Positions 1 through 64,000 of a DNA stretch of 64,000 nucleotides are shown here, piece by piece. The stretch comes from Gemmatimonadaceae bacterium (lineage in GTDB: Bacteria > Gemmatimonadota > Gemmatimonadetes > Gemmatimonadales > Gemmatimonadaceae). The notes beneath the pieces were generated by a model that was given only the letters and a program-made list of their open reading frames with translations, was not told where the DNA came from and did no database searches. The position numbers and the translations under genes were made by a program. The stretch is from positions 832,001-896,000 of the forward strand of contig JBHYGA010000001.1 of NCBI GenBank assembly GCA_051859245.1, written 5' to 3'. Positions within the stretch are counted from its first letter, which is position 1, and each line of letters opens with the position of its first letter.

Positions 1-1
1 G

Positions 2-409
2 CGAGGTAAAGGGCGTAAGGAACGCATTGTGCCCGTTGGCGAGCATGCGCAGCGCGCGATTCGCAATTATCTGTCGGTGCGTGACAATCTGATTGCACAC
101 CTGGGCGGTGCGCGCGGTGGCAAAGTGGATCGACACGCGCTCTTCCTCAGCGAGCGAGGTCGCCGGCTGAGTGCGCGCGCGGTGCATCACGCCGTGACTG
201 CGCTGTTGGCCGCGGTGGATGAAGGCGCCGATCTGAGCACGCATTCACTCCGGCACAGCTTCGCCACGCATCTCGTGGATGCCGGTGCGGATCTGCGCGC
301 GGTGCAGGAGTTGTTGGGCCACGCGAGCATCAGCACCACGCAGATCTACACGCATACAAGCGTGGATCGACTCAAAAAAGTGTACCGTCAGGCGCATCCA
401 CGCGCGTAG
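2..409 (+). CDS. xerC: Tyrosine recombinase XerC, C-terminal part (5' end outside window)
   Basis: [40 protein letters not shown] and terminal AHPRA motifs; lies upstream of hslVU as in the common xerC-hslVU cluster. Confidence 0.9.
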
Positions 410-471
410 TGCGACGTGCCTAGTGCGACGCGCGCAGCGAGTTGCGCGACCACGCGTGATGGTGTGCTGCG

Positions 472-1386
472 CTACGGTATCACAAACACCGGCCGCTGCG
501 CGTGACGCATCAGCCAACGCGCGGTGCTGCTTAGATCACCGGGCCGACTGTGATCACCGTGCGCCGCAACGGCAATGATCGATGCGCCGCTGCGCGCTGC
601 GCGAAGCTCCAGCCCTTCGCCGGGCGTGATCGCTGGTCCTTCGAACTCAACCGCGAGCTCCGTGTTCACATCGGCGATCAGGGCTTCGTCGGCGAGCGGC
701 TGCATCGCCGCCTCCGCGTCTTCACGGAGCGCGCGCATCTCGTCTTCGTGCTGACGTCGTGACGCGGCGCCCTGAAGAAAGACGGGCAGCTCCTGGGCCA
801 CAACCTGATGTTCCACGCGCACACTCGCCTTGAGTCCGCTGGCGAGCTGCAGCACAAATCCAAAGGCCTTCGAACACGTAGTCCCAAGGTCCGTGCCAAA
901 CACAATTCGGGAGACGTTTTTGGGTAGTGCGGCGCCTGGGTTGAGCACGAGCATCGGACGACGTGACGCCTCAAGAAATCGCTCGGAGAAACTCCCCAGC
1001 AACAAGCGGTCCATGGTGCTCTGCGCGCGCGTGTGCAGCAGGCTGAACAGCACGCCCGCGTTGTCCACCGCCGTGGCCATCGCTTGCGCCTGCTGCTGGC
1101 CCGTGGGGTCGTCGCCGGCCGAAAGCACGACGGGTTCGCCCGCGCGGAGCTCGTTGGCCTCAAGCAACGCAATCAGCCGATCACGTGTGTACGAGACACG
1201 CTCCTTCGGGGCCACACTGCGGACGGCGTCGGCGTGGCTGTCCAGGCAGTACACCGGAACGATGGCCGCGCCCAGCGGTTCCGCAAACTGGCGGAGCAAT
1301 GCGGCGGCCTGTGTGTGCTGCGACTTGGGGTCGCCGTAGAGATTCACGAGCCACGCGATGCGTGGACGGCTTTGGGCTGCGGACAT
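472..1386 (-). CDS. Universal stress protein (tandem USP domains)
   Basis: LLLGSFSERFLEASRRPMLVL and STARWLMRHAQRPVFVIP USP signatures, RIVFGTDL; ATG at 1386 chosen as start. Confidence 0.8.
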   Translation of the reverse strand: MSAAQSRPRIAWLVNLYGDPKSQHTQAAALLRQFAEPLGAAIVPVYCLDSHADAVRSVAPKERVSYTRDRLIALLEANELRAGEPVVLSAGDDPTGQQQAQAMATAVDNAGVLFSLLHTRAQSTMDRLLLGSFSERFLEASRRPMLVLNPGAALPKNVSRIVFGTDLGTTCSKAFGFVLQLASGLKASVRVEHQVVAQELPVFLQGAASRRQHEDEMRALREDAEAAMQPLADEALIADVNTELAVEFEGPAITPGEGLELRAARSGASIIAVAAHGDHSRPGDLSSTARWLMRHAQRPVFVIP

Positions 1387-1541
1387 AGAGGGTCTCAGGG
1401 CCGGATGTCTGCGGTGCCAGGCGGAAAGTGCCTCGCGCAACGGAGGCGGACTCGTGCAATCTATGCCCCGGCATCGTCGCGGCACACCGCATACGTCACA
1501 TTCCACCCTTCGCCGTCGCTCGCGCATCGATATCTTACAGC

Positions 1542-2090
1542 ATGAGCATTCTGCCGCGAATCCGTGCTACCACAATTCTCGCCGTCCGTCGTGACGGGAA
1601 ACTCGCGCTCGGCGGCGACGGTCAGGTGTCCGTCGGCGATACGGTGATGAAATCACACGCCGTGAAGGTGCGTGCCCTGAAGGGCGGACGCGTGCTGGCC
1701 GGCTTTGCCGGATCGGTCGCCGACGCCCTCACGCTCTTCGAGAAGTTCGAAGAAAAGCTGGATCGTTTTCCAGGAAACCTCCCGCGTGCTGCGGTTGAGT
1801 TGGCGAAGGACTGGCGAAGCGATCGTGTGCTGCGTCGACTGGAAGCGCTCCTGATTGTCGCCGACACGCAGCACGGATTCATGCTCTCCGGCACGGGCGA
1901 AATCATTGAGCCCGACGATGGCTTGCTGGCGATCGGCTCCGGTGGTTCGTACGCGCTGTCGGCAGCGCGCGCGCTGGTTGCTGAAACGTCGTTGTCGCCG
2001 CGTGAGATTGTTGAACGCTCGCTGCGAATCGCCGGCGAGATTTGTGTGTATACCAATACGAACATCACCGTCCTCGAGCCGTCAGCCTGA
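1542..2090 (+). CDS. hslV: ATP-dependent protease peptidase subunit HslV
   Basis: [47 protein letters not shown]. Confidence 0.97.
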
Positions 2091-2159
2091 CGCCCGTGGA
2101 TTCCACGCTGCGCCGTTTGCCGCGATGGTGGCAAACGGCGCGTTTCGCTTTGATGCCGC

Positions 2160-3647
2160 ATGCCGTCCGCACGCACTGAACAAGCGGTTGCCCGCCTCGC
2201 TGATCTGACACCGCGTCAGATCGTGTCCGAATTGGATCGTTACATCGTTGGGCAGGATGACGCGAAGAAGGCCGTCGCGATTGCCTTGCGCAATCGGTGG
2301 CGCCGTCAGCGTGCGCCTGATGCGATCCGCGAAGAAATCTCGCCCAACAATATCATTCTCATCGGTCCAACAGGCGTTGGCAAAACGGAAATCGCACGTC
2401 GACTTGCCAAGCTGGCCGCCGCGCCGTTTGTCAAAGTTGAGGCGAGCAAGTTCACCGAAGTTGGCTACGTGGGGCGCGACGTGGAATCCATGGTGCGCGA
2501 TCTCGTGGAGAGCGCGATCGACATGGTGCGCTCGGAACGCGAGAGCGAGGTGGAGGACTTGGCCAATGAGCGTGTGGACGAGCGCCTGCTCGATCTGTTG
2601 CTGCCGCCTCCGCCCGACATCAAGGCGCGTCAGTCTGCTGAAGACGCCACCCCGGCCGCCAAGGAACCGGAGAGCGCGCCGCCCGTGGTCGACGGTGGTG
2701 TGTTTACCGTGTCGGCCACTGGTGCTGTCACGCACGCCGCTGAAGACGATGCCGCGCATGATCGCTACAAGCGCACGCGCGACAAGTTGCGCGCGCTGCT
2801 GATTGACGGTCAGCTCGACGCGCGGGAAGTGGAGATCGAAGTGTTGCAGCCCGGTCCTGCCATGCCGGGCCAGATGGCGGGAGGCGCACCAGACGGGATG
2901 GAAGGCATCTCTGACTGGCTGCGTGAAATGATGCCCAAGCGCAAGAAGAAGCGCTCGGTCAAACTGATCGAAGCGCGTCGCATTCTGCTCGATGAAGAGA
3001 TCGACAAACTCATTGATCATGACGATGTTACGAGCGACGCTCTCGAGCGCGTGGAAAAACTCGGCATCATTTTCCTCGATGAGATCGACAAGATCGCGGG
3101 CGAACGTGGGCCCGGCGGTGGCCCCGATGTGTCGCGCGAAGGCGTGCAGCGCGATCTGCTGCCAATCGTTGAAGGTTCGAATGTGAGCACTCGCTATGGC
3201 ATGGTGAAAACTGATCACGTGCTGTTCATCGCAGCGGGTGCGTTTCACGTGTCAAAGCCGAGCGATCTCATTCCCGAATTGCAGGGCCGCTTTCCCATTC
3301 GTGTGGAGCTCAAGCCGCTCACCGAAGCGGACTTCGTGCGCATTCTCACCGATCCCGAGCACGCGCTCACCAAGCAGTACGCGGCGCTTGTGGAAGCAGA
3401 AGGCGTGGGACTGGATTTCACCGAAGACGGAATCCGCGAAATCGCGCGCATCGCAACGCTGGTCAACGAGCGTATGGAAAACATTGGTGCGCGCCGCCTG
3501 CACACCGTGATGACCACGCTGCTGGAAGATGTCCTCTACGAGCTGCCGGATCGTGGGAAAGAGCGCATCACGGTGAACGCCGATTTGGTTGTGTCGCGCC
3601 TCAAGGCCATTGTAGAAGACGAAGACCTGCGCAAGTACATTCTCTGA
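2160..3647 (+). CDS. hslU: ATP-dependent protease ATPase subunit HslU
   Basis: [54 protein letters not shown]. Confidence 0.98.
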
Positions 3648-3693
3648 TTCCGATCGCTGTCCGTTTCGCTGGTTTCACGCACCGCACCCCGAG

Positions 3694-4617
3694 ATGACTG
3701 CTCCGCATCGTGACTTCCTGAACATTCGCGACTTCTCGCGCGACGAACTGCCGCTGCTTTTCTCGCTTGCTGAACGCATGCGGTCGGGCGAGTACACGGC
3801 GCGTCCGCTCACGGGAAAGGCACTGGCCATGATTTTCATGAAGGCCAGCACACGAACGCGTGTGTCCTTCGAGGTGGGCGCCGCGCAGTTGGGTGGCACC
3901 GCGCACTTTCTGTCGCCGCGCGACGTGCAGCTGGGCCGAGGTGAACCGGTGCCAGATACCGCGCGGGTGCTCGCGCGGTACGTGCAAGGCATCATGATCC
4001 GTACCTTCGCACACGCCGATATCGAGCTGCTCGCGGCTACGGGTGACGTTCCGGTGATTAACGGCCTCACGGATCTTTCGCATCCGTGTCAGGTGCTCGC
4101 CGACGTGCTCACCGTACGTCAGCATCTTGGCAGCTACGAGAATGCGCCAGTGGCGTGGATTGGCGACGGTAACAACATGGCCAACTCCTGGATCGAAGCC
4201 GCGGCATTGCTCGGCTTTCCGTTGCGTCTCGCGTGCCCGGAAGGCTACGATCCCGACGCCGGTTTTCTCGCCTACGCCAAAGACGCTGGTGCAGATGTGC
4301 AACTCCTGCGTGATCCGCGCGAAGCGGTTGTTGGCGCGCGTGTGATCACCACCGATGTGTGGGCCAGCATGGGGCAGGAAGTGGAACAAGCCGAACGCGT
4401 CGTGGCGTTTTCTGATTATCAGGTGAATGCCGATCTCATGTCACGTGCCGAACGCGACGCGATCTTTCTGCATTGTCTGCCCGCGCATCGTGGCGAGGAA
4501 GTGTCGGCCGACGTGATCGACGGCCCACAGAGTCGTGTCTGGGATGAAGCCGAGAACCGGCTGCACATTCAGAAGGCGATCATGGCGGTGCTGATGGGCG
4601 GCGAGACGCTTCGCTGA
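3694..4617 (+). CDS. argF: Ornithine carbamoyltransferase
   Basis: STRTRVSFE, HPCQVLAD, WIGDGNN, DVWASMG, FLHCLPAHRGEEV. Confidence 0.97.
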   Translation: MTAPHRDFLNIRDFSRDELPLLFSLAERMRSGEYTARPLTGKALAMIFMKASTRTRVSFEVGAAQLGGTAHFLSPRDVQLGRGEPVPDTARVLARYVQGIMIRTFAHADIELLAATGDVPVINGLTDLSHPCQVLADVLTVRQHLGSYENAPVAWIGDGNNMANSWIEAAALLGFPLRLACPEGYDPDAGFLAYAKDAGADVQLLRDPREAVVGARVITTDVWASMGQEVEQAERVVAFSDYQVNADLMSRAERDAIFLHCLPAHRGEEVSADVIDGPQSRVWDEAENRLHIQKAIMAVLMGGETLR

Positions 4618-4656
4618 TTCTGCGTCACTACGCGCTCGCGTTTCTCTTTCCCGTTC

Positions 4657-5124
4657 ATGAACATGCCGACAACAGGAACACTCGCTCCCGATTTTACGCT
4701 GCCGACTGACACCGGCGAACTGCTCACGCTCTCATCGCTGCGTGGTCAGCCCGTGGTGCTGTACTTCTATCCGAAAGACGATACGTCGGGCTGCACCGCG
4801 GAGGCGTGTGAGTTTCGCGACCTGATGCCGCGCTTCGACGGCGTGAATGCCGTTGTGCTCGGCGTGTCACCCGATTCCGTCAAATCGCACCAGAAGTTCA
4901 AGGCAAAATACGAACTGCCGTTCACGCTGATCTCCGACACGGAGAAAGTGGCGTGTGAGGCGTACGGTGTGTGGAAGGAGAAATCCATGTACGGTCGTAA
5001 GTACACGGGCGTAGAACGCACCACGTTCATCATCGATGCCAAGGGGCGGATCGCGCAGGTGTTTGAGAAGGTGAAGACCACCGGGCACGCCGCAATTGTG
5101 ATGGAGGCGGTGGCCGCACTCTAA
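4657..5124 (+). CDS. bcp: Thioredoxin-dependent peroxiredoxin (BCP/PrxQ)
   Basis: VLYFYPKDDTSGCTAEAC, ERTTFIID. Confidence 0.95.
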   Translation: MNMPTTGTLAPDFTLPTDTGELLTLSSLRGQPVVLYFYPKDDTSGCTAEACEFRDLMPRFDGVNAVVLGVSPDSVKSHQKFKAKYELPFTLISDTEKVACEAYGVWKEKSMYGRKYTGVERTTFIIDAKGRIAQVFEKVKTTGHAAIVMEAVAAL

Positions 5125-5427
5125 CGAGTGCCTGGCACTCGAGTGCGATCCACCGCCTCCGGCCGGTAGCAGGTTGCGTACCGGTCATCGGGCACCTCAC
5201 ATGGGGTGTCCTGCGGGACCGCGAATCAGTCCATCGCGACCCTGACGCATTATTCACCCAGTCGTTGGCGCGCGCAGTAGGGGCGAAGACTACGTACGCC
5301 CCGCTTTTGCGCGTGAATCCCCACAGCAGCGCTCGCCGTAGGAATCACAGCCCCTGCCACGCTGGCACTCGTCTGCCGTAATGGGCATTTTACGGAAGTT
5401 CATTTCTCTGACTTCCTCTCTGCGACC

Positions 5428-6531
5428 ATGACCGATACGCTGACGCTCCGCCGCACTTCGCTTTTCGACGCCCACGTCTCACTTGGCGCGCGCATCGTGC
5501 CGTTTGCTGGATGGGAGATGCCCGTGCAGTACCCGGCCGGTATTTCTGCCGAGCACAAAGCCGTGCGTGAAGCGTGCGGATTGTTTGATGTGAGTCATAT
5601 GGGTGAGGTGATTGTGAGTGGTCCCGACGCGATGGCGTTCGTGAATCACGTCACCAGCAACGATGTGGCGGCGCTCGCTGTGGGCCAGATCCAGTACAGC
5701 ACCTTGCTGACCGAGCGCGGCACGATCGTTGATGATCTGCTCGTGTATCGATATCCCGATCATCTGTTTCTGGTGATCAACGCCGGCAATCGCGATGCGG
5801 ATATCGCGCATTTGCGCGCGCACATTGGCGCGTTCGATTGCACCATGGAAGACGTGTCGGATTCGTACGCACTGCTGGCGGTGCAGGGGCCCAATGCGCC
5901 GGCGATCGTGCAGCGTTTCACGAGCACACCACTCGGTGAGATGAAGTACTACCGGTTTGCCGACGGCGAAGTGGCCGGCGTGCCGGCGATTATTTCGCGC
6001 ACGGGTTACACCGGTGAGTTGGGTTTTGAACTCTACGTGCCGTGGGAGCAGGCGCGCACTGTGTGGGATGCGCTGATGGCCACGGGCGAGGTCACGCCGT
6101 GCGGACTTGGCGCGCGCGATACGCTGCGTCTTGAAGCCGGCATGGCGTTGTACGGCCATGAACTCAACATTGACACCACACCACTCGAAGCCGGACTCGC
6201 GTGGCTGGTGAAGCTCGGCAAGACCGATTTTCTCGGCAAGGATGTGCTCGTGCATCAGCACACCGATGGGTTGGATCGCAAGCTTGTTGGCTTCACGTTT
6301 GACGAGCGCGCGATTCCGCGCAGCGGGATGCCGGTGTGGTACGGCGACCTCCCGTCAGGCACTGTGTGCAGTGGCACCATGAGTCCCACGCTTGGGATGC
6401 CGATTGGCACCTGTTATTTGCCGGCCGCCGCTGCGGTTGAAGGAACCGTGTTTGCGGTGGACATTCGCGGCAAGCATGTACCGGCGCGCGTGGTGCCACT
6501 GCCATTCTACAAGCGGGCGGGCAAGGCGTGA
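5428..6531 (+). CDS. gcvT: Glycine cleavage system aminomethyltransferase T
   Basis: [44 protein letters not shown]. Confidence 0.97.
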
Positions 6532-8174
6532 GTCGAAGTACCTCGCGTGCGTCGCGCGTAACAGGCGACGGCGTTCCCCTGGGCAGTGTGGCCATTCTGC
6601 TCACCGACGTGGAACCGGCGGTGCGTTTGAACGCCGTGCTCGAAGCACGCGGTGTGCAGGTCACGCTCATCTCGCCACTCGATGATGTGCGCGGCACGCT
6701 GCGTCGCGCGCGTCCCTCGGTGCTGGTGCTCACCGGTGCATTGCTTGACGGTGCGAACGTGGCCCTGGTGCAGGAACAGCTGTGGCACGACGTGAGTGTC
6801 ATGGGACTCACCGATGCGGTCAACGACGAGTTGCTCGACAAGTTGCGCGCGGTGGGCTACGCCGAGCTTGTGTCGAAGCCCGTGGTGGTGGAGGAGCTGG
6901 CCGACAGTGTGCAGCGCCGCCTGGAGCGTCGTGCACTGGCCGATGTCACCGGTCTGGTGGGAGAATCGGAAGCGATTCGCGAAGTGCTCGTGAAAATCGA
7001 ACAGATCGCGCCGGTCACGAGCACCGTGCTCATTGAAGGTGAGAGCGGCACGGGCAAGGAACTCGTGGCGCGTGCGATCCACCGGTTGGGTTCACGTCGC
7101 AGCAAGCCGTTCATTGCGGTGAATGTTGGTGCGTTGCCGGAAACGCTGCTGGAGAGTGAACTCTTTGGCCACGAGAAGGGCTCGTTCACAGGTGCGGCCG
7201 AACGTCGGCTGGGTCGTTTTGAGCTGGCTGACACCGGCACGTTGTTTCTTGATGAGATCGGCGAAGTGCCGAGCAGCACGCAGGTGAAGTTGTTGCGCGT
7301 GCTCGAAGAGCGAGAGGTCACGCGTGTTGGAGGTGGACAGCCGATTGCGGTAGACGTGCGTGTAGTAGCGGCTACGAATCGTCCGCTGCGTGAGCACGTG
7401 GAGGAAGGCGCGTTTCGCGCGGACCTGTACTATCGCTTGAACGTGCTGCGCATTTATCTGCCGCCGCTGCGCGAGCGTCGTGAGGACATTCCGGTGCTGG
7501 TGCGCCGGTTCGTGCGCGAGTTCAGCGCGCTGCACGATCGTCCGTTTCACGGCATCTCGGGCGACGCGCTGGCGCTGCTGGTTTCGTATCCGTGGCCGGG
7601 CAATGTGCGTGAGCTGCGCAACCTTGTGGAGAGCATGGTCGTGCTGGCGCCGGGGCACGAAATCGGCGCGGATGACATTCCGCGGGCGATTCGTGACGCG
7701 GGTGGTCGGCGACTGTTACCGGTGCCCGTTGGCCCTGTGGTGCGCGAGGGTGAACGTGCGCAGGGGCGCGAGCTGGAGTTCATTGTGCGCTCGCTTGTGG
7801 AGCTGAAGTTACAGGTCGAGGAACTTCGTCGTCGAATGGATGTCGAGGTGCGCTCTCCCAGTGTGGGTTGGATGGGCGAAGTGCATCCGGTCGCAGGGCT
7901 GGCTGCGTCTCCGGTAGGTGACGTGTGGGTGGGAAGTGGGGTGATGGGCGGAATTCCGCCGCGTGACCAGGCAACGCCACCGAGCAGCATTTCGGTTGGT
8001 CCGGAAACCACGATGGCGGAAATCGAGCGTCAGGCGATCGAGGCCATGTTGCGTCAAACGGGTGGAAACCGCCGAAAGGCGGCAGATTTGCTCGGGATTG
8101 GGGAGCGGACGCTGTATCGAAAACTCCGGGAATATCAGGGAGACGGCATTCCGCCGGATCTCGACGTCACGTGA
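6528..8174 (+). CDS. Sigma-54-dependent enhancer-binding protein with degenerate receiver domain and Fis-type HTH
   Basis: GESGTGKE, ESELFGHEKGSFTGA, LFLDEIGE, WPGNVRELRN, NRRKAADLLGIGERTLYRKL; GTG start overlaps the gcvT stop. Confidence 0.93.
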   Translation: MSRSTSRASRVTGDGVPLGSVAILLTDVEPAVRLNAVLEARGVQVTLISPLDDVRGTLRRARPSVLVLTGALLDGANVALVQEQLWHDVSVMGLTDAVNDELLDKLRAVGYAELVSKPVVVEELADSVQRRLERRALADVTGLVGESEAIREVLVKIEQIAPVTSTVLIEGESGTGKELVARAIHRLGSRRSKPFIAVNVGALPETLLESELFGHEKGSFTGAAERRLGRFELADTGTLFLDEIGEVPSSTQVKLLRVLEEREVTRVGGGQPIAVDVRVVAATNRPLREHVEEGAFRADLYYRLNVLRIYLPPLRERREDIPVLVRRFVREFSALHDRPFHGISGDALALLVSYPWPGNVRELRNLVESMVVLAPGHEIGADDIPRAIRDAGGRRLLPVPVGPVVREGERAQGRELEFIVRSLVELKLQVEELRRRMDVEVRSPSVGWMGEVHPVAGLAASPVGDVWVGSGVMGGIPPRDQATPPSSISVGPETTMAEIERQAIEAMLRQTGGNRRKAADLLGIGERTLYRKLREYQGDGIPPDLDVT

Positions 8175-8350
8175 GGTTTGGGGGGATACGTCCATGTGTT
8201 ACAAGATCTTGGACGATTCCCACTATTGCTCAAACGTGACTTTCCCCACATATTGGCCCCGTCGTCAAGCGACCCCTGCTGTTTCGCAGATGGTCGTGCC
8301 GGCGGGATTCTTCCTTCGTTCGATATTCGGGGAGCAGACCGCAGGCTTAT

Positions 8351-9352
8351 GTGGACCGCACTCCGGAGACCGATCTGTCCATTCCAGCGAATCTGGGCCT
8401 TCCCTTGACGTCGAGCGGCAATCCCAGCCTTGGGCAGTCGGGCACGATCGCGGGCAGTGTATTGCCGCTTCGTCGGGCAGAGGAGTTGATCGTCACGTTA
8501 CCGGGGGTCCTGAGTGTACGGATCGTGCCGAACGAGACGGGAGCGATCGACGAAGTCCACGTGCTGACCACAGATGCGGTTCCCCCAAAGAACACCGTTC
8601 GCAATATCGAAAGCGCGCTGATGGCGCAGCTCGGGTTGCGGGTGAATCATCGAAAGATTTCGGTCGCGACCACGCTGGACGCGCCTCGGGCGTCGGATCA
8701 GGCGTCGGAGCGGGTGGTCGAACGTTCGGCCGACCGAGTGGCCTCGCGTCAGCCCGAGACCACGTATATGCCGCCTGGCAGCGCGCCGCTGGCGGGAGCG
8801 CCGCTGGCAGGGGCGCCGCTGGCGAGTGCGCCGGTTGGCAGCTCGCCGATGGGCGATGCGCCTCTGCGAGAAGCCCCGGCCATGCGCAACGCACCGATGC
8901 GCGCCGGTTCTCGGCTGTCGGAAGCGACGCAGGCGTTAGCTGCCGCCGAAGGGCGCCGGGTGCTGATCTTCGAGGATGTGGAAGTTCGCCGGTCGCGTTC
9001 CAAGGGTGTGCTGTGCCGCGTGACGCTGAGCCGCGAGCAGTCGCACTACGTGGGCGAGTCGGAAGGACAGGAATCAGAGCGCAGCCGGGTGGAGTTGGCG
9101 GCGCGTGCGGCATTGTCAGCGATTTCACAGGCGGCCTCGGCCTCCGCGGGCGGGGAGCGCTCGGTGGCGCTCGAGGGGGCCAAGCTGATGGACGCGTTCG
9201 ACCGCGAGTTTGTGTTTGTGAGTGTGACCGCTCGCATCGGTCGCGAAATGGTGGTGCTGACCGGGAGCTGCGAGGTACGCGAGAGCGCCGAAACATCGGC
9301 GGTGCTGGCCGTACTGGACGCGACGAATCGTTGGCTGCATTTGGAGCGCTGA
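8351..9352 (+). CDS. Hypothetical two-domain protein with low-complexity linker; C-terminal domain resembles the LeuA-type regulatory (allosteric) fold
   Basis: Coding-like ORF with ordered N-domain (LPGVLSVRIV..IDEVHVLT..VRNIESAL..RKISVA) and C-domain ending TGSCEVRESAETSAVLAVLDATNR; start uncertain. Confidence 0.75.
   Translation: MDRTPETDLSIPANLGLPLTSSGNPSLGQSGTIAGSVLPLRRAEELIVTLPGVLSVRIVPNETGAIDEVHVLTTDAVPPKNTVRNIESALMAQLGLRVNHRKISVATTLDAPRASDQASERVVERSADRVASRQPETTYMPPGSAPLAGAPLAGAPLASAPVGSSPMGDAPLREAPAMRNAPMRAGSRLSEATQALAAAEGRRVLIFEDVEVRRSRSKGVLCRVTLSREQSHYVGESEGQESERSRVELAARAALSAISQAASASAGGERSVALEGAKLMDAFDREFVFVSVTARIGREMVVLTGSCEVRESAETSAVLAVLDATNRWLHLER
8783..8872 (+). repeat. Degenerate 15-bp tandem repeat (about 6 units) encoding APLAG/APLAS/APVGS/SPMGD/APLRE pentapeptides
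   Basis: gcgccgctggcggga gcgccgctggcaggg gcgccgctggcgagt gcgccggttggcagc tcgccgatgggcgat gcgcctctgcgagaa. Confidence 0.8.
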
Positions 9353-9381
9353 TCAGGGACTCGTCTCGTGATCAGCTTTTT
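9348..9381 (+). terminator. Intrinsic terminator overlapping the stop codon of the hypothetical gene
   Basis: GCTGATCA-GGGACTCGTCTCG-TGATCAGC followed by TTTTT. Confidence 0.75.
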
Positions 9382-9430
9382 ATTCCTTCCTTCCCATTTG
9401 TCTAACGACAACCTCAAAAACGTCCCCCGT

Positions 9431-9522
9431 CGCCCAGTAGAGCGGAGCTGAGCGGGCAGGCCATCAGGTAGTTGAGCGGAGCCAACCTAGCACCAGCATG
9501 CGGAGACCATCGGTCCTGCGTG
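9431..9522 (+). ncRNA. Candidate structured leader RNA with two GAGCGGAGC-loop hairpins and a third hairpin
   Basis: CGCCCAG/CTGAGCG stem (one mismatch) around 9438-9447; TAGTTG/CAACCTA stem around AGCGGAGC; CATGCGG-A-GACC-ATC-GGTC-CTGCGTG hairpin; GAGCGGAGC at 9440-9448 and 9474-9482. Confidence 0.5.
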
Positions 9523-9550
9523 ACTACGCATACAGGGAGGTGACGTTGCA

Positions 9551-9622
9551 ATGGAATTCATGGCCCAGCTCGTGAGTGCTATGTGGTCGTTCGTTTTGGC
9601 CGACGCGAAGACCTGGTCTTGA
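9551..9622 (+). CDS. Unannotated 23-aa hydrophobic peptide MEFMAQLVSAMWSFVLADAKTWS
   Basis: ATG preceded by AGGGAGGTGA (9534-9543), a very strong SD in a window where many genes lack one; below the ORF-track length cut-off; directly upstream of the HD-GYP gene. Confidence 0.7.
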   Translation: MEFMAQLVSAMWSFVLADAKTWS

Positions 9623-9666
9623 TCCTGATCTGACGCGGTGGGGGACTCCTTTTCTTAATCATCGAA

Positions 9667-10989
9667 ATGCCGCCGAGAGTACTTGCGTACGTCTACGTAG
9701 TCGCTGCGACAGCCATTATGGCTGCCGCGGCGCTTTGGCGTCGCGATCCCTCGTTGAACTTCGATTATTTGCTTGGCTCTTTGGGGCTTGTCGTCCTTGG
9801 AGCGTACACCGCAGTCGCCAAGTACAAGACTAGCCGGAGTGCAGATGGTGAGGTGTCGTTCATTCCTTACCTAACGGCGATCATGATCTATCCGAATTGG
9901 TCCACAATCGGGTTGATTGGAGTCGCAGTCGGTGCAACCGAGCTGTCGAAGAAGAAACACTTTGTTAAGCGCCTCTTTAACACTTCACAGTTTCTTCTAG
10001 CGTCCTCTACGGCGATGTTTGTCTACCTCGGTTTGGGAGGTGTTCCGCTCGCCGAGGATAGTAGCTTCAAAATGTTCGCGCATACGGGAGGCGTGGTTTC
10101 ATTCCTCCTTGTCAACTCCTTCGCGGTTGCTGCGGTAATCGCGATCGCTGAGAAGAAGAATGTGTTTCGTCTCTTCTTCGACGCGAACCGCTCGTCATTT
10201 CTGTACGATCTGTTTGCTATTCCTGGTGTTTACGGAGTCGCGCGCGCGTTCACCGACTGGAGCTGGTGGGGGTTGCTCGTCACGGTGGCTTTGCTTTATG
10301 GCGTTCGGCTGATGTATCAGGCAAAGTTGCAGCTAGAGAATACCAACAGGGAGCTTCTTGAGCTCTTCGTGCACACCGTTGAATTCCGAGATCCTTACAC
10401 TTCAGGCCACTCGCAGCGAGTGGCTCGGATATCGAAGATCATCGCGCGCGCAATAGGCCTGCCAAATCGAGAAGTGGAACGCATCGGGAAAGCTGCACTG
10501 CTTCACGACGTTGGGAAGATCCACGAGATTTTTGCACCGATTCTTAGCAAACCCGGTAAGCTTACGCCGGAAGAGCGCGCGATCATGGAGTTGCATCCAG
10601 TGAAGTCGGCCGAACTCGTTTCAAAGCTGAGCGACTTCAACAACATCATTGACGACGTTCGGCATCATCACGAGAACTTCGACGGAACTGGGTACCCAGA
10701 CCGGCTCGTTGGGAAGTCCATTCCGCTCGGATCGCGGATCATCATGTTCGCAGATACGATCGATGCGATGACCACCGATCGACCGTACAGAAAGGCACTC
10801 GGCCCTGAGGCGGTTAAGGCCGAGTTGGTTCGGTGCCGGGGGCAGCAGTTTGACCCGGACATTTGTGATGCCCTCCTTGCGAGCAACGACTACCATCTGC
10901 TTTTCGGTGGCGTCGAGGGAGTTTCCGTTCCGTCGCTGACGCAGATCCTTGATCGCGTCCGAAAGTCGCGAACGCCAGCCACAGTGTAG
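9667..10989 (+). CDS. Membrane-bound HD-GYP domain phosphodiesterase (likely c-di-GMP)
   Basis: About 7 hydrophobic segments in the first 220 aa; RDPYTSGHSQRVA, LLHDVGK, HHHENFDGTGYP, ADTIDAMTTDRPYRKAL. Confidence 0.92.
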   Translation: MPPRVLAYVYVVAATAIMAAAALWRRDPSLNFDYLLGSLGLVVLGAYTAVAKYKTSRSADGEVSFIPYLTAIMIYPNWSTIGLIGVAVGATELSKKKHFVKRLFNTSQFLLASSTAMFVYLGLGGVPLAEDSSFKMFAHTGGVVSFLLVNSFAVAAVIAIAEKKNVFRLFFDANRSSFLYDLFAIPGVYGVARAFTDWSWWGLLVTVALLYGVRLMYQAKLQLENTNRELLELFVHTVEFRDPYTSGHSQRVARISKIIARAIGLPNREVERIGKAALLHDVGKIHEIFAPILSKPGKLTPEERAIMELHPVKSAELVSKLSDFNNIIDDVRHHHENFDGTGYPDRLVGKSIPLGSRIIMFADTIDAMTTDRPYRKALGPEAVKAELVRCRGQQFDPDICDALLASNDYHLLFGGVEGVSVPSLTQILDRVRKSRTPATV

Positions 10990-11010
10990 CAACGTTGGTT
11001 CCTCTGAGCA

Positions 11011-14000
11011 CTACTTCTGCGGTCTAGTGCGCAACGATACGGTCGCTGCGTTCGCGATTTCGAGGAGCTCGTGTTGAAGTACATCGAATACGAAGCCGGG
11101 TTGCGAAAGCTCCCTGCGGTCCACTCCGAAGTAGCGGGCGCAAAGCTCACGAGCGAGCTCCAACTTGCCCGACTCGTGAAGCTTCTGCATCACCGAGGCC
11201 GCTAGGAAGTCCTGTCCTGAATACCTACCGTAGGACGTCAGGTAGTGCGTCGCCCGCTCCAACAGAGCCTGGAATGTGGTCGCGTCTGCCACCACGTCTT
11301 CAGCATGAAGACAGAGAGCTGTACAGTATAGGGTCAGCCTCGTTGGCTTCGTCAACCCAGCGGTTGCGAATGCCAGAGCCTCCTGTGACGAAACTAGCTT
11401 CCCGAATGACAGATGTTCGAGTCGAAGGTTAAACAGTCGAACCCAAGTCTCGCCCTCATGCTCCGGAAGCTGTCCGTGCAGAGCAAATGATCTGCCTAAG
11501 TCGATTGCTCGTCCTCGATCGGCTCCTTCGAAGGCTATGACGGTTTTGCGCCACAAAATGTCTAGTAGCCTCGATGAGCTTTCCTGCACTTGTTGAGATT
11601 TCTCCGCTGTGTTTAGGCAGTCCATCGCGCTGACAACGTCACCGCAGACTCGATGCACAAGCGAGGCGTTGTTGAGTAGTCGAAGCCCCGAAAGGGTCTG
11701 CGCATGTAACTCGCGATCCTTGTGAACCGCAACCGCGAGTTTATTGGCTGACTGCAAATCTCCGAAAATTGTGTTGAACTGCATCATTGGCTCGATGACG
11801 TCTTCTTCCTTCACAACACCCGTACGATGCGTCTCGGCCAACATTGAATACGCCCGAAGTCCAATATCTGCCTCGAAGAGATCCGAGGCAGCTGTCAATG
11901 CGACGCGAATGGCACGGATTTGAGTGACGCCATCTCCTTCCGCTCCGGCAGCGATGTCTAATGCTGCGAGTGCGCTCTCCCGACCTGTGCGCTGTAAGTC
12001 TGTGTGTACTGAGGCTTCGATCTGTGACAGTTTCTGCGCAATCGACAGTTGCGTAGCGCCTTCACCATTGCCCAGAAGTTTGTCAGTCGCTCGAGCGACG
12101 AGCCGCCAACTGAAAGCACGTTCTGCAGAAACGACCATTGCATTTAGTATGCTTGTTCGCGCTGAAGCTTCGGAACAGAGATTCAACGCTGACTCCAAAA
12201 ATCTTAGGATGCCGTCGCCCATTCCCGAGTTTGAGAGCCGGTCTGAGTGTTCTAGGCACATGCTCACGAACAAGCTTGCGTCCCCGGATTCCAAAGCAAG
12301 CGATAAGGATCGAAAGGCGTCCTCTACTGAAAATATCGTTCGCAGTCTATTGCTCAGCTGAGTGGCGAGGTCGCGACGGAGCATCTGTAGCTCTGTACTG
12401 GTGAGCTCTGAATGGACAACTCGACGCACTTCGTCGTGACAGGAAATTTCCCCGGCCGCTCCCTCGTGAAGAAGTCCAGCGTTCATCAAGGCTCGAATCG
12501 CCTTGAGGCGATTGGCCAAACCAAACCCAAATGAATCGTCTAGGTCCATTGAGGTGGCTTTTCCGCCGAGGACCGCGGCGACCGCGACCATGAACCTTTC
12601 TTCAGGCTGCAGTCGGCGAATCTGACGAGCAAGAGTCGCCGCGAGAGAGGCGCTCGACCCGCCAGTGAGGCCCGTAACCAGATGTTCGCGGGCTAGTGCG
12701 ATTACGCTCAGCGGAGTGCTGTCGCTGGATACGGCGATGAGAGTGGCCGATTTCGAATCGAGGCGCCGACCTGTCGGCGTAGAAACAAGTGATGCGATCT
12801 CAACACATGCCTTGTGCGACAATTTTTGCAGAAGCACTGTGGTCTGATGACCGTCTTGCGAATCCCCCTCACGTTCTCCAGCCTGATCTTCTCGTTTCGT
12901 AAATACAAAAAGCAGTCGCTCGTGTTGAAATAGATCGAGCATCTCCAGAATGACTTCCGAGGAGTGCACATCCGCTCGCTGCAGATCGTCGATAAGCACT
13001 ATTAGCGGCGTTTCCTCGGCGATCGCAGCTATGAGCTCATACAAGCATTCGTGAAGGGGAGTCTTCGAGTTGGCAAGCCAAGGCGATTCACCTGGGGGAA
13101 GTTCGACTTCTGAGCCTGCGCACTTGCGAAGGACAGTTAACGCCTCTGGAGTGCATCCGAGGGCGCCTGGGAGTCGGAGAAGGCTGCGCACCAAATGCGC
13201 AAGAGTTCCGAACTTCACCGTACTGTCAAAATGAGACACCCTCACCAAACACCGCGCGAACCCAAGTATCATCGCACGACGCGTCACCTCGTACGCCAAC
13301 TCGGTCTTGCCAATGCCCGCCGGGCCGAGCAATCGCACGATGCGCGGTTCGCCTTGCATGGCGGATAGTGTGAGTGCGTCGAGCTTCTGCAATTCGGCAT
13401 CGCGACCAACAAGTCGCGGCGTGGCGGCTTCGTCGTGCGATAAGCGCACGGCGCGTTCGATGCGCTGCTGCGCCTTCTCGACACGACGGCCAAGATCCGT
13501 GCCGCCCACGCCCGTCTCGCGCACGTATGACTCCAGCAACGACGATGCGTTGACTCGACTCCCAAGCATGGCCACCGCTTCGGCCACGATCAACGTGGCG
13601 TCTTCGTTGAAGGGGTCAAACTCCAGCACGGTACGCGCCCAGCGCTCAGCTTCCTCCCACTCACCGCGATCGCGAAGGCGGCGCAACTCCGGCACAAGAA
13701 TGCGACGCACGTCAGCGTGATAGAGCTCGCGCTGCTGCTCCACCCAACGGCGCAGCGCAGAATAGCTCGGCAGCCAACCGGCGAACAGATGACCAAAGGG
13801 CTCCTGACCTTTGAGCACATCACGGTCGAACAACAGTGCCGTTCGATCCAGCGCAAAGCACGGCAGAAACGTGGTGCGCAGCATTCGCACCGACGCGCGG
13901 CTGCTTTCAATCTCCACGCCGAGTTGACGCAGCTTGTACACGTGCTGACGCAGCGAGTGACGCGCCGATGCATCGTCCATGCCTGGCCACACGAGTTCCA

Positions 14001-14268
14001 TCAGGCTCTCGCGGGCGATCACGTGCTCATGCGACATGCCCACCACCACGAGCAGCGAAAACATGCGCTCGGCGCCCGGCGCGATGACGCCACCACCGCC
14101 AATGTGAATCTCCGCCGTGCCGAGCGTGCGAAAGAGCACCTGCCCGCGTTCAAGCGCGGGCAGCGGCAGCGGTTCAGGCGCGTAGAAGGATTCCAGAGGC
14201 ATCTCATCCAGGGCGAGCGCCGAAGCGGTCGAAATCATTGGCTTCTCCAGGTGGCGGGTAGACGTCAT
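11011..14268 (-). CDS. AfsR/SARP-like regulator: winged-helix + BTAD + P-loop ATPase + helical C-terminal region
   Basis: RESLMELVWP..ARHSLRQHVYKLR, VLEFDPFNEDA, LVGRDAEL, GPAGIGKT, LIDDLQRAD; start 14268 or 14238. Confidence 0.8.
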   Translation of the reverse strand: MTSTRHLEKPMISTASALALDEMPLESFYAPEPLPLPALERGQVLFRTLGTAEIHIGGGGVIAPGAERMFSLLVVVGMSHEHVIARESLMELVWPGMDDASARHSLRQHVYKLRQLGVEIESSRASVRMLRTTFLPCFALDRTALLFDRDVLKGQEPFGHLFAGWLPSYSALRRWVEQQRELYHADVRRILVPELRRLRDRGEWEEAERWARTVLEFDPFNEDATLIVAEAVAMLGSRVNASSLLESYVRETGVGGTDLGRRVEKAQQRIERAVRLSHDEAATPRLVGRDAELQKLDALTLSAMQGEPRIVRLLGPAGIGKTELAYEVTRRAMILGFARCLVRVSHFDSTVKFGTLAHLVRSLLRLPGALGCTPEALTVLRKCAGSEVELPPGESPWLANSKTPLHECLYELIAAIAEETPLIVLIDDLQRADVHSSEVILEMLDLFQHERLLFVFTKREDQAGEREGDSQDGHQTTVLLQKLSHKACVEIASLVSTPTGRRLDSKSATLIAVSSDSTPLSVIALAREHLVTGLTGGSSASLAATLARQIRRLQPEERFMVAVAAVLGGKATSMDLDDSFGFGLANRLKAIRALMNAGLLHEGAAGEISCHDEVRRVVHSELTSTELQMLRRDLATQLSNRLRTIFSVEDAFRSLSLALESGDASLFVSMCLEHSDRLSNSGMGDGILRFLESALNLCSEASARTSILNAMVVSAERAFSWRLVARATDKLLGNGEGATQLSIAQKLSQIEASVHTDLQRTGRESALAALDIAAGAEGDGVTQIRAIRVALTAASDLFEADIGLRAYSMLAETHRTGVVKEEDVIEPMMQFNTIFGDLQSANKLAVAVHKDRELHAQTLSGLRLLNNASLVHRVCGDVVSAMDCLNTAEKSQQVQESSSRLLDILWRKTVIAFEGADRGRAIDLGRSFALHGQLPEHEGETWVRLFNLRLEHLSFGKLVSSQEALAFATAGLTKPTRLTLYCTALCLHAEDVVADATTFQALLERATHYLTSYGRYSGQDFLAASVMQKLHESGKLELARELCARYFGVDRRELSQPGFVFDVLQHELLEIANAATVSLRTRPQK

Positions 14269-14365
14269 CCGGCCAATCTGGAAGCCCCCGTCACCGGAGC
14301 GTCATCTCATGGTGACGATAGCGCGCACACGCCACCCCCACGATGCCGCTCCGGGGCGAGACGCG

Positions 14366-15373
14366 CTACTTCACCGCATCCGGCAACCGCACAATGTCGT
14401 GGAACGCCGCATTGTCGGCTTCCGCCTGGAAGTTCAGCACCAACCGGTGCCGCAGCACGGCCGGCGCCACCGCGCGCACGTCTTCAAAATCCGGCGCCGC
14501 CCGGCCGTCCATTGCCGCCCGCGCCTTCGCGCCCAACACCAGGTACTGCGACGCGCGAGGACCCGCGCCCCACGACACGTATTTTTTCACGCCCGGGCCC
14601 GCCATTGGATCATCCGGACGCGTACTGCGCGCCACCATTACCGCGTACTGCACCACACTCGGCGGCGCCGGCAATCGGCGTACGAGATGCTGCAACGCCA
14701 GCAACTCTTCGGCACCGAGCACCGGCGTGATTTCCGGCGCTCGATCACCCGTTGTTGCGTGCACAATCTGTTCTTCTTCTTCGCGCGACGGATACCCGAG
14801 TCGCAGTTCAAACATGAAACGATCCAGCTGCGCTTCAGGCAGCGGATACGTGCCTTCCTGTTCAATCGGGTTCTGTGTGGCCAATACAAAAAACGGTGAC
14901 GGCAACGAATACGTGTGACCAGCAACCGTCACCGTGCGTTCCTGCATGGCTTGCAACAACGCGGCCTGCGTTTTGGGTGGGGCTCGATTGATTTCGTCGG
15001 CCAGCACAACCTGTCCGAAAATCGGTCCTTTCACAAAACGAAACGTGCGATGTCCGGTGGCCGCATCTTCTTCCATCAACTCGGTGCCGGTGATGTCACT
15101 CGGCATGAGATCCGGTGTGAACTGCACGCGCGAAAATGACAATGCGAGTGCTTGCGACACGGTCTGCACTAACAACGTTTTGGCGAGACCCGGCACACCC
15201 ACCAACACCGCGTGTCCACCCGCCAACAATGCCGCGACGAGATCGTCAACAATCTGCGCCTGTCCAACAATGCGTCGCGCGATTTGTGCACGCAGTTGTG
15301 TGCGCGCTTCGGCGAGACGGCCGAGCAACGCAATGTCGTCATTCACGAGCGGCGGAGAACTCTGAGAGGGCAT
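14366..15373 (-). CDS. MoxR family AAA+ ATPase
   Basis: [62 protein letters not shown]. Confidence 0.95.
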
Positions 15374-15491
15374 AAGCGGTCAGCGGGGCGGGGCGTGTGC
15401 TGAAGCAAGAACTCGGGTGGGCGCGCAGTGGACGACGGTGTGCTCGCTACACAACGCGTAAAGCTACGTGTGTGTTGTAGCTTCGCGCCAT

Positions 15492-15522
15492 GAAACACGA
15501 CGACCCGCCGGAGAGCGGGTCG
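15492..15522 (-). terminator. Hairpin terminator candidate downstream of the BsuPI-like gene
   Basis: Minus strand CGACCCGC-TCTCCG-GCGGGTCG then TCGTGTTTC. Confidence 0.45.
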
Positions 15523-15558
15523 GATGTCGAATGCGCGGGATGAACGGCCGCAGAACGT

Positions 15559-16017
15559 TTACTGAATCGCGAAGTCAACGCGCTTTTCTACCGGATGTGA
15601 ATCGCTGTGCAACACGGCCACAAGCGTGTAGCGTCCAGCGCTCGGTGGTGCAGGCCAGCGCTCATCATACGTCACGATGTCACGCGCTTCGAGCATGCGG
15701 TTTTTCATGAGCTGCGTGAACATGCGTCCATCGCTCCAGCGCCACACTTCACGACCGGTTGCATCGAGCACGACAAAATCGTGTGTGCGTCCGCTGGGGA
15801 AGTTGAGCTCCACACGTTTGCTCGTGCCGTTGGTCACACTCAGCGCAAACCGGACGGTGCGTGAGCCAGGTGCCGCATCGACACGAACCGCCGCGGTGAC
15901 CGCGCTGTCCGGTGCCACCGCTGGACGCGCTGCAACGGCGCTCGTGTGGCTGCGTGGTCCGCAGGCAAACACAAGCACGGCAGTGGCCAAAAGTGGTACG
16001 GTGATGCGCGCGAGCAT
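15559..16017 (-). CDS. BsuPI-like (proteinase inhibitor-type Ig fold) lipoprotein
   Basis: Lipobox-like LVFAC; LNFPSGRTHDFVVLDATGREVWRWSDGRMFTQ matches the BsuPI pattern. Confidence 0.75.
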   Translation of the reverse strand: MLARITVPLLATAVLVFACGPRSHTSAVAARPAVAPDSAVTAAVRVDAAPGSRTVRFALSVTNGTSKRVELNFPSGRTHDFVVLDATGREVWRWSDGRMFTQLMKNRMLEARDIVTYDERWPAPPSAGRYTLVAVLHSDSHPVEKRVDFAIQ

Positions 16018-16106
16018 CAGAAAGTGCGGTGGAGGGTGGGCACGGGGCGCAGGATGAACCCCTTCAATAACTTGGACGTGCGAATGTCACATTTCGCAAC
16101 ACCGCG

Positions 16107-16135
16107 ATGTTATCAACGGCGGGGTGATGTGTCAA
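16107..16135 (-). promoter_or_regulatory. Sigma-70 promoter for the BsuPI-like gene
   Basis: Minus strand TTGACA-17 nt-TAACAT with TG extended -10. Confidence 0.7.
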
Positions 16136-16239
16136 GGCAACAGTCGTGGGCTAAGTATTGCACTGGAGCCAACTTCGCACAATGGCGAGTGTTCAATTCG
16201 GGGACTTTCGGTTGGTCTTCGGAAGAGCTTGTGGTTTGC

Positions 16240-16268
16240 TTGCGAAAAATTTCACAAGCGCCTAGTTT
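16240..16268 (+). promoter_or_regulatory. atp operon promoter with overlapping Rex-like operator
   Basis: TTGCGA-17-TAGTTT; TTGCGAA-AAAT-TTCACAA (16240-16257) is one mismatch from the Rex consensus TTGTGAA-N4-TTCACAA. Confidence 0.65.
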
Positions 16269-16277
16269 CCCGATTCT

Positions 16278-16553
16278 ATGGTGGACATTGAGCGGCCGTC
16301 GTCCCCGAAGTCGGACCCGGAAATCAGTCCCTGGTCGCTGGCGGGTTTGGGGATTCAGTTCGCGGTCGCGCTGGTGTTCTTCGGCTACGCCGGGCAGTGG
16401 CTCGACCAGCGGCTCAACTCCGCGCCGGCATTTCTTTTGATCGGTGTGATGCTGGGCGCGGGCGGCACGTTCTACCTGAGCTATCGGAACCTTACGGCCC
16501 CGAAGCGGAGAGAGCAGCCGCCCGATGATCCGCCGGACGGAGCAGGATCGTGA
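16278..16553 (+). CDS. AtpZ/AtpI family F0F1 accessory protein
   Basis: Two TM segments, GYAGQWLDQRLNSAPAFLLIGVMLG; first gene of the atp cluster. Confidence 0.85.
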   Translation: MVDIERPSSPKSDPEISPWSLAGLGIQFAVALVFFGYAGQWLDQRLNSAPAFLLIGVMLGAGGTFYLSYRNLTAPKRREQPPDDPPDGAGS

Positions 16554-16951
16554 GTGCAAGCAGTTCGGCGAACAATGCGGCAGGTAGATCGGGCGCGGGG
16601 CTGGTGCGCGCCATTGCACTCTTCGCGGCCGCGCAGTTGGTGGTGCTCGGACTGGTTGGTGCGGCGCTCGGTTGGTTCTTCAGAGTGCCTGGTGATCGAA
16701 CGGCCATTATCACGGCCGCGTGGGTCGCGCTGGGTGTGCAGTTGCTCACCCTCGCGATTGTGAAGCTGGCAGGACGTGATCAGGTGATCGCGGCGTGGGG
16801 CCTTGGTGTGCTGGTGCGATTCGCTGTGGTGGCGCTGTGGGGCTTTCTGGTGGTACCCGCGCTTGGTTTGGCGGCGACGCCGGCGTTAATCGCACTGGTT
16901 TCGTTTTTCTTCGTCTCGACCGTGGTCGAGCCGCTATTCCTGAACATTTGA
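16550..16951 (+). CDS. ATP synthase subunit I-like membrane protein
   Basis: Four hydrophobic segments, located between the AtpZ-like gene and atpB. Confidence 0.7.
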   Translation: MSASSSANNAAGRSGAGLVRAIALFAAAQLVVLGLVGAALGWFFRVPGDRTAIITAAWVALGVQLLTLAIVKLAGRDQVIAAWGLGVLVRFAVVALWGFLVVPALGLAATPALIALVSFFFVSTVVEPLFLNI

Positions 16952-16965
16952 CCCCGATCTCCGGG

Positions 16966-17925
16966 ATGCTACGTCGCTTTCTTTGCGCATTGCTGCTGCT
17001 CGCGCCGCTGAGTCTCGCCGCGCAGGAGCCAACTGCCACCGCCCCTGCCGCTGAGCAGGCTGCTGGTGATTCGCATTCGTCGTCGGGGCCGGTGGATTTC
17101 ATCACGCCGCACATCACCGACGCATCGTACCTCGAGCTCCCGTACTGGAAAGCGCCGTTTCACACGTATGTGGAACTGCCCAAGATCCCGCCGGTGCACA
17201 TCGGTCCGCTGACCATCGACTTCTCGCCCACCAAGCACGTCGTCATGATGCTGGTCGCGGCCACGATTCTTTCGCTGGTGCTGATCATTGCGGCCAACGC
17301 GAGCAAGCGTGATCACGCTACCGAAGGTCGAAGCAAGGGCTTTGGCGGCGCGATTGAAGCGCTGGCGCTGTACCTGCGCAACGAAGTAGTGCTGCCCAAT
17401 GTGGGTCATCACGGCGAGAAGTACGTGCCGTTTGCGCTCACGTTGTTCTTCTTCATTCTGTTCATGAACCTGCTCGGGATGATTCCGTTTGGCGCCACCG
17501 CCACCGGCAACATCTCCGTGACGGCCACGCTCGCGATCATCACGTTCATCATGGTGGAAGCGGCCGGCATTCGCGCCAACGGTGCAGGCTATCTGAGCAC
17601 GATGTTCTACTGGAACAATGATCTGCCGGCGGCCATGCGCCCACTCATGTTTCTGATCATGAGCCCGGTGGAAATGCTCGGCAAGCTCACCAAGCCGTTC
17701 GCGCTCGCGATCCGTTTGTTTGCGAACATGACGGCTGGACACATCGTGCTGCTGGCGCTTATCGGCCTGGTGTTCTCCTTCCAGAGCTGGTTGCTCACAC
17801 CACTGCCGTTGTTTATGGCGCTGGCGATTTCCGTACTTGAGTTGTTCGTGGCGTTTTTGCAGGCGTTCATTTTCACGCTGCTCGCCAGCGTGTTCATCGG
17901 ACAGATCCGCGAAGCGCACCATTAA
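16966..17925 (+). CDS. atpB: F0 subunit a
   Basis: NLLGMIPF, TATGNISVT, KPFALAIRLFANMTAGH, ELFVAFLQAFIF. Confidence 0.96.
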   Translation: MLRRFLCALLLLAPLSLAAQEPTATAPAAEQAAGDSHSSSGPVDFITPHITDASYLELPYWKAPFHTYVELPKIPPVHIGPLTIDFSPTKHVVMMLVAATILSLVLIIAANASKRDHATEGRSKGFGGAIEALALYLRNEVVLPNVGHHGEKYVPFALTLFFFILFMNLLGMIPFGATATGNISVTATLAIITFIMVEAAGIRANGAGYLSTMFYWNNDLPAAMRPLMFLIMSPVEMLGKLTKPFALAIRLFANMTAGHIVLLALIGLVFSFQSWLLTPLPLFMALAISVLELFVAFLQAFIFTLLASVFIGQIREAHH

Positions 17926-17949
17926 TCCGTGTGTAGTTCAGCTGACTCG

Positions 17950-18052
17950 GTGCTCCCCGATTCAGTGATTCCGTACCCGATCGAGCGATCGGGGAATGTT
18001 CACGGAGCTTCGGCTCACCTGTGAACACCGTGTTTTCGAACACGTGGAGCAC
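17950..18052 (+). ncRNA. Structured intergenic RNA element (four-way junction) between atpB and atpE
   Basis: GTGCTCC/GGAGCAC closing stem enclosing CCGATC-GAGC-GATCGG, GTTCAC..GAGC-TTCG-GCTC..GTGAAC and CGTGTT-TTCG-AACACG hairpins. Confidence 0.55.
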
Positions 18053-18084
18053 GCATTCTCCAACTTTTCTTTCGAGAGTTTCTC

Positions 18085-18363
18085 ATGATTGAAGTGCTCG
18101 CGCTCCTGCAGGACACGATGGGTGGTTCGGATCCTCGCGGTCTCGTCGCCATTGGCGCCGGCATCGCTGCTGGTGGTGCCGTGATCGGCGCCGGCATGGG
18201 CATCGGCCGCATCGGTGGTTCAGCGGTGGAAGGCATGGCGCGTCAGCCGGAAGCGGCCGGTCGCATCCAGACGGCAGCGCTCATTCTTGCCGCCCTGATC
18301 GAAGGCGCCGCGCTGTTCGGCGTCGTGATCGGCTTCCAGCTCCAGGGCAAGATCACGTTCTAA
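18085..18363 (+). CDS. atpE: F0 subunit c
   Basis: GAGMGIG, ARQPEA, AALIEG. Confidence 0.97.
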   Translation: MIEVLALLQDTMGGSDPRGLVAIGAGIAAGGAVIGAGMGIGRIGGSAVEGMARQPEAAGRIQTAALILAALIEGAALFGVVIGFQLQGKITF

Positions 18364-18435
18364 CGTGATCCGGTGTCGGGGATGCGAATGCGTCCCCGAC
18401 CTGTGCACCCTTTCCTGAACCTACGGATCAGATTC

Positions 18436-19056
18436 ATGCGCCTCGCTTTGTCGCGCACTGCAGTGTTCGCCCGCAGCGCCGCCGTGCTTACGATGGCCAC
18501 ACTCATCCCCACCGCGTCAGCGTTCGCTGCGCCGGAAGGAGAAGGTGGACCCGTCAACCTGTTGGAGCCGAACGCCGGCCTGATGGTGTGGACGCTCGTC
18601 GTGTTCATCGGCCTGATGTGGGTGCTCAAGAAGTTTGCGTTCAAGCCGCTGTTCGCTGCGGTCGAAGAGCGCGAAAAGGCGCTCTCTGATGCCATCGAAG
18701 GCGCAAAGCGTGATCGTGATGCCGCCGCCGCACTGTTGGCCGAGCAGAAGGCGTTGCTCGACTCTGGTCGTGGTCAGGCGCAGCAGATCATTGCCGACGG
18801 TCGCGCGGTCGCTGACAAAATGCGCAACGACATGCTCGAAGAAACGCGCAAGCAGCAGAGCGAAATGCTCGAGCAGGCGCGTCGGGACATCGAAGCCGAA
18901 GCAGCCAAGGCCATTGCCGAACTGCGTCGCGAAGCGGTGGACCTCGCCATTGCCGGTGCCGGCAAGGTGATCGAGCAGAACCTCGACAGCGCGGGCAATC
19001 GCAAGATTGTCGAACAGTTTCTCGCGTCGATTGAAGCGCCCAAGGGTCGCCGCTGA
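18436..19056 (+). CDS. atpF: F0 subunit b
   Basis: GLMVWTLVVFIGLMWVLKKFAFKPL..EEREKAL followed by coiled coil; start 18436 or 18493. Confidence 0.93.
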   Translation: MRLALSRTAVFARSAAVLTMATLIPTASAFAAPEGEGGPVNLLEPNAGLMVWTLVVFIGLMWVLKKFAFKPLFAAVEEREKALSDAIEGAKRDRDAAAALLAEQKALLDSGRGQAQQIIADGRAVADKMRNDMLEETRKQQSEMLEQARRDIEAEAAKAIAELRREAVDLAIAGAGKVIEQNLDSAGNRKIVEQFLASIEAPKGRR

Positions 19057-19610
19057 TGAGTGTGCAAGGTTCGACCGCTGGTCGTAACTACGCCGAAGCG
19101 CTGCTGACGCTGGCGCGGAAAGCTGGTGATGCCGAGGGGTGGGGCAGGTTGGTGCGTCAGATCGGTGATGCGATCGATTCGGACATCAAACTGCGTCATT
19201 TCCTTGAATCACCGCGCATTACGGCCACGGAAAAAATGGGCGTGCTGGAAAAGGCGCTCGGTGATCGTGTTCCGCACGTGATGCTGCGCTGGTTGCAGGC
19301 CGTGGCCCGCAACCGTCGCCTCATGCTGCTGCCCACGATTGCCATTGAGTACGACACGCTGCTCGACGAATCTGCGAACCGTGTGCACGCCAAGCTCACC
19401 TTTGCCAGCGCACCGGCCGAGGGTGATGCGGACAGCATTGCGTCGCGTCTTTCGGCCGTGCTCGGCAAGACGGTGGTACCGCACGTGAACATCGATCCGG
19501 CTGTGATGGGCGGCGTGGTGATTCGCGTGGGTGATACGATCATGGACGGCTCGGTGCGTCGTCGCATGCAGGTGATGCGTCGTCGGATGTCGGGATTGTC
19601 CGGACGGTAA
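19056..19610 (+). CDS. atpH: F1 subunit delta
   Basis: RNYAEAL, FLESPRI, DPAVMGGVVIRVGDTIMDGSV. Confidence 0.95.
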   Translation: MSVQGSTAGRNYAEALLTLARKAGDAEGWGRLVRQIGDAIDSDIKLRHFLESPRITATEKMGVLEKALGDRVPHVMLRWLQAVARNRRLMLLPTIAIEYDTLLDESANRVHAKLTFASAPAEGDADSIASRLSAVLGKTVVPHVNIDPAVMGGVVIRVGDTIMDGSVRRRMQVMRRRMSGLSGR

Positions 19611-19693
19611 ACACCGGTGGCGCCTCCCGCGCCAATCAGGGGTATGAACGGGCGTGGTCGCATTTTGCGATCGCGCCCTTCATCGTTCCTGAC

Positions 19694-21811
19694 ATGCACA
19701 CATTCACAGTTGTTCGCGTCCAATCCTCCCGCGGTCTTTCGCTCACGCTCCTGATGGCGGCGCTCGTATTGACCGCCTGTGGGCGAACTCCTGGCGCGCG
19801 CACGGCGCCGCCGGTCGCGCCAACAACCGTCTCGGGTGTGCTGCCGGCTGATCCGCCCATTCCGCTCACGCCCGCCACGTCGCCCGCCAACGGCGACACC
19901 ACGGGATACTGGCAGCAGCGCGCCGATTACACCGTCATCGCATCGCTCGATGACGCGCGCGGCGTGGTATCGGCGCAGGGCACGCTGCGCTACACCAACA
20001 ACAGTCCCGATACACTGCGCGAACTGTGGATGCATCAACACCTGAATGCCTTTCGTCCGGGCTCGCGGTGGAGTGCAACCGACGTGCGCGAAGGACGGGT
20101 GCGATTTCAGCAGCTGGCCGAGCCCAACTTGGCGTACGAGCGATTCACGCGCGCGCCACGTGTGAATGGTCAGCCGCTGCGCGTCACGTATCCGTTGAGC
20201 CCGGATAGCACGGTGGTGCACGTGCAGTTGTCGAGACCACTGCCGCCCGGCCAGAACGTGAGCGTTGAGCTCGCGTGGGAAGCGCGCGCGAGCACACTGC
20301 CGCGTCGCCAGGGACGACGCGGTCGCAGCGTCGACATGGCGCAGTGGTATCCGAAAGTTGCCGTGTACGATCGGCACGGATGGAAGCCGAATGCACTCGT
20401 GCCAGCGGGCGAGTTTTACGGTGAGTTTGGCACGTTCGATGTCTCCCTGATTGTGGCCGACGATCAGGTGATCGGTTCGACCGGTGTGCCGGTCGGTGGT
20501 GATCCTGGATGGGCGCGTGTTGCCGCACCGGGGCAGACCCCCATGCTGCACGCCAACGCATACAGCAATGTGCCGGAAGGGCCGATGATCAAACTGTCGG
20601 CCGGACAGCGCATGGTGCGCTTTTACGCGCGTGATGTACACCACTTTGCGTGGAGTGCGTCACCTGGATTCCGGTATGAGGGCGGGACGTATGTACGCGC
20701 GGTCGCGCCGGGTACCTATGCGTTTCGCATCTGGGATACCGTGCCGGTTCACGTACTGTATCGAGGGGACGCTGACGCGGACTGCGCGCAGGCGAACGAA
20801 AGCGTTGCCGCCGCAGGGCGTGCACAAGCCGTGGCGAACTGCATCAACAGTTCACGCACGCAGTGGGAGAACGGTCGGGCCCTCGCATTTGGGCTCGAAA
20901 CGCTGCGCTGGCTTGAGCAGGTGTTCGGTGCGTACGCGTATCCACAGCTCACGATTCTCAAGCGTCTCGATGGTGGTGGTACCGAGTTCCCCATGATGAT
21001 GCAGAACGGATCCGCGTCGCAGGGACTCACCACGCACGAGGGTGGGCATATCTACGCGTACGGCATGCTCGGCAGTAACGAATGGCAGTCGGGTTGGATG
21101 GACGAAGGCCTCACTTCGTATCAGACCAGCATGCAAACAGGCACTACGCGCGCGGCCGTGAGTGCAGCACTCGAAGCGAGTAATCCGGCGCATCCCGATT
21201 CCATTCGCGATGCCGCGCTCGCGTCGCGCGCCCTCTCACTCCGCAATGCCGCTCGCACGCGCAACACTGCCGTGCAGTCGAACAATGCGGAACCCATCGG
21301 TACGCGCGCTGATCTGTTTCGCAACTTTACGATGTACAACGGCATGGTGTACGGGCGCGCTGCTGCCATGTATGAAGCGTTGCACGACGCGATGGGCGAC
21401 GCGGCCTTTCGGGCGTTCTTGCGCGACTACTACGCGCGCTGGGCGTTTCGTCACGTCGACAAATGGGCCATGCAGGCAAGCGCCGAACGGGCGGCGGGTT
21501 CGTCGCTTGACTGGTTCTTCTCGCAGTGGATCAACACCACCGGCGTTGTGGATTACGTGCTGCGAGACGCACGCACGGAACGCGCATCGGGCGGATGGCG
21601 AACAACGGTGGTGCTTGAGCGAGTGGGCGCGTACCGACATCCCATGCCGGTGTCGGTGCGAACACCGAGCGGTTGGACCACCGTGCGTGGAGACGCAACA
21701 CGCGATGCACAAACGCTGACGTTCGTGACGAGCGAACAACCCACGCACGTGTGGTTGGATGCGTTCGGCGCCACCGACGTGTTGAGTCGCAGGGCCATCG
21801 CTTTGCCGTAG
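19694..21811 (+). CDS. M1 family metallo-aminopeptidase, probably a lipoprotein
   Basis: YWQQRADY, AQWYPK, GGTEFP, HEGGH..WMDEG zinc motif; LTAC lipobox; start uncertain. Confidence 0.88.
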   Translation: MHTFTVVRVQSSRGLSLTLLMAALVLTACGRTPGARTAPPVAPTTVSGVLPADPPIPLTPATSPANGDTTGYWQQRADYTVIASLDDARGVVSAQGTLRYTNNSPDTLRELWMHQHLNAFRPGSRWSATDVREGRVRFQQLAEPNLAYERFTRAPRVNGQPLRVTYPLSPDSTVVHVQLSRPLPPGQNVSVELAWEARASTLPRRQGRRGRSVDMAQWYPKVAVYDRHGWKPNALVPAGEFYGEFGTFDVSLIVADDQVIGSTGVPVGGDPGWARVAAPGQTPMLHANAYSNVPEGPMIKLSAGQRMVRFYARDVHHFAWSASPGFRYEGGTYVRAVAPGTYAFRIWDTVPVHVLYRGDADADCAQANESVAAAGRAQAVANCINSSRTQWENGRALAFGLETLRWLEQVFGAYAYPQLTILKRLDGGGTEFPMMMQNGSASQGLTTHEGGHIYAYGMLGSNEWQSGWMDEGLTSYQTSMQTGTTRAAVSAALEASNPAHPDSIRDAALASRALSLRNAARTRNTAVQSNNAEPIGTRADLFRNFTMYNGMVYGRAAAMYEALHDAMGDAAFRAFLRDYYARWAFRHVDKWAMQASAERAAGSSLDWFFSQWINTTGVVDYVLRDARTERASGGWRTTVVLERVGAYRHPMPVSVRTPSGWTTVRGDATRDAQTLTFVTSEQPTHVWLDAFGATDVLSRRAIALP

Positions 21812-22021
21812 GCTACGTAGCGGCATTCACGTTCAAAGCTAGCTCAAACATTGCCAAACGTGATTAAGCGCACGCGCGTGATGTGCGCTGCGTCGTCGAC
21901 TACATGCATCGCGCATGTCGCGGCGAGCACACACCCGCAGCGCTCCCGCAGTGAACACTCGTTGCGCACGCTCGCCGCGAACGCGTTGTGTGCGCGCAGG
22001 ATACAGCGACCTCTGCTGGAA

Positions 22022-22071
22022 GATCACATTGTGATCCCGGATCACATGCGCCGTTCGGCACAGAGTATGCG
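22022..22071 (+). promoter_or_regulatory. Sigma-54 promoter plus palindromic operator upstream of the PEP-CTERM gene
   Basis: CGGCAC-AGAGT-ATGCG (GG 22057-58, N10, GC 22069-70); GATCACA-T-TGTGATC-CCG-GATCACA at 22022-22046. Confidence 0.55.
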
Positions 22072-22123
22072 CATCACGTTCACACTCCTGCAGGACATTC
22101 GTTCCCTTCACGCCGAGTGTGAA

Positions 22124-22861
22124 ATGAGACGAAGGTACTTTCTGGCAGTGCTCGCCACGGGCGTTGTGCTGGCCGCGCCACCAGCCATGCACGCGCAAAC
22201 CAACACCTACTCCAATGGCGTTGAGTACATCACGCCGGAACTCACGGGGTTCGCCACCACCGGTGCGCTGATGGAGGACATGCTGGTCACGTGGACCTTT
22301 GCCGGCGGCGGAACCAGCTTTGCCTCGTGGGGAGACCTTGGTGGCGGCGTCTGGGGTGTCAGCGTCGACGGCTTCGAAATCACGCTCGGTGAAGACGACG
22401 ACACGTATACGTCCGTCTGGTCACTGGCCAATAACACGAACAATCGCCTGAGCTCGGTTCGCTTCAATGGCGCACCGGGACGCACGTTGTTCGATTGTGG
22501 CTGGACGGGCACGGAGTGCACTACACTCGGTGACGAAATCGGAACGGAAGGGTCGGCGCTTGGCTTCTCGCTGTTCACTTCGGGCGATTACGCGGGATCC
22601 GTGAGTGGGTTCTATACCAATCGCGTGCGACTCGCGGGCGAATCGGCGGTCGGTGATCTGTTCGAACAGCTCACCATCCAGTTCGATGACATTCTGGGTG
22701 CGCAGGGCACGTACCAATGGTTCGCCGACACGGACAACTCCGGGCTTGACCAGCCGCCGCCACGAGTAGTGCCTGAACCATCCACGGGCCTGTTGACCGT
22801 CGCAGGCGTGATCAGCCTGCTGCTGCTGTCGCGGGGACGAGCTCGGCGCGAGTGGCGATAG
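22124..22861 (+). CDS. PEP-CTERM sorting-domain surface protein
   Basis: Signal peptide MRRRYFLAVLATGVVLAAPPAMHA; C-terminal VPEPSTGLL-TM-RGRARR. Confidence 0.9.
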   Translation: MRRRYFLAVLATGVVLAAPPAMHAQTNTYSNGVEYITPELTGFATTGALMEDMLVTWTFAGGGTSFASWGDLGGGVWGVSVDGFEITLGEDDDTYTSVWSLANNTNNRLSSVRFNGAPGRTLFDCGWTGTECTTLGDEIGTEGSALGFSLFTSGDYAGSVSGFYTNRVRLAGESAVGDLFEQLTIQFDDILGAQGTYQWFADTDNSGLDQPPPRVVPEPSTGLLTVAGVISLLLLSRGRARREWR

Positions 22862-22890
22862 CCTCGCTGGTAACAGCCGCTTGCACATGT

Positions 22891-22924
22891 GGGCCCGGTC
22901 ACCTGATCGGGCCCTCATTGTTTT
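22891..22924 (+). terminator. Intrinsic terminator after the PEP-CTERM gene
   Basis: GGGCCCGGTC-ACCT-GATCGGGCCC then TCATTGTTTT. Confidence 0.6.
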
Positions 22925-22950
22925 GACGCCAGCGAACGGTGCGTTAACCT
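22923..22950 (+). promoter_or_regulatory. Sigma-70 promoter for the cupin/sugar cluster
   Basis: TTGACG-16-TAACCT. Confidence 0.5.
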
Positions 22951-23020
22951 GAGCCATGTTGAATCGTCGTGCTGGGGGCGACTTGTCTGCCTCCTGCCTT
23001 GTTCTCCAATCCCATCCGCT

Positions 23021-23398
23021 ATGAGTGGTCGCGTTCCTGTAACCCGCGTTGAAAAGCCGTGGGGTCACGAGCTCATCTGGGCTCACACTGATCGCTACGT
23101 GGGCAAAGTGCTGCACGTCAAAGCTGGCCACGCGCTCAGTGTGCAGTATCACGAGCGCAAGGACGAGACGGTGCACCTGCTGTCCGGCGAGATGATCTAC
23201 TGGGTCCAGCTCCCCGGCGATACGGAGCTGCGCGATCAGCAGCTGCGCACGGGCGACTCGTTCCGCATTACACCCGGCACGATTCACTACATGGAAGCCA
23301 TCACCGACTGTGACGTGCTTGAGGCGTCCACACCCGAGCTCGACGATGTGGTCCGACTCAAGGATCGGTACGGGCGCGAGGGGACAAGCGCGGCGTAA
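23021..23398 (+). CDS. Cupin protein (mannose-6-phosphate isomerase type II C-terminal-like)
   Basis: VEKPWGHE, LSVQYHERKDET, DDVVRLKDRYGR. Confidence 0.85.
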   Translation: MSGRVPVTRVEKPWGHELIWAHTDRYVGKVLHVKAGHALSVQYHERKDETVHLLSGEMIYWVQLPGDTELRDQQLRTGDSFRITPGTIHYMEAITDCDVLEASTPELDDVVRLKDRYGREGTSAA

Positions 23399-23528
23399 AA
23401 ATTCAGGGGGCAAGAGGGGCGGCGTCGGTTGCTTCGACTGGTTCCCGGCGTGAGATTGCGGCAGTTCGCTCCCCCTCTGCAGGCGCGTTCGCGCGCCTCT
23501 CTCCCGCCGCACCAGAGCCCCGATCGCG

Positions 23529-24524
23529 ATGAAGGTCATTATCCCCCTCGCAGGAAAGGGGACGCGCTTGCGTCCGCACACACACATCACGCCCAAGCCC
23601 ATGCTGAAAGTCGCGGGGCGACCCGTGATGGATTACGTCATGGACGACGTCAAAGCCCTCGGCAACGTCGAGCAGGTGGTCTACATCACGGGCCATCTGA
23701 AAGACAAGGTGGAGGCCTATGCATCACAGGCCTACGGATTGCCGAGCGTGTACATCGAGCAGGCCGTCCAGGACGGTACCGCGGGTGCGGTGGCACTCGC
23801 CAAGCCGTACGTCGATCAGCCGGTCCTGATCATCTTCGTTGACACCATCTTCGACGCCGATCTCTCCATCGTGAACACCACCGATGCCGACGGGATCATC
23901 TGGACCAAGGAGGTCGAAGACTACCAGCGCTTTGGCGTGGTGGTGACCAACGAGGAGGGGCACATGACGCGGATCGTCGAGAAGCCCAAAGATCCGATCT
24001 CAAAACGCGCCAACATCGGGTTGTACTACATCCGCAACTGGAAGCTGCTGTACGAAGGCATTGCCCATGTGTTGAAGTCAGCGCCCAACAAAGGCGAGTG
24101 GTATCTGACCGATGCCTTTCAGTACATGATCGACCACGGCGCGAAAATCAAAGTGGTGGACGTGGACGGCTGGTATGATGCCGGACAGGTGGAGACGTAT
24201 CTCGATACCAATCGCGTGATGCTGGAGAAGGGACGTGCACGCAAACCCGCCATTCTCGGTGAAGGCGCCACGATTGTTGAGCCCGTGTACATCGAAGACG
24301 GCGTCACGATTGCGCATGCAACGGTCGGACCGAACGTCTCTGTGCTGGCGGGCAGTTCGATTACGCACGCCACCGTCTCCGACTGCATTATTGGCGGCAA
24401 TACGAACATCACGCACGCCACGCTCAAACACTCGCTTATTGGCGATCGCGTACACATTGAACATGTGCACGGCACGGCGTCGGTTGGTGATGACGGTGTC
24501 GTGCGGGGCAGTGTGGCGCTGTGA
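23529..24524 (+). CDS. Sugar-phosphate nucleotidyltransferase with C-terminal hexapeptide repeats
   Basis: IPLAGKGTRLRPHTHITPKP, RIVEKP, GWYDAG; left-handed beta-helix-like tail. Confidence 0.9.
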   Translation: MKVIIPLAGKGTRLRPHTHITPKPMLKVAGRPVMDYVMDDVKALGNVEQVVYITGHLKDKVEAYASQAYGLPSVYIEQAVQDGTAGAVALAKPYVDQPVLIIFVDTIFDADLSIVNTTDADGIIWTKEVEDYQRFGVVVTNEEGHMTRIVEKPKDPISKRANIGLYYIRNWKLLYEGIAHVLKSAPNKGEWYLTDAFQYMIDHGAKIKVVDVDGWYDAGQVETYLDTNRVMLEKGRARKPAILGEGATIVEPVYIEDGVTIAHATVGPNVSVLAGSSITHATVSDCIIGGNTNITHATLKHSLIGDRVHIEHVHGTASVGDDGVVRGSVAL

Positions 24525-25936
24525 GCGCTGAACAGGAGGGAGCGCATCACGACGCATCGCGCGGCCTTTCGCGTCGTGAGGCGATTGCAGGGTTAGGGGC
24601 GGTAGCCGCGGCCGCGAGTGGTGTGTTCCGCCCGGTTCCGGTCCTTGCGTCAACACCGGCGTGGCGCGCCGATCTGCTCGCACCACCGGTTCCGTCACTG
24701 ACGCAGTCACGCATGCTGGGCGTTCCGTTCAGCAAACACGAAACGGTGCGCCTCGCGGTGATTGGTACGGGACTACGCGGCGCTTCCGTGCTGGGCGAGT
24801 TTCTTGCGGTGGAAGGTGTACGTGTCACCGCGCTGGCCGACATTGTGCCTGAGAAAGCGGCGCGCGCTGCCAAGATGGTGACGGACAAAGGACAGAAGGC
24901 GCCGGCGCTGTTTACCAATGGCGAACGCGATTTTGAGCGACTCTTGCAGCGCGATGATATCGACTTTGTGTACATCGCCACGCCGTGGGAGTGGCATGTG
25001 CCGCAGGCGGTGGCCGCGATGCGTGCGGGTAAACATGTCGGTGTTGAAGTGCCGGCTGCGTTCAGCATCGAAGAGTGCTGGCAACTGGTTGACACATCAG
25101 AGGCCACGCGGCGTCACTGCCTCATGATGGAAAACTGTTGTTATGGCTACAACGAGTTGCTTGTTCTGAACATGGTGCGCGCCGGTGCATTCGGTCAGCT
25201 CAAGCACGCGGAAGCGGCGTACATTCACGATCTGCGTCGCTTACTCTTCGAAGACAAGGATGAAGGCATCTGGCGCCGAGCGCCACACCTTTCGCGTGAC
25301 GGCAACTTGTATCCCACGCACGGACTCGGTCCGGTATCGCAGTATCTCGGTATCAATCGCGGTGATCGATTTGACTACGTGGTCTCCATGAGCACACCGG
25401 AGTTCGGACTCAGCGAGTATCGCGCCGCGAATATCCCGGCCGGCAGTCCCAAATACAACGAGCGGTATCAGTGTGGTGATCTGAATACCTCGCTCATCAA
25501 GACGCAGCAGGGACGCACGATCATGTTGCAACATGACGTGGTGAGTCCGCGGCCGTACGATCGCATCAATATGGTGTCGGGCACAAAAGGCGCGTTTCGC
25601 GACTATCCCGCGCGCGTGTATCTGGAAGGCATGACGGGTGGTGAGCGCTGGAATCCGATCGACGCCGTCAAAGCGCAGTATGAGCACCCGCTGTGGACCA
25701 ACGTTGGCGAACTGGCGCGCAAACTGGGTGGCCATGGTGGCATGGACTTCATCATGTGTTATCGCACCATTCAGTGTATGCGCGAGGGACTGGCTCCCGA
25801 TTTCGATGTGTATGACGCGGCCTCGTGGAGTGCTCCCGGCCCGTTGAGTGAGGCGTCCGTTTCGCAGGGCAGCGCACCGATGCGCTTTCCCGATTTCACG
25901 CGTGGTGCCTGGGCTGGCACCACCAGCACCGGCTGA
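24521..25936 (+). CDS. GH109 NAD-dependent alpha-N-acetylgalactosaminidase-like (Gfo/Idh/MocA), Tat-exported
   Basis: SRREAI Tat motif; YIATPWEWH, MMENCCY, GNLYPTHGLGP, GGHGGMDF. Confidence 0.88.
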   Translation: MSAEQEGAHHDASRGLSRREAIAGLGAVAAAASGVFRPVPVLASTPAWRADLLAPPVPSLTQSRMLGVPFSKHETVRLAVIGTGLRGASVLGEFLAVEGVRVTALADIVPEKAARAAKMVTDKGQKAPALFTNGERDFERLLQRDDIDFVYIATPWEWHVPQAVAAMRAGKHVGVEVPAAFSIEECWQLVDTSEATRRHCLMMENCCYGYNELLVLNMVRAGAFGQLKHAEAAYIHDLRRLLFEDKDEGIWRRAPHLSRDGNLYPTHGLGPVSQYLGINRGDRFDYVVSMSTPEFGLSEYRAANIPAGSPKYNERYQCGDLNTSLIKTQQGRTIMLQHDVVSPRPYDRINMVSGTKGAFRDYPARVYLEGMTGGERWNPIDAVKAQYEHPLWTNVGELARKLGGHGGMDFIMCYRTIQCMREGLAPDFDVYDAASWSAPGPLSEASVSQGSAPMRFPDFTRGAWAGTTSTG

Positions 25937-25938
25937 CC

Positions 25939-27711
25939 GTGCAACTCACGTCACTCGACTGGATCATCGTTGTATTGTCGCTGGTGGTCTCGTTCATCCC
26001 GGCACTACTGCTCGCAAAGCGCGCCGGAAAGAGCAGCTCAGAATTCTTCAGCTCGGGTCAGTCGGCACCGTGGTGGCTGATTGGCGTGTCGATGGTCGCG
26101 ACAACGTTCAGCACTGATACGCCCAATCTCGTCACGGATCTCGTGCGCGGTGGGGGCATTGCCGCGAACTGGGCGTGGTGGAGTTTCCTGCTCACGGGTA
26201 TGGCCACGGTGTTTTTCTACGCACGGCTGTGGCGCCGCTCCGGTGTTCTCACCGACCTTGAGTTTTACGAAGTGCGCTATTCCGGCAAACCGGCGCGCGC
26301 GGTGCGTGCGTTTCGCGCGGTGTATCTCGGGCTGTTCTTCAACTGCGTGATCATGGCCACGGTGAATCTGGCAGCCGTGAAAATCGCCAACGTGTTGCTG
26401 GGTTGGCCCATGGGACAAACGCTGCTCGTGTGCGCGCTGCTCAATGTGGCGTTTGCCGCCACCAGTGGTTTGTGGGGTGTCATGGTCACCGACTTCATTC
26501 AGTTCGGCATCGCCATGGGCGGCTCGGTTGCTGCCGCAGTGTACGCGCTGCGCCGACCGGAAGTGGGCGGACTCGATGGACTCGTGCAAAAGCTCGATCC
26601 ATCGGTGTTGTCACTTGTGCCTGATTTCAATGACTGGAACCTTGCGCTCACGGTGATGATCATACCGCTCACCGTGCAGTGGTGGTCAGTGTGGTATCCG
26701 GGCGCAGAGCCAGGTGGTGGCAGCTACATCGCGCAGCGCATGCTCGCGGCCCGCTCCGAGCGTGATGCGCTTGGTGGTACGCTGCTTTTCAATGTGGCGC
26801 ACTACGCGCTCCGCACGTGGCCGTGGATCATTGTCGCGTTGGCGTCAATGCTCGTGTATCCAACCGTGGCCGACATCGGCGTCGCGCTGCCACACGTCGA
26901 TCCGAAGCTCATTGGCAACGACATGGCGTACCCCGCCATGTTGCGATTCTTGCCAGCCGGAATGCTCGGCTTGATGGTGGCTGGATTGCTGAGCGCATAC
27001 GTGTCCACCATTTCGACGCATCTCAACTGGGGCACGTCGTACCTGGTGCACGATGTGTACCGGCGCTTCCTCCGCCCCACCGAGAGTGAATCGCACTACG
27101 TACAGATGGGTCGCATCTGCACGGCGCTGCTCATGGTGGTGGCCGCGCTGCTCACGTACGTGCTCGACACGGCCAAGCAGAGTTTCGATTTGCTGCTGGC
27201 GATCGGCGCAGGAACGGGACTGCTGTATCTGCTGCGATGGTTCTGGTGGCGCATTACCGCGTGGAGCGAAATTGCGGCCATGGGCAGTTCATTTGTGATT
27301 GCCGTGGCCCTCGCCGTCGCGCAAAAGAACGGCGCGAATATTCCGTCGTCCATCGCATTGATTGCGTCTGTCGCTTTCACATCAATTGTGTGGATTGCGG
27401 TGGCGTATCTTGGTCCGCGAACGGATCGCGCCACCTTGTTGAGTTTTTATCGGCTGGTGCGCCCAGCCGGACCAGGCTGGCGTGACATTCGCGCCGAGGC
27501 TGGCGTGGCGGCCGCGCCAGACTCCCTGCCGCAGGCGATGCTGGCATGGATGCTCGGTTTGGCGTTCGTGTACAGTGCGATGTTCGGCGTTGGCTCGTTC
27601 CTGTTCGGCAACAATACCAATGCGATGCTGTTTGGCGTCGTCGCGGTGTGCTCCTGTGCGGCGTTGGTGCGCGTGATTCCGCGACTCTGGCCCGGCGCGA
27701 AGGCCGCGTAG
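25939..27711 (+). CDS. Sodium:solute symporter
   Basis: PWWLIGVSMVATTFSTDTP, GAEPGGGSYIAQRML; many TM helices. Confidence 0.9.
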   Translation: MQLTSLDWIIVVLSLVVSFIPALLLAKRAGKSSSEFFSSGQSAPWWLIGVSMVATTFSTDTPNLVTDLVRGGGIAANWAWWSFLLTGMATVFFYARLWRRSGVLTDLEFYEVRYSGKPARAVRAFRAVYLGLFFNCVIMATVNLAAVKIANVLLGWPMGQTLLVCALLNVAFAATSGLWGVMVTDFIQFGIAMGGSVAAAVYALRRPEVGGLDGLVQKLDPSVLSLVPDFNDWNLALTVMIIPLTVQWWSVWYPGAEPGGGSYIAQRMLAARSERDALGGTLLFNVAHYALRTWPWIIVALASMLVYPTVADIGVALPHVDPKLIGNDMAYPAMLRFLPAGMLGLMVAGLLSAYVSTISTHLNWGTSYLVHDVYRRFLRPTESESHYVQMGRICTALLMVVAALLTYVLDTAKQSFDLLLAIGAGTGLLYLLRWFWWRITAWSEIAAMGSSFVIAVALAVAQKNGANIPSSIALIASVAFTSIVWIAVAYLGPRTDRATLLSFYRLVRPAGPGWRDIRAEAGVAAAPDSLPQAMLAWMLGLAFVYSAMFGVGSFLFGNNTNAMLFGVVAVCSCAALVRVIPRLWPGAKAA

Positions 27712-27712
27712 T

Positions 27713-28522
27713 GTGATTACCACCGCGGCGATTCTGGCACGCGGCCTTGGCTCGCGTATGAAGCGCGCAAGCGAGGCCGCGGTGCTGGACGCCGTGCAGC
27801 GTGAACGCGCCGATGCTGGGATCAAGGGCATGATCCCGATCGATCGGCCGTTTCTCGACTACGTGATCACGTCGTTGGCAGACGCGGGCATGACCGATGT
27901 GGTGTTGGTCATCGCACCCGGCCCCAACGTTATTCGCGACTACTTCGAACACGACGCACCACCCAGGCGTGTGCGCGTGCGGTTCGCAGTACAAGCGGAA
28001 CCACTGGGAACAGCCGATGCCGTGGTCGCGGCCGCGCGTGAAATTGGAACGCGACCGTTTCTGGTGTTGAATGCAGACAACCATTATCCCACATCGGCAA
28101 TCCGTGCATTGGCATTCGCTGACACGGCCGGTGTGGTGGCGTTTGACCGTGATGCGCTGCTTGCGGATGGCGCGATCGATGCTGAACGCATCAGGCAGTT
28201 TGCCGTGCTGCGTGTGGCCCCGGATCACACCCTGCTCGATGTGGTGGAAAAGCCGGGTGACACACTCGATGTTCGCGGCGAGGCCGCACGTTGGGTTGGC
28301 ATGAACTTGTGGGCGATCACCCCTGCGTTAGTTGATGCCTGCGCGCGCGTACCGCGTTCGTCGCGCGGAGAGTACGAGCTGCCGCAGGCCATCCGACTGT
28401 CGCTCAGCGAAGGTGTGGTGGTGCGAGTGGTGGAGAGCACGGCAGCCGTGCTTGATCTGTCGCACCGGCATGACATAGCGAACGTGACGGCACGGCTGCG
28501 CGGCCTGTTGGTGCACACTTGA
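27713..28522 (+). CDS. Nucleotidyltransferase (NTP_transferase family)
   Basis: AILARGLGSRM, QAEPLGTADAV, VVEKP, SSRGEYELP. Confidence 0.85.
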   Translation: MITTAAILARGLGSRMKRASEAAVLDAVQRERADAGIKGMIPIDRPFLDYVITSLADAGMTDVVLVIAPGPNVIRDYFEHDAPPRRVRVRFAVQAEPLGTADAVVAAAREIGTRPFLVLNADNHYPTSAIRALAFADTAGVVAFDRDALLADGAIDAERIRQFAVLRVAPDHTLLDVVEKPGDTLDVRGEAARWVGMNLWAITPALVDACARVPRSSRGEYELPQAIRLSLSEGVVVRVVESTAAVLDLSHRHDIANVTARLRGLLVHT

Positions 28523-28550
28523 CGATACGGGACCTTCCGGTGCGCGCGCA

Positions 28551-29909
28551 GTGAGTGCCGAGCCGCAGGATTTCAGCGCTGCACTTGAGCGTGAAGGCAT
28601 GCCGCCGGACGCGATCGCGCGCTACACCACACAGCACGACGCCGCGCACCGCGCCCTCGACGCGGAAGGTGTGCCGCGCGGGCTCCGTCGACGTTGGGTT
28701 GTTCCTGGTCGCATTGAAGTGCTTGGCAAGCACACGGACTATTCCGGTGGTCGTTCCATGTTGTGCACGGTGGAGCGTGGACTGGTGTTGGTGGCCGCGC
28801 CACGCAGCGATCGCACGCTGCATGTGCTGGATGCCGTGCGTCAGGGCCGCGTGCAGATCGACCTCACGACCGCCGCTGGATTGCGCAGCGCGCGCGGTTG
28901 GCCGTTGTATCCAACGACCGTGGCGCGTCGATTAGTTCGCAATTTCGGCGAAGCGGTGGGCGGTGCACACATCGCGATGGCCAGCGGGCTTCCTTCGGCG
29001 GCGGGCATGTCGAGCTCCAGCGCCCTCACCGTTGGTCTCGCCATGGCACTCGCGGAATGTGGCGGCCTCGCGGCGTCCGATGCGTGGAACAGCGCGCTGC
29101 CCACGCGCCTCGAGCTCGCCGGATATCTCGGTGCACTCGAGAATGGTTTGCGATACAAGTCGCTGGACGGCGACACCGGTGTGGGTACCATGGGCGGCGC
29201 GCAGGATCACACCGCGATTCTGTGCAGCGCACGCGAGAAGCTCGGTGTGTTTGCGTGGGCACCACCACGGTTTGAGCGATGGGTGGATTGGAATCACGCG
29301 CATGTGTTTGCCATCGCGGTGAGTGGCGTGGTCGCCTCAAAGGCGGGCGCCGTGCGCGGACAATACAATCGTACGGCGCGTACCGTCGCTCACCTGTTGC
29401 GTACCTGGAATCTGCGCACGCATCGGCGTGACGCCACACTCGGTGAAGCCATGCGCAGCAGCGAGCAGGCCTACGATCGGCTGCATGAACTTGTCGGCCC
29501 TGATGCGACTGCAGAGTTTAGCGCCGATCATCTGCGTTCACGGCTCACCCAGTTTCGCGAAGAGACGGATGATTATGTGCCGCAAGCCGCAGCTGCATTG
29601 GCGTCTGGTGATCTCAACGCCTTCGGACAGTGTGTCATGCGTTCACAAGCCGCGGCTGAGCGAGCGCTGGAAAATCAGGTGCCGGAAACGCGGATGCTCG
29701 CGCGCTCAGCGGTGGAGCAGGGTGCGATTGCCTCGTCTGCATTCGGCGCGGGATTTGGTGGCAGCGTTTGGGCCATGATTCCGGCTGTTGATGCCGACGC
29801 GTTTATCGCACGGTGGCGCGCGGAATACAATGCGGCGTCTCCGGCGATCGCGGCGCGGGCGTCGTGGTTCACCACGCGCCCTGCTGCGCCCGCCATGGAG
29901 ATTGTATAA
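28551..29909 (+). CDS. Galactokinase-like GHMP sugar kinase
   Basis: PGRIEVLGKHTDY, PSAAGMSSSSAL, FGAGFGGS. Confidence 0.88.
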   Translation: MSAEPQDFSAALEREGMPPDAIARYTTQHDAAHRALDAEGVPRGLRRRWVVPGRIEVLGKHTDYSGGRSMLCTVERGLVLVAAPRSDRTLHVLDAVRQGRVQIDLTTAAGLRSARGWPLYPTTVARRLVRNFGEAVGGAHIAMASGLPSAAGMSSSSALTVGLAMALAECGGLAASDAWNSALPTRLELAGYLGALENGLRYKSLDGDTGVGTMGGAQDHTAILCSAREKLGVFAWAPPRFERWVDWNHAHVFAIAVSGVVASKAGAVRGQYNRTARTVAHLLRTWNLRTHRRDATLGEAMRSSEQAYDRLHELVGPDATAEFSADHLRSRLTQFREETDDYVPQAAAALASGDLNAFGQCVMRSQAAAERALENQVPETRMLARSAVEQGAIASSAFGAGFGGSVWAMIPAVDADAFIARWRAEYNAASPAIAARASWFTTRPAAPAMEIV

Positions 29910-29913
29910 CGCG

Positions 29914-31155
29914 TTAGGCGGAAAGTGCGAGCACGATCGAAAGTGCTCGGCTCAGTCCGCGTGCGCCGCGCTGATTCTCGTACCACTCGTCGGGTGTGTG
30001 CGCACCGCCACCTCGGCCACCGGCGCCGATGGTCACGGCGGGAATACCGCGTGAGAGCGGAATATTCGCATCGGTGCTCGCGATCGCTCCGAGTGGCTCA
30101 CTTCCACTGGAACGTGTTGCCGCCATGGCCAGCGCGACCACCGGATGATCGGCGTCAAGATGTCCAGCGGGACGTTCACCCAGCAACTCAATGTCCGCAG
30201 TTAACGGATCACACCCGGCCAGATGATTCTCTTCGACGAGTGCCTGTCGCACGAGCGCGCGGAGTTGTCGATCCGCGTTGCTGAGCGATGACGCATCGGC
30301 CGCACGCACATCGACCTCCATCCACGCGTGCGCGGCGATGGACGTGAGTGACTCACCGCCGCCAATGCGTCCGACGGAGACTGCAACCTGCCCCCGATAC
30401 TCTCTTGGAAGTTTGGATAACCAGTGCGCCACGTGACCGGCGGCGTGCACCGCGTTTGGGCGACCAAAGTCAGCCCACGAATGACCGCCCGCACCGCTGA
30501 ACGTGATACGGAACCGTTTGGAACCGAGCGCGTGATGCACCACACGTTCGTCGCCCGGTCCGTCGAGTGCGAGCACCGCGTGCGGTATCACGCCGTTCTG
30601 CGCGAGGTCGTCAAAATACCGGCGCGCGCCACGGAGATTGCCGAGTCCTTCTTCTCCTACTGACGCCACAAACTCAATGGGCCGGGAGAGCTCGATCGCA
30701 TCACCATCGAGCCCCGGAACACCAAGCACGTCGGCCAGTGCCAGCATGCCGGCCAATCCACGTGCGTTGTCGCCGATCCCCGGGCAGATAATGCGCGTGC
30801 CCTCATGCCGCGGAATGAGCGACGTGTCGGCGGCGAATACCGTATCCATGTGTGCCATGCACACCACCGGTGCCGCGTTGGGTGATTGACATGGTCGACG
30901 CGCGATCACGTTGCCAACGTCGTCGGTATGCACCGAGGTGAACCCACGCAGGCGAAACGCGTCGAGTACCAGAGCGGCACGACGCGCTTCGCCACCGGTA
31001 GGAGCGGCCAGCTGCGCAAAGCGGAGCTGCGTGTGCACGGTCGCCGCGTCCCGCGCGCGGAGTGCGTTGGCGAGCGGGACAAGTATCGGTTCCAGCTGCT
31101 TCAGCTGGCGATCCGCTTTGGCCGCGACCGATGGGATTGAGCGAAGGAACGGCAT
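29914..31155 (-). CDS. M20/M25/M40 family metallo-hydrolase
   Basis: AHMDTVF, PGIGDN, VGEEGLG, GGHSW, STDAN, AHTPDEW. Confidence 0.88.
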   Translation of the reverse strand: MPFLRSIPSVAAKADRQLKQLEPILVPLANALRARDAATVHTQLRFAQLAAPTGGEARRAALVLDAFRLRGFTSVHTDDVGNVIARRPCQSPNAAPVVCMAHMDTVFAADTSLIPRHEGTRIICPGIGDNARGLAGMLALADVLGVPGLDGDAIELSRPIEFVASVGEEGLGNLRGARRYFDDLAQNGVIPHAVLALDGPGDERVVHHALGSKRFRITFSGAGGHSWADFGRPNAVHAAGHVAHWLSKLPREYRGQVAVSVGRIGGGESLTSIAAHAWMEVDVRAADASSLSNADRQLRALVRQALVEENHLAGCDPLTADIELLGERPAGHLDADHPVVALAMAATRSSGSEPLGAIASTDANIPLSRGIPAVTIGAGGRGGGAHTPDEWYENQRGARGLSRALSIVLALSA

Positions 31156-31225
31156 GGTGACACGCTGTGCCCGAACACGCCCGGACGCAAGTTGGGACAA
31201 GCCGCTGGACGAACGGCTTCCAGTG

Positions 31226-31241
31226 TGGCACTCTCCCTGCG
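31226..31241 (+). promoter_or_regulatory. Candidate sigma-54 promoter upstream of the hybrid kinase
   Basis: TGGCAC-TCTCC-CTGCG, GG-N10-GC spacing. Confidence 0.4.
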
Positions 31242-31306
31242 TGCGGCCGCGCTCGCCTCGATCCGTCCGGACCCGAGGCAGTGCCGTGGTGCGCCAGACC
31301 CAACTT

Positions 31307-33523
31307 ATGTCGAGTCTTCGCGTTCGATTGCTGCTGCTCGTAGCCGTGGTGCTGGTTCCGTCGTTTGTGCTGCTCGTGGTGTTTCTGTCGCGCGAGCGCC
31401 AGACGCGCGTCGAGGCCGCGCAGGCGACCGCCGTGCAGCTCGTGGATATTGCCGTTCGACAGCACCAAGAAGCGATTGAAGACGGTCAGCGCATCCTGAC
31501 CGGAATCAGTCTGCTGCCGCAGATTCGCACGGGTGACAGCGAAGCGTGTCAGCGCACGCTGCTTTCCATCGGACGTATGGTGGAGGAGGGCTGGTCCATT
31601 ACACGCACTCGTGCAGATGGCGTGCAGGACTGCGCTACGCGCGACGTGGGGAACCTTCCGAGAGACGTCGCCGACAGTCCTCGATATTTGCAGCTGCGCG
31701 AGCTGCAGGCACCGACGATTGGTGGATTTATGCGGGCCACCGGCACCAACGAGCTGTTGTTGCCCGTGAATGTGCCCATGATCTCCGAGACCGGCGCGTT
31801 TGACGGGGCTCTGTCTGCAGGTCTGCGCGTGCGCTGGTTTGACAAGCTTGTCACCACCATGTCGGAGACGCCAGGTGCGGTGCTCTCGATCACGGATGCA
31901 ACGGGCGAGATGTTTTTTCGTGCGCCCGCGGCGCCGCCGAATGCAAACACGGAAAGCATGGTCGGCATCGCCGCCACGATGCGAGCGCAGGGCAAAGGTG
32001 TGCTTGAGCAGGAAGGAATTGACGGAGTGCGACGTGTCTGGGCGTTTGACCGTCTGCCGAGCACCGATACGCTGCCAACATTTCTTGCGGTGGGCATTCC
32101 GGAGGCAGTGATTTACGGGGGCATCAACGCGGCCATGCGGAACGCGTTGCTCGGACTGCTCGCATGGCTGCTGGTGGTTGCCGCACTGGCCTGGTGGGCC
32201 ACCGATTCGTTTGTGCTGCGCGATGTGCGCGCGCTGCTCGGTCTCACCGAACGTCTTGGTGCTGGCGAACTCGGCGCGCGCAGTGCCGTGGCGGCACGGA
32301 CGGAGGAGCTGGGTCGGCTCGCGACCAGCTTCAATCAAATGGCGCAGCGTCTCGAAGACCGTCAGTCACGCGATGTGCAAGCGCAGAAACTGGAAAGCAT
32401 TGGGCAGCTGGCCGGCGGTGTGGCGCATGACTTCAACAACCTGCTCACGGCCATCATTGGCAACACGGAGCTGGCGCGCGACACGCTGGAGCCACGACAT
32501 CCGGCTCGACAGGAGCTCGATGCTGCGCTCGATGCCGCCGATCGCTCGGCGGCGCTGACCCGACAGCTGTTGGCGTTTGCGCGCCGCACCGAAATTTCGC
32601 CGCGTGTGGTGCGCGTTGACGGCATGTTGCACGACATTACGGCGCTGCTCAAACGACTCATTGGTGAGCACATTACACTCACCGTCGAGGCGGATTCGAA
32701 TTTGCGCCTGGCCAGACTCGACACGGCGTCACTTGAGCAGGCGCTGGTGAATCTGGTTGTCAACGCCCGCGACGCGATGCCTACCGGCGGACAGATTGTC
32801 TTGACCGCGCGCAATGTGATTGTCCGCGCCGATGATATTGATCATGCCAACGGCGTACCGGCTGGCCAGTGGATTGTGATCACGGTGCGCGATACCGGCT
32901 CAGGGATGAGCGCAGACGTGCTGAATCGTGCGTTCGAACCATTCTTCACGACGAAGCCGGTGGGCAAGGGAACCGGACTCGGCCTGGCCATGGTGTACGG
33001 CACGCTCGCGCAGCACTCGGGACACATCTGGGTGGAAAGTGCGCCCGGACATGGCACGGCGGTCCGGTTGTTTCTGCCGCCTGAACCAGAAGGCAGTCGT
33101 GTTGACGTGCAGGACGATGATTCGCCCGCGCCTGTGCTCGCGCCTGGTCGCACCGTGCTGCTGGTGGAAGACGAGCAAGCGGTGCGCGCCGTGGTTGCAC
33201 GTGTGCTCACAGGGCACGGATTCACGGTGCTCGCATCGAGCAACGGTGCGGATGCCATTGAACGATGTGACGACGACACGCTCTCCAACCTCGCCCTCGT
33301 TGTTACCGACGTGGTGATGCCGCGCATGGGAGGTCCCGAGCTGGTGGTCGCGCTGCGCGAGCGTCGAAGAGACCTTCCCGTGTTGTTTGTCTCGGGATAT
33401 CGCGAAACGAACGCGCTCGACGATCTGCTGGAAACACCGCGCACCGGTTTCCTCGCGAAGCCCTTTACCCCGACGTCGCTGCTGCACGCCGTGCAGCAGC
33501 AACTCGAGGCAGCCGTACCGTAG
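31307..33523 (+). CDS. Hybrid sensor histidine kinase (periplasmic Cache-like, HAMP, HisKA, HATPase, receiver)
   Basis: GVAHDFNNLL, NLVVNARDAM, FEPFFTTK..GTGLGL, LLVEDE..TDVVMP..KPF. Confidence 0.93.
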   Translation: MSSLRVRLLLLVAVVLVPSFVLLVVFLSRERQTRVEAAQATAVQLVDIAVRQHQEAIEDGQRILTGISLLPQIRTGDSEACQRTLLSIGRMVEEGWSITRTRADGVQDCATRDVGNLPRDVADSPRYLQLRELQAPTIGGFMRATGTNELLLPVNVPMISETGAFDGALSAGLRVRWFDKLVTTMSETPGAVLSITDATGEMFFRAPAAPPNANTESMVGIAATMRAQGKGVLEQEGIDGVRRVWAFDRLPSTDTLPTFLAVGIPEAVIYGGINAAMRNALLGLLAWLLVVAALAWWATDSFVLRDVRALLGLTERLGAGELGARSAVAARTEELGRLATSFNQMAQRLEDRQSRDVQAQKLESIGQLAGGVAHDFNNLLTAIIGNTELARDTLEPRHPARQELDAALDAADRSAALTRQLLAFARRTEISPRVVRVDGMLHDITALLKRLIGEHITLTVEADSNLRLARLDTASLEQALVNLVVNARDAMPTGGQIVLTARNVIVRADDIDHANGVPAGQWIVITVRDTGSGMSADVLNRAFEPFFTTKPVGKGTGLGLAMVYGTLAQHSGHIWVESAPGHGTAVRLFLPPEPEGSRVDVQDDDSPAPVLAPGRTVLLVEDEQAVRAVVARVLTGHGFTVLASSNGADAIERCDDDTLSNLALVVTDVVMPRMGGPELVVALRERRRDLPVLFVSGYRETNALDDLLETPRTGFLAKPFTPTSLLHAVQQQLEAAVP

Positions 33524-33534
33524 TCAGCGTCGCG

Positions 33535-35901
33535 TTATCTGGCCTTGCTGCCAGACGCACCAATCGTGCGTTCAAACAGTTCGAAGATGCGGCGATATTC
33601 GTCCGTCCACGAATCAGGTCGCACGAATCCGTGGTCTTCCACGGGATAGACCGCCATCTCCCATTCTGTTTTGCCGAGTTCGATCAATCGCTGCGCGAGG
33701 CGCACCACGTCCTGAAAATGCACGTTGGTATCCACCATGCCATGCGCAATCAGGAGTGGATCTTCGAGGCCTTCGGCAAAGAAGATCGGTGACGAACGAC
33801 GATACGCGAGCGTATCCGTTTGCGGCAGGTTGAGAATGCGTCCTGTGTAGCCGTGGTTGTAGTGCGCCCAATCCGTGACCGAGCGCAGCGCGGCACCGGC
33901 GCCGAATTCTTTGGGCGCGTTGAACAGGGCCATCAACGTGATGAACCCGCCGTAGCTGCCGCCGTAAATGCCGATACGTTCTGGATTGATGCCGCGCTCC
34001 TTCTGCAACCAGCGCGAGCCGTCAACATGATCCTGCAGATCGCGTCCGCCCATGTGCCGGTAGATCGCCGTGCGCCAGTCGCGACCGTAACCCGCCGACG
34101 CGCGGTAGTCGATATCGAGCACGACGTAGCCTTTACTCGCCAGCAGATGATGGAACATGTATTCACGCGAATACGTGGACCAGTATTCGTGCACGTTGTG
34201 CAGATAGCCTGCGCCGTGCACAAAGATCACCGCCGCGCCATTCGGTTGAGCGCCCGTTTGCTCCGGTGTGTAGATGCGCGCCGGTACCGCAACCCCATCG
34301 CTGGCCGGAATGCGCACAATCTGCGGGGCAATCCACTGTGACGCGCGGAACGCGGCACTTGTGGATGTGGTGAGTTGCGCGCGATTCGTTCCGTCGAATG
34401 CCTGCACAAACAATTCTGGCGGCGTATTCGATGACGAGTACACGTTCGCAGCGCGTCGTCCGTCCGGACTCACCACCACAGTGTGACCGCCCTTCTCACG
34501 TGTGAGCTTCTCGCGCGCGCCACCACCCACCGGCATGCGCCAGAAATCGCGCACGAACGGTGACGTTTCACTTGTGTGCAGCCAGAACCATGCGCGGTCT
34601 GGTGAAAGTTCTGCCTGCAAGACTTCCCAGTTGCCACTCGTGAGCGCTGACCGTGCGCTTCCGTCGGGTTGCGCGGCATACAGATGCGCGTACCCACTGG
34701 CTTCACTCACAAACCACGCCCGGCCATCGGGTAGCCAGCCGGCGCAGTTGAAGCACGGGCCGTTGACCCACGCACTGTCGCGCAGGGCGTCTGTCACCAT
34801 GGATGCACCGCTCGCAGCCGGGACTGACACGATGTAGCGCGACTTGAAGTCTGACGTCGTCGAAAAAAGCAGCGCCATTTCACCGTCGGCACGCCACTCC
34901 ACGACCTGCACACTCGCGGCGCGTTCTGTGGTGTCTGACCCGATCACTGCGAGCGCGCTCAGCGCACCCGTTTGCAAATCCATGCGCCACGCACGCATGC
35001 GACTTTGCACATCGCCAACCTTGGAGCGCGAGGGAATGTCTTCGGTAAAGCCGCTGGCCGTGACGTAGTTGGGAACGTCGGTAGCGCGTGCACCCGTGCC
35101 GGCGGCAATCGTGGTCACCACTGCGTGGCGCATGTTCGGCGACACACTCACCGTGGCCACGCGTTCTCCGGCCGGTGCGTACAGTGGCTGCAAACGCCGC
35201 GCCGCCGCGGCCTCGCGTGCGGCTCGCGCAACCGAGTCATTACGTGCGCCGTCGCGAATGACCTGCAGCAAGTCGAGCTGATCCTGCAATAGCGCGCCAC
35301 GCTGACCTGTCGCCCGCGCCGAATCACGCGGTGCGGTGCCGGTGCGCACGTCGGTCAACTGACGAACGCTTCCGGTCGCGATCTCCAGCGCGTACGCGTT
35401 GCCGTCGCGCATGAACAACAGGTGCCGCTCGTCCACAGAAAAACGGGGGTCGCTTTCGCTGGCCACCGTTTCCGTGAGCCGGCGCGCCGATCCGCGTCGC
35501 GCGTCGATCAACCATAAGTCGCCATTCGCCGCGACCGCACGCGTTCGGCGATCGCGCGTGAGCGGTCCGGTCGCGAGATACGGCGCCATGGAATCGGCGT
35601 GCGCGTCATCAAGCTTTTCCGGCGAAGCGCCCGCCGCGGGTCGAACTCTGAACCATGAGGTGGGCGCGTCCCACTTCGCTTCCGCCTCGGTCCAGCGGAA
35701 ATAGATCCACTGACCGTCGGCCGTCCATCGCACCTGCGCCGGCTCGCGACCGTAATGCTCCGGTCCACGCATGATGTTTGCGATGGACAAATCAAACGAG
35801 GCCGCGGCTGGCTGCGCTCGCAGTGTAATGGGAGCCACGCACAACGTCAGCATGACACCTGCGCCAACAAGGTGCGAGCACAACGAGGGAAACGATTTCA
35901 T
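33535..35901 (-). CDS. S9 family prolyl oligopeptidase / dipeptidyl peptidase IV-like
   Basis: Signal peptide, beta-propeller region, GGSYGG nucleophile, HGMVDTNV, EDHGF. Confidence 0.92.
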   Translation of the reverse strand: MKSFPSLCSHLVGAGVMLTLCVAPITLRAQPAAASFDLSIANIMRGPEHYGREPAQVRWTADGQWIYFRWTEAEAKWDAPTSWFRVRPAAGASPEKLDDAHADSMAPYLATGPLTRDRRTRAVAANGDLWLIDARRGSARRLTETVASESDPRFSVDERHLLFMRDGNAYALEIATGSVRQLTDVRTGTAPRDSARATGQRGALLQDQLDLLQVIRDGARNDSVARAAREAAAARRLQPLYAPAGERVATVSVSPNMRHAVVTTIAAGTGARATDVPNYVTASGFTEDIPSRSKVGDVQSRMRAWRMDLQTGALSALAVIGSDTTERAASVQVVEWRADGEMALLFSTTSDFKSRYIVSVPAASGASMVTDALRDSAWVNGPCFNCAGWLPDGRAWFVSEASGYAHLYAAQPDGSARSALTSGNWEVLQAELSPDRAWFWLHTSETSPFVRDFWRMPVGGGAREKLTREKGGHTVVVSPDGRRAANVYSSSNTPPELFVQAFDGTNRAQLTTSTSAAFRASQWIAPQIVRIPASDGVAVPARIYTPEQTGAQPNGAAVIFVHGAGYLHNVHEYWSTYSREYMFHHLLASKGYVVLDIDYRASAGYGRDWRTAIYRHMGGRDLQDHVDGSRWLQKERGINPERIGIYGGSYGGFITLMALFNAPKEFGAGAALRSVTDWAHYNHGYTGRILNLPQTDTLAYRRSSPIFFAEGLEDPLLIAHGMVDTNVHFQDVVRLAQRLIELGKTEWEMAVYPVEDHGFVRPDSWTDEYRRIFELFERTIGASGSKAR

Positions 35902-36151
35902 GGGGCACATCGGAGCGGGACGTCAACGCAGCAGGCGCGGCGACATCGCGAAGACTCGCGAGCAGAACGCGCGGCGGGAATGCGCAACGTAGCCAACCGC
36001 ATCGGGCTCGGCGAGCGATCTATGCCGGGCACGTGACGCTTGTGCAGCCCCATGTGACGCTCCTGTGACTCCCACCACGTCGTCGCGTCTGGTGCTCGTA
36101 CGGACCGTCGTGCTTCGCCGGTCCCCGTTGCCGTGCTCCCACCGTTTCTCC

Positions 36152-37399
36152 GTGTCTGTGCCCGAATCCTCGTCCACCGCGCGTCCTTCTGTTGTTCTGG
36201 CGACACTGGCCGCGATTGCGATCGCGCTGGCCGTGTGCGCCACCGCCGCGACCGTCATCGTGGCCACGGACGTGACACGTGAGCGCGGCGCGAATACGGC
36301 AACGCCGCAACTGTCCTTGGCGCAGGCCCGCGCGTCGCTCGAGGCCATGCTCAGCCTGCGCGGCGTCGTGGACTCAATGACCGCCCGGATGGGCGACCTC
36401 CCGCCAACGGATAGCGCGACGATTGCCTTGGCAACGCGCCTCTGGGACACCTCCACCACTCGCCACCCGGCCTGGATTGCCGTGCCCGCCGGCGCTACGC
36501 CGTCCTCGAGCCCCAGTGGTGAACTGACAGTGCTGATCGAGCAGGTGCGCAAGCTGCGCGCCGACTCCGCACAAAACGCCGTAGACCTTGCCAGCGTCGC
36601 GCGTGACACACTTTCGCCCTGGATGGCGGTCTGGCGTAAGCTGGCGCACAGCGCCCCGCTGGCGGCCATGTGGGGCTATCAGAAAGGTCTGCCTGGCGTG
36701 AGCACCGCGGCCGATTTGCCAATTCGGAACTACGCGGCGCTGCGTCAGCTCTATTTGCTGAACGAACTGAGCGGCTGGATCGCGCTGCGTCGTGGCGAGC
36801 CCGGTGTGGCGCTCTTGCGCGCACTCGAAAACCTGTCCGCTAGTCGCCACTTCCTCGACGCTCCTGTGCTCGTCGACGTGCTCGCCGGACGCACCATTGC
36901 GGCAGCAGCGGGCCGACTTGCGGGCGACGCGGCCCGGGCGCTCGGTGACCGGTCGATGGTCACCATGGCCACGCAACTTGATCAACTCGCGCAACCTGGC
37001 GCCTCCGGCTTCATGGCCCTGCAGCAAGCTGCCGAGCGAGATGCCGCCGATCCGAACGCGCCGCTGGCCTTCGAACTCTTCGACGACGAGAAGCTCCCGT
37101 TCGCCGTGCGCGTCGAGATTCTCTATGCGGTCGTCTCGGGCGCCTGCAACCACACGCGCGAAGTGCTCTTTGGTTTTTCGCCTGAGCGCGAAGCTCGCCT
37201 GCGTGCGCTCGCCACACGGTACCAAAGCCACCCAACGCTCGGCCCCATTCTTGGACTGATGCCCGGAACAGCGCGCCTGGTCCGCGAGAACCCAATGTCG
37301 ATGCTCCGGAGCACCGATTTCCCGACTGCAGGCACCTTCGATTTCCTGCTGCCTGAGGGCGTCGCCGCGCGCGCCGTGGTCTGTCAGCGCGGGATTTGA
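36152..37399 (+). CDS. Hypothetical protein with N-terminal membrane anchor
   Basis: Long open frame filling the gap between S9 and icd; hydrophobic VVLATLAAIAIALAVCATAATVIV; start uncertain (36065-36152). Confidence 0.6.
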   Translation: MSVPESSSTARPSVVLATLAAIAIALAVCATAATVIVATDVTRERGANTATPQLSLAQARASLEAMLSLRGVVDSMTARMGDLPPTDSATIALATRLWDTSTTRHPAWIAVPAGATPSSSPSGELTVLIEQVRKLRADSAQNAVDLASVARDTLSPWMAVWRKLAHSAPLAAMWGYQKGLPGVSTAADLPIRNYAALRQLYLLNELSGWIALRRGEPGVALLRALENLSASRHFLDAPVLVDVLAGRTIAAAAGRLAGDAARALGDRSMVTMATQLDQLAQPGASGFMALQQAAERDAADPNAPLAFELFDDEKLPFAVRVEILYAVVSGACNHTREVLFGFSPEREARLRALATRYQSHPTLGPILGLMPGTARLVRENPMSMLRSTDFPTAGTFDFLLPEGVAARAVVCQRGI

Positions 37400-37486
37400 G
37401 CGGAGAGGGGTGCCGAATGGCGGGTGCAGCCGAGACTTTTATCGGCAGGCCGTGACCCCTTCACTCCCACACGCCAGATTGCACGC

Positions 37487-38499
<1,013 letters not shown>

Positions 38500-38503
<4 letters not shown>

Positions 38504-39354
38504 GCGAAGGATCGGGCGCAGGCGTCACGCGCTTATTGCATCTCTCGGATGTGCACTTCGGTCGGCCACACGTGCCCGCGCACGTGTCGGCTGCCGAAGC
38601 CTTCGCAGAGAACGGTGCGTTCGACGCCATTATTGTGTCGGGTGACATGTCGCAACGTGCGCGGCGACGCGAGTTCGAACGTGCGCGTGCACTGCTCGAT
38701 CGACTAGCAGAGTTTGCCCCGATTCTTGTGGTGCCGGGCAATCATGATGCGGCCTGGTGGTTCGCACCGTTGGGCTTTGGTCCAACGCGAATGATTCACT
38801 CCGGGTATCGACGGTGGATCAACGAAAACCTCGAGCCAACGCTGCAAGTACCCGGGGCGACGGTCGTCGGGCTGAACTCGTCGCCTGGCATTCGATTGCA
38901 CACGCTCACCAAACGACCGCGCGACTTGTCGGTGAAGGGCGCACTGACACGAGCGCAGTTGGCTGATGCGCGCGCACGGTTCGCCGCCGCACCTGCCAAT
39001 GACCTGCGCGTTTTGGTCGTGCACCACAATGTCGTCCCGGGCGATCTCTCGCGGCGCTGGGGCCTCACCAAGCACGAAACCATGCTGGACGAAATCGTGG
39101 CCACCGGCGCGGACATTGTGCTGTCGGGGCACGACCATCAGGAGCGAGCGGAGACCGTGGAGCGTCCCAAAGGACGGTTCGTGGCCAGCACCGCCGGCAC
39201 CCTCAGTGATCGCTCGCGAGGCGCTCGGCCAAGCGCGTTCATGACCGTGGTCGCGGACACGGAGCGCATTGTGGTCACTCCGCATGTGTACGACGTGACC
39301 GACAACGTTTTTCATCCCACCTCGCCCCACATCGCACCGCGTCCTTCGCGATAA
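38500..39354 (+). CDS. Calcineurin-like metallophosphoesterase (CpdA/Icc-like)
   Basis: HLSDVHFG, SGD, PGNHD, HHN, LSGHDH. Confidence 0.88.
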
Positions 39355-39416
39355 TCCGCCGGATCTCCGGCGTCGCGAGCAGCCAGGGCAGGCGCTGTCC
39401 AAAACGGGTGAAAAGC

Positions 39417-39462
39417 TTGCATACGCAGTAGGTGTCATGTATCTTAGTACTAAGATACATGA
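39417..39462 (+). promoter_or_regulatory. Promoter with perfect 28-bp palindromic operator (MhqR/MarR-like)
   Basis: TTGCAT-17-TATCTT; TCATGTATCTTAGT|ACTAAGATACATGA at 39435-39462. Confidence 0.75.
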
Positions 39463-39489
39463 ACCGGCGCCAGTCGCCCGGAGGAACAG

Positions 39490-40638
39490 ATGTCCATTAC
39501 CGGCCTGCATCACATCACACTCGTTACCGCCGACGCGCAGCGAAACGTCGACTTCTACACGAGAGTGCTCGGCCTGCGGCTCGTCAAAACGACCGTCAAC
39601 TTCGACGATCCGAGCAGCTACCATCTCTATTACGGCGACGCCGTTGGTTCGCCCGGTACCGCGGTCACATTCTTCGAATGGCCGCGTGCGCCGCGTGGTC
39701 GGCCCGGTGTTGGCGGCACGCATCATCTGGCACTGCGCGTGGCCGACCGCAACGCGTTGCTGCGCTGGAAGCGTCGTTTGACAGATCTCGGCGTGCACGT
39801 GCGTGGGCCGTACGATCGCTACTATTTCGCGTCGATCTATTTCCGTGATCCAGACGGTACGATTCTCGAAATCGCGACGGATGGTCCGGGGTTGCTCATT
39901 GACGAGGAAGGGCAAGCACCGGGTGTGGCGCAGCACACGCCGCCGTCGGCACTGGTACGGGGTGCGCGCGATGAAGACGCGATTGCATCGGATACGTGGC
40001 CGGATCCCGTGCCGAGCATTGATGCGGACATGTCACTCACGCGTGGCATGCATCACATCAGTGCCACAGCCAGCGATCTGTCGCGCACGGATGATTTTCT
40101 GCGCGCGCAACTCGGTCTCACCTTGGTCAAGCGCACGAGCAACTTTGATGATCCGAGCATGCCGCACTGGACGTGGGGCACTGCTGATGCACGACCGGGA
40201 AGCCTGATTACGTATTTTGAACTCAGTACGCCGCACGCCAAGCGGTCAGTGATGGGTGCAGGACAAACACATCACTACGCGTTTGCCGTGCCCGATGACG
40301 AAGCGCAGGGGGCGCTGCGTGAGCGTTTGTTGCTCGCCGGTATTCCGGTGTCTCCGGTGCAGGATCGTGTGTACTTCCGTTCGATTTATACCAAAGATCC
40401 TGATGGGCACATTGTGGAAGTGGCAACCGCGGTACCCGGATTCCTGATCGACGAACACGCGTCGGTGACTGGGAGTGCGCTGCAGCTGCCGCCGTGGCTG
40501 CAGCCGCATCACGCACGCATCAGTGCAAGCCTCACCCCGATTGATGCACCGCAGTGGCCGCACGATGGTTCGAGTGCCACGCGCGATCATGCGGGACAAA
40601 CATTACACGCTCCAGTACTCGCCGAGGTTGGCTCATGA
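39490..40638 (+). CDS. Ring-cleaving dioxygenase, VOC family (MhqO/MhqA-like)
   Basis: GLHHIT, VKTTVNFDDP..YHLYYGD, DRYYFASIYFRDPDG, duplicated domain. Confidence 0.9.
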   Translation: MSITGLHHITLVTADAQRNVDFYTRVLGLRLVKTTVNFDDPSSYHLYYGDAVGSPGTAVTFFEWPRAPRGRPGVGGTHHLALRVADRNALLRWKRRLTDLGVHVRGPYDRYYFASIYFRDPDGTILEIATDGPGLLIDEEGQAPGVAQHTPPSALVRGARDEDAIASDTWPDPVPSIDADMSLTRGMHHISATASDLSRTDDFLRAQLGLTLVKRTSNFDDPSMPHWTWGTADARPGSLITYFELSTPHAKRSVMGAGQTHHYAFAVPDDEAQGALRERLLLAGIPVSPVQDRVYFRSIYTKDPDGHIVEVATAVPGFLIDEHASVTGSALQLPPWLQPHHARISASLTPIDAPQWPHDGSSATRDHAGQTLHAPVLAEVGS

Positions 40639-41294
40639 ACAGTCGTACTCGACTCGATCCGCACGGCGCGCAGCCGGTCCTGACGCTCGGACCGGCGCTC
40701 GCTGATGCGAGGGCCGCAGTCATCATTCTGCACGGACGTGGTGCAGACGCGCAGGATATTCTGCCGCTTGCTCACGAAATCGACGTACCGCATGTCGCCT
40801 GGCTTGGTCCGGACGCCGCAAACAACGCGTGGTATCCCGATCGCTTCATGCAACCCATCGCCAACAACGAACCGTGGCTCACATCCGCGTTGTCGTTTGT
40901 GCAACGCACCGTGGAGCAGGTGATCGCGGCCGGCATTCCAGCCGAACGCATTGTGCTGGCGGGCTTTTCGCAGGGCGCGTGTCTGGCGCTTGAATACGCC
41001 GCGCGGAATGCGAAACGCTACGGTGGCGTGTTTGCGTTCGCCGGTGGTCTTATTGGCCCTGACGGCACGCCACGCGACTATCCGGGCTCGTTCAACGGGA
41101 CGCCGGTGTTCATCGGGGTGGGTGATCAGGACGCGCACATTCCGGTTGCACGCAGTCAGGAGAGCGCCGCGGTGCTGCAACGTCTTGGCGCGAGTGTGGA
41201 CTTGCGCGTGTATCCCGGGCTGCCGCATACGATCATCGAAGATCAGATTCTCGCGGCGCGTGCCATCGTGGCGGCCGCGGCTGCGATGAGCTAG
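40635..41294 (+). CDS. Phospholipase/carboxylesterase (MhqD-like alpha/beta hydrolase)
   Basis: LHGRG, GFSQG, D..HIP, PH; ATGA overlap with the dioxygenase. Confidence 0.88.
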   Translation: MNSRTRLDPHGAQPVLTLGPALADARAAVIILHGRGADAQDILPLAHEIDVPHVAWLGPDAANNAWYPDRFMQPIANNEPWLTSALSFVQRTVEQVIAAGIPAERIVLAGFSQGACLALEYAARNAKRYGGVFAFAGGLIGPDGTPRDYPGSFNGTPVFIGVGDQDAHIPVARSQESAAVLQRLGASVDLRVYPGLPHTIIEDQILAARAIVAAAAAMS

Positions 41295-41325
41295 CCATTT
41301 TCTGTGCGCGTTGGCATCATTCGCC

Positions 41326-42192
41326 ATGCTTGATATGTTCGGCGCCGTAAAGCGACTCGCTGCGCGTGGACGCGTGGCAATGAATGACGCAGTCAGCGAA
41401 GCGCAGCTGGGCTTCGATTTTTTCGCGCCGGCGTCCGTACCCGCTGATACGCCAACGGTGGAGCGCAGCGTCACCCCAACGACCGAATCGAGCGCGGCCT
41501 CGCGCACGGCTCCCGTTGAAACACCGGCGTCGCGCGCGCGCCCTTCGCGCGGTGCGGCGGCACGTCGTGCGCAGAGCGCGATGCTGTTGCATCGGTTGCA
41601 CACACTTGGGTTGCGTACGGTTGACACGATTGTGCTCATGCGCACGCGGCGTGTGATGGTGTCCGTGATGGGTCGCACGCTGCGCTTGCACGAAGGCTAC
41701 GCCACGGCGCCGGAAGAAGTACTGCGTGCTGTCGTCACGTTTGCAACAGCCCGTACACGCGCGGCGCGCTTTGCCGCGCGCGATATCATTCTTGCGCATC
41801 CGGTGGATCGTCCTGCTGCTGTCAGGCGTGAGGAACCGGTGCGGCCGGGCGATGCATCGCTACTGAATCGACTTGCGGATGCGCACGCGGAGCTGAATAC
41901 GCAGCATTTTGGCGGCACGCTGGCGCGCATTCCGGTGCGCTTGTCGGGGCGCATGAAAACGCGGCTCGGACACTACAGTCCCGCCGGCGAAGACGGTCCG
42001 GGCTCAGAGATTGTGCTCAGTCGGCGGCATCTGCGCCGCGATGGATGGGCCGAAGCAATGCACACGTTGCTGCACGAAATGGTGCATCAGTGGCAGGACG
42101 AAACAGCGCGTCCTCTCGATCACGGCCCATCATTTCGCAAGAAGGCGAAAGAGGTGGGAGTCCTGCCGAGAGCCCGCCGCGCGGTCGGATAA
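41326..42192 (+). CDS. SprT-like zinc metalloprotease domain protein
   Basis: RMKTRLGHY, TLLHEMVHQW, DHGPSF; start uncertain. Confidence 0.8.
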   Translation: MLDMFGAVKRLAARGRVAMNDAVSEAQLGFDFFAPASVPADTPTVERSVTPTTESSAASRTAPVETPASRARPSRGAAARRAQSAMLLHRLHTLGLRTVDTIVLMRTRRVMVSVMGRTLRLHEGYATAPEEVLRAVVTFATARTRAARFAARDIILAHPVDRPAAVRREEPVRPGDASLLNRLADAHAELNTQHFGGTLARIPVRLSGRMKTRLGHYSPAGEDGPGSEIVLSRRHLRRDGWAEAMHTLLHEMVHQWQDETARPLDHGPSFRKKAKEVGVLPRARRAVG

Positions 42193-42219
42193 CCGCGCGG
42201 CGGGGCACTCGTACTCAGA

Positions 42220-44763
42220 TCACGGCACGTTGCCGGTGCGTGAGGCGAAAATCAGTCTATAGTTTTCGGCCAGTTCACCGGAGGCGGGAATGTTCTCCGT
42301 GCGGAACGCGGTCGCGCTGTACTGCGTGGCGCTTCCTGTCTGCAGACCCCAGGTGTTATTGAAGCCGGCAACTGCGGACAAATCCGGCAGGTCGAGCGAA
42401 TACGATGAGGCTCCGCCCAGGTAGCCGGCCGTTGAGTAGAGCGTCCAGGCGCGACCGCCGCTCGTTGTCTGTTGATACGATATGGTGATTTCCTGATTGT
42501 ATTCCGCCTGAAACGTTCCCGCGGCGCGATAGCGCTGATACGGCGCACCAGCGAGCGTAGTGAATGTCGGGGCATTCAGGTTTGAGCCGAGCGTCAACGT
42601 ACGATTCACCAGCTCGCGATTGTACTGCGTCACGCCTCGGATCGTCGCGCCGTTGCCGCCGGTCGCGAGTGCCTGCACCTGATGCAGGTCGCCAGCTTGC
42701 GTACGTGCCAACGGGATGCCGTACACCGGGCGAGAGTTGCCTCCACCGGTCACCGGGATCGAGAAGAACCCTGCCGCTCCGTTGGAGGTGAAGAATCCTC
42801 CAGTGACAAAAATGTCATCGGTGCCGTTGTTTGCGAGGGTGTACGTTGCCGTTGCAGGAGCGAACGCCTCAGCGCTCCCGAAGTCAATCACCGGGATACT
42901 GCTGCCTGCCGCTGGATTCAGGTTGCGACGAAGCACGAAGCGATCAGGCACAATCGCGAACGTCGTGAAATCAATACCTGCGCGCGCTGCGACGAGATCG
43001 GTCGCGCGGTCCAGAACGCCCGTGAGCGAGAACGCCGTGCTCGGGAACGTGACCGTTCCGAGCGTTCCACCCAGTGCGACGTACGCAGTCTGTCCTGCGC
43101 TGAGTCCAGCCACCGTTCCGTTCACCGTTTTGGTGCTGGGGTTCTGAACGCACTCGGCATTGCCGGCCGCGATCAACTCCGCCCGCGTCTGCTGATAGAT
43201 GAACGTGGACGTACCGCCACCGCTGATCGCGGTCACAACGGCAACAGCTCCAACATTCTCGTTGATGGTGAATGCGTACGTCTGATTTGCGCCAGGCAGT
43301 ACACGCGTCCAGGCACCGTTTGTGCCGTCACGGTATGCAAACCACAGCGGGAAACGTTCATTATTGCAGAAGCGGAACGTCACGTTACCCGTGCCCGGCA
43401 CCGGTGCCGACTGCACCGTGACACCAAGGTTCACCGTCCGTTCTGTAAGTCCCGTCGCGTTACCGCGCACCACGGCGGTGAACGTGCCTGCCGCAGCACT
43501 TGGTTGCGTGATGATGCTCAACTGCGCTTGCGTTCCGGTGGCCGACGCTGGCACAAAGTTCGCGCTGACTCCCGCCGGAAGGCCCGAAACCGTCAGGTTC
43601 ACCGCACCGGTAAACCCACCGCTGCGCGCGATGTTCACGGTGGTGTTGACCGTCTGTCCGGACGTGACCGTGACCGTCGCGGGTACCACCGACAGCGCAA
43701 AGTCGCCGGCGCTTGCAGCCGTGACCGTGAGCGCGAGCGCCGCTGTGCTCGTGACGGTGCCAACTGTACCTCTCACCACCACGTTGTACGCGCCTGCCGC
43801 CACGCTCTGTGCGACGTTAACCACGAGCTGCGTGCTCGAGCCGGTGGCGGGGTTTGGTGTGAAGATTCCGGTCACACCGGTCGGTGCACCTTCCAGCGCG
43901 AACTGCACGTCGCCGGTGAGCCCACCACCGCGCGTAATCACAATCGGAAGCGCCGCACTTTGCTGCGCCTGCGTGATGGTGACCGCCGTGGGCGTGAGGG
44001 CCAAGGCCAGCGTGGGGACCGGTGCCGGCGCGGTGACCGTCAACGCGATGGTTGTGGTCGCGGCCGCCGCACCCGTGCCCGTCCCACGTACCGTGAGAGT
44101 GTACGCACCGGCTGCGGTACCGGAAGCCACCGATACGGCGAGCGACGACGGAGTGGTTGTGGCAGGATTCGGCGTGAAAATTCCCGTCACACCAGTCGGC
44201 GGATTGTCTAGCGTCAGCTGCACATTGCCGGTGAAGCCCCCGGTTCGCGTGACTGCGATTTGCGATGTGCCGGATTGCCCGGCGACGATCGTAATCGCTG
44301 CGGGCGTTGCGGCCAATGTAAACGCCGGGGTTTGAGGTACCGCGACCGTCAGCGTAAACGTCGTCGTGGCGGCCGTGACCGACGCGCCGGTTGCCCGAAT
44401 CGTGATCGGGTACGTGCCGGCTGCTGCGTTGGCCGCAACGGCAAGTGCGAGCGAGCTGCTGGTCGTCCCCGTGGGCAGCGAGGCCGGTGTGAACGTGGCC
44501 GTGACACCGGTCGGAACGCCTTCCGCGGCGAGTGCTACGGCGCCGGTAAAGCTGCCACCACGCGTGATGTTGACAGCCACCGTCGCGGAGGTGCCGGTGA
44601 CCGCCGAGCCCGTGCCGGATGCCACGGCAACGGCCAGTGTACCAGGTGTGGGCGTAGGCGGTGGCGTGGGATCGTCACTGCCACCGCAGGCGGCGAGGAC
44701 GGTGAATACGGAGAGCGCGAGTATAGACCTGAGTCGCGCGTACGGGCCGGTTGGTCGAGACAT
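42220..44763 (-). CDS. Large lipoprotein with four tandem Ig-like repeats and a C-terminal domain
   Basis: LAAC lipobox, PTPPPTPTP linker, four approx. 100-aa Thr/Ala/Val-rich repeats each with a TRGGSFTG/TRTGGFTG/TRGGGLTG/ARSGGFTG motif. Confidence 0.8.
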   Translation of the reverse strand: MSRPTGPYARLRSILALSVFTVLAACGGSDDPTPPPTPTPGTLAVAVASGTGSAVTGTSATVAVNITRGGSFTGAVALAAEGVPTGVTATFTPASLPTGTTSSSLALAVAANAAAGTYPITIRATGASVTAATTTFTLTVAVPQTPAFTLAATPAAITIVAGQSGTSQIAVTRTGGFTGNVQLTLDNPPTGVTGIFTPNPATTTPSSLAVSVASGTAAGAYTLTVRGTGTGAAAATTTIALTVTAPAPVPTLALALTPTAVTITQAQQSAALPIVITRGGGLTGDVQFALEGAPTGVTGIFTPNPATGSSTQLVVNVAQSVAAGAYNVVVRGTVGTVTSTAALALTVTAASAGDFALSVVPATVTVTSGQTVNTTVNIARSGGFTGAVNLTVSGLPAGVSANFVPASATGTQAQLSIITQPSAAAGTFTAVVRGNATGLTERTVNLGVTVQSAPVPGTGNVTFRFCNNERFPLWFAYRDGTNGAWTRVLPGANQTYAFTINENVGAVAVVTAISGGGTSTFIYQQTRAELIAAGNAECVQNPSTKTVNGTVAGLSAGQTAYVALGGTLGTVTFPSTAFSLTGVLDRATDLVAARAGIDFTTFAIVPDRFVLRRNLNPAAGSSIPVIDFGSAEAFAPATATYTLANNGTDDIFVTGGFFTSNGAAGFFSIPVTGGGNSRPVYGIPLARTQAGDLHQVQALATGGNGATIRGVTQYNRELVNRTLTLGSNLNAPTFTTLAGAPYQRYRAAGTFQAEYNQEITISYQQTTSGGRAWTLYSTAGYLGGASSYSLDLPDLSAVAGFNNTWGLQTGSATQYSATAFRTENIPASGELAENYRLIFASRTGNVP

Positions 44764-44978
44764 ATCGAGGGCCAGGGAGGGAAGTGAACAGGTGACACGA
44801 CTCGGCGCGACGTGGCGCCGATAAACCGCGGGTACACGCACAAACCGCATCTGCGGGAAATACCGCCCCGAACGCTCGAACGCCAACGGCGAGCTCATCC
44901 ACAACAGTCACGATTGAGTCCGGCTATATTCCGCCAGCTTCCTTGCCCCGAGTCTGGGCCCCACTGCGAGGGTTTTCT

Positions 44979-46214
44979 ATGTCGTTCGACACACTTTCCG
45001 ATCCAATTCCGGCGCTTCCATCGGTCGAACTGTCCGCACACGCGGCCGATCTGTTCAACATTGATGCGGCGCTGACTGAAGAAGAGCGCGCCATTCGTGA
45101 CACCGTACGCGCGTTCGTTGACGAAAAAATTCTGCCGATCATCGGCCAGTGTTACGTGGACGGACGTTTCCCGGCCGAGTTGATCCCCGAAATGGCCGAA
45201 ATGGGGTTACTCGGCTCGTCGCTGCCGGAAGAGTATGGCTGCGCCGGTCTCTCGAGCGTGGCGTATGGTCTGATCATGCAGGAGTTGGAGCGCGGCGACT
45301 CGGGCATTCGCTCGTTCGCGTCGGTGCAGGGCGCGCTCGTCATGTATCCGATCTACGCGTTCGGCAGTGAAGAGCAGCGCCGCACCTATTTGCCGCGGCT
45401 TGCGAAGGCTGAGTTGATCGGCTGCTTCGGGCTGACCGAATCGGACTACGGATCAAATCCGTCGGGCATGATCACGCGCGCGCGGCAGCAACCCGACGGT
45501 TCGTGGGTGATCAACGGCGGCAAGATGTGGATCACGAACGGCAACATGGCCGACATCGCGATCGTGTGGGCGAAAACGGAAGACGGCGACAGCGATAAGT
45601 CGATTCGTGGTTTTATCGTGCACACCGACACGCCAGGCTTCACGGTGAAGGAAACCAAGGGCAAGCTCTCGTTGCGTGCGAGCGTGACCAGCGAGCTGGT
45701 GTTTGAAGACGTGCACGTCGCGGCAAACGCGCTGCTCCCCAACTCGGGCGGCCTCAAGAGCCCTCTCATGTGTCTCACGCAAGCACGCTACGGCATCTCG
45801 TGGGGCGTACTCGGCGCGGCGCTCGCCTGCTTCGAAGAAGCGGTCTCGTACGCCAAGAATCGTGTGATGTTCGACAAGCCGATTGGTGGATTTCAGATTC
45901 AGCAGGTGCGACTTGCCGACATGCTCACCGAAATCGTGAAGGGGCAATTGGTCGCGCTGCATCTGGGGCGTCTCAAGGACGCTGGTAACTTTACCCCGGT
46001 GCAGGTGTCGCTCGCCAAGCGCAACAATGTGCACATCGCCACAGAAGCGGCGCGCGAAACGCGACGACTACTCGGTGGCAATGGTATTCTGGCCGAGTAT
46101 GCGGCCATGCGACATATGGCGAACCTTGAGAGCGTGTATACCTATGAAGGCACACATGATGTGCACTCGCTGATTCTGGGTCAGGCGATCACGGGATTGA
46201 ACGCGTTCAAGTAA
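44979..46214 (+). CDS. gcdH: Acyl-CoA dehydrogenase, glutaryl-CoA dehydrogenase-like
   Basis: ELERGDSGIRS, GCFGLTE, KMWITNG, LSLRASVT, YTYEGTHDVH. Confidence 0.85.
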   Translation: MSFDTLSDPIPALPSVELSAHAADLFNIDAALTEEERAIRDTVRAFVDEKILPIIGQCYVDGRFPAELIPEMAEMGLLGSSLPEEYGCAGLSSVAYGLIMQELERGDSGIRSFASVQGALVMYPIYAFGSEEQRRTYLPRLAKAELIGCFGLTESDYGSNPSGMITRARQQPDGSWVINGGKMWITNGNMADIAIVWAKTEDGDSDKSIRGFIVHTDTPGFTVKETKGKLSLRASVTSELVFEDVHVAANALLPNSGGLKSPLMCLTQARYGISWGVLGAALACFEEAVSYAKNRVMFDKPIGGFQIQQVRLADMLTEIVKGQLVALHLGRLKDAGNFTPVQVSLAKRNNVHIATEAARETRRLLGGNGILAEYAAMRHMANLESVYTYEGTHDVHSLILGQAITGLNAFK

Positions 46215-46237
46215 TCGCGGTCACACTCTAGGGTATG

Positions 46238-46274
46238 AGCGGCGACAGCATTCATGCTGTCGCCGCTTCGTTTT
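46238..46274 (+). terminator. Intrinsic terminator
   Basis: AGCGGCGACAGCA-TTCA-TGCTGTCGCCGCT then TCGTTTT. Confidence 0.8.
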
Positions 46275-46467
46275 GTCCCTGCGAGCCGCCGCTGATCCCG
46301 GGAAGAGAACTCACGGGAAATCCCTCTTGCGCGGGACAAACTCCATTCGCAATATGCCGCTACGTGCGCAGTGTATCGATTCGGACACGAATCGGTTCGC
46401 TGCGTCGACCGCGCACAATCTCTCTCCCGCTGTGCGCCCGGATCTTTGTCTCCCTCGGAGGCTCGTG

Positions 46468-49400
46468 ATGCCAGTCAGTCGATGGACGATCGCTGCAGTC
46501 GGAGCGTGCTTGATGCTCTTCGCTCCGCCTGCAACGCTGCAATCGCAATCCACCGGTGTGATTGCCGGTACCGTGGTCAACGAACGCGGGAGTCCGATCA
46601 GCGACGCCCAGATCGGCGTTGAAGGACAAACCGTTGGCACCACCTCCGATGGCGGGGGCAGGTTTCGACTCACCGGCATTGCCGGCTCGGGCTCCGTCCA
46701 GTTGACGGTCCGGCGCATCGGCTATCAACCGCGCACCATCGCCAGCACGATCGGCAGCGCCGATGTGCGCATTGTGCTTTCCGAACGCGCGCTTGAACTA
46801 AATCAGGTCGTCACAACGGGCACGGTTGGTGTGACCGAGAAGCGCGCGATCGGCAACGCGGTGACCACGGTGAACGCGGCCGAGATTGTGGCCACGCAGC
46901 CGATCAACAGTTTTCAGGATCTGCTCAACGGTCGCGCCAGCGGCGTGAGCGTGATCGCGAGCTCCGGACAGGTGGGTACCGGCTCTCGCATTCGCGTGCG
47001 CGGTGCATCGTCGCTGTCTCTGTCGAACAATCCGTTGATTTACGTGGACGGCGTTCGCGTGGACAACACACAAGCGAGCGGCCCGTCCAATCAGGCGTTC
47101 GGATCGGCGTCGATTTCGCGGTGGAACGACTTTAATCCCGACGACATCGAGAGCCTTGAAATCATCAAGGGACCGGCTGCCGCAACGCTGTACGGCACGG
47201 AAGCGTCGAATGGCGTGATTCAGATTGTCACCAAGCGCGGCGCGGCCGGCCGTCCAACGTGGAACACCACGTTTCGCATGGGCAGCAACTGGGTGCCTGG
47301 CTGGCGCGACATTTACGAAGACAACTTCGGTCGCATCATCACAGAACGCCCCGGTGGCGGACGCGACACCACGCTGACGTCCATTTCAACCGCGCAGCTC
47401 AACGATTCGCTCAAGGCGCGCTACGGTCGCGAAATCTTCGAAGCGGGGCTGCTGCAGGATCTGCAGATGAGTGTGAGCGGTGGCACGAATGTGCTGCGCT
47501 ACTATGTCGGCGGCGGCTATCAGGAGAATCAAGGTGCCGAGCCGGTCAATCGGTTGAATCGTACGAACCTGCGCGTGAATCTGAGCGCGGTCATGAATGA
47601 GAAGTGGGATGTGCAGACATCCGTGGGTTACACGTCGGGACGCACGTACCTGCCGTATGAATCCGGCGGTGGTGGCGCCACGTGGGCCACGCAGTTTTCG
47701 TCTCCCGAATTTTTGTACACGCGCAGCGGCAGTGGAGCCACCACACTCGATCGGCCAGGCAATCCGCAGCTCGGTTTCCGAAGCGGACCGCCCGACGTGT
47801 ACTACGACGCGTACGACATTTTTCAGGACGCCAATCGCTTCACCGGTAGCGTCACCATCTCCAATCGCGCCAGCAAGTGGTTCAATCAGCGACTGATTCT
47901 CGGCGTGGACCAGCTGGCTGAAGACAATCAGACGCTGTCTCCGCGCGATGATGTGCTGGGTGCCACATTTGCCTCGTTCGCAGGCCTCGCGGCGCCAACG
48001 AATGGCAGCATGGCCGTGTCGACGCGCAATGTCACGTACAGCACCTTCGATTACGCGGCGAACCTCGAACTTGATATCACCTCGTCGCTGCGCAGTGTGA
48101 CCTCCGCTGGCGGACAGTTCTACGGACGTCGCTCGCTCTTCCGTTCCGCAAGCGCCACGGGCTTTCCGTCGGCAGGCCTCACGTCGCTCGCCGCTGCCGC
48201 GGTGCGAACCGTTGACGGTGACGAAGTCTTTGAAAACAACACGGTCGGCGGATTCATTCAGCAGCAACTCGTGTGGAATAATCGACTGTTTCTCACCGGC
48301 GCCATTCGTGCCGATGACAACTCCGCATTTGGTACCAACTTCGACATCGTGCGGTATCCGAAGTTGAGCGCGTCGTACGTCATTAGCGAAGAGCCATCCA
48401 TCAGCATGCCATCGTTTGTTGATCAGTTGCGTCTGCGCGTTGGCTACGGCGGCTCCGGTTTGCAGCCGGGCGCGTTTGATGCCATTCGCACGTATTCGGC
48501 CACCGGTGGTTTCCTCACGCCGTCGTCAGCGGGCAATCCGGATCTCGGCCCCGAGCGCAGCACGGAGCTTGAACTCGGTTTTGACGCGGCGTTGCTGAAT
48601 GATCGTGTGAGCATCGAAGCCACGTACTTCGCTGGCAGCACGACAGACGCCATTCTATCGCGTCAGGCCGCACCATCGGCAGGCTTCCCGGGTCAGCAGC
48701 TGTTCAACGCGGGCACGGTTGATCGTAAAGGGTTTGAAATGATGCTGCGCTACCAGGCGGTGAATCGCGAAAACTTTGGTCTCGATTTCACACTCAGTGG
48801 CAGCGATACGCGCTACAACATCGCAAGCCTCGGCGCCGCTGGTGATACCGTATCCATCTCGTCAAGCAACATGCACGTGGTCGGACACGCGCCTGGTGCG
48901 TGGTTTGACCGTCGCATTGTGAGCGCCACATACAACCCGGCCACGCGTCGCGCGGAAAACATTCTCTGTGACGATGGCGCGGGCGGCACCCGCTCGTGCG
49001 CTGGTGCGCCCCGCGTGTTCCTCGGCAACTCCGTACCTACCACGGAGGGATCAGTCAGCGCCGGTGCCACGATCTTCAAGAGTTTCCGCGTGAATGCGTT
49101 CTTCGACTATCGCGGCGGATACAAGAAGCTCGATGGTAACTATCGCGTTCGTTGCGGTGCCTTCACGCATTGCCGAGAGTTGTACGTGCCCGAGGACTAC
49201 GATCCGGCGCTCATCGCGGCGGTGCAGGGTGGAACGGCCTACACGCACCACCTCATTTACGACTCCGATTTCCTGCGCTTCCGCGAACTCTCGGCAACGT
49301 ATACGCTGCCGTCAAACCTCACGCGCGCACTCAAGGCCTCGCGCGCCACGATCACGCTGGCCGGTCGTAATCTCGGATTGTGGACGAGCTTCCCGGGCAT

Positions 49401-49515
49401 TGAACCGGAAGCCTCGTTCAACGGTGGTACACGCGGTGGATCGTACGGACTGTGGGAGCAGAACGTGCTGCCGCAGCTCCGTCAGTTTGTGACCACCGTC
49501 AACCTCAACTTCTGA
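46468..49515 (+). CDS. SusC/RagA family TonB-dependent receptor
   Basis: Carboxypeptidase-regulatory-like N domain, IRVRGASS, PLIYVDG, DIESLEIIKGPAAATLYG, GNPDLGPE, C-terminal F. Confidence 0.92.
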   Translation: MPVSRWTIAAVGACLMLFAPPATLQSQSTGVIAGTVVNERGSPISDAQIGVEGQTVGTTSDGGGRFRLTGIAGSGSVQLTVRRIGYQPRTIASTIGSADVRIVLSERALELNQVVTTGTVGVTEKRAIGNAVTTVNAAEIVATQPINSFQDLLNGRASGVSVIASSGQVGTGSRIRVRGASSLSLSNNPLIYVDGVRVDNTQASGPSNQAFGSASISRWNDFNPDDIESLEIIKGPAAATLYGTEASNGVIQIVTKRGAAGRPTWNTTFRMGSNWVPGWRDIYEDNFGRIITERPGGGRDTTLTSISTAQLNDSLKARYGREIFEAGLLQDLQMSVSGGTNVLRYYVGGGYQENQGAEPVNRLNRTNLRVNLSAVMNEKWDVQTSVGYTSGRTYLPYESGGGGATWATQFSSPEFLYTRSGSGATTLDRPGNPQLGFRSGPPDVYYDAYDIFQDANRFTGSVTISNRASKWFNQRLILGVDQLAEDNQTLSPRDDVLGATFASFAGLAAPTNGSMAVSTRNVTYSTFDYAANLELDITSSLRSVTSAGGQFYGRRSLFRSASATGFPSAGLTSLAAAAVRTVDGDEVFENNTVGGFIQQQLVWNNRLFLTGAIRADDNSAFGTNFDIVRYPKLSASYVISEEPSISMPSFVDQLRLRVGYGGSGLQPGAFDAIRTYSATGGFLTPSSAGNPDLGPERSTELELGFDAALLNDRVSIEATYFAGSTTDAILSRQAAPSAGFPGQQLFNAGTVDRKGFEMMLRYQAVNRENFGLDFTLSGSDTRYNIASLGAAGDTVSISSSNMHVVGHAPGAWFDRRIVSATYNPATRRAENILCDDGAGGTRSCAGAPRVFLGNSVPTTEGSVSAGATIFKSFRVNAFFDYRGGYKKLDGNYRVRCGAFTHCRELYVPEDYDPALIAAVQGGTAYTHHLIYDSDFLRFRELSATYTLPSNLTRALKASRATITLAGRNLGLWTSFPGIEPEASFNGGTRGGSYGLWEQNVLPQLRQFVTTVNLNF

Positions 49516-49520
49516 TCGCC

Positions 49521-50831
49521 ATGCGCTCACTTAACAACGACTCCGTGACGCAGTGCTCCGGGCGCCGTCGGTCTGTGAACCGTGGCTACGCTCTGCGCTC
49601 AAGTTTTACGCTCGCTGTCTTTGCACTCACACTCTCAGCGTGCGACACCTTTGATCGCTTGCTCACGGTGAGCACGCCCAGTCGTCTGGCGGAGGAAGCG
49701 TATCTTGTGCCGTCCAACGCGCTGCTCATTTCGAACTCGGCGGTCGCCGATTTTGAATGCGCACTCGGCGCGTACATCGTGGCCAGTGGCATGGCCTCTG
49801 GCGAGTTTATTGAAACCACGCAGACGGCATCGCGATGGGACTATGATCGGCGTTCCATCGTACCGGTGCTCGCGGAATACTCCACGTCAGGATGCGGCGG
49901 GATTGGCACATACACACCGATCAACGTTGCGCGACACACCAATGATCAAGCCGTACGCGTGATCGAAGGCTGGACGGACGAGCAGGTCGCAAATCGGCAG
50001 CGCTTGATCGCGCGTAATGCAGCAATGGCCGGCTACTCCGTGCTGTTGCTGGGTGAAGCGTTCTGCGAGTGCACGATCAACGTTGGTCCGATTCTCACTT
50101 CCGCGCAGGCATTCGATTCTGCCGAAGTGCGATTCACCAAAGCCATCACGGCGGGGCAGGCGGCCAACGAGCCGGCCATCGTGAATCTGGCGCGCGTTGG
50201 TCGCGCTCGTGCACGACTCAACAAGGGTGACGCCGCAGGCGCCGCAGCCGACGCCGCATTGGTTCCGGTTGATTTCGTGTTCAACGCCACGGCAGACCTG
50301 AACGCGGTGGGCCGCAACAATCGCATCTTTGTACAGAACAACCAGAACTTCGGCGTGAGCGTTGGTGTGGCCTATCGCGGACTGACGGTGGCAGGTGCAC
50401 CCGATCCGCGTGTTCGTGTGGTCGACGCCGGTCGCAACGGCAGCGATCAAACCACGCGTTCCTGGTTGCAGCAGAAGTATCCCGCGCAGGCATCACCCAC
50501 GCCAATCGCCACTGGCGTGGAAGCACGCCTCATCCTTGCTGAGGCACGTGGCGCCGCGGAAGGCGTGGGCATTCTGAACGCGCTGCGCGCTCGTGCGGGC
50601 ATCGCGCTCCCGGCCCTCACCAACGCCGAGGCGGCCGCGTTCACCGCCACACTCGTGGAAGAGCGTCGTCGCGAGCTGTTTCTGCAGGGCAATCGGTGGT
50701 TCGATATTCGCCGCTTGAACCTCACGCAAAACCCCGCCGTCGGCGCGGTGTATCCGAAGGCCGGCTTCTACGGCGACCAGCGCTGCTGGCCGTTGCCGGA
50801 CGCGGAGCGATTTGCCAATCCGAACGCCTGA
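49521..50831 (+). CDS. SusD/RagB family lipoprotein
   Basis: LSAC lipobox, LILAEA, LNALR, EERRRELFLQGNRWFDIRR, WPLP..NPN. Confidence 0.88.
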   Translation: MRSLNNDSVTQCSGRRRSVNRGYALRSSFTLAVFALTLSACDTFDRLLTVSTPSRLAEEAYLVPSNALLISNSAVADFECALGAYIVASGMASGEFIETTQTASRWDYDRRSIVPVLAEYSTSGCGGIGTYTPINVARHTNDQAVRVIEGWTDEQVANRQRLIARNAAMAGYSVLLLGEAFCECTINVGPILTSAQAFDSAEVRFTKAITAGQAANEPAIVNLARVGRARARLNKGDAAGAAADAALVPVDFVFNATADLNAVGRNNRIFVQNNQNFGVSVGVAYRGLTVAGAPDPRVRVVDAGRNGSDQTTRSWLQQKYPAQASPTPIATGVEARLILAEARGAAEGVGILNALRARAGIALPALTNAEAAAFTATLVEERRRELFLQGNRWFDIRRLNLTQNPAVGAVYPKAGFYGDQRCWPLPDAERFANPNA

Positions 50832-50857
50832 TCCTCGCGCCTCAATCTGAACGGCCT

Positions 50858-50898
50858 CGCGGGCCGTCTCCCACACGGGAGGCGGCCCGTGTTGCGTT
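50858..50898 (+). terminator. Hairpin terminator after susD
   Basis: CGCGGGCCGTCTCCC-ACAC-GGGAGGCGGCCCGTG then TTGCGTT. Confidence 0.6.
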
Positions 50899-50948
50899 GG
50901 TGCGCCTCGTCGCCCGCAGCATTCCCGAAATACGACGCTCGCGTCGCA

Positions 50949-50999
50949 TTGCTCCACGGAGCGCATCGTCCTAGCTTTCACTCGTGAATTCATTCACAA
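50949..50999 (+). promoter_or_regulatory. etfBA promoter with downstream Rex-like operator
   Basis: TTGCTC-17-TAGCTT; TCGTGAA-TTCA-TTCACAA at 50982-50999. Confidence 0.65.
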
Positions 51000-51024
51000 G
51001 CAACCCAAGCATGGAGCGACTGCG

Positions 51025-51777
51025 GTGAAGATTGCCGTCTGCATCAAGCGCGTCCCCGTGATGGAAGTGAAGTTCGCGATTACCGCGGACGGCTCCCGTT
51101 ACGAAGAGACGGGCCTCAAATACGATATCAACGACTTCGATCTGTGGGCCATTGAAGCGGCGCTGCAGCTCAAGGAAAAGGCCGGTGATGGCACGGTGCA
51201 CGTGGTGTGCCTCGGCCCGAACGCGGCGCAGGAACAGATCCGCAAGGCGATGGCCATGGGTGCCGATTCCGGCGTGCTGCTCGAGTCCGACGCGCGCAAC
51301 TACGACGGTCTCACGGTCGCGCGCGCACTCGCCGCCGAGCTGAAGGACGGCGGCTTCGATCTGGTGCTGTTCGGTCGCATTGCCATTGATTCCATGAATC
51401 AGATGACGGGCCCAATGGTCGCCGAACTGCTTGACCTGCCCGTGGTCACCAACGTGTTCAAACTCGACATCACCGGTCGCACGGGTCGCGCCGAGCGTGT
51501 GCTCGAAGGCGCCAGCGAAGTGGTCGAGTTTCCGCTCCCTGCCGTGCTCACGATCGATGATGGCTTGAACAAGGAACGGTTGCCATCGCTTAAGGGCATC
51601 ATGGCGGCCAAGAAGAAACCGCTCGACATCAAGCCGGCCAAACTCGACGCCGCGCAGGTGACCGTGCGCTCCATGGCGCTGCCCGCCGAACGTTCTGCTG
51701 GCCGTATCGTTGGCGAAGGCGCGGACGCCGTGCCCGAACTTGTTCGTCTCCTCCAGACTGAAGCGAAGGTGCTCTGA
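51025..51777 (+). CDS. etfB: Electron transfer flavoprotein beta subunit
   Basis: KIAVCIKRVP, AIEAALQLKE, AMGAD, RLPSLKGIMAAKKKP. Confidence 0.95.
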   Translation: MKIAVCIKRVPVMEVKFAITADGSRYEETGLKYDINDFDLWAIEAALQLKEKAGDGTVHVVCLGPNAAQEQIRKAMAMGADSGVLLESDARNYDGLTVARALAAELKDGGFDLVLFGRIAIDSMNQMTGPMVAELLDLPVVTNVFKLDITGRTGRAERVLEGASEVVEFPLPAVLTIDDGLNKERLPSLKGIMAAKKKPLDIKPAKLDAAQVTVRSMALPAERSAGRIVGEGADAVPELVRLLQTEAKVL

Positions 51778-51779
51778 TC

Positions 51780-52766
51780 ATGGCCAACGTTCTTGTATTT
51801 GCCGAGTCGCGCGCGGGTGAACTGCGCAAGGTGGCGCTCGAGGCGGTCACCGCGGCGCGTCAGCTCGCGGAGCTGTCAGGTGGTGGTGATGTGCACGTGC
51901 TGCTCGCCGGTGCCGCTGGGATTGGCGCGAAAGCCGAGCCGCTGGCCGCACACGGCGCCGACAAGGTGCTCGTGTTGGAGCACGCAGGATTTGCCCTGAA
52001 TAATCCCGAGGCACTCGCGGCCACGCTTGCGCAGCTGCTCAAGTCTGGCACGTACGGATTCGGACTCTTCAGCGCGACGTCAACCGGCCGCGATTTGTCG
52101 CCGCGCGTTGCGGCGAAGCTTGGTGTTGGCCTTGTGCCAGATCTTGTCGGTTTCACGGTCGACGCGGGTGCGGTTGTTGGACAGCATCCGATCAACAACG
52201 GCAAGGTGATCGCGACGCTCTCGCTCGCGGGTTCGCCCACATTGTTGTCGGTGCGTCCGGCGGCGTTTACGCCGGCCCCTGCGTCGCGTACGCTGGCAAC
52301 GGAAGCGATCACCTCGGCGGTCGACCCGTCGGCGTCGCGCGTGAAGGTGATCGAGCTCAAGCAGGGCAACACCGACAAGATCGATCTGAATGACGCGGCG
52401 GTCGTGATTGCCGGTGGTCGTGGGCTCAAGGTCGCGGACAACTTCAAGCTGTGCGAAGATCTCGCGGCGGCCTTTGGCAACGCGGCGGTTGGTGCAACCC
52501 GCGCCGTGACCGATGACGGCTGGCGTCCGCACTCCGATCAGATTGGTCAGACGGGTCGGAATGTCAGTCCGGACTTGTACATCGCCGCCGGAATCTCCGG
52601 TGCCATTCAGCATTTGGCCGGCATGCGCACGTCGCGCACGATTGTCGCGATCAACAAGGACAAAGATGCACCCATCTTCAAGATTGCCGATTACGGCATT
52701 GTTGGCGATGCGCTTGAAGTCCTCCCGGTGCTCACGGCGGCAGTCAAGGCGGCTCGCGCGTCCTGA
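51780..52766 (+). CDS. etfA: Electron transfer flavoprotein alpha subunit
   Basis: AGGRG, GATRAVTD, QIGQTG, GISGAIQHLAGM, AINKDKDAPIF. Confidence 0.96.
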   Translation: MANVLVFAESRAGELRKVALEAVTAARQLAELSGGGDVHVLLAGAAGIGAKAEPLAAHGADKVLVLEHAGFALNNPEALAATLAQLLKSGTYGFGLFSATSTGRDLSPRVAAKLGVGLVPDLVGFTVDAGAVVGQHPINNGKVIATLSLAGSPTLLSVRPAAFTPAPASRTLATEAITSAVDPSASRVKVIELKQGNTDKIDLNDAAVVIAGGRGLKVADNFKLCEDLAAAFGNAAVGATRAVTDDGWRPHSDQIGQTGRNVSPDLYIAAGISGAIQHLAGMRTSRTIVAINKDKDAPIFKIADYGIVGDALEVLPVLTAAVKAARAS

Positions 52767-52792
52767 AGAAGGATCGCACCAATGTCGGCTTG

Positions 52793-52833
52793 GTGGCCCA
52801 TTCGTCTGTCGACGGGTGGGCCACGTTGTTTTT
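52793..52833 (+). terminator. Intrinsic terminator after etfA
   Basis: GTGGCCCATTCGTC-TGTC-GACGGGTGGGCCAC then GTTGTTTTT. Confidence 0.8.
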
Positions 52834-52887
52834 GCATCAACGTTCGATCGTCTTGTGACGACCCGCGCCGCGCTCTAGCTTCGCCAT

Positions 52888-54915
52888 ATGACTCCGCTGA
52901 ACATTGCTTTCGCGCTCTGCCTTGTGGCGGCCGGCGCCTTCTTTACCAAGAGCGCCCTGCGCCTGCGCCGTTGGGCGCTGATCGGGCACGCTGAAGATCG
53001 CACCAACGATCCGGCCACACGCACAAAAAACCTGTTGCTCGTTGGCATCGCGCAAACCAAAATCATGCGCGACGGTTTTGGTGGATTGATGCACGCGCTG
53101 GTATTCTGGGGTTTCTGCGTGCTCGCGCTCGGCGCGCTTGAGATTCTGATTCAGGGCGTCGTGAACGGCTTCACGTACGCGTGGATTCTGCCGCAGCCGC
53201 TGTTCGTGGTGTACGTGTTCTCGCAGGAGATTTTTTGCGGACTCGTACTCGCGGCCGTCGCATGGCTGTTCTATCGACGTCTGGTCATCAAACCCAAACG
53301 CTTTAGTGGCGACCCCGTGCACGGCGGTGATGCGCTCTTCATTCTGAGCATGATCACCGTGCTCATGGTCACGTTGCTGCTCACGTTTGCGATGGAGATT
53401 CACGCGGGCGGCGCATCAGCCGGACACATTTTCTCGGCGCCTCTCGCCGCATTGTTTGGCGGACTGAGCACAGACGCCGCGCACGTGCTCGGCCGCACCA
53501 GCTGGTGGATTCACGCGCTCGGTTTGCTGTTCTTTGCGAACTATCTGCCGTTCTCCAAGCACTTGCACGTGCTCACGTCGCTCATCAACACGTGGTACTC
53601 CAATACATCAGGTCCGGGTCGTATTGGTGCGATGCGACCAATGGATCTTGAAGCCGAAGACGCCGAGCAGTTTGGTGCCAACGATGTTGAGCACCTGTCG
53701 TGGAAGAACTTGATGGATGGTTATTCGTGCACCGAGTGCGGGCGTTGTACTGCCGCGTGTCCGGCCAACATCACGGGCAAGAAACTGTCGCCGCGCATGA
53801 TTGTGGTCAAAACGCGCGCGCGACTCACGGAAAAGGCGCAGACGCTCGACGCGATTGGCGGCGGCACGGCCACGGCCAAGCAGCAGGCGGTGCTCGATAA
53901 GCGTCTGCTCGACGACTGGATTACCGAAGAAGAACTGTGGGCCTGCACCAGCTGCCGCGCCTGCGTGGAAGAATGCCCGGTGTCGATTGATCAGCTTGAC
54001 GTCATCAACGAGTTGCGTCGCGATCTGGTGCTCATGGAATCGCGATTTCCGGAAGAAGCGCAGGGCGCGCTCACGTCGCTCGAACGCAACGGCAGTCCGT
54101 GGGCGTTTAGCGCGGCCGATCGTGCGGCGTGGACAGAAGGCCTCGACATTCCCACCATGGCCGACATGGTGGCGCGTGAAGAACGCCCGGAAATTTTGTT
54201 CTGGGTGGGCTGCATGGGTTCGTTCGACGACCGCGCCAAGAAAATCACGGTGGCATTCGCGCGCATTCTGCAGGCGGCCAACGTAAAGTTTGCGATTCTC
54301 GGCCAGGAAGAAACGTGTCACGGTGATCCGGCGCGTCGCATGGGCAATGAGTATCTGTACCAGATGCTCGCCAAGGGCGTGATTGAAACGCTCGATGGAT
54401 ATCAGGTGAAGACCGTGGTCACGTTCTGTCCGCACTGTTTCCATCAGATGGGCAAGGAGTTCCCGGATCTCGGTGGTCACTACGACGTCATTCATCACAC
54501 CGAGTACATCGAGCGCCTGCTCAACGAAGGTCGTGTGCCGCTGGAGACGGAGCACGGACAGCGACTCAAAGTGGCGTACCACGATTCGTGTTATCTCGGG
54601 CGCTACAACGATGTGTACGACGCGCCGCGCAACACGCTGCGAAAGGCATTGCCCGTGGTCACGCTTGTTGAGCCGCCACGCACCAAGAGCCGCGGGCTGT
54701 GCTGCGGCGCCGGCGGTGGTCGTATGTGGATGGAAGAAACGGAAGGGAAGCGCGTGAATGTGGAGCGCACCGAAGAGCTGCTGGCTACGGGCGCCGATAC
54801 GATCGCCGTGGCGTGTCCGTTCTGCATGACGATGATGACGGACGGGCTCACGGCCTCGGGCAGCGACGTGCCGGTGATGGACATCGCCGAGGTGGTGGCC
54901 GGGCAGCTTGCATAA
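52888..54915 (+). CDS. Membrane Fe-S oxidoreductase (FadF/HdrD-like: TM domain, 2x4Fe-4S, two CCG domains)
   Basis: [45 protein letters not shown]. Confidence 0.9.
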
Positions 54916-54920
54916 CGGGC

Positions 54921-54959
54921 ACTGCATCATTATGCATTCAGTATGCATAATAACTCCGC
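54921..54959 (+). promoter_or_regulatory. ARG box pair (ArgR operator)
   Basis: ACTGCATCATTATGCATT, 3-bp spacer, then a weaker box TATGCATAATAACTCCGC. Confidence 0.6.
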
Positions 54960-55629
54960 CCTGCGCCGGTTCGCCGGTGACGGGGCGGTCGTCGTCTCGG
55001 GACTCGTCCCGACGGCCTCGACCGCCCGGGATTCACGTCGCACCGACGCGTCGAACTTCGCGCGTCAGGGCACGTCAACCTCGCTGCGCGCCCGTCTGGC
55101 GCAGCCGGCGGATGCGTTGGGCATTGCCACGCTCATCAGTCGCTATACCGCCGACGGTTCATTGCTGCCGCGCAGTGCGTCTGACGTGCTCAACGCGATC
55201 GACTCGTACGTGGTGGTCACCGCGCCAGACGGAGCCGTCCTCGCCTGTGCCGCACTGACTGAATATTCGCCGTCACTGGCAGAAGTTGCATCCGTAGCCG
55301 TTGCACCGGCCGCGCAGGGCCATGGCCTCGGTTCTATCGTGGTGCGCGCAGTGGAGCGCTTGGCGCGCGTGCGTGGGCACCGCGAGCTGTTCGCGCTGTC
55401 GTTGGCTGACCACTTCTTTTCGCACCTTGGCTATCGCGCAGCCACTCTCGAGCGCTTTCCCGAAAAGCGCGCGCGTTACGCCATGCTCACGGCGAGCGGC
55501 GCGACACTCGTGGAAAAGCGGGTGTTCCGCAAGCGGCTCCGTGCACCACGCGCGTTTCCGCACGTGGCCAACAACACGAATCTGGTGTCAGCGCCTACGG
55601 TCTATCACGCCAAGCCGGCGCGCGGCTGA
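54943..55629 (+). CDS. GNAT acetyltransferase, short ArgA (N-acetylglutamate synthase)-like
   Basis: LLPRS, LAEVASVAV..QGHGLG, LFALS..FFSHLGY, FPEK; start uncertain. Confidence 0.7.
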   Translation: MHNNSALRRFAGDGAVVVSGLVPTASTARDSRRTDASNFARQGTSTSLRARLAQPADALGIATLISRYTADGSLLPRSASDVLNAIDSYVVVTAPDGAVLACAALTEYSPSLAEVASVAVAPAAQGHGLGSIVVRAVERLARVRGHRELFALSLADHFFSHLGYRAATLERFPEKRARYAMLTASGATLVEKRVFRKRLRAPRAFPHVANNTNLVSAPTVYHAKPARG

Positions 55630-55668
55630 TCACACGGCCTCGACGGCGCGTGCGCCGTCGTGCGCAGC

Positions 55669-56124
55669 TCACGGTGGCGATGACTGCACCTGAACGCGGC
55701 GGGTAAAGACCTCGCCTTGCATTCGTGAAGCGACGACTACAATCGACGGCCACGGCGCTGAATCAGCGGCAAAGTGGTGCTCAAACTCTCCGGGTACCTT
55801 GCCTACTTCACAGTTCGCCGCGGTTTGAACGCTCAGCGTGACCCAGGAGACGGTGTCCGGGGGGCGAGTGCTCACCGTTTCCTGAGTGATTCGTGGGCAC
55901 ACTGCCGGGGTCACCTGTCCGAACAGTGTCACGAGCACGCGGCTCGCGTTGTTGGGATCGCGAACTGCAACGGCGTTAACAATCTCAAGAGTCGGTCCTT
56001 GTATGGCCGGAATCCGAAGAGGACCGTCGCACGCCGACATCAAGAAAAACACTACGGTGCCGACGCTGATTGTAACGGTCCGGCGCCACGGGCACCCAGT
56101 CCCACGATAGGCCGCGTTAATCAT
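55669..56124 (-). CDS. Hypothetical lipoprotein coupled to the S8 protease gene
   Basis: ATGA overlap with the S8 stop; VGTVVFFLMSAC lipobox-like. Confidence 0.55.
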   Translation of the reverse strand: MINAAYRGTGCPWRRTVTISVGTVVFFLMSACDGPLRIPAIQGPTLEIVNAVAVRDPNNASRVLVTLFGQVTPAVCPRITQETVSTRPPDTVSWVTLSVQTAANCEVGKVPGEFEHHFAADSAPWPSIVVVASRMQGEVFTRRVQVQSSPP

Positions 56125-57743
56125 GGCAGACACGTGAACGAGTAATCGTTCCAATCGATGGTCACGCTCACGGACCCACTCGCGGTTCGCCCAACTCCGT
56201 CCGTTACGAGTGCGAGCAGCTGAAACGAACTGCTTTCGCCACCGCCCGTCGACCAAGTCGTACCCCAAAAGGGAGCGAAACCTGATCTATACCAGACCGT
56301 GCCGTAAGGCGGTTGGCCACCGCTCCGTTCTGCGTACCAAGAACAAGATGCGTTTGGACCAAGAGAGGACGGGCCGCTTATCCAAGCTGAAAGTGCTGAA
56401 GGTCTGCTGTAAAGAAGCAGGTTGGGCGAGGTAAAAATCGGAAGTGCAAGCGCGCCGACGGTTGCGTTCGAGGTCATCCATGCCCGTACCTGTGACGGGG
56501 TCGCGTTAGGGTACCACTGCAGATAAAGCGCTGCAACGCCGCTCGCCATCGCAGCCCCCTCTGAAGTTCCGTTGCCGCCGTTCACCGGGGAATAGATGTC
56601 GATGCATGAACCGAAGTTGCTGTAGTTATGTGCACTGTCCGTGACGGGGTTTGACGCACCAATCGCGATGACCTTTGAAACAGCCGCAGGCAATTCCTGA
56701 CACGCGTCTCGAAAGCTGTTCCCAGCAGCTCCAACCACCGTGATCCCCGCATCTACGGCAAACTCTAGTGCGTTTACGACGGTAGACGGGCAGCCGAGGA
56801 TGCCACACTCCATACTCGCGCTGAGATTGGCCACGGCCGGTCGAGGCGACACGGTCGCGATGTGGTACAGCGCGCCAACGAGCGCGCCGCTGCTCAACAC
56901 GGTACACACATTGTCGTCAACCCTTGCCGAATGAATTGTGGCAGCATGGGCGATTCCCGTGCCCACCGACGCTGCCGCAGCACGAGCCATGTACGTGCCA
57001 TGAGGTTCCGTCGTACACTCTGCTAGGGCATTTTTCCCTGAGTGTGTGAAGTATTGGGTCGAGCTGACCCGGCCGCCGAGCAGGGGGTCGGCCTGATTGA
57101 TGCCATTATCAATGATCCAGAGATGAACCCCCTGGCCCGTCGCCGACCAAACATACTGCCCGTCGAGTGGGCGGGCGCGCTGGTCTACTCTGTCGACCGC
57201 ACTTCCAGCGCCTGCGCCGAGCTGCATTGTAGTATCGCCAACACCTGCCAAAGGAATAGCTATATCCGACTCAATGTGGTCGATCAGTGAGTCTCTCTGC
57301 AGTGCGAGTAGCGCGTCGGAGTCAGCGTCTACCCAGAACATTCCGAGGAGGGGCATCGGCATGCGAACCCGTAGTCCACGAACTCGAGACATGCGCTGCG
57401 AAGACTGGGCGAACGAGCCGATATCAGACTTAACTCGAATCAAGTAGCGACCCTCAATTTTCCGAGGGTGCGTGGCGAGCGTCACTGGATTCAGGTTTGA
57501 CTTATCGGCAAGCACTTCGGTAGCGACAGGCTCAGAGACGCCAGGGCTCGTGATTCTTGCTTCGTGTGGGTCAGTTGAGCAAGCCACTGTGAGAAATGCT
57601 ACAAACGGAAGTGCGAACTCGTTCCGCAGTTTAGGGCTCGCGAACAGATTCCAAAGTTTGGCCGGCTGGCGGGTACGAGGCGTGCTGAGCGACGGGTGCT
57701 TGCCTTGGCCGCGAAACAGAAATGACATGATACTTACCGCCAT
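56121..57743 (-). CDS. S8 family (subtilisin/proteinase K-like) serine peptidase with I9-like propeptide
   Basis: DRVDQR, WIIDNG (Asp), HGTYMA (His), AAGNS, YSNFGSCIDIYSP, GTSEG (Ser), SPNLLLY; start uncertain. Confidence 0.85.
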   Translation of the reverse strand: MAVSIMSFLFRGQGKHPSLSTPRTRQPAKLWNLFASPKLRNEFALPFVAFLTVACSTDPHEARITSPGVSEPVATEVLADKSNLNPVTLATHPRKIEGRYLIRVKSDIGSFAQSSQRMSRVRGLRVRMPMPLLGMFWVDADSDALLALQRDSLIDHIESDIAIPLAGVGDTTMQLGAGAGSAVDRVDQRARPLDGQYVWSATGQGVHLWIIDNGINQADPLLGGRVSSTQYFTHSGKNALAECTTEPHGTYMARAAAASVGTGIAHAATIHSARVDDNVCTVLSSGALVGALYHIATVSPRPAVANLSASMECGILGCPSTVVNALEFAVDAGITVVGAAGNSFRDACQELPAAVSKVIAIGASNPVTDSAHNYSNFGSCIDIYSPVNGGNGTSEGAAMASGVAALYLQWYPNATPSQVRAWMTSNATVGALALPIFTSPNLLLYSRPSALSAWISGPSSLGPNASCSWYAERSGGQPPYGTVWYRSGFAPFWGTTWSTGGGESSSFQLLALVTDGVGRTASGSVSVTIDWNDYSFTCLP

Positions 57744-57879
57744 ACGGAAAAAGGAAAACGACTCCTCTGTGCAGTATAGTTCCTGAGATCAAGCGTGCAA
57801 GTGAAGGGTGCCGTCAGTGTCTGAGCTTGACCCGCTCTGGTTACTGCGCCCCGCTACAGTCACAGCAGATGGTACGTTT

Positions 57880-58656
57880 TTATGCCAATTGGTAGGAATA
57901 AACTGCTATTCTGTGCGCCGGCGGCAATCCCGGCGCACCGTTTGTCATGCCAGCCGCACCGGGACGCGCTCGCTGCACAAGATCTCCTGACGCCGGCTCG
58001 GGCTGCACCAACACGGTCAACGCCTCGACCTCGCGCAACCCACGCTTGGCCGCTTCCTCGCGGAACGGGGCCAGCGCTGCACGGCCAGGATCCGCAATGA
58101 GCACCAACCCACCAGGCGCCAGCGTGTGCACAATCGTATCGGCCACGAGCGTTGCATACTCGCGCTCGTACAACACGTCGGCGGCGCACACCACATCGTA
58201 GCGGCCGAGATCGTCGGGCAACGCACGCCAGTCGACATATCGCGTGCTCAACCGTGCGTCTCCGTCGCCGGCCAGACGCATCGCGTTGAGCCGCGTGACC
58301 TCGAGCGCATCGCCGTAGTAGTCGGTGGCCATCACCCGAAAGCCCGCGCGCAACGCGGTCACAGACACCAGCCCAACACCACAGCCGAGCTCAAGCAGTG
58401 TACGTCCTTCACCATGGTGCCCGCGCAACACGCCCGCGAGTGCCCGGGACGAGGGCCACACGTCGGCCCAGTACGGCAATCGCTCGTCGCCCTTGAAGTC
58501 TTCTTCGCAGATCAGCGACTCCGCACTGCGCGGCTTTCGCAAGACAACCTTCGCGCCACCGGCTTCAACCGCCGACGTCACGAGATCCAGACGCGCGAGC
58601 GCCGCATCCAACGCCGCGGTTCTCGCGCGGTCCTGCAACTCTTGTGACGACGTCAT
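57880..58656 (-). CDS. Class I SAM-dependent methyltransferase (Methyltransf_16-like)
   Basis: PYWADVWPSS, LELGCGVG, ATDY, AADVLYE, IADPGR. Confidence 0.85.
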   Translation of the reverse strand: MTSSQELQDRARTAALDAALARLDLVTSAVEAGGAKVVLRKPRSAESLICEEDFKGDERLPYWADVWPSSRALAGVLRGHHGEGRTLLELGCGVGLVSVTALRAGFRVMATDYYGDALEVTRLNAMRLAGDGDARLSTRYVDWRALPDDLGRYDVVCAADVLYEREYATLVADTIVHTLAPGGLVLIADPGRAALAPFREEAAKRGLREVEALTVLVQPEPASGDLVQRARPGAAGMTNGAPGLPPAHRIAVYSYQLA

Positions 58657-58717
58657 GAAGACAACAGGGAAAGGGGACCAGCGACTGGTCGTCGCATGGA
58701 TCCGAAAGACGCAATAC

Positions 58718-59998
58718 TCATGACGCTGCGACAAGCAACGTGCGATCGAGCAGGAGTGCCGGCACCATGGTGCCAGCGGTCAGATGTTCTACAGGTCCTT
58801 CGATTTCCAGCAATGCGTTCGCCCGTGACATTGACGTGAGCAAATTGGAGCCCTGGCCACCGGTGAGACGCGCTTCGAGCACGCCATCGTGTGCCACCTG
58901 CAATTCAGCGCGCAGATAGAACGTCAGATCAGCATTCGCGCTGACCGTTTCTGACAGTCGTACTCGCACCGTTTGCGGAATAACGCGACGCTCTCCCGCG
59001 AGCGATCGAATAGCCGGGAGCACAAAAAGTTCAGCGGTCACCAGTGTACTCACCGGATTGCCCGGCAATCCGATCCACGGCGTGCCACCAATGTGGCCCG
59101 CCGCAAGTGGGCCACCGGGGCGCACGCGTACACGATGTACATCGATGCGTCCGCCGAGCGACTGGATCACCGCGCGCACGTGATCAAACGCGCCCGCCGA
59201 CACACCGCCGATCGTGATCAGCAGATCACACTCGTGATCGATGGCGCGCGCATACGCCTCGCGCATCAACTCGGGGTCATCGGGCAAGACGGGGAGCACA
59301 CGCACGTCGGCACCGGCCGCGCGAAGCAGCGCGGGAAGCGAGTAGCTGCTCGACGAGACAATCGCGCGACCCTCGCGCACGGCGTCGATCTCCGAGACAT
59401 CAACCAACTCATTTCCACTGGCCGCAATGACCACCACCGGCGCACGGTGCACATGCACGTGGCTCGCGCCAATGCTCGCCAACACACCGAGCAGAGCGGG
59501 CGTGATGCGATCACCGCGCGAAGCGATCACCGCACCTTCGCTGACATCTTCACCGCGCGGGCGCACATTCTTTCGCTCGTTGCGCGCGTCGCGACCATCC
59601 AGAATGCGAACGATATCGAGGCCGCGGTCGGTGTCTTCCACGCGCACCACACAATCCGCGCCCGGTGGCATCGGGGCGCCGGTCATGATGCGCACGCATG
59701 TGCCGCGTTCAACCTGTGGCCGTAACGAACTCCCCGCGGCGATCGTACCCAGCACCTGCAAAGTGACCGGCACCGTGGACGCGTCGCGCACGTCGTCCGA
59801 TAGCACGGCGTAACCATCCATACCGGCGTTGGGCCACGGCGGAAGTGTGACCGTTGATTGCACGTCTTCCGCCAACGCATATCCAACCGCGTTGGCCAGC
59901 TCCATGGTCTGCACCGGCAGCGCGTGCATGCGTGCCAGAATCGCACGACGTGCCTCGGCGACGCTGAGAGCTACGTGCACCGTCGCGCGATCACTCAC
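58718..59998 (-). CDS. moeA: Molybdopterin molybdotransferase MoeA
   Basis: NAGMDGYA, RIMTGAPMP, SGNELV, GGVSAG, GLPGNPVS, QGSNLL. Confidence 0.95.
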   Translation of the reverse strand: MSDRATVHVALSVAEARRAILARMHALPVQTMELANAVGYALAEDVQSTVTLPPWPNAGMDGYAVLSDDVRDASTVPVTLQVLGTIAAGSSLRPQVERGTCVRIMTGAPMPPGADCVVRVEDTDRGLDIVRILDGRDARNERKNVRPRGEDVSEGAVIASRGDRITPALLGVLASIGASHVHVHRAPVVVIAASGNELVDVSEIDAVREGRAIVSSSSYSLPALLRAAGADVRVLPVLPDDPELMREAYARAIDHECDLLITIGGVSAGAFDHVRAVIQSLGGRIDVHRVRVRPGGPLAAGHIGGTPWIGLPGNPVSTLVTAELFVLPAIRSLAGERRVIPQTVRVRLSETVSANADLTFYLRAELQVAHDGVLEARLTGGQGSNLLTSMSRANALLEIEGPVEHLTAGTMVPALLLDRTLLVAAS

Positions 59999-60033
59999 GG
60001 CACACTCGCCATCGCACTATTCACCGTCGCAAC

Positions 60034-61641
60034 TCACCGCGGCATCGCCACGCGCAGGTCTTCCATACGCACGCTCGCGAGATACGCTCCAATCGCGTCC
60101 TGCACACGTTCTACTTCGCGCGTTGGGCCCACCCAGTTGTTGCACAACACCGAGAACACCAGCTGATGTCCGTCGCTGGTGTTCACATAGCCACTCAACG
60201 AACGCGCCTTGTCTACAAACCCGGTTTTTGCGCGCAAATTGCCCGCTGCCGGCGTACCGCGCATGCGCGACGCGATCGTGCCGTCCACGCCCGCAATGGG
60301 CAACCCGGAATAAAACACGTTGAACGCCGGGTGCGACTGCATCACCGTGAGCAACCGCACGACGGCGCGCGGCGTGATGTAATCATGACGTGACAAACCA
60401 CTGCCATCACGCACGGCGGCTTCATTGGTGCTGATGCCCCACAACGCGAGCTGACGTTCAATCACGGCGCGTGCACTGTCGGCCGAACCGATACCCGTCT
60501 TTTCGCGCGCAATCGTTTTGAACACCGCTTCTGCGATCTGATTCTGCGACGGCTTCTGCAAACGAGTGTGCACCTCGCGCAGCGGCGGCGACTCCAGCAC
60601 GATGAGCGTGTCAACGCGCGCGTTGGCCGGCGCCGCGCGGCCCGAGCGAAACTTCACTCCGCGCGCCACGAGTGCCTCGCGCAATGCTGCACGCACTGCG
60701 TCGTTTGGCTGACGATACGCGCGAGAGATCACCACACTGTCACCCAGCGGCAGCGTACCCGTGATCTCCAGCGCCAGCGCCGTAGAGTCCGACGCGACGG
60801 TGAGCGAATCACCTGCGGCTCCTACGCGTACCGAGGAATCACGACGCGCGCGCGTGGTAGCGGTGATGCGAAGCGCAGGATACGTGGTGGCCGGAATCGT
60901 ACGGGCGGAAACCTTGTCACCAACGCGTTTGCCCGCCTTCACGATCACCCGAAAAAAATTCTCGTTCAGCATCAGCTCATCGGCACCGGCCGAGTAGCCG
61001 CTGTCAAAATCGTCAAATGCCCAGCCGAATCCGTACGGCGACTGCGGAAACGCATCTCCTTCGGCAACGATACGTCCCTCAACGCGTTGAATGCCGCGTG
61101 CGGCGAGGGCGTCGGCAATGGGTGCAAACGCGCTCAATGCGTCACCACCGCGCATGGCGTCACTCCACGACGGGTCGCCGCTGCCAATGAGCACGAGGTC
61201 ACCACGGAACGTGCCACCGCTGGTGCGACCACGCAGCAGTACTGGCGTGCGCCACGTGTAATCGGGGCCGAGCAACTCCATAGCCACTGCACCCGTTACG
61301 ATCTTCTGATTCGACGCGGGCATGAACAGCTTGCCCGCGTTGATCGACACAATCGTATCGCCAACTTCCGGGTCCATGATCAGCACGCCCCAGTGCGCCA
61401 TCCGGAACAGACTGTCCTGAGTGAGTGAGTCCACCAGCTGCAGCAATCGCTCGCGCGCGGCGGGCAATGGTATGTCGCTCGCAGGAAGCTCTGCCATGGG
61501 CAGTTGCACGGGATCCACGCGCACCGGAATATCCGGCATAGGCGCGGCGCGACCGGCGCAGCCGAGCACTGCGAAGGACACCACGCTGGCGGTGCACGCC
61601 AATCGGAGCGCGTGCAACGCGGAGCTCAACTCACGCTTCAT
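60034..61641 (-). CDS. dacB: D-alanyl-D-alanine carboxypeptidase/endopeptidase PBP4 (S13)
   Basis: PASNQK (SxxK), GSGDP, SQN, DGSGLSR, AKTG. Confidence 0.92.
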   Translation of the reverse strand: MKRELSSALHALRLACTASVVSFAVLGCAGRAAPMPDIPVRVDPVQLPMAELPASDIPLPAARERLLQLVDSLTQDSLFRMAHWGVLIMDPEVGDTIVSINAGKLFMPASNQKIVTGAVAMELLGPDYTWRTPVLLRGRTSGGTFRGDLVLIGSGDPSWSDAMRGGDALSAFAPIADALAARGIQRVEGRIVAEGDAFPQSPYGFGWAFDDFDSGYSAGADELMLNENFFRVIVKAGKRVGDKVSARTIPATTYPALRITATTRARRDSSVRVGAAGDSLTVASDSTALALEITGTLPLGDSVVISRAYRQPNDAVRAALREALVARGVKFRSGRAAPANARVDTLIVLESPPLREVHTRLQKPSQNQIAEAVFKTIAREKTGIGSADSARAVIERQLALWGISTNEAAVRDGSGLSRHDYITPRAVVRLLTVMQSHPAFNVFYSGLPIAGVDGTIASRMRGTPAAGNLRAKTGFVDKARSLSGYVNTSDGHQLVFSVLCNNWVGPTREVERVQDAIGAYLASVRMEDLRVAMPR

Positions 61642-62069
61642 TCGCCGGACTCCTCCCAGGTGGCCCACAAATGCGGCTCTTCCGCTACGACCACCTTGAT
61701 CACGCGCGATCCCGATGTGGAAAGCGCAACGTTCACACGCTCCGCAATCCACTTGGCGATCTCTTCGCTGGAGGGAATGAGTTTGCCCTCGGCGAACTCT
61801 GCGATGTCGAGATTCAGGTTGGCGTGATCAAGTCTGTCGACGACCTCCTGCGCGAGCACACGATCAATCACACCGAGATTGGCCACAAATCCCGTTTGCG
61901 GATCGAGGGCGCCCGTCACCGTCACATCGCACACGTACGTGTGCCCGTGAAAGTTGGGGCGCGCACACTTGCCGAACGTCTCAAAGTTGCGAGCGTCGTC
62001 CCACTCGGGTCGTCGGTAGCGATGCGCGGCCGAAAAGAACACGCGCCGAGTGAGTGTGAGACGCGCCAT
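61638..62069 (-). CDS. queD: 6-carboxytetrahydropterin / 6-pyruvoyltetrahydropterin synthase
   Basis: FSAAHRY, CARPNFHGHTY, LDHANLN. Confidence 0.8.
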   Translation of the reverse strand: MARLTLTRRVFFSAAHRYRRPEWDDARNFETFGKCARPNFHGHTYVCDVTVTGALDPQTGFVANLGVIDRVLAQEVVDRLDHANLNLDIAEFAEGKLIPSSEEIAKWIAERVNVALSTSGSRVIKVVVAEEPHLWATWEESGE

Positions 62070-62070
62070 G

Positions 62071-62793
62071 TTAACGGAAGATCGGCATGGAAATGCCGGC
62101 CGTCAGTCCCCAGTTGCTGCGCCAGCTGGAACGCAAACGCGTGTCCTGCAGCACGCTCGTGGAGTCACTCGCCGCGGTGAAGTACGTGCTCGGATACTGA
62201 ATCTGGTACAGGTTGTTCGTGAGATCGATGCGCGCCGAGTAACCGCGCGGCAATGTGATCCGCACGCCGGGACCAAATGGGAAGGCGAACTTGGTGCCGA
62301 ATCGATAACCGCCGATATCACGGCTCGCAAAGTCGGATGTCACACCGATACCGGCGCCCAACGTTGGAATCACGCCGCGCCAGGATTTTTTTCCGGTGAG
62401 CGCAAGCGTGAGGCCGATATCGCCAATGTGATGCGTTACGCTTTGAATACCCTGAAAGCGCTGTGCCGCCGGCAACCCCGGATCGATCACGCGGCGTTCC
62501 GAGAACAGTGCCGCGTAGCGCGTGGTCAGCCACGCCGGTCCACCCAGATGAATGTCATGTCGCAGCGACACCATCGGGCCGGCCTCAGGCCCCACGCGCG
62601 CCGCATCCTTGGTGGCGCTCAGCCAGCCGCCCGAAAGGGTAAGCTGCTGGGTGGTTGGCACATCGCGAAACGGGCTGCGCGAGGGTTCGGTACCCACGAG
62701 CTGCGCCTGCAGTCCGGACGCAGTGCAGAGCAGCGCTGCGCCGGTGGCAAGCACGCGCGCAATATTTGATGAAGACAGGGAAAGCAGCGTCAC
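62071..62793 (-). CDS. Hypothetical outer-membrane beta-barrel-like protein
   Basis: Signal peptide, alternating beta-strand pattern, C-terminal GLTAGISMPIFR; start uncertain. Confidence 0.6.
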   Translation of the reverse strand: MTLLSLSSSNIARVLATGAALLCTASGLQAQLVGTEPSRSPFRDVPTTQQLTLSGGWLSATKDAARVGPEAGPMVSLRHDIHLGGPAWLTTRYAALFSERRVIDPGLPAAQRFQGIQSVTHHIGDIGLTLALTGKKSWRGVIPTLGAGIGVTSDFASRDIGGYRFGTKFAFPFGPGVRITLPRGYSARIDLTNNLYQIQYPSTYFTAASDSTSVLQDTRLRSSWRSNWGLTAGISMPIFR

Positions 62794-62797
62794 AACG

Positions 62798-64000
62798 TCA
62801 TTGGGAAAGAGGGGCGACGCGAAGATCACGTCCGTTCATTTCAACTGGCAGTTCCAGGCCGAGCATTCGCAGCGCGGTTGGACCAACGTCGCACAGCGCA
62901 CCGTCATCACGCAGCAACCATTCACCATCAGGATCACGAACCACCAGTGGCACAGGGTTCGTGGTGTGCGCGGTGTGCGGTCCTCCTGTTTCTGGATCAA
63001 TCATCACATCGCAGTTTCCGTGGTCCGCCGTGATGATCAATCGCGCCCCACTCTCGGCCGCCGCGTTAAGTATGCGACCCAGGCACGCGTCGATTGTCTC
63101 CACCGCACGAATCGCCGCTGGCAGCGACCCGGTGTGTCCTACCATATCGGTGTTCGCAAAGTTGCACAGCACAAAATCATGGGACCGCGACGTGAGGGCG
63201 TTGCACAAGATGTCACAGACGCCAGACGCGCTCATTTCCGGCTGCAAATCGTAGGTGGCCACTTTCGGGCTTGGCACCATTGAGCGCGACTCACCCGGAA
63301 ACGGCGTGTCGCCGCCACCGTTAAAAAAGTATGTCACATGCGGATACTTTTCGGTTTCCGCCGTGCGCAGTTGCAACAGCCCGGCGTTAGCAATGACTTC
63401 GCCCACCAGATTGGCCATCGACTGCGGCGCAAACGCGACCGGAAACGGAAACGCGTCGTCGTACTGCGTCATGGTGACAACGTGGACTGCCGGGCGCACG
63501 CCGGTGTCGAAGGCGCTGAAATCCGGTTGTGTCAGTGCGCGCAGCCACTGCCGCATGCGATCTGATCGGAAGTTCGCGCAGATTACCACGTCGCCGCTGC
63601 GCATGGGCGCCACCGGCAGCCCCGCTGCATTGAGCATCACGTGTGGCGGCAGAAACTCGTCGCTGGTGCCAGACGCGTACGCCGTCTCAAGCAGCGCCAT
63701 CGCATCAGTGGTTGTCTCACCAACGCCATGCACTGCGGCCGCGAACCACGCGCCGGTACGCTCCCAACGGTTATCGCGGTCCATGCCAAAGTAGCGTCCG
63801 GAAATGGACGCGAGCTGCGCGCGTCCATCAAGCACGGCCAGCGTTTCCCGCAAAAACTCAAGTCCGGATGTTGGTGACGTATCCCGTCCGTCGAGTAGTC
63901 CGTGCAGGACGACCCGCGGTACGCGCTCGCGTGTGCACAGGTCAACCAATGCGAACAGATGTTGTTCGAACGCATGCACACCACCGTTGCCGAGCAACGC
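62798..64000 (-). CDS. gpmI: 2,3-bisphosphoglycerate-independent phosphoglycerate mutase (5' end outside window)
   Basis: DGRDTSP, GRYFGMDRD, AETEKYPHVTYFFNGG, PSPKVATYDLQPEMS, DMVGHTG, TADHGN. Confidence 0.96.
   Translation of the reverse strand, partial: ALLGNGGVHAFEQHLFALVDLCTRERVPRVVLHGLLDGRDTSPTSGLEFLRETLAVLDGRAQLASISGRYFGMDRDNRWERTGAWFAAAVHGVGETTTDAMALLETAYASGTSDEFLPPHVMLNAAGLPVAPMRSGDVVICANFRSDRMRQWLRALTQPDFSAFDTGVRPAVHVVTMTQYDDAFPFPVAFAPQSMANLVGEVIANAGLLQLRTAETEKYPHVTYFFNGGGDTPFPGESRSMVPSPKVATYDLQPEMSASGVCDILCNALTSRSHDFVLCNFANTDMVGHTGSLPAAIRAVETIDACLGRILNAAAESGARLIITADHGNCDVMIDPETGGPHTAHTTNPVPLVVRDPDGEWLLRDDGALCDVGPTALRMLGLELPVEMNGRDLRVAPLSQ

What the first reader, a model, noticed from the sequence alone, without database searches (positions are those of the whole stretch)
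8351..14268. Candidate undescribed peptide-signalling / c-di-GMP module: hypothetical protein, structured leader, micropeptide, membrane HD-GYP and convergent BTAD-ATPase regulator
Seen in sequence: a hypothetical gene ends in a terminator. It is followed by a hairpin-rich leader with repeated GAGCGGAGC loops, a 23-aa peptide ORF with a strong SD and, 44 bp later, a multi-TM HD-GYP gene. An AfsR/SARP-like gene converges on it. Established: HD-GYP proteins degrade c-di-GMP, and small hydrophobic peptides encoded beside membrane sensors are typical of quorum-sensing cassettes (agr, comQXP). Inference: the peptide is exported and processed, then sensed by the HD-GYP TM domain, while the upstream protein or leader RNA controls expression. 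This would be a peptide-to-second-messenger circuit. I recall a similar gene order in some Firmicutes but cannot verify it here.
Basis: partly seen in the sequence, partly recalled or inferred. Interest (0 to 1): 0.85.

Follow-up and report, generated by a model that had tools for sequence, protein, structure and literature searches.

The report
Structured leader RNA enclosing conserved micro-ORF
In front of a membrane-bound c-di-GMP-degrading enzyme gene, a family of soil and freshwater bacteria keeps a folded stretch of messenger RNA that wraps around a tiny, tryptophan-ending peptide gene; it looks like a so far undescribed switch for that enzyme.

Summary
The window is from a Gemmatimonadaceae genome. 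The 23-codon ORF (9551-9622), its strong Shine-Dalgarno (SD, ribosome-binding) sequence, the GAGCGGAGC repeats and the MASE9-HD-GYP gene (9667-10989) are all there. A covariance model finds the leader once in 76 of 81 sources; the other 5 contigs end first. All 60 complete small ORFs (15-27 codons) are hydrophobic and end Trp-x-stop or Trp-stop. Third codon positions vary most.

The leader is a structured RNA absent from Rfam. A 12-14 bp long-range helix (P1) joins its 5' end to the bases just after the ORF stop, enclosing the ORF. Two hairpins (P2, P3) covary. An invariant GAGCGGAGCCRACC segment is predicted to mask the SD.

Best reading: a cis-acting translational control unit for the small ORF and HD-GYP gene, with a membrane micropeptide as product. 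The trigger is unknown.

No exporter or processing gene lies nearby, and the peptide does not co-evolve specifically with the transmembrane (TM) domain. Seven-gene synteny is general colinearity, not module evidence. The hypothetical protein has an amino-acid-sensor-like fold and no shown link.

The parts
8351..9352 (+). Hypothetical protein P0001. It has two conserved domains joined by a variable Ala/Pro-rich linker. It is a neighbour of the element and is not shown to belong to it.
   Evidence: ORF. No Pfam or NCBIfam family. 3577 homologues, the named ones all Gemmatimonad. Conserved blocks at residues 38-113 and 202-333. The C-terminal domain model (pLDDT 85.8) matches the LeuA and citramalate synthase regulatory domains.
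9348..9384 (+). Hairpin with a U-tail after the hypothetical gene; terminator-like.
   Evidence: Present in the MFE fold. My scan gives -14.4 kcal/mol with tail UUUUUAUU. Not called by the consensus scanner. A comparable hairpin with U-tail occurs in 14 of 57 loci.
9397..9411 (+). Small hairpin P0 with a conserved YUAACGAC-like sequence, upstream of P1.
   Evidence: Seen by eye in the alignment: UCGUCU...AGACGA in most close loci and UUGUC...GACAA in the window. The MFE fold pairs it. Not quantified.
9422..9433 (+). P1 5' strand, GUCCCCCGUCGC (C-run).
   Evidence: Pairs with 9635-9646 in both the MFE and centroid folds. Cognate duplexes average -29.1 kcal/mol against -22.1 for non-cognate pairs, with 0 of 2000 permutations as good, in 55 elements.
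9432..9457 (+). P2 hairpin (GCCC/GGGC in the window). Its loop holds the first GAGCGGAGC repeat (9440-9448) and its 3' strand lies inside GAGCGGGC (9450-9457).
   Evidence: Cognate against non-cognate energies: -9.34 against -7.88 kcal/mol, 0 of 2000 permutations, 45 distinct elements. The stem is 7-11 bp in distant loci. Only 63.8% of cells pair in the MAFFT register of alignment A3.
9474..9487 (+). Invariant GAGCGGAGCCAACC, the predicted anti-SD segment.
   Evidence: Invariant or nearly invariant columns in A3. RNAalifold pairs it with the SD region. 91% of cells pair, but the core pairs never vary, so covariation cannot test it.
9495..9525 (+). P3 hairpin followed by GACU.
   Evidence: The two stems are 98.4% and 90.9% paired, and 10 of 12 pairs show changes on both sides. 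Cognate halves average -17.25 kcal/mol against -12.26 for non-cognate, with 0 of 2000 permutations.
9535..9543 (+). Shine-Dalgarno sequence GGGAGGUGA of the small ORF.
   Evidence: G[GA]GGU, which ends at window 9541 (two bases before the part's end), ends 7-10 nt before the start codon in 57 of 57 elements. Invariant columns. Most other genes in the window have no SD.
9551..9622 (+). Small ORF of 23 codons, MEFMAQLVSAMWSFVLADAKTWS.
   Evidence: Conserved in 57 complete elements: 55 ATG and 2 GTG starts; Trp penultimate in 55 and last in 2. Codon-position entropy 15.7/12.2/20.0 and pN/pS 0.52. The +1 frame is open in only 4 of 57 elements; the +2 frame stays open in 32 of 57.
9635..9646 (+). 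P1 3' strand, GCGGUGGGGGAC (G-run). It starts 12 nt after the ORF stop and ends 20 nt before the HD-GYP ATG.
   Evidence: The distance from stop to G-run has a median of 15 nt (range 4-26) in 55 elements. The HD-GYP ATG lies a median of 14 nt after the G-run.
9667..10989 (+). MASE9-HD-GYP protein (P0003), a predicted membrane c-di-GMP phosphodiesterase.
   Evidence: Pfam HD_5 at 1.5e-34 and MASE9 at 27.0 bits against a cut-off of 24.3. Motifs visible. Hydrophobic segments. Homologues of the TM domain are all ~440-aa HD-GYP (HD_5/HD) proteins, most also carrying the MASE9 family.
11011..14268 (-). Convergent 1085-aa STAND-type ATPase regulator. A neighbour, not shown to belong to the element.
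   Evidence: AAA_16 at 9.6e-17; Trans_reg_C at 22.3 bits, below its cut-off; no BTAD match. Position is conserved but identity is only 24-56%.

Best explanation
This is a conserved, Rfam-unlisted structured leader RNA of about 225 nt (window 9422-9646). It encloses a translated small ORF and sits directly in front of a MASE9-HD-GYP c-di-GMP phosphodiesterase gene in Gemmatimonadaceae.

Shown:
- A long-range helix P1 pairs the 5' end of the leader with the bases just after the small ORF's stop codon.
- Two internal hairpins, P2 and P3, covary.
- The ORF keeps its SD (Shine-Dalgarno, ribosome-binding) sequence, its start codon, its hydrophobic character and a Trp-x-stop ending, while its nucleotide sequence diverges.

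Inferred mechanism:
1. In the resting fold, the invariant GAGCGGAGCCRACC segment masks the perfect SD of the small ORF. P1 also buries the region where ribosomes would load for the HD-GYP gene, which has no SD of its own.
2. An unknown trigger (a ligand, a protein or a physical cue acting on the conserved GAGCGG-containing junctions) frees the SD.
3. Ribosomes translating to the stop codon, 4-26 nt before the G-run of P1, unwind P1 and so allow HD-GYP translation. This is translational coupling.
4. The released 15-27-aa hydrophobic, Trp-anchored peptide most likely inserts into the membrane. It may act on the MASE9 domain made from the same mRNA.
For: Conservation:
- One covariance-model hit per source in 76 of 81 sources (33.6-126.7 bits). 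Nothing else in the 64-kb window scores better than E = 0.9.
- The 5 sources without a hit end at or just after the hypothetical gene.

Structure:
- P1 cognate against non-cognate duplex energy is -29.1 against -22.1 kcal/mol, with 0 of 2000 permutations as good.
- P1 is present in the window's MFE and centroid folds.
- On alignment A3, 85.8% of cells pair, against 35-48% when the partners are slid. P3 has 10 of 12 pairs changed on both sides.
- P2 and P3 are supported by cognate/non-cognate tests, each with 0 of 2000 permutations.
- The SD is paired in the window's MFE fold and in the RNAalifold consensus.

Coding:
- 57 of 57 complete elements have an SD 7-10 nt before an ATG or GTG.
- Trp is penultimate in 55 and last in 2. 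Stop codons vary (TAA 32, TGA 16, TAG 9). There are 52 distinct peptides, with mean hydropathy +0.95 and 9.0% Trp.
- The third codon position is the most variable, and pN/pS is 0.52.
- Three further complete ORFs (L045, L077, L078) fit the pattern, and 16 ORFs are cut by contig ends with no in-frame stop.

Geometry for coupling:
- Stop to G-run: median 15 nt.
- G-run to HD-GYP ATG: median 14 nt.
- The HD-GYP gene and most genes in the window lack an SD.

Membrane partner idea:
- The MASE9 authors propose ligand binding within the membrane (bioRxiv 10.1101/2021.11.05.467447, passages read).
Against: - No experiment shows that the ORF is translated or that the leader regulates anything.
- The anti-SD pairing rests on invariant bases, so covariation cannot confirm it. 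Its flanking extension failed the cognate test (464 of 2000 permutations).
- The predicted pairing of GCGGGCAGGCC with ORF nucleotides 13-24 is not supported in the 19 divergent elements (552 of 2000).
- The window's leader is no more stable than shuffles (z = -0.69).
- The G-run lies 10-22 nt from the HD-GYP ATG in the 23-codon class and further away in divergent loci, where the HD-GYP start is uncertain.
- The peptide shows no co-evolution with the TM domain beyond that with the catalytic domain (partial r 0.004; n = 23; low power because the TM domain is at 54% divergence).
- pN/pS of 0.52 is only moderate constraint.
- A hydrophobic core of 15 residues is short for a membrane span.
Confidence: 0.45

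Rival explanations
1. The ORF is a pure regulatory leader peptide. It exists only to be translated. Either ribosome pausing at the invariant Trp codon next to the stop (a read-out of charged tRNA-Trp or free Trp) or a nascent-chain arrest sets how long P1 stays open. The released peptide has no function.
For: - The UGG codon is always in frame, at the penultimate (55) or last (2) codon of 57 ORFs, and Trp makes up 9.0% of residues.
- The ORF lies inside a helix-closed leader, with its stop 4-26 nt before the P1 3' strand.
- A second Trp lies 10-12 residues before the C-terminus in many variants (peptide list). From recall, this is the distance of the key Trp in TnaC and SecM.
Against: - Hydrophobicity is kept across 52 distinct peptides, which neither a codon sensor nor a tunnel-arrest motif requires.
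- The final residue and the stop codon vary freely, unlike known termination-arrest peptides (recalled).
- The upstream Trp (position 12) is replaced by M, L, I or S in 8 of 34 distinct coding sequences.
- No terminator/antiterminator pair was found downstream.
- No known link between Trp and HD-GYP enzymes.
Confidence: 0.2
2. The leader is a new riboswitch aptamer. The invariant unpaired GAGCGG-containing junctions bind a small molecule, most plausibly c-di-GMP or its product pGpG given the downstream gene. The small ORF is simply the first cistron.
For: - Sequence is very highly conserved in junctions and loops around covarying helices. From recall, this is the usual signature of aptamers.
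- The element occurs as a single copy, always before the same gene.
- No Rfam family matches it.
Against: - No ligand evidence of any kind.
- No resemblance to the c-di-GMP-I or c-di-GMP-II models: no hit at E up to 10 in the window's leader or E up to 1 in ten other loci.
- Repeated GAGCGG elements fit a protein-binding site equally well.
- Only one gene context, so the ligand cannot be inferred from a regulon.
Confidence: 0.12
3. One reading: the peptide is exported and processed, acts as a quorum-sensing pheromone, and is sensed from outside by the HD-GYP TM domain.
For: - The peptide gene and the membrane HD-GYP gene are adjacent in every locus that reaches them.
- The C-terminal residues 19, 21 and 23 are the most variable, as in pheromone cores (recalled).
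- MASE9 has no known ligand.
Against: - Pfam scans of the neighbours found no exporter, peptidase, AgrB-like or ComQ-like gene.
- Peptides as short as 15 aa cannot hold both a leader and a core.
- No signal peptide or double-glycine motif is seen in the listed peptides.
- No peptide-TM co-evolution.
- MASE9 periplasmic loops are short and poorly conserved according to its describers.
Confidence: 0.06
4. A type I toxin-antitoxin-like locus: a small hydrophobic toxic peptide whose mRNA is kept translationally inert by 5'-3' pairing and SD sequestration.
For: - A small hydrophobic ORF, a long-range 5'-3' helix enclosing it and a sequestered SD.
- These resemble hok and aapA1-type toxin mRNAs (resemblance recalled, not tested).
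Against: - It is single-copy and fixed at one chromosomal position across loci whose hypothetical-protein match is 45-87% identical to the window's, whereas such loci are usually multi-copy and mobile (recalled).
- The promoter scan found no promoter-like site on the opposite strand over the ORF or leader (sigma-70 consensus only).
- P1's 3' strand abuts the HD-GYP start, which points to an operon.
Confidence: 0.06
5. The conservation is at the DNA level. The GAGCGG direct repeats would be a promoter/operator, for example for the neighbouring regulator, and the ORF is a chance open frame.
For: - Direct repeats GAGCGGAGC-N-GAGCGGGC occur at a 10-bp period. They recall SARP heptad repeats (recalled).
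- The +2 frame is also open over the ORF span in 32 of 57 elements, because of high G+C.
Against: - Compensatory changes in P1, P2 and P3 are not expected for protein-binding DNA.
- The ORF keeps its SD, start codon, frame and Trp-x-stop ending in 57 of 57 elements, with the third position most variable.
- No sigma-70-like or sigma-54-like promoter match lies in 9353-9667.
Confidence: 0.03

Closest known systems
Leader RNAs with an embedded short ORF that control the downstream gene (Salmonella mgtA leader with mgtL; trp and tna leaders). Named from recall.
   Same: A structured 5' leader, a short translated ORF inside it, and a position for the ORF's end that should decide which downstream structure forms.
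   Different: No sequence or Rfam relationship. No terminator/antiterminator was found. The ORF product is conserved as a hydrophobic peptide. The regulated gene is a c-di-GMP phosphodiesterase.
Arrest-peptide monitors that open a downstream SD (SecM-secA, MifM-yidC2, TnaC). Named from recall.
   Same: An upstream ORF whose terminating or stalled ribosome would melt a helix in front of the next gene. A conserved Trp lies near the end.
   Different: The peptide is only 15-27 aa, so it never leaves the ribosome tunnel before release. The final residue and the stop codon are variable. No arrest has been shown.
Small membrane proteins that modulate a membrane sensor or enzyme (MgrB-PhoQ, AcrZ-AcrB, KdpF). 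Named from recall.
   Same: A very small hydrophobic protein encoded next to, or with, a multi-TM partner.
   Different: No binding evidence. No specific co-evolution with the TM domain. The partner would be a MASE9-HD-GYP protein, for which no such subunit is described in the searches I ran.
MASE9-HD-GYP proteins (T. maritima TM1467, S. venezuelae HdgA), as described in bioRxiv 10.1101/2021.11.05.467447 (passages read).
   Same: The same domain architecture by Pfam.
   Different: That paper describes no upstream peptide gene or leader RNA in the passages read. The Gemmatimonad TM-domain subfamily found here is narrow: 66 hits, of which the only one named to a taxon is from Gemmatimonadaceae.
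agr and comQXP peptide quorum-sensing cassettes
   Same: A short peptide gene beside a membrane sensor. A Trp near the peptide's C-terminus, as in ComX (recalled).
   Different: No processing or export gene. No histidine kinase. The precursor is far too short.
Type I toxin mRNAs (hok, aapA1). Named from recall.
   Same: 5'-3' long-range pairing around a small hydrophobic ORF with a sequestered SD.
   Different: Single copy, fixed next to one gene. No antisense promoter was found.

Membership tests
HD-GYP c-di-GMP phosphodiesterases | HD_5 / HD domain match | tested here: met
   PF13487 at 1.5e-34 over residues 234-399; PF01966 at 1e-18.
HD-GYP c-di-GMP phosphodiesterases | HD dyad and the HHExxDGxGYP motif intact | tested here: met
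   HDVGK and HHHENFDGTGYP are read directly in the translation. The motif definition is from recall and from the paper read.
HD-GYP c-di-GMP phosphodiesterases | Hydrolysis of c-di-GMP | not testable with these tools
   Needs an enzyme assay.
MASE9 membrane sensor domain | Pfam PF20972 match above the gathering score | tested here: met
   27.0 bits against a cut-off of 24.3, residues 60-179. Most TM-domain homologues also carry PF20972.
SARP / AfsR-type regulators (the convergent gene) | OmpR-type winged-helix DNA-binding domain (Trans_reg_C) | tested here: inconclusive
   22.3 bits, below the cut-off of 26.2; E = 1.4e-4.
SARP / AfsR-type regulators (the convergent gene) | BTAD (bacterial transcriptional activation) domain | tested here: not met
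   No BTAD family is listed at E up to 0.01.
SARP / AfsR-type regulators (the convergent gene) | STAND-type ATPase domain, as in AfsR | tested here: met
   AAA_16 at 9.6e-17, with a weak NB-ARC match.
Peptide quorum-sensing cassettes (agr, comQXP) | A dedicated processing or modifying enzyme (AgrB, ComQ) or exporter encoded beside the precursor | tested here: not met
   By Pfam the neighbours are a sigma-54 activator, the hypothetical protein, the HD-GYP protein, a STAND ATPase, MoxR and BsuPI.
Peptide quorum-sensing cassettes (agr, comQXP) | A precursor with an N-terminal leader plus a C-terminal core | tested here: not met
   The ORFs are 15-27 codons in all.
Known RNA families (Rfam 15, including c-di-GMP-I/II, T-box and leader families) | A covariance-model match | tested here: not met
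   No match at gathering score in the window. Only one chance-level hit at E up to 10 in 9250-9750. No match at E up to 1 in ten further loci.
Ribosome-dependent leader-peptide regulators | A short ORF with its own SD inside a conserved structured leader, upstream of the regulated gene | tested here: met
Ribosome-dependent leader-peptide regulators | Mutually exclusive terminator/antiterminator or SD-masking structures governed by ribosome position | tested here: inconclusive
   The geometry of P1 fits. In divergent loci the strand after the C-run can pair either in P1 or in P2 (seen by eye). No terminator was found and no alternative fold was demonstrated.
Type I toxin-antitoxin systems | A cis- or trans-encoded antisense RNA | tested here: inconclusive
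   No sigma-70-like promoter on the minus strand over the element. The consensus scan may not fit this phylum.
LeuA / citramalate synthase regulatory domain (for the C-terminal domain of P0001) | The two-fold beta-beta-beta-alpha fold | tested here: met
   Model pLDDT 85.8 with elements bbb-a-bbb-a. Foldseek hits to M. tuberculosis LeuA at E = 1.8e-05 (TMq 0.54) and to the LiCMS regulatory domain (TMt 0.59).
LeuA / citramalate synthase regulatory domain (for the C-terminal domain of P0001) | A sequence-family match | tested here: not met
   No Pfam or NCBIfam family.

The most novel reading that the evidence does not exclude
An RNA-to-peptide-to-second-messenger relay. The leader would be a new riboswitch-like sensor whose output is synthesis of a micropeptide, and that peptide would be the intramembrane ligand or subunit that gates the MASE9 domain of the co-translated HD-GYP phosphodiesterase. 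This would give MASE9 its first ligand. It would also be the first c-di-GMP enzyme controlled by a self-encoded micropeptide.
Probability: 0.12. Interest if true: 0.85.

Novelty: new variant of a known kind. Interest (0 to 1): 0.62.

Why it matters
- No ligand or partner is known for MASE9 domains, and only one MASE9 protein has been studied at all. A conserved peptide made from the same mRNA is a concrete, testable candidate.
- The leader is a well-defined structured RNA with strong covariation, absent from Rfam, in a phylum with almost no described regulatory RNAs. My searches found none.
- It is one of few cases where a conserved, probably functional micropeptide gene is physically wrapped inside a regulatory RNA fold. 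This makes it a good model for how RNA structure and small-ORF translation are coupled.
- It carries a perfect SD in a genome region where the other genes examined lack one. That makes it useful for studying translation initiation in Gemmatimonadota.

Tried and rejected
- Rfam: three searches found nothing.
- Sigma-54 promoter: a search with up to 3 mismatches gave no site in 8174-8351 or 9353-9667. The window as a whole had fewer matches than shuffles (122 against a mean of 152). A link to the adjacent sigma-54 activator was dropped.
- Pairing of GCGGGCAGGCC with ORF nucleotides, proposed by RNAalifold: not supported in divergent loci (552 of 2000 permutations). It is kept only as a possible reason for the invariant synonymous sites of codons 5-8.
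- Extension of the anti-SD helix into its flanks: not supported (464 of 2000).
- P0001 as an RNA-binding (dsRBD) protein that might bind the leader:
  - The whole-protein model was poor (pLDDT 58.8) and gave no PDB hit at E up to 0.001.
  - The good C-terminal domain model matches LeuA-type regulatory domains better (TMq 0.5-0.56) than dsRBDs (TMq 0.24). The idea was rejected.
- ESM Atlas for P0001: only Gemmatimonadota hypothetical clusters.
- RiPP idea (the HD enzyme modifying the peptide): PMC12186529 (passages read) concerns an atypical non-HD-GYP enzyme that works with a partner oxygenase. There is no such partner here and the GYP motif is intact. Rejected.
- Peptide-TM co-evolution: no signal.
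- Complex prediction was not run, because the peptide (23 aa; the longest variant is 27 aa) is below the 30 residues the tool asks for. Peptide-receptor modelling stays undone.
- Distribution outside the fetched loci stays unchecked.
- bioRxiv supplements (Figure S5 of the MASE9 preprint) could not be seen.

Full report
**What is in the window.**
- The 23-aa product is MEFMAQLVSAMWSFVLADAKTWS.
- It is preceded by GGGAGGTGA at 9535-9543, a perfect Shine-Dalgarno (SD, ribosome-binding) sequence, and followed 44 nt later by the 440-aa gene.
- Pfam gives the 440-aa protein HD_5 (1.5e-34) and MASE9 (27.0 bits; cut-off 24.3). HDVGK and HHHENFDGTGYP are intact. The N-terminal 217 residues hold at least five hydrophobic segments.
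- The convergent protein has AAA_16 (9.6e-17) and only a sub-threshold Trans_reg_C match, with no BTAD. It is a STAND-type regulator, and 'SARP' is not established.
- GAGCGGAGC occurs at 9440-9448 and 9474-9482, with GAGCGGGC at 9450-9457.
- A hairpin at 9348-9376 followed by UUUUUAUU comes after the hypothetical gene. The consensus scanner did not call it.

**Organism and neighbourhood.** Homologues of the hypothetical protein number 3577 at E up to 0.001 among 8000 scored candidates. All the named ones are Gemmatimonas, Gemmatimonadaceae or Gemmatimonadota. Around the region lie housekeeping genes:
- upstream: an HslU-like ATPase, a carbamoyltransferase, AhpC, gcvT and a sigma-54 activator;
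- downstream: MoxR, BsuPI and ATP synthase subunits.

**Synteny.** An alignment of 23 homologues (A1) retrieved 80 loci from species-representative genomes (245 pattern matches, 124 confirmed relatives, best 80 kept). tblastn with the window's proteins gave:
- the sigma-54 activator upstream in 80 of 80 loci;
- the HD-GYP gene downstream in 52 of 80. The other 28 contigs end less than 1 kb after the hypothetical gene, so none is a counter-example;
- the large regulator and MoxR beyond it wherever the sequence allows.

The regulator is poorly conserved (24-56% identity) compared with the HD-GYP protein (25-72%) and MoxR (71-98%). Because colinearity extends over at least seven genes, and Gemmatimonadota are reported to keep a conserved core region (PMC11237797, abstract passage), synteny alone says little about function.

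**The small ORF is conserved as a coding sequence.** A motif-anchored scan and a covariance model find the leader once in 76 of 81 sources (window plus 80 loci). The five sources without it (L021, L022, L040, L070, L079) end at or within 65 nt of the hypothetical gene.

Of the 76 hits:
- 57 were kept as complete elements, defined as an ORF of 12-40 codons with its stop, at least 45 nt of 3' flank, and a C-run;
- 3 more have complete ORFs (L045, L077, L078);
- 16 are cut by contig ends with no in-frame stop before the end.

In the 57 complete elements:
- length is 15-27 codons (40 have 23);
- starts are ATG in 55 and GTG in 2;
- Trp is penultimate in 55 and last in 2;
- stops are TAA 32, TGA 16 and TAG 9;
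- there are 52 distinct peptides, with 9.0% Trp and mean Kyte-Doolittle hydropathy +0.95.

The SD core ends 7-10 nt before the start in 57 of 57 elements. In the 34 distinct coding sequences of the 23-codon class, entropy summed by codon position is 15.7, 12.2 and 20.0, and pN/pS is 0.52. Over the same span the +1 frame is open in 4 of 57 elements and the +2 frame in 32 of 57. Openness alone is therefore weak evidence. The combination of SD, start codon, frame-locked Trp-x-stop and third-position variability is strong.

Divergent loci carry quite different peptides with the same character, for example MEWLLALLSQWVSWT, MDIVQWLVALANIISWH and MISWTLSWLFSWVSWT.

**The leader is a structured RNA.** Nucleotide alignments show invariant blocks: a C-run, AGCGRAG, GAGCGGG, GAGCGGAGCCRACC, GACU and GGGAGGUGACGC. 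Variable stretches that keep complementarity lie between them.

1. P1. The C-run strand (window 9422-9433) pairs with the G-run strand just after the ORF stop (9635-9646), enclosing the leader and the ORF.
   - P1 is in the window's MFE and centroid folds.
   - Two of the 57 elements lack a run of four or more G and were dropped. In the remaining 55, cognate duplexes average -29.1 kcal/mol against -22.1 for non-cognate pairings, with 0 of 2000 permutations as good.
   - The inner flank alone gives -8.3 against -5.2 (0 of 2000). The outer flank gives -2.2 against -1.65 (20 of 2000).
2. P3 (9495-9525). Its stems are 98.4% and 90.9% paired, with changes on both sides in 10 of 12 pairs. Cognate halves average -17.25 against -12.26 kcal/mol (0 of 2000).
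3. P2. The strand after the C-run pairs with CGGG inside GAGCGGG, and the loop carries the first GAGCGRAG.
   - Energies are -9.34 against -7.88 kcal/mol (0 of 2000).
   - The stem is 7-11 bp in divergent loci but only about 4 bp in the window.
   - In the MAFFT register only 63.8% of cells pair.
4. Whole structure on A3. 85.8% of cells pair, against 35-48% for slid partners, and 0 of 500 shuffles reach any of the five measures.
5. Anti-SD pairing. RNAalifold pairs GAGCGGAGCCAACC with the SD region. 91% of cells pair, but the core never varies, so this pairing is predicted and not proven.

Two further proposed pairings failed the cognate test: the leader with ORF nucleotides (552 of 2000 in the 19 divergent elements) and the anti-SD flanks (464 of 2000). 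The window's leader is not unusually stable (z = -0.69). The evidence for structure is comparative.

**Not a known RNA.** Rfam 15 gives nothing at gathering score in the window. It gives only a chance-level snoRNA hit (E = 5.9) in 9250-9750, and nothing at E up to 1 in ten further loci. Literature searches found no description of such an element:
- 'Gemmatimonadetes riboswitch motif';
- 'HD-GYP leader peptide';
- 'small open reading frame HD-GYP';
- 'Gemmatimonas c-di-GMP';
- 'Gemmatimonas structured noncoding RNA';
- 'Gemmatimonadota leader peptide attenuation'.

I saw only listings and abstract starts for these, except for the passages read.

**How it most likely works.**

Shown: a helix-closed leader, a masked-looking SD, a translated-looking small ORF whose stop lies 4-26 nt (median 15) before the G-run, and an HD-GYP start a median of 14 nt after the G-run. 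Most genes in the window, the HD-GYP gene included, lack an SD, whereas the small ORF has a perfect one.

Inferred: the resting fold blocks initiation at both cistrons. A trigger acting on the conserved GAGCGG-rich junctions frees the small ORF's SD. Ribosomes reaching its stop then unwind P1 and open the HD-GYP start. In divergent loci the strand after the C-run can pair either in an extended P1 or in a long P2 (seen by eye). That hints at a switch but was not tested.

The peptide's conserved hydrophobicity and Trp ending argue that it has a function after release. The describers of MASE9 propose that ligand binding occurs inside the membrane and note an intramembrane hairpin, which makes the co-encoded peptide a natural candidate partner.

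Against a specific partnership: among 23 loci with complete genes, peptide divergence tracks the catalytic domain (partial r 0.32; 4 of 2000 permutations) and not the TM domain (partial r 0.004; 950 of 2000). Power is low, because the TM domain is already at 54% divergence.

**Rivals.**
- A pure leader peptide (Trp-codon or arrest sensor) fits the frame-locked UGG and the geometry. It does not explain the conserved hydrophobicity or the variable last residue and stop codon.
- A riboswitch for c-di-GMP or pGpG is attractive given the downstream gene, but has no direct evidence.
- A type I toxin mRNA shares the architecture, but the locus is single-copy and fixed beside one gene.
- A DNA operator does not explain the compensatory changes.

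**The hypothetical protein.** It is a Gemmatimonadota-specific family with no Pfam or NCBIfam match.
- The N-terminal domain (residues 38-107, pLDDT about 90) is an alpha-beta-beta-alpha-beta unit with only generic fold neighbours.
- The C-terminal domain was modelled from 78 sequences (pLDDT 85.8, pTM 0.80). It is a doubled beta-beta-beta-alpha fold that matches the leucine-binding regulatory domain of M. tuberculosis LeuA (E = 1.8e-05, TMq 0.54) and the isoleucine-binding domain of citramalate synthase.
- It therefore looks like a small-molecule sensor.
- A canonical terminator separates it from the leader in the window but in only 14 of 57 loci, so co-transcription is possible.
- Nothing links it functionally to the leader.

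**Limits.**
- No experiment was done.
- Peptide-receptor modelling was not possible, because the peptide is shorter than the tool's stated minimum.
- E-values from the home-built model are rough.
- The cognate/non-cognate tests treat related genomes as separate observations. This reduces effective sample size but cannot create complementarity.

**Verdict.** It is a new variant of a known kind of system, and of good interest.

Noticed in passing
window 8351-9352 (P0001), with the sigma-54 activator at 6528-8174: The hypothetical protein always follows a sigma-54 activator (80 of 80 loci). Its C-terminal domain has the fold of the amino-acid-binding regulatory domain of LeuA and citramalate synthase. 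It could be a ligand-sensing partner of that activator, whose first ~140 residues match no Pfam family.
   Followed up: partly
window 8780-8870: The linker of P0001 contains a short tandem repeat encoding PLAGAPLAGAPLASAPVGSSPMGDAPL. Linker length and sequence vary widely among homologues.
   Followed up: no
window gene starts, e.g. 3694, 4657, 5428, 9667, 15373: Most genes in the window have no Shine-Dalgarno sequence upstream, and the regions are often pyrimidine-rich. The small ORF has a perfect 9-nt SD. This suggests SD-independent initiation is the norm here and makes the small ORF's SD exceptional.
   Followed up: partly
window 9650-13250: G+C drops to 0.51-0.59 across the HD-GYP gene and most of the convergent regulator gene, against 0.60-0.71 in the flanks. 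The HD-GYP TM domain diverges about twice as fast as its catalytic domain (p-distance 0.54 against 0.27).
   Followed up: no
L067 (CALQGY020000059.1) and L059 (JAIXTI010000052.1): Two loci carrying the full Gemmatimonad gene order and leader are labelled 'Candidatus Kuenenia stuttgartiensis' MAG and 'bacterium'. These are probably a mis-binned contig and an unclassified contig.
   Followed up: no
window 9397-9411 and the equivalent places in the loci: A small hairpin, UCGUCU..AGACGA in most close loci, with a conserved YUAACGAC sequence lies just upstream of P1. It shows wobble-compatible changes. It implies that the transcript starts upstream of it, possibly by read-through from the hypothetical gene.
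   Followed up: no
L042, L043, L047, L049, L062, L071, about 150-250 nt after the G-run: In divergent loci a conserved stretch lies between the leader and the first tblastn-matched part of the HD-GYP gene. If in frame, it would read roughly LKPRPWG. It may be an N-terminal extension of the protein, so the HD-GYP start there is uncertain.
   Followed up: no
window 7963-9405 (+) and 8493-9296 (-): Long ORFs overlap the hypothetical gene in other frames. They have no family match and are most likely high-G+C artefacts.
   Followed up: partly

Follow-up and report, generated by a model that had tools for sequence, protein, structure and literature searches.

Gene context and layout of the intergenic region

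The window, i.e. the whole analysed stretch of 64,000 nucleotides from a Gemmatimonadaceae bacterium (GCA_051859245.1 JBHYGA010000001.1:832001-896000), contains at positions 8351-9352 (+) an open reading frame for a lineage-specific hypothetical protein of 333 amino acids (termed HYP in the following) and at 9667-10989 (+) the gene of an HD-GYP phosphodiesterase-like membrane protein of 440 amino acids, whose MASE9 and HD-GYP domains were assigned by Pfam (HD_5, 1.5e-34; HD, 1e-18; MASE9, 5.1e-06) and whose translation contains the HHHENFDGTGYP motif. The spacer of 314 nt between both genes harbors a structured RNA of about 225 nt (approximately 9419-9646) that encloses a tiny gene and precedes the HD-GYP gene; the latter has no evident Shine-Dalgarno (SD) sequence of its own in the window. 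The wider neighborhood comprises a sigma-54-dependent response regulator upstream of HYP (6528-8174) and a 1085-aa AAA_16/Trans_reg_C regulator past the HD-GYP gene (11011-14268, -); inspection by eye of the region 5' of HYP revealed no convincing sigma-54 promoter.

HYP has no Pfam match, and its relatives in the Atlas are exclusively Gemmatimonadota hypotheticals. In the AF2 model (mean pLDDT of 76.7), residues 34-108 are ferredoxin-like (Z about 8) and residues 203-330 resemble the regulatory domain of LeuA/citramalate synthase (Z 9.3, rmsd 3.4, 110 residues aligned), while the likeness to dsRBD, PUR and Rad52 folds is weak (Z 6.5-7). According to this model, the predicted fold looks like small-molecule-binding regulatory domains and would include no known RNA-binding fold. 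A HYP homologue was located upstream of the element in 26/30, 20/20, 7/8 and 44/45 loci of the successive searches (in five of the six misses, a contig end truncates the locus), and it is this linkage alone that makes HYP a candidate RNA binder. The HYP profile matched 153 of 201 genomes of the phylum; many genomes of families f2 and f4 hold two to five matches each, and two f4 loci (L242 and L243) carry HYP paralogues without element, short reading frame or HD-GYP gene, either in tandem or beside unrelated genes. In consequence, HYP is to be regarded as a multi-copy family and not as a dedicated partner.

The element is bracketed by the two strands of a long-range clamp helix, P1, that covaries strongly (5' strand GUCCCCCGUCGC, 9422-9433, +; 3' strand GCGGUGGGGGAC, 9635-9646, +). 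The 5' strand is followed by three repeat-containing blocks: block A is the first copy of the 9-mer GAGCGGAGC (9440-9448, +), block B is GAGCGGGCAGGCC (9450-9462, +), and block C consists of the second GAGCGGAGC copy and CAACCU (9474-9488, +). Downstream of them lies the hairpin P4 (9497-9508 : 9512-9522, +) with a conserved ACU directly after it (9523-9525). Block C forms the 5', anti-SD strand of helix P3 (9476-9488 : 9534-9546, +), which in the window contains tandem G.A/A.G and A.A/A.G mismatches and a G.U pair at its outer end; the 3' strand of P3 (9534-9546, +) includes the SD sequence GGGAGGUGA (9535-9543) of a short open reading frame (sORF) of 23 amino acids, MEFMAQLVSAMWSFVLADAKTWS (9551-9622, +), which possesses a very strong SD of its own. 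A pyrimidine/U-rich tract, UCCUUUUCUUAA (9647-9658, +), is positioned directly 3' of P1. P1, P3 and P4 are all contained in the minimum free energy (MFE) fold of 9419-9648; the latter is not significantly more stable than those of shuffled sequences (z -1.33), and the same holds for the fold of 9400-9560 on either strand (z -0.64 for the plus and +0.32 for the minus strand).

Several minor features were observed around the element. At the HYP stop codon, a 7-bp inverted repeat with a 13-nt loop (9349-9355 : 9369-9375) is followed by CTTTTT and looks like a weak terminator dividing HYP from the element (9349-9381); simple scans of 9000-10000 flagged no promoter or terminator, including this repeat. 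A second inverted repeat, TTGTC-TAAC-GACAA, is located at 9398-9411, 11 nt 5' of P1, and in the closest genus its position is taken by TTCGTC...GACGAA, ATCGTC...GACGAT or TCGTCT...AGACGA; it might act as a hairpin in the RNA or, over the promoter, as a palindromic operator. In several genera of family f1 (L012, L014, L015, L051 and others), a CCTATAGGA / TAGAGGAAAA motif precedes the C-run 10-20 nt before P1, and GAAAGGA precedes it in f2 and f3; these motifs may be a promoter element. Two further reading frames overlap the element, one of 85 aa at 9576-9833 (+), which has no Pfam match, and one of 45 aa at 9414-9551 (-); both are most likely spurious.

Transcription of the stretch is supported by its presence in RNA libraries. 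In two lake-water metatranscriptome runs of one study, approximately 5-6% of the words of 8300-11000 were present, and the contigs placed on the window span 9419-9645, three of them with zero differences (9419-9589, 9420-9463 and 9434-9530). One contig covers 9584-9645 and continues with adapter-like letters; its end at 9645 gives a hint of a discrete transcript end at the foot of P1. A contig of 884 nt from a relative links the 3' end of HYP to the element and stops shortly past the G-rich block. For the flanking genes, the two runs yielded no contigs over most of 8755-9209 and 9665-10483, an absence that, with contig data, cannot show silence. The contigs demonstrate presence in RNA libraries; level, strand and true ends lie beyond them, and carry-over of DNA is possible.

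Occurrence in the phylum and conserved RNA structure

The element was recovered by protein searches and, independently, by two covariance models: R1 was built from the 5'-domain alignment A2 (26 sequences), and the 52 loci aligned with it constitute alignment A3; R2 was built from f2/f3 loci. The search with the HD-GYP protein in 101 genomes of f1 yielded 30 loci, of which the 26 with HYP upstream were analysed (contig ends truncate the remaining four); three of these 26 rows (L022, L023, L031) stem from genomes flagged as unpublished, and no claim depends solely on them. In the order sample of 151 genomes, R1 matched 49/62 genomes of f1, 16/61 of f2 and 7/27 of f3, and in the class sample R2 matched 23/28 of f2, 5/35 of f8 and 3/31 of f5, these loci likewise showing the cassette. 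Among the matches found by the RNA models only, HYP was present upstream in 44/45 and the HD-GYP gene downstream in 42/45, all misses being contig-end cuts. In the window's own genome, R1 detected a single copy; a dispersed genome-wide repeat was dismissed, as the 314-nt spacer has no second copy there. The cassette was inspected in nine families (f1, f2, f3, f5, f6, f7, f8, f12 and f13), two of which (f12 and f13) belong to other classes of the phylum. A loose DNA pattern search returned at least 120 matches, mostly by chance in GC-rich genomes, and 4 of 80 loci were true according to R1. The named records confirmed by R1 comprise Gemmatimonadetes/Gemmatimonadaceae MAGs and one contig with an Acidobacteriaceae label; by these named matches, the host phylum of the cassette is Gemmatimonadota. 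The Acidobacteriaceae-labelled contig (L168, 2.9 kb) holds the element at an R1 score of 45.8 bits together with an HD-GYP gene; this short contig may be mis-binned. Rfam 15 gave no match for 8800-10200 of the window at E<=10 (c-di-GMP-I/II, ydaO and guanidine-II included) and none at E<=1 for six relatives from five families, and no description of the element was found in the accessible portions of the literature on Gemmatimonadetes structured RNAs, HD-GYP riboswitches and MASE9.

The f1 spacers have a length of 286-477 nt and share a common order: a C-rich block, (G/U)AGCGRAGC, UGAGCGGGCAGGCC, a variable linker and GAGCGGAGCCAACC are succeeded by a variable hairpin ending in GACU, AGGGAGGUGACGC, the start codon and the short ORF; at the 3' end, the C-rich block finds its complement in a G-rich block, which is followed by a pyrimidine-rich tract and the HD-GYP start. 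P1 was recovered by RNAduplex in 26/26 loci and subsequently in 58/58 distinct loci: the duplex energies of its cognate strands (mean of -36.4 kcal/mol) were lower than those of non-cognate strands (-29.6 kcal/mol; 0 of 5000 permutations as low), and the inner pairs show three to six pair types. In other classes, the P1 sequence is wholly different (GGCUGACACYCG / CGRGUGUCAGCC) at the same location. RNAalifold predicted pairing of the second 9-mer block with the SD block and of the C-run with the G-run, based on the full alignment A1 as well as on the 5'-domain alignment A2. In A3, 94.9% of the cells of P3 and P4 together were paired versus 86.3% after shuffling. P4 displays changes on both sides in four of the five counted pairs (e.g. 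AU 28 / GC 23), and A9523 after it is invariant in the 26 relatives of A2. Covariation of P3 within f1 is confined to its distal pair (UA 25, CG 3, GU 3, AU 2, GC 2; 17 of 52 unpaired), since the helix is otherwise mostly invariant; the SD block GG.GGUGA is identical in 26/26 loci and in 40/40 sequences. Between P1 and P3, no conserved helices were found and the length varies by 8-35 nt. In the 12 nt past the G-run, from which the tract was measured, the 43 f1 loci contain on average 5.35 T versus 2.36 expected and 9.5 pyrimidines; the tract includes at least five T in 28/43 of them, is imperfect and becomes weaker in f2.

Outside f1, the pairing of the initiation region is re-registered yet retained. 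The f2/f3 cassette has a longer P1, an extra hairpin and sORFs ending in W-stop; its block C is GAGCGGAGCGUC, the GAGCGUC of which exactly complements the GACGCUC 3' of the SD, and in the favored register the SD core is situated in a junction and not in the helix. In f12, f13, f6 and f7 the architecture recurs downstream of HYP, but the sequence of P1 is another one altogether (one example is GGCUGACACUCGAA, paired with UUCGAGUGUCAGCC immediately 3' of the sORF). These loci contain AGCGGAGCGG twice, a loop of GUAGCGGA, UCGCUC-AUG after the SD, and sORFs that end in NAW, VVW and similar. The 3' flank of the initiation region and its partner change together: CGC:GCG in f1, GACGCUC:GAGCGUC in f2/f3, GCUCC:GGAGC in f6 and UCGCUCAU:AUGAGCGA in f13. 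SD and sORF were identified in 16 of 17 representative loci, and in most of the 16 an AGCG block is part of the best pairing partner of the region where the sORF is initiated; in the two f7 loci, this region pairs mainly via the C-run.

Regarding the repeated words, both copies of GAGCGGAGC noticed in a previous, sequence-only reading of the locus were confirmed, without any other in the window, as were GAGCGGGC at 9450-9457 and GCGGAG at 9500-9505. The number of GAGCGGAGC copies alone is unremarkable (2 versus 1.25 expected; two or more in 33 of 100 shuffles), and close direct 9-mer repeats are frequent in the window (47 versus 18.9 in simulations); the threefold GAGCGG inside 45 nt is window-unique (about 0.005 expected). 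The repeat was judged real because it is conserved in the relatives: AG/AG/AGCG of the first two blocks is invariant among the 26 sequences of A2, with A9441, G9442, A9446 and G9447 (AG...AG only, the spacer varies) in block A and AGCG in block B, and the AGCG.AGC of the second GAGCGGAGC copy is invariant in the same 26 relatives and also in 40/40 sequences from three families. The AG dinucleotides of blocks A and B follow a 5-nt period with variable spacers, and additional (U/C)AG triplets are present 2-3 nt upstream of block C. Across the families, three to seven AGCG-type repeats precede the SD, and both GAGCGGAGC copies belong among them; at the RNA level, the repeated word constitutes a real feature of a non-coding stretch and is conserved deeply. 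A conserved pairing partner of block A and of GAGCGGGC/block B was looked for and none was found. Two candidates were rejected: pairing between block A and the sORF's 3' half showed no signal, 4881 of 5000 permutations being as low, and P2 (block B with sORF codons 4-8), although seen in the MFE fold, lacks a covariation signal (duplex energies of -17.4 kcal/mol for cognate versus -16.9 kcal/mol for non-cognate strands; 468 of 5000 permutations).

The sequence-only reading had interpreted the same words differently: two or three hairpins would present identical GAGCGGAGC loops on different stems to a dimeric RNA-binding protein, in analogy to ANTAR targets. The stems can be drawn in the window (stem 1, CGCCCAG at 9431-9437 with CTGAGCG at 9448-9454 and one C.A mismatch; stem 2, TAGTTG at 9469-9474 with CAACCTA at 9483-9489 and one bulged C), the genome does contain an ANTAR-domain gene (PF03861, 72.3 bits, contig 6, unlinked to the locus), and the display of one AGCG copy in a conserved hairpin loop does apply to other families ((Y)UAGCGRR in general; (R)UAGCGRR in the P4 loop of f2/f3), although not to this window. 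In the relatives, however, these stems were not retained: in A2, 57.0% of the cells were paired versus a shuffled mean of 55.2%, and 44 of 500 column shuffles scored as high; helix 1 was paired in 64.8% and helix 2 in 48.3% of the cells, and the proposed pair 16-58 was unpaired in 25 of the 26 sequences. Moreover, stem 1 overlaps with the covarying P1, the second 9-mer pairs with the SD region of the sORF (a frame missing from that reading), and the loops comprise 10 and 8 nt instead of six, so that the ANTAR analogy fails on hairpin conservation as well as on loop size. Neither the GAGCGGAGC hairpins nor their shared-loop architecture are kept in homologues, and the 9426-9522 motif has no match in Rfam 15. 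The third hairpin persists as the covarying P4, but its GCGGAG sits in the stem and is not conserved. Judged from the sequence comparison, the ANTAR-like twin-hairpin model appears already contradicted and is highly improbable.

The short reading frame and its distance to P1

A sORF of 15-35 codons was present in 26/26 f1 loci, with its start 13-16 nt past the first base of the SD block and with tryptophan as penultimate residue in 24/26. In the tally of 72 loci, 63 frames were called and 62 remained valid after L073 was dropped (wrong strand); seven of the nine misses are contig-end-cut loci, the remaining two being L068 and L088. In L088 (f3), the frame misses the usual TGG-stop and continues, which could be a frameshift or an extended variant. 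Three results show that the sORF is coding and under purifying selection: The entropy of the codon positions in the window and ten close relatives amounts to 0.56/0.34/0.78, single-nucleotide codon differences are synonymous in 238 and non-synonymous in 160 cases, and among 25 ORFs of 23 aa the alternative frames contain stops in 22 and 20. The frame ends in W-x-stop or W-stop; the hydrophobic core and the C-terminal Trp of the peptide are retained across 8/9 families. No family was found for the peptides in NCBIfam. The sORF is a gene of 23 aa that current annotation would miss.

The 3' strand of P1 starts between -3 and +11 nt relative to the end of the sORF stop in 58/58 loci, and in several loci the stop codon itself is situated within P1. 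The distance from the sORF stop to the HD-GYP start is 22-44 nt in 25/26 f1 loci (209 nt in L036), and the 3' strand of P1 ends 10-25 nt 5' of the HD-GYP start in most of them. P1 does not cover the HD-GYP start everywhere, given that its G-run ends 22 nt before the HD-GYP ATG in the window and that the start lies approximately 60 nt past P1 in f13.

Possible regulatory logic and comparison with known systems

The anatomy of the element, i.e. P1, P4, the complementarity of block C to the SD and the selected, Trp-ending sORF, is well supported. With regard to function, the geometry suggests that masking by the AGCG block gates translation of the sORF and that the terminating ribosome opens P1 and thereby couples HD-GYP expression to it, a proposal to which roughly even chances are given. 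In the ground state, both initiation regions would be shut, P3 masking the sORF SD and P1 covering the approach to the HD-GYP start. If block C were withheld from the SD, the sORF would be translated, the ribosome at its stop codon would melt P1, and HD-GYP might then be expressed via reinitiation and/or read-through of P1 and the U-rich tract. The sensor surface would be provided by the repeats left unpaired, namely the first 9-mer and block B, with a protein, a metabolite or the nascent peptide as candidate signals. Two features expected of such coupling are present: an upstream sORF with its own SD that is selected to stay open, and a helix within reach of a ribosome at the sORF stop in 58/58 loci. 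On the other hand, the peptide is conserved beyond the needs of a mere ribosome-positioning ORF, and this counts against the coupling model. In a more far-reaching version, which is considered unlikely, the element would represent a riboregulator class in which AGCG repeats read by a metabolite or by HYP gate an arrest-type, Trp-terminated leader peptide, and the paused ribosome opens the clamp over a range of about 200 nt and switches HD-GYP on. If true, one element would unite riboswitch-like sensing with nascent-peptide control and long-range fold-back inhibition, and would constitute a new phylum-wide riboregulator class for cyclic-di-GMP turnover.

One alternative is a free-standing, stable small mRNA or dual-function sRNA that makes the hydrophobic, Trp-ended 23-aa peptide with HD-GYP uncoupled; the peptide would partner or modulate the MASE9 sensor domain, P1 would only protect the ends and P3 only tune synthesis. 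The purifying selection, the core and C-terminal Trp kept in 8/9 families and the RNA-library contigs that span P1 to P1 only, one of them ending at 9645, agree with it. The abutment of the sORF stop and the P1 3' strand in 58/58 loci, the HD-GYP start 22-44 nt past that stop in 25/26 f1 loci, and an HD-GYP gene that usually has neither an SD of its own nor much room for a promoter speak against it; in addition, the peptide has no family match and 23 aa are short for a membrane span. The probability of this alternative is rated as low. A somewhat lower probability is assigned to a new small-molecule riboswitch, the pocket of which would be built by the AGCG repeats, the post-P4 ACU and the junctions, and in which ligand binding would set the masking of the SD by block C; given the HD-GYP gene, a conceivable ligand is a cyclic dinucleotide or what results from its breakdown. 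Phylum-wide conservation, covarying helices around invariant unpaired nucleotides, the exclusive tie to one gene class and an expression platform by SD sequestration speak for it, and the internal repeats could form a pseudo-symmetric pocket as in the c-di-AMP and guanidine-II riboswitches. Yet there are no conserved helices between P1 and P3, where the length varies by 8-35 nt, the repeat number fluctuates between three and seven, no Rfam riboswitch matches, and the repeat that masks the SD differs among the families, which would be unusual in a fixed aptamer.

A further alternative is a protein-bound or protein-titrating RNA, whose 5-nt-period (G/U)AG-NN sites are recognized by a multimeric protein with TRAP-like logic, possibly HYP, which would relay a ligand signal through its LeuA-regulatory-like domain. 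The invariant AG with variable spacers, the extra (U/C)AG triplets 2-3 nt before block C, the linkage of HYP to the element and its two regulatory-type domains, as predicted by the model, fit such a function. It is nevertheless regarded as rather improbable: there is no TRAP gene (PF02081 reached at best 14.4 bits in the genome, below the cut-off of 21.3 bits), no RNA-binding fold is clearly related to that of HYP, paralogues of HYP exist at loci that lack the cassette (L242, L243), and the triplets number only 5-7. In leaders bound by CsrA, GGA motifs are conserved both at the SD and further upstream. The genome does encode CsrA, and block C as well as the SD retain their GGA, but the GGA needed for CsrA is not retained in block A, where GGA and GAA alternate; among the loop copies, GAA and GAG occur.

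Soils and lakes harbor abundant Gemmatimonadota, the regulatory RNAs of which are, to our knowledge, almost unstudied. The element shows clear covariation, is associated with just one gene class, that of an HD-GYP second-messenger phosphodiesterase, and encloses a conserved micro-ORF; it offers a testable system for the control of c-di-GMP degradation after transcription start, for what a 5-nt-period AGCG repeat recognizes and for whether a Trp-ended leader peptide acts at termination.

Among known systems, the proposed coupling resembles the leader-peptide attenuators pyrBI and tnaC and the fold-back of hok/mok: a short ORF with a strong SD precedes the regulated gene, a helix is placed for disruption by the ribosome at the ORF end, long-range 5'-3' pairing shuts the hok message, and the tnaC peptide likewise has conserved residues at its C-terminus. 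In contrast to these systems, the element described here has a clamp over a range of about 200 nt instead of a local terminator hairpin, no regulatory codon run, a sORF SD that is masked by a conserved repeat block, and membership in a new, phylum-specific element family; no antisense RNA or toxin context is evident. TRAP-regulated leaders contain 9-11 (G/U)AG repeats with a spacing of 2-3 nt. The element shares with TRAP and HutP leaders NAG triplets with 2-3 variable nt of spacing that partly overlap the SD-controlling strand, but it comprises only 5-7 triplets in two clusters (three plus two AG units of 5-nt period and one or two looser ones, below the classical TRAP number), and its binding protein is a candidate only. 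ANTAR target RNAs consist of two adjacent short hairpins with hexanucleotide loops in which A1 and G4 are conserved; a repeated short motif in a leader is common to both, whereas conserved twin hairpins and hexaloops are absent here. The c-di-GMP-I/II riboswitches often precede GGDEF, EAL or HD-GYP genes, and with these SD-sequestering RNAs the element has in common the position in the leader of a cyclic-di-GMP-type gene, covarying helices, invariant unpaired nucleotides and an anti-SD strand. It differs from them in that no Rfam model matches, that no conserved helices were found in its presumed sensor part, and that the masked SD belongs to the sORF and not to the enzyme gene.

Follow-up and report, generated by a model that had tools for sequence, protein, structure and literature searches.

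A tryptophan-tailed micropeptide predicted within a structured RNA ahead of a MASE9–HD-GYP gene of Gemmatimonadota, and its putative receptor

Known short peptides and the orphan domain MASE9

Short bacterial peptides and short ORFs are known in several arrangements. Those of the Phr/PapR and SHP/ComS types derive from a short precursor gene located beside the receptor gene, and combine a hydrophobic leader with a C-terminal active unit of 5–7 residues; in SHPs, an acidic residue opens the active unit, and some precursors harbor repeated units. ComX carries a conserved Trp at the third or fourth position from its end, with a membrane receptor encoded adjacently. Other examples are tiny hydrophobic proteins tied to a membrane protein, such as MgrB, SafA with PhoQ, or CbiN. 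Finally, short ORFs in structured leaders, or repeated purine-rich words, characterize the trpL, tnaC and pyrL attenuators and the TRAP, HutP and CsrA leaders.

MASE9 is an orphan sensor domain that occurs from Thermotoga to Streptomyces. In the accessible part of their preprint, Galperin and Chou infer ligand binding inside the membrane for MASE9, naming neither ligand nor fold, and the word "peptide" is absent from the main text (10.1101/2021.11.05.467447). According to the accessible part of another study, the one MASE9 member studied showed no developmental phenotype, for which the authors blame missing activating signals (PMC6205966). The gene downstream of the peptide described here encodes a member of the same MASE9–HD-GYP proteins as T. 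maritima TM1467 and S. venezuelae HdgA, for which the accessible portions of these papers report no ligand, partner peptide, leader RNA or fold (10.1101/2021.11.05.467447, PMC6205966).

A conserved short gene ahead of the MASE9–HD-GYP gene

The window (the whole stretch of 64,000 nucleotides analysed here) contains on its forward strand a 23-codon ORF at 9551..9622, running from an ATG at 9551 to a TGA ending at 9622, whose product would be amphipathic over residues 1–17 and polar in its tail. The original prediction had singled out this ORF, together with a conspicuously strong Shine-Dalgarno (SD), and both observations hold: the translation agrees, and the extended SD AGGGAGGTGA occupies 9534..9543 (+), with the ATG 7 nt downstream. 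Its 8-nt core GGAGGTGA is present twice in the window and at 61 places in the 4.7-Mb genome; its complement is found in the genome's anti-SD-type stretch GATCACCTCC, taken to be the 3' end of the 16S rRNA. Under the same rule, an SD-like site followed by an ORF of 12–45 codons precedes 170 of 3032 long ORFs of this genome, and only 7 of these 170, including the peptide ORF itself, have a Trp in the last two residues. The peptide ORF is more than a chance occurrence and, judged from its sequence and that of its relatives, it is a real, unannotated gene.

In-frame conservation and a dN/dS-type comparison, two checks proposed along with the original prediction, both came out in favor of the ORF. 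An SD-led ORF of 14–35 codons precedes the MASE9–HD-GYP gene in 140/140 Gemmatimonadota-type loci with enough DNA (77 close and 63 further, two of the 140 being read by hand), these loci being kin and their counts therefore not independent draws. The close set comprises the best 80 of 545 relatives, minus 3 that have no upstream DNA, and the rule picked an SD-led short ORF in 77/77; the further set comprises 65 MASE9 matches hand-picked across families, 63 of them with enough DNA, where the fixed rule picked an ORF in 62/63, one miss and one wrong pick being corrected by eye. Substitutions track the coding frame, with an uncorrected pN/pS of 0.61 against 0.72–1.34 in the other five frames (32 distinct 23-codon copies), and pN of 0.08–0.19 against pS of 0.23–0.53 between the window and six close relatives. 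Codon-position entropy is 1.02/0.69/1.14, variation being lowest at position 2, and the 78 peptide ORFs end in any of the three stop codons (28 TAG, 26 TGA and 24 TAA).

The leader, the upstream gene, the MASE9 gene and the downstream STAND gene each occur once in the genome of origin, in which no second leader or second peptide copy was found. Databases hold little that resembles the peptide: 64 peptides gave no match in NCBIfam and two chance-level rows in Pfam (E 0.15 and 0.22), such short queries scoring weakly; 8 of 10 queried peptides, including all 7 of Gemmatimonadota type, are absent from a collection of 15 billion proteins, the remaining 2 being present, but unnamed or "hypothetical"; and a 35-aa relative peptide gave no usable match in the ESM Atlas. 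Seven loci (L029, L031, L044, L070, L071, L076 and L078) are titled Nitrospiraceae, Pyrinomonadaceae, Propylenella, Acidobacteriaceae or Chthoniobacterales. Their sequence and leader are Gemmatimonadota-like; the contigs may be mis-binned, and they were not tallied as other phyla.

The peptide and its tryptophan tail

Peptides range from 14 to 35 aa, and only their tail is fixed. A polar tail with a penultimate Trp had been described for the window's peptide, and this feature proved general: of 141 peptides (window's included; 139 distinct), 133 have a Trp within the last three residues and 131 within the last two, against a Trp frequency of 2.8% elsewhere in the peptides. In the close set plus the window (n = 78), Trp is second-last in 72, at the last position alone in 4 and lacking in 2, one locus (L047) being a doubtful pick. 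An acidic residue (D/E) occupies position W-4 in 80/133 peptides, and is a D in the window's peptide, leading to a tail consensus of [D/E/G]xxxW followed by a stop, G, T, A or S. The six-residue tail is present twice in tandem at locus L107. Against a role of the tail as ligand, 8/141 peptides lack Trp in their last three positions; the MASE9 of these eight keeps the conserved residues checked in 1–164, save for K101, replaced by R in six.

The N-terminal part is hydrophobic (mean hydropathy 1.54), with the last six residues polar, and its hydrophobic residues are arranged amphipathically in 129/134 peptides (above the shuffle median), the window's peptide reaching the 4.5% level. K or R occurs among the first five residues in only 17/139. 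A hydrophobic core with a signal-peptidase-like end had been proposed; the core stands and the end is less general than proposed, an AxA-like site preceding the five-residue tail in only 55/133 peptides, which makes signal-peptidase cleavage possible and not general. A classical Sec signal is not supported, because the N-terminal part is amphipathic (129/134) and in most cases uncharged, and some complete peptides measure only 14 aa. Since the peptide is conserved and tied to the HD-GYP gene, and Trp is its key residue, the most favored reading at present is a Trp-bearing signal peptide. In loci L107–L113 (family f6), where peptides are only 14–21 aa, the anti-SD word CCTCC lies directly 5' of the last AGCGGA repeat of the leader.

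A structured RNA around the peptide gene

On comparative sequence evidence, the peptide gene appears enclosed in a covarying RNA of about 225 nt. A long-range closing helix pairs 9422..9433 (+) with 9635..9646 (+), its 3' strand starting 13 nt past the peptide stop and being followed by a pyrimidine-rich run and then by the HD-GYP start. Between its strands lie a cluster of AGCG(G/A)A repeats at 9440..9487 (+), with perfect copies at 9441–9448 and 9475–9482 and an imperfect one near 9451, which are candidate protein-binding sites; a hairpin with a bulged A at its base at 9496..9524 (+), in which compensatory changes are seen and 4/6 pairs are changed on both sides; and the extended SD, predicted to pair with 9476–9487 through a helix containing tandem G-A pairs.

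Across 51 aligned leaders, the three helices show 96% standard pairs and a covariation of 0.242, compared with 0.124 for shuffled and no more than 0.08 for slid alignments. In the SD helix, 98% of alignment cells are paired and only 1/8 pairs shows a change on both sides, hence this helix is weakly tested because it is nearly invariant; a further covariation, seen in one clade, links the sequence flanking the last repeat to the spacer between SD and start codon (G/C in 26, C/G in 3). In distant families, the closing helix keeps its form with a wholly different sequence on both strands, and its 3' strand is neither a G-run nor an SD. The ends of cognate leaders pair with a score of 31.0, against 22.5 for non-cognate and 20.3 for shuffled ends; the cognate 3' strand is the best or tied-best partner in only 22/122 loci (median rank 7), because close kin share the helix. 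The window's leader folds no better than shuffles overall (z -0.48) and is thus not unusually stable, the structure resting on covariation. Rfam gave no match for 8000–11200 of the window and, for five relatives, three below-threshold miRNA rows away from the leader.

Leaders contain on average 2.48 AGCG(G/A)A words each, whereas coding DNA and the opposite strand both have 0.02; the distances between words peak at 5, 10 and 22 nt. AGCGAA, which contains no GGA, is common (59 against 238 AGCGGA). AGCGRAGC is seen 6 times in the whole window for 7.2 expected, and only its clustering is unusual. The 5-nt GAG-NN pattern of the close family is replaced by AGCG(G/A)A in distant ones. What could these words do? 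Folding predicts the peptide SD to be mostly paired in 54/121 leaders, and release of this SD by a repeat-bound protein was considered and found no backing in the predicted folds: forcing the motifs to remain unpaired changed SD accessibility by more than 0.1 upwards in 19 and downwards in 58 of 121 leaders, and in the full enclosed RNA (65 loci, i.e. every second one) upwards in 8 and downwards in 23, random blocks doing no worse. Blocking the words in silico thus leaves the SD closed. Two known binders were also discarded: TRAP, since PF02081 has no above-cut-off match in the genome of origin (99.9% complete), and CsrA as a general binder, since it is present in only 20 of 74 genomes chosen for carrying the module. 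The csrA gene of the genome of origin (G000:C6:49249-49401) lies beside genes that look flagellar by eye.

RNA-library contigs from two runs of one study, with 0–2 differences from the window, cover 9419–9645, and one 884-nt contig from a relative spans the junction between the upstream gene's end and the leader; these contigs give neither strand, ends nor level, and DNA carry-over is possible. In runs X1 and X2 (word share 0.05–0.06), 9665–10483 is uncovered, such contigs being unable to rank genes or prove absence.

Neighboring genes

Directly upstream, a gene at 8351..9352 (+) encodes a 333-aa protein with no Pfam or NCBIfam family or name, and for which the ESM Atlas gave only "hypothetical" clusters. 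It consists of an N-terminal domain (about residues 38–107), a flexible linker and a C-terminal domain (203–330). The latter resembles the LeuA/CimA allosteric domain (Foldseek E 1.6e-5 to LeuA; Z 9.5, rmsd 3.1 and 110 aligned residues with 3f6g_B), with a weaker likeness to double-stranded-RNA-binding domains, while the N-terminal domain has a common small alpha/beta fold (Z at most 9), weakly like the C-terminal domain of CDF transporters. This protein is encoded in 58/58 close and 60/62 further loci. Judged by this co-occurrence, it would be the most likely binder of the AGCGRA words, and thus a route for metabolic input. Its family counts 4332 proteins at E<=1e-5 among 8000 scored; every one of the 125 family-f2 genomes has it, frequently as several matches, and it extends more widely than MASE9 (232 against 167 of 301 genomes).

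Further upstream, a sigma-54-dependent activator gene at 6528..8174 (+) is a conserved neighbor, found in 48/52 loci with at least 2400 nt of upstream DNA. Downstream and convergent with the HD-GYP gene, 11011..14268 (-) encodes a 1085-aa SARP-like regulator (wHTH/BTAD-STAND-TPR), a conserved neighbor as well: a STAND gene of this kind (about 1100 aa) occupies the same place in 60/80 close loci, several of the other 20 being cut short, and in 14/20 distant loci (L210–L229), with BTAD and TPR matches in relatives. In four f11/f12 loci, same-strand genes are found instead.

The MASE9 domain as proposed receptor

The gene at 9667..10989 (+) encodes a predicted c-di-GMP phosphodiesterase composed of MASE9 (about residues 1–220) and HD-GYP, and is the proposed receptor. 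MASE9 (PF20972) scores 27 bits against a cut-off of 24.3 (28.7 in a second scan) and HD_5 has an E of 1.5e-34, and the HD and HHExxDGxGYP motifs read as intact. This MASE9 gene is unique in its genome, and a MASE9 match was found in 167/301 genomes of the phylum, a tally including the unpublished genome G155.

The structural model of MASE9 (pLDDT 89) takes the six-helix core of the ligand-binding S-components of ECF transporters. Among 48,161 chains compared with VIA-align, the top 14 matches are all S-components (Z 10.1–13.5, rmsd 3.3–4.5, 154–183 aligned residues, identity 5–14%), led by NikM (4m5c_A; Z 13.5, rmsd 3.6, 183 aligned) and 4huq_S (Z 13.4, rmsd 3.4, 158 aligned), the first other match having a Z of 8.5; a Z of about 13 is close to chance level for helical bundles. 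With Foldseek, the same model had nothing at E<=0.001, the best row (E 0.16) being also an S-component, RibU. Conserved polar residues N105, Q108, N150 and D181 fall in helices that would line the pocket, further conserved residues (P76, W78, G124 and G125) being on the other side.

In FolT, according to the accessible part of its description, loops L1, L3 and L5 face outwards, L1 and L3 closing a pocket of about 1,400 cubic angstroms in what is a small-molecule-binding fold (PMC4820897). In MASE9, the loops rich in K/R (50–64, 92–103 and 160–173, with means of 1.7, 3.6 and 2.2 K/R over 79 sequences) would be L1, L3 and L5 by helix order, as deduced from the aligned ranges. This correspondence, together with helix parity counted from the cytoplasmic HD-GYP, makes the pocket appear cytoplasm-facing, the modelled orientation of MASE9 in the membrane being apparently inverted relative to S-components.

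The tryptophan motif outside Gemmatimonadota

In both outside groups, the motif [D/E/G]xxxW[G/T/S/stop] lies beside MASE9 and the AGCGRA leader is absent. Among 16 actinomycete-type loci, none of which contains AGCGRA words, 7 have an SD-led ORF ending in G[V/I][S/T]WT directly before the MASE9–HD-GYP gene; one of these ORFs has only 16 aa and no hydrophobic part, and most of the seven have Sec-like N-termini by eye. Against the tail as ligand, 8 of the 16 have a non-hydrophobic ORF of 30–31 aa devoid of Trp, and one only a remnant. The Trp-less ORF (L153–L158, L163 and L165) starts with MRQPG, ends with GG and has a perfect SD before the MASE9–HD-GYP gene.

In 9 of 29 Acidobacteriota-type MASE9 loci (L198–L205 and L209), an upstream long ORF ends in tandem xxxxWx repeats; the 29 exclude the locus of G301 itself, and 12 of them, chosen partly on hints, were extended upstream. 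The seven scanned of these nine ORFs all encode subtilases that, as judged by eye, bear a Sec-like signal peptide at the N-terminus. Their tandem Trp-hexapeptide tails reach more than 20 units, upstream of MASE9–HD-GYP(-GAF-GGDEF) genes, and resemble the peptide tails, with D at W-4 in 21/49 units and G/T/S at W+1 in 29/49. Locus L205 also has a small ORF (36–44 aa) with three NIVHW repeats. The other 20 of the 29 loci showed no gene with the Trp motif, 17 of them being read over only about 1.3 kb upstream. Such subtilases were counted only beside MASE9 genes, and no Trp-repeat protease was found in the genome of origin. That one motif accompanies one domain on three unrelated carriers suggests that MASE9 reads it.

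Several other observations concern these groups. In six Acidobacteriota-type loci (L167, L168, L181, L182, L183 and L196), the MASE9 gene lies directly 3' of a gene ending in a Fis-type HTH, an ending typical of sigma-54 activators that echoes the activator upstream in the window. Plasmid searches returned one MASE9-type locus with the peptide (L082, Nonomuraea), in addition to a Thermus plasmid HD-GYP match in a different gene context. In L082 (L082:2575-4053 and onwards), with genes named by eye, the peptide and MASE9–HD-GYP genes are followed by a second membrane HD-type gene and preceded by an ECF sigma/anti-sigma pair and an epimerase-like gene, the whole order resembling that of S. venezuelae hdgA-hdgB. 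In the phylum of G302, G302 itself is the only genome of 121 with a MASE9 match.

Possible mechanism and alternative explanations

We infer, with somewhat better than even confidence, that the Trp tail is the ligand of the MASE9 domain encoded by the next gene, and changes c-di-GMP hydrolysis. The ORF is conserved under coding constraint, as seen at the sequence level. The RNA of about 225 nt, with its long-range helix, may uncouple the peptide message from the receptor message and provide the former in excess; the amphipathic N-terminal part would carry the peptide to the inner membrane; and the Trp tail would enter the S-component-like pocket of MASE9, probably lined by the conserved F104, N105, Q108, N150 and D181, altering the activity of the fused HD-GYP. 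Activation, with lower c-di-GMP, is only a slightly better than even guess as to the direction of the effect. Where would the peptide act? An uncleaved peptide at the cytoplasmic leaflet and an exported, trimmed hexapeptide serving as cell-to-cell signal are about equally likely: an exported signal is favored by the carriers seen in subtilases and actinomycetes, and action from inside, or re-import, by the uncharged amphipathic leaders and inward-facing pocket. A predicted cytoplasmic pocket is thus in tension with the Sec-like N-termini of the subtilases and of most actinomycete peptides.

Other explanations need to be weighed against this one. The peptide could be a constitutive small subunit or MgrB-like modulator that stabilizes, assembles or damps the MASE9 protein, its free tail having no signaling role; it is hydrophobic and always adjacent to the MASE9 gene, a Sec n-region is absent in 122/139 peptides, and the top structural match of MASE9 is NikM, M-type S-components using small auxiliary membrane proteins such as CbiN. 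It is nevertheless an unlikely explanation, considering that peptides of 14 to 35 aa are constant in nothing but their tail, that subtilases carry this tail by itself in series of up to more than 20 units and L107 has it doubled, and that the window-matching RNA-library contigs cover the peptide unit. Similarly improbable, as a full account, is a leader acting in cis: ribosomes that reach the stop, or stall on the only Trp codon, would open the closing helix and thereby set the transcription or the translation of the HD-GYP gene, the peptide product being irrelevant. The 3' strand of this helix begins just past the peptide stop, cognate ends out-pair non-cognate ones (31.0 against 22.5; shuffled 20.3), folding gives the helix 6 bp or more in 64/65 loci, with a mean that a ribosome footprint at the stop codon lowers from 19.6 to 11.3 bp, and a GGAG/GAGG/AGGA site is present at only 10/140 MASE9 starts and for only 16% of the genome's long genes. 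Yet a helix of at least 6 bp persists under the footprint in 50/65 loci, the 3' strand in distant families is neither G-run nor SD, and neither the conservation of the amphipathic pattern and of D/E at W-4, nor the persistence of the Trp tail in loci devoid of the leader RNA, fits an irrelevant product. A version in which the leader masks the ribosome-binding site of the HD-GYP gene carries less weight, given the few MASE9 starts with an SD-like site (10/140) and the absence of a G-run from the helix of distant families. Such an action in cis can be additional to the role of the tail as ligand of MASE9.

A soluble receptor, either the SARP/STAND-TPR regulator in an RRNPP-like manner or the upstream protein through its LeuA-like allosteric domain, is a still more doubtful proposition. 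The STAND gene is convergent and adjacent in most close and distant loci (60/80 and 14/20), with BTAD and TPR in relatives, and the 10- and 22-nt peaks in repeat spacing would fit DNA sites of SARP type; but the four f11/f12 loci with no STAND gene downstream keep the peptide, the repeats, the upstream protein and MASE9, and actinomycete- and Acidobacteriota-type loci have the motif beside MASE9 in the absence of the AGCGRA leader. A type I toxin-like membrane peptide, with an mRNA silenced by 5'-3' pairing, would explain a short hydrophobic ORF with a sequestered SD (mostly paired in 54/121 leaders) and ends that pair with each other, features known from mRNAs of the hok or Fst type. It is very improbable for a single-copy gene fixed among the same signaling genes across the phylum; its C-terminal tail is not of the charged kind, Rfam gave no match, no terminator-like site was found on either strand within 8500–10500, and the sole promoter-like site there lies inside the HD-GYP gene on the minus strand.

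Taking the Trp tail as ligand of MASE9 one step further, we tentatively propose, at clearly less than even confidence, a so far undescribed class of peptide signaling, in which DxxxW-type penta- or hexapeptides are read by a repurposed, inverted S-component fold (MASE9) wired to c-di-GMP enzymes. The carriers would be micro-genes in a protein-controlled structured RNA in Gemmatimonadota, Sec-type micro-precursors in actinomycetes, and the repeat tails of secreted subtilases in Acidobacteriota-type loci, serving to sense other cells or protease activity in bacteria of soil and water, both diderm and monoderm. If true, peptide signals would be linked directly to c-di-GMP turnover via a transporter-derived receptor in a large, poorly cultured phylum. 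A candidate ligand that is cheap to synthesize, a fold and a pocket are now named for MASE9, and the question of its signal thereby becomes testable. In addition, the locus adds a small-gene family for which Pfam gave only chance-level rows and NCBIfam none, and an RNA family for which Rfam gave no above-threshold match.

Comparison with known systems

The original prediction had compared the peptide to ComX and ComS/XIP. A Trp-bearing signal peptide is still the favored interpretation of this conserved ORF; membership in either family is unsupported, because no ComQ/ComP/ComA or ComR-like gene is adjacent. The two alternatives offered in that prediction, a membrane micro-regulator and a leader peptide, stay among the competing explanations; MASE9 as proposed receptor domain, the conserved RNA around the ORF and the conserved upstream and downstream genes were not part of it. 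The likeness to ComX lies in a Trp near the C-terminus (133/141; last or second-last in 131) and an adjacent proposed membrane receptor, the ComX precursor being about twice as long as the peptide described here. Directly upstream, the protein with a LeuA-allosteric-like fold and no Pfam or NCBIfam match takes the place of comQ, and downstream the MASE9–HD-GYP gene, then the convergent STAND gene, are found instead of ComP/ComA. As for ComS/XIP and SHP, no ComR/Rgg HTH-TPR protein of about 300 aa is adjacent, the only TPR neighbor being the 1085-aa STAND protein, and the peptides do not have a basic N-terminus followed by a hydrophobic stretch (K/R among the first five residues in 17/139; amphipathic in 129/134).

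Unlike MgrB, SafA and CbiN, the peptides here have an amphipathic helix, are constant in their tail alone and, in many copies, are too short for a membrane span (14–17 aa). The MASE9 model has the six-helix core in common with S-components (NikM, FolT, BioY, ThiT and RibU), at 5–14% identity, and departs from them in having additional helices at both termini, an enzyme fused to it, an apparently inverted orientation and no adjacent ECF module; L1, L3 and L5 would not face outwards as in S-components, the equivalent MASE9 loops being predicted inside. Attenuators and protein-bound leaders have in common with this locus a short ORF, a structured leader and recurring purine-rich words, but here there is a single Trp codon, no tryptophan-pathway gene and no TRAP, and CsrA is present in only 20/74 genomes.

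The literature searched, in which subscription journals are mostly outside coverage, yielded no paper on the peptide, the RNA or the MASE9 fold, and no part of the peptide-RNA-receptor arrangement belongs to a described system. With Phr/PapR and SHP/ComS the system shares a precursor gene next to the proposed receptor, a hydrophobic leader, a C-terminal unit, an acidic start and repeats; unlike in RRNPP systems, the proposed receptor is a membrane S-component-like domain on a c-di-GMP enzyme and not a soluble TPR protein, and the peptide gene is enclosed in a structured RNA with no Rgg, Rap or ComR neighbor. By analogy with the general features outlined at the outset, the module would work most like Phr/SHP-type precursor-receptor pairs or MgrB-type modulators.
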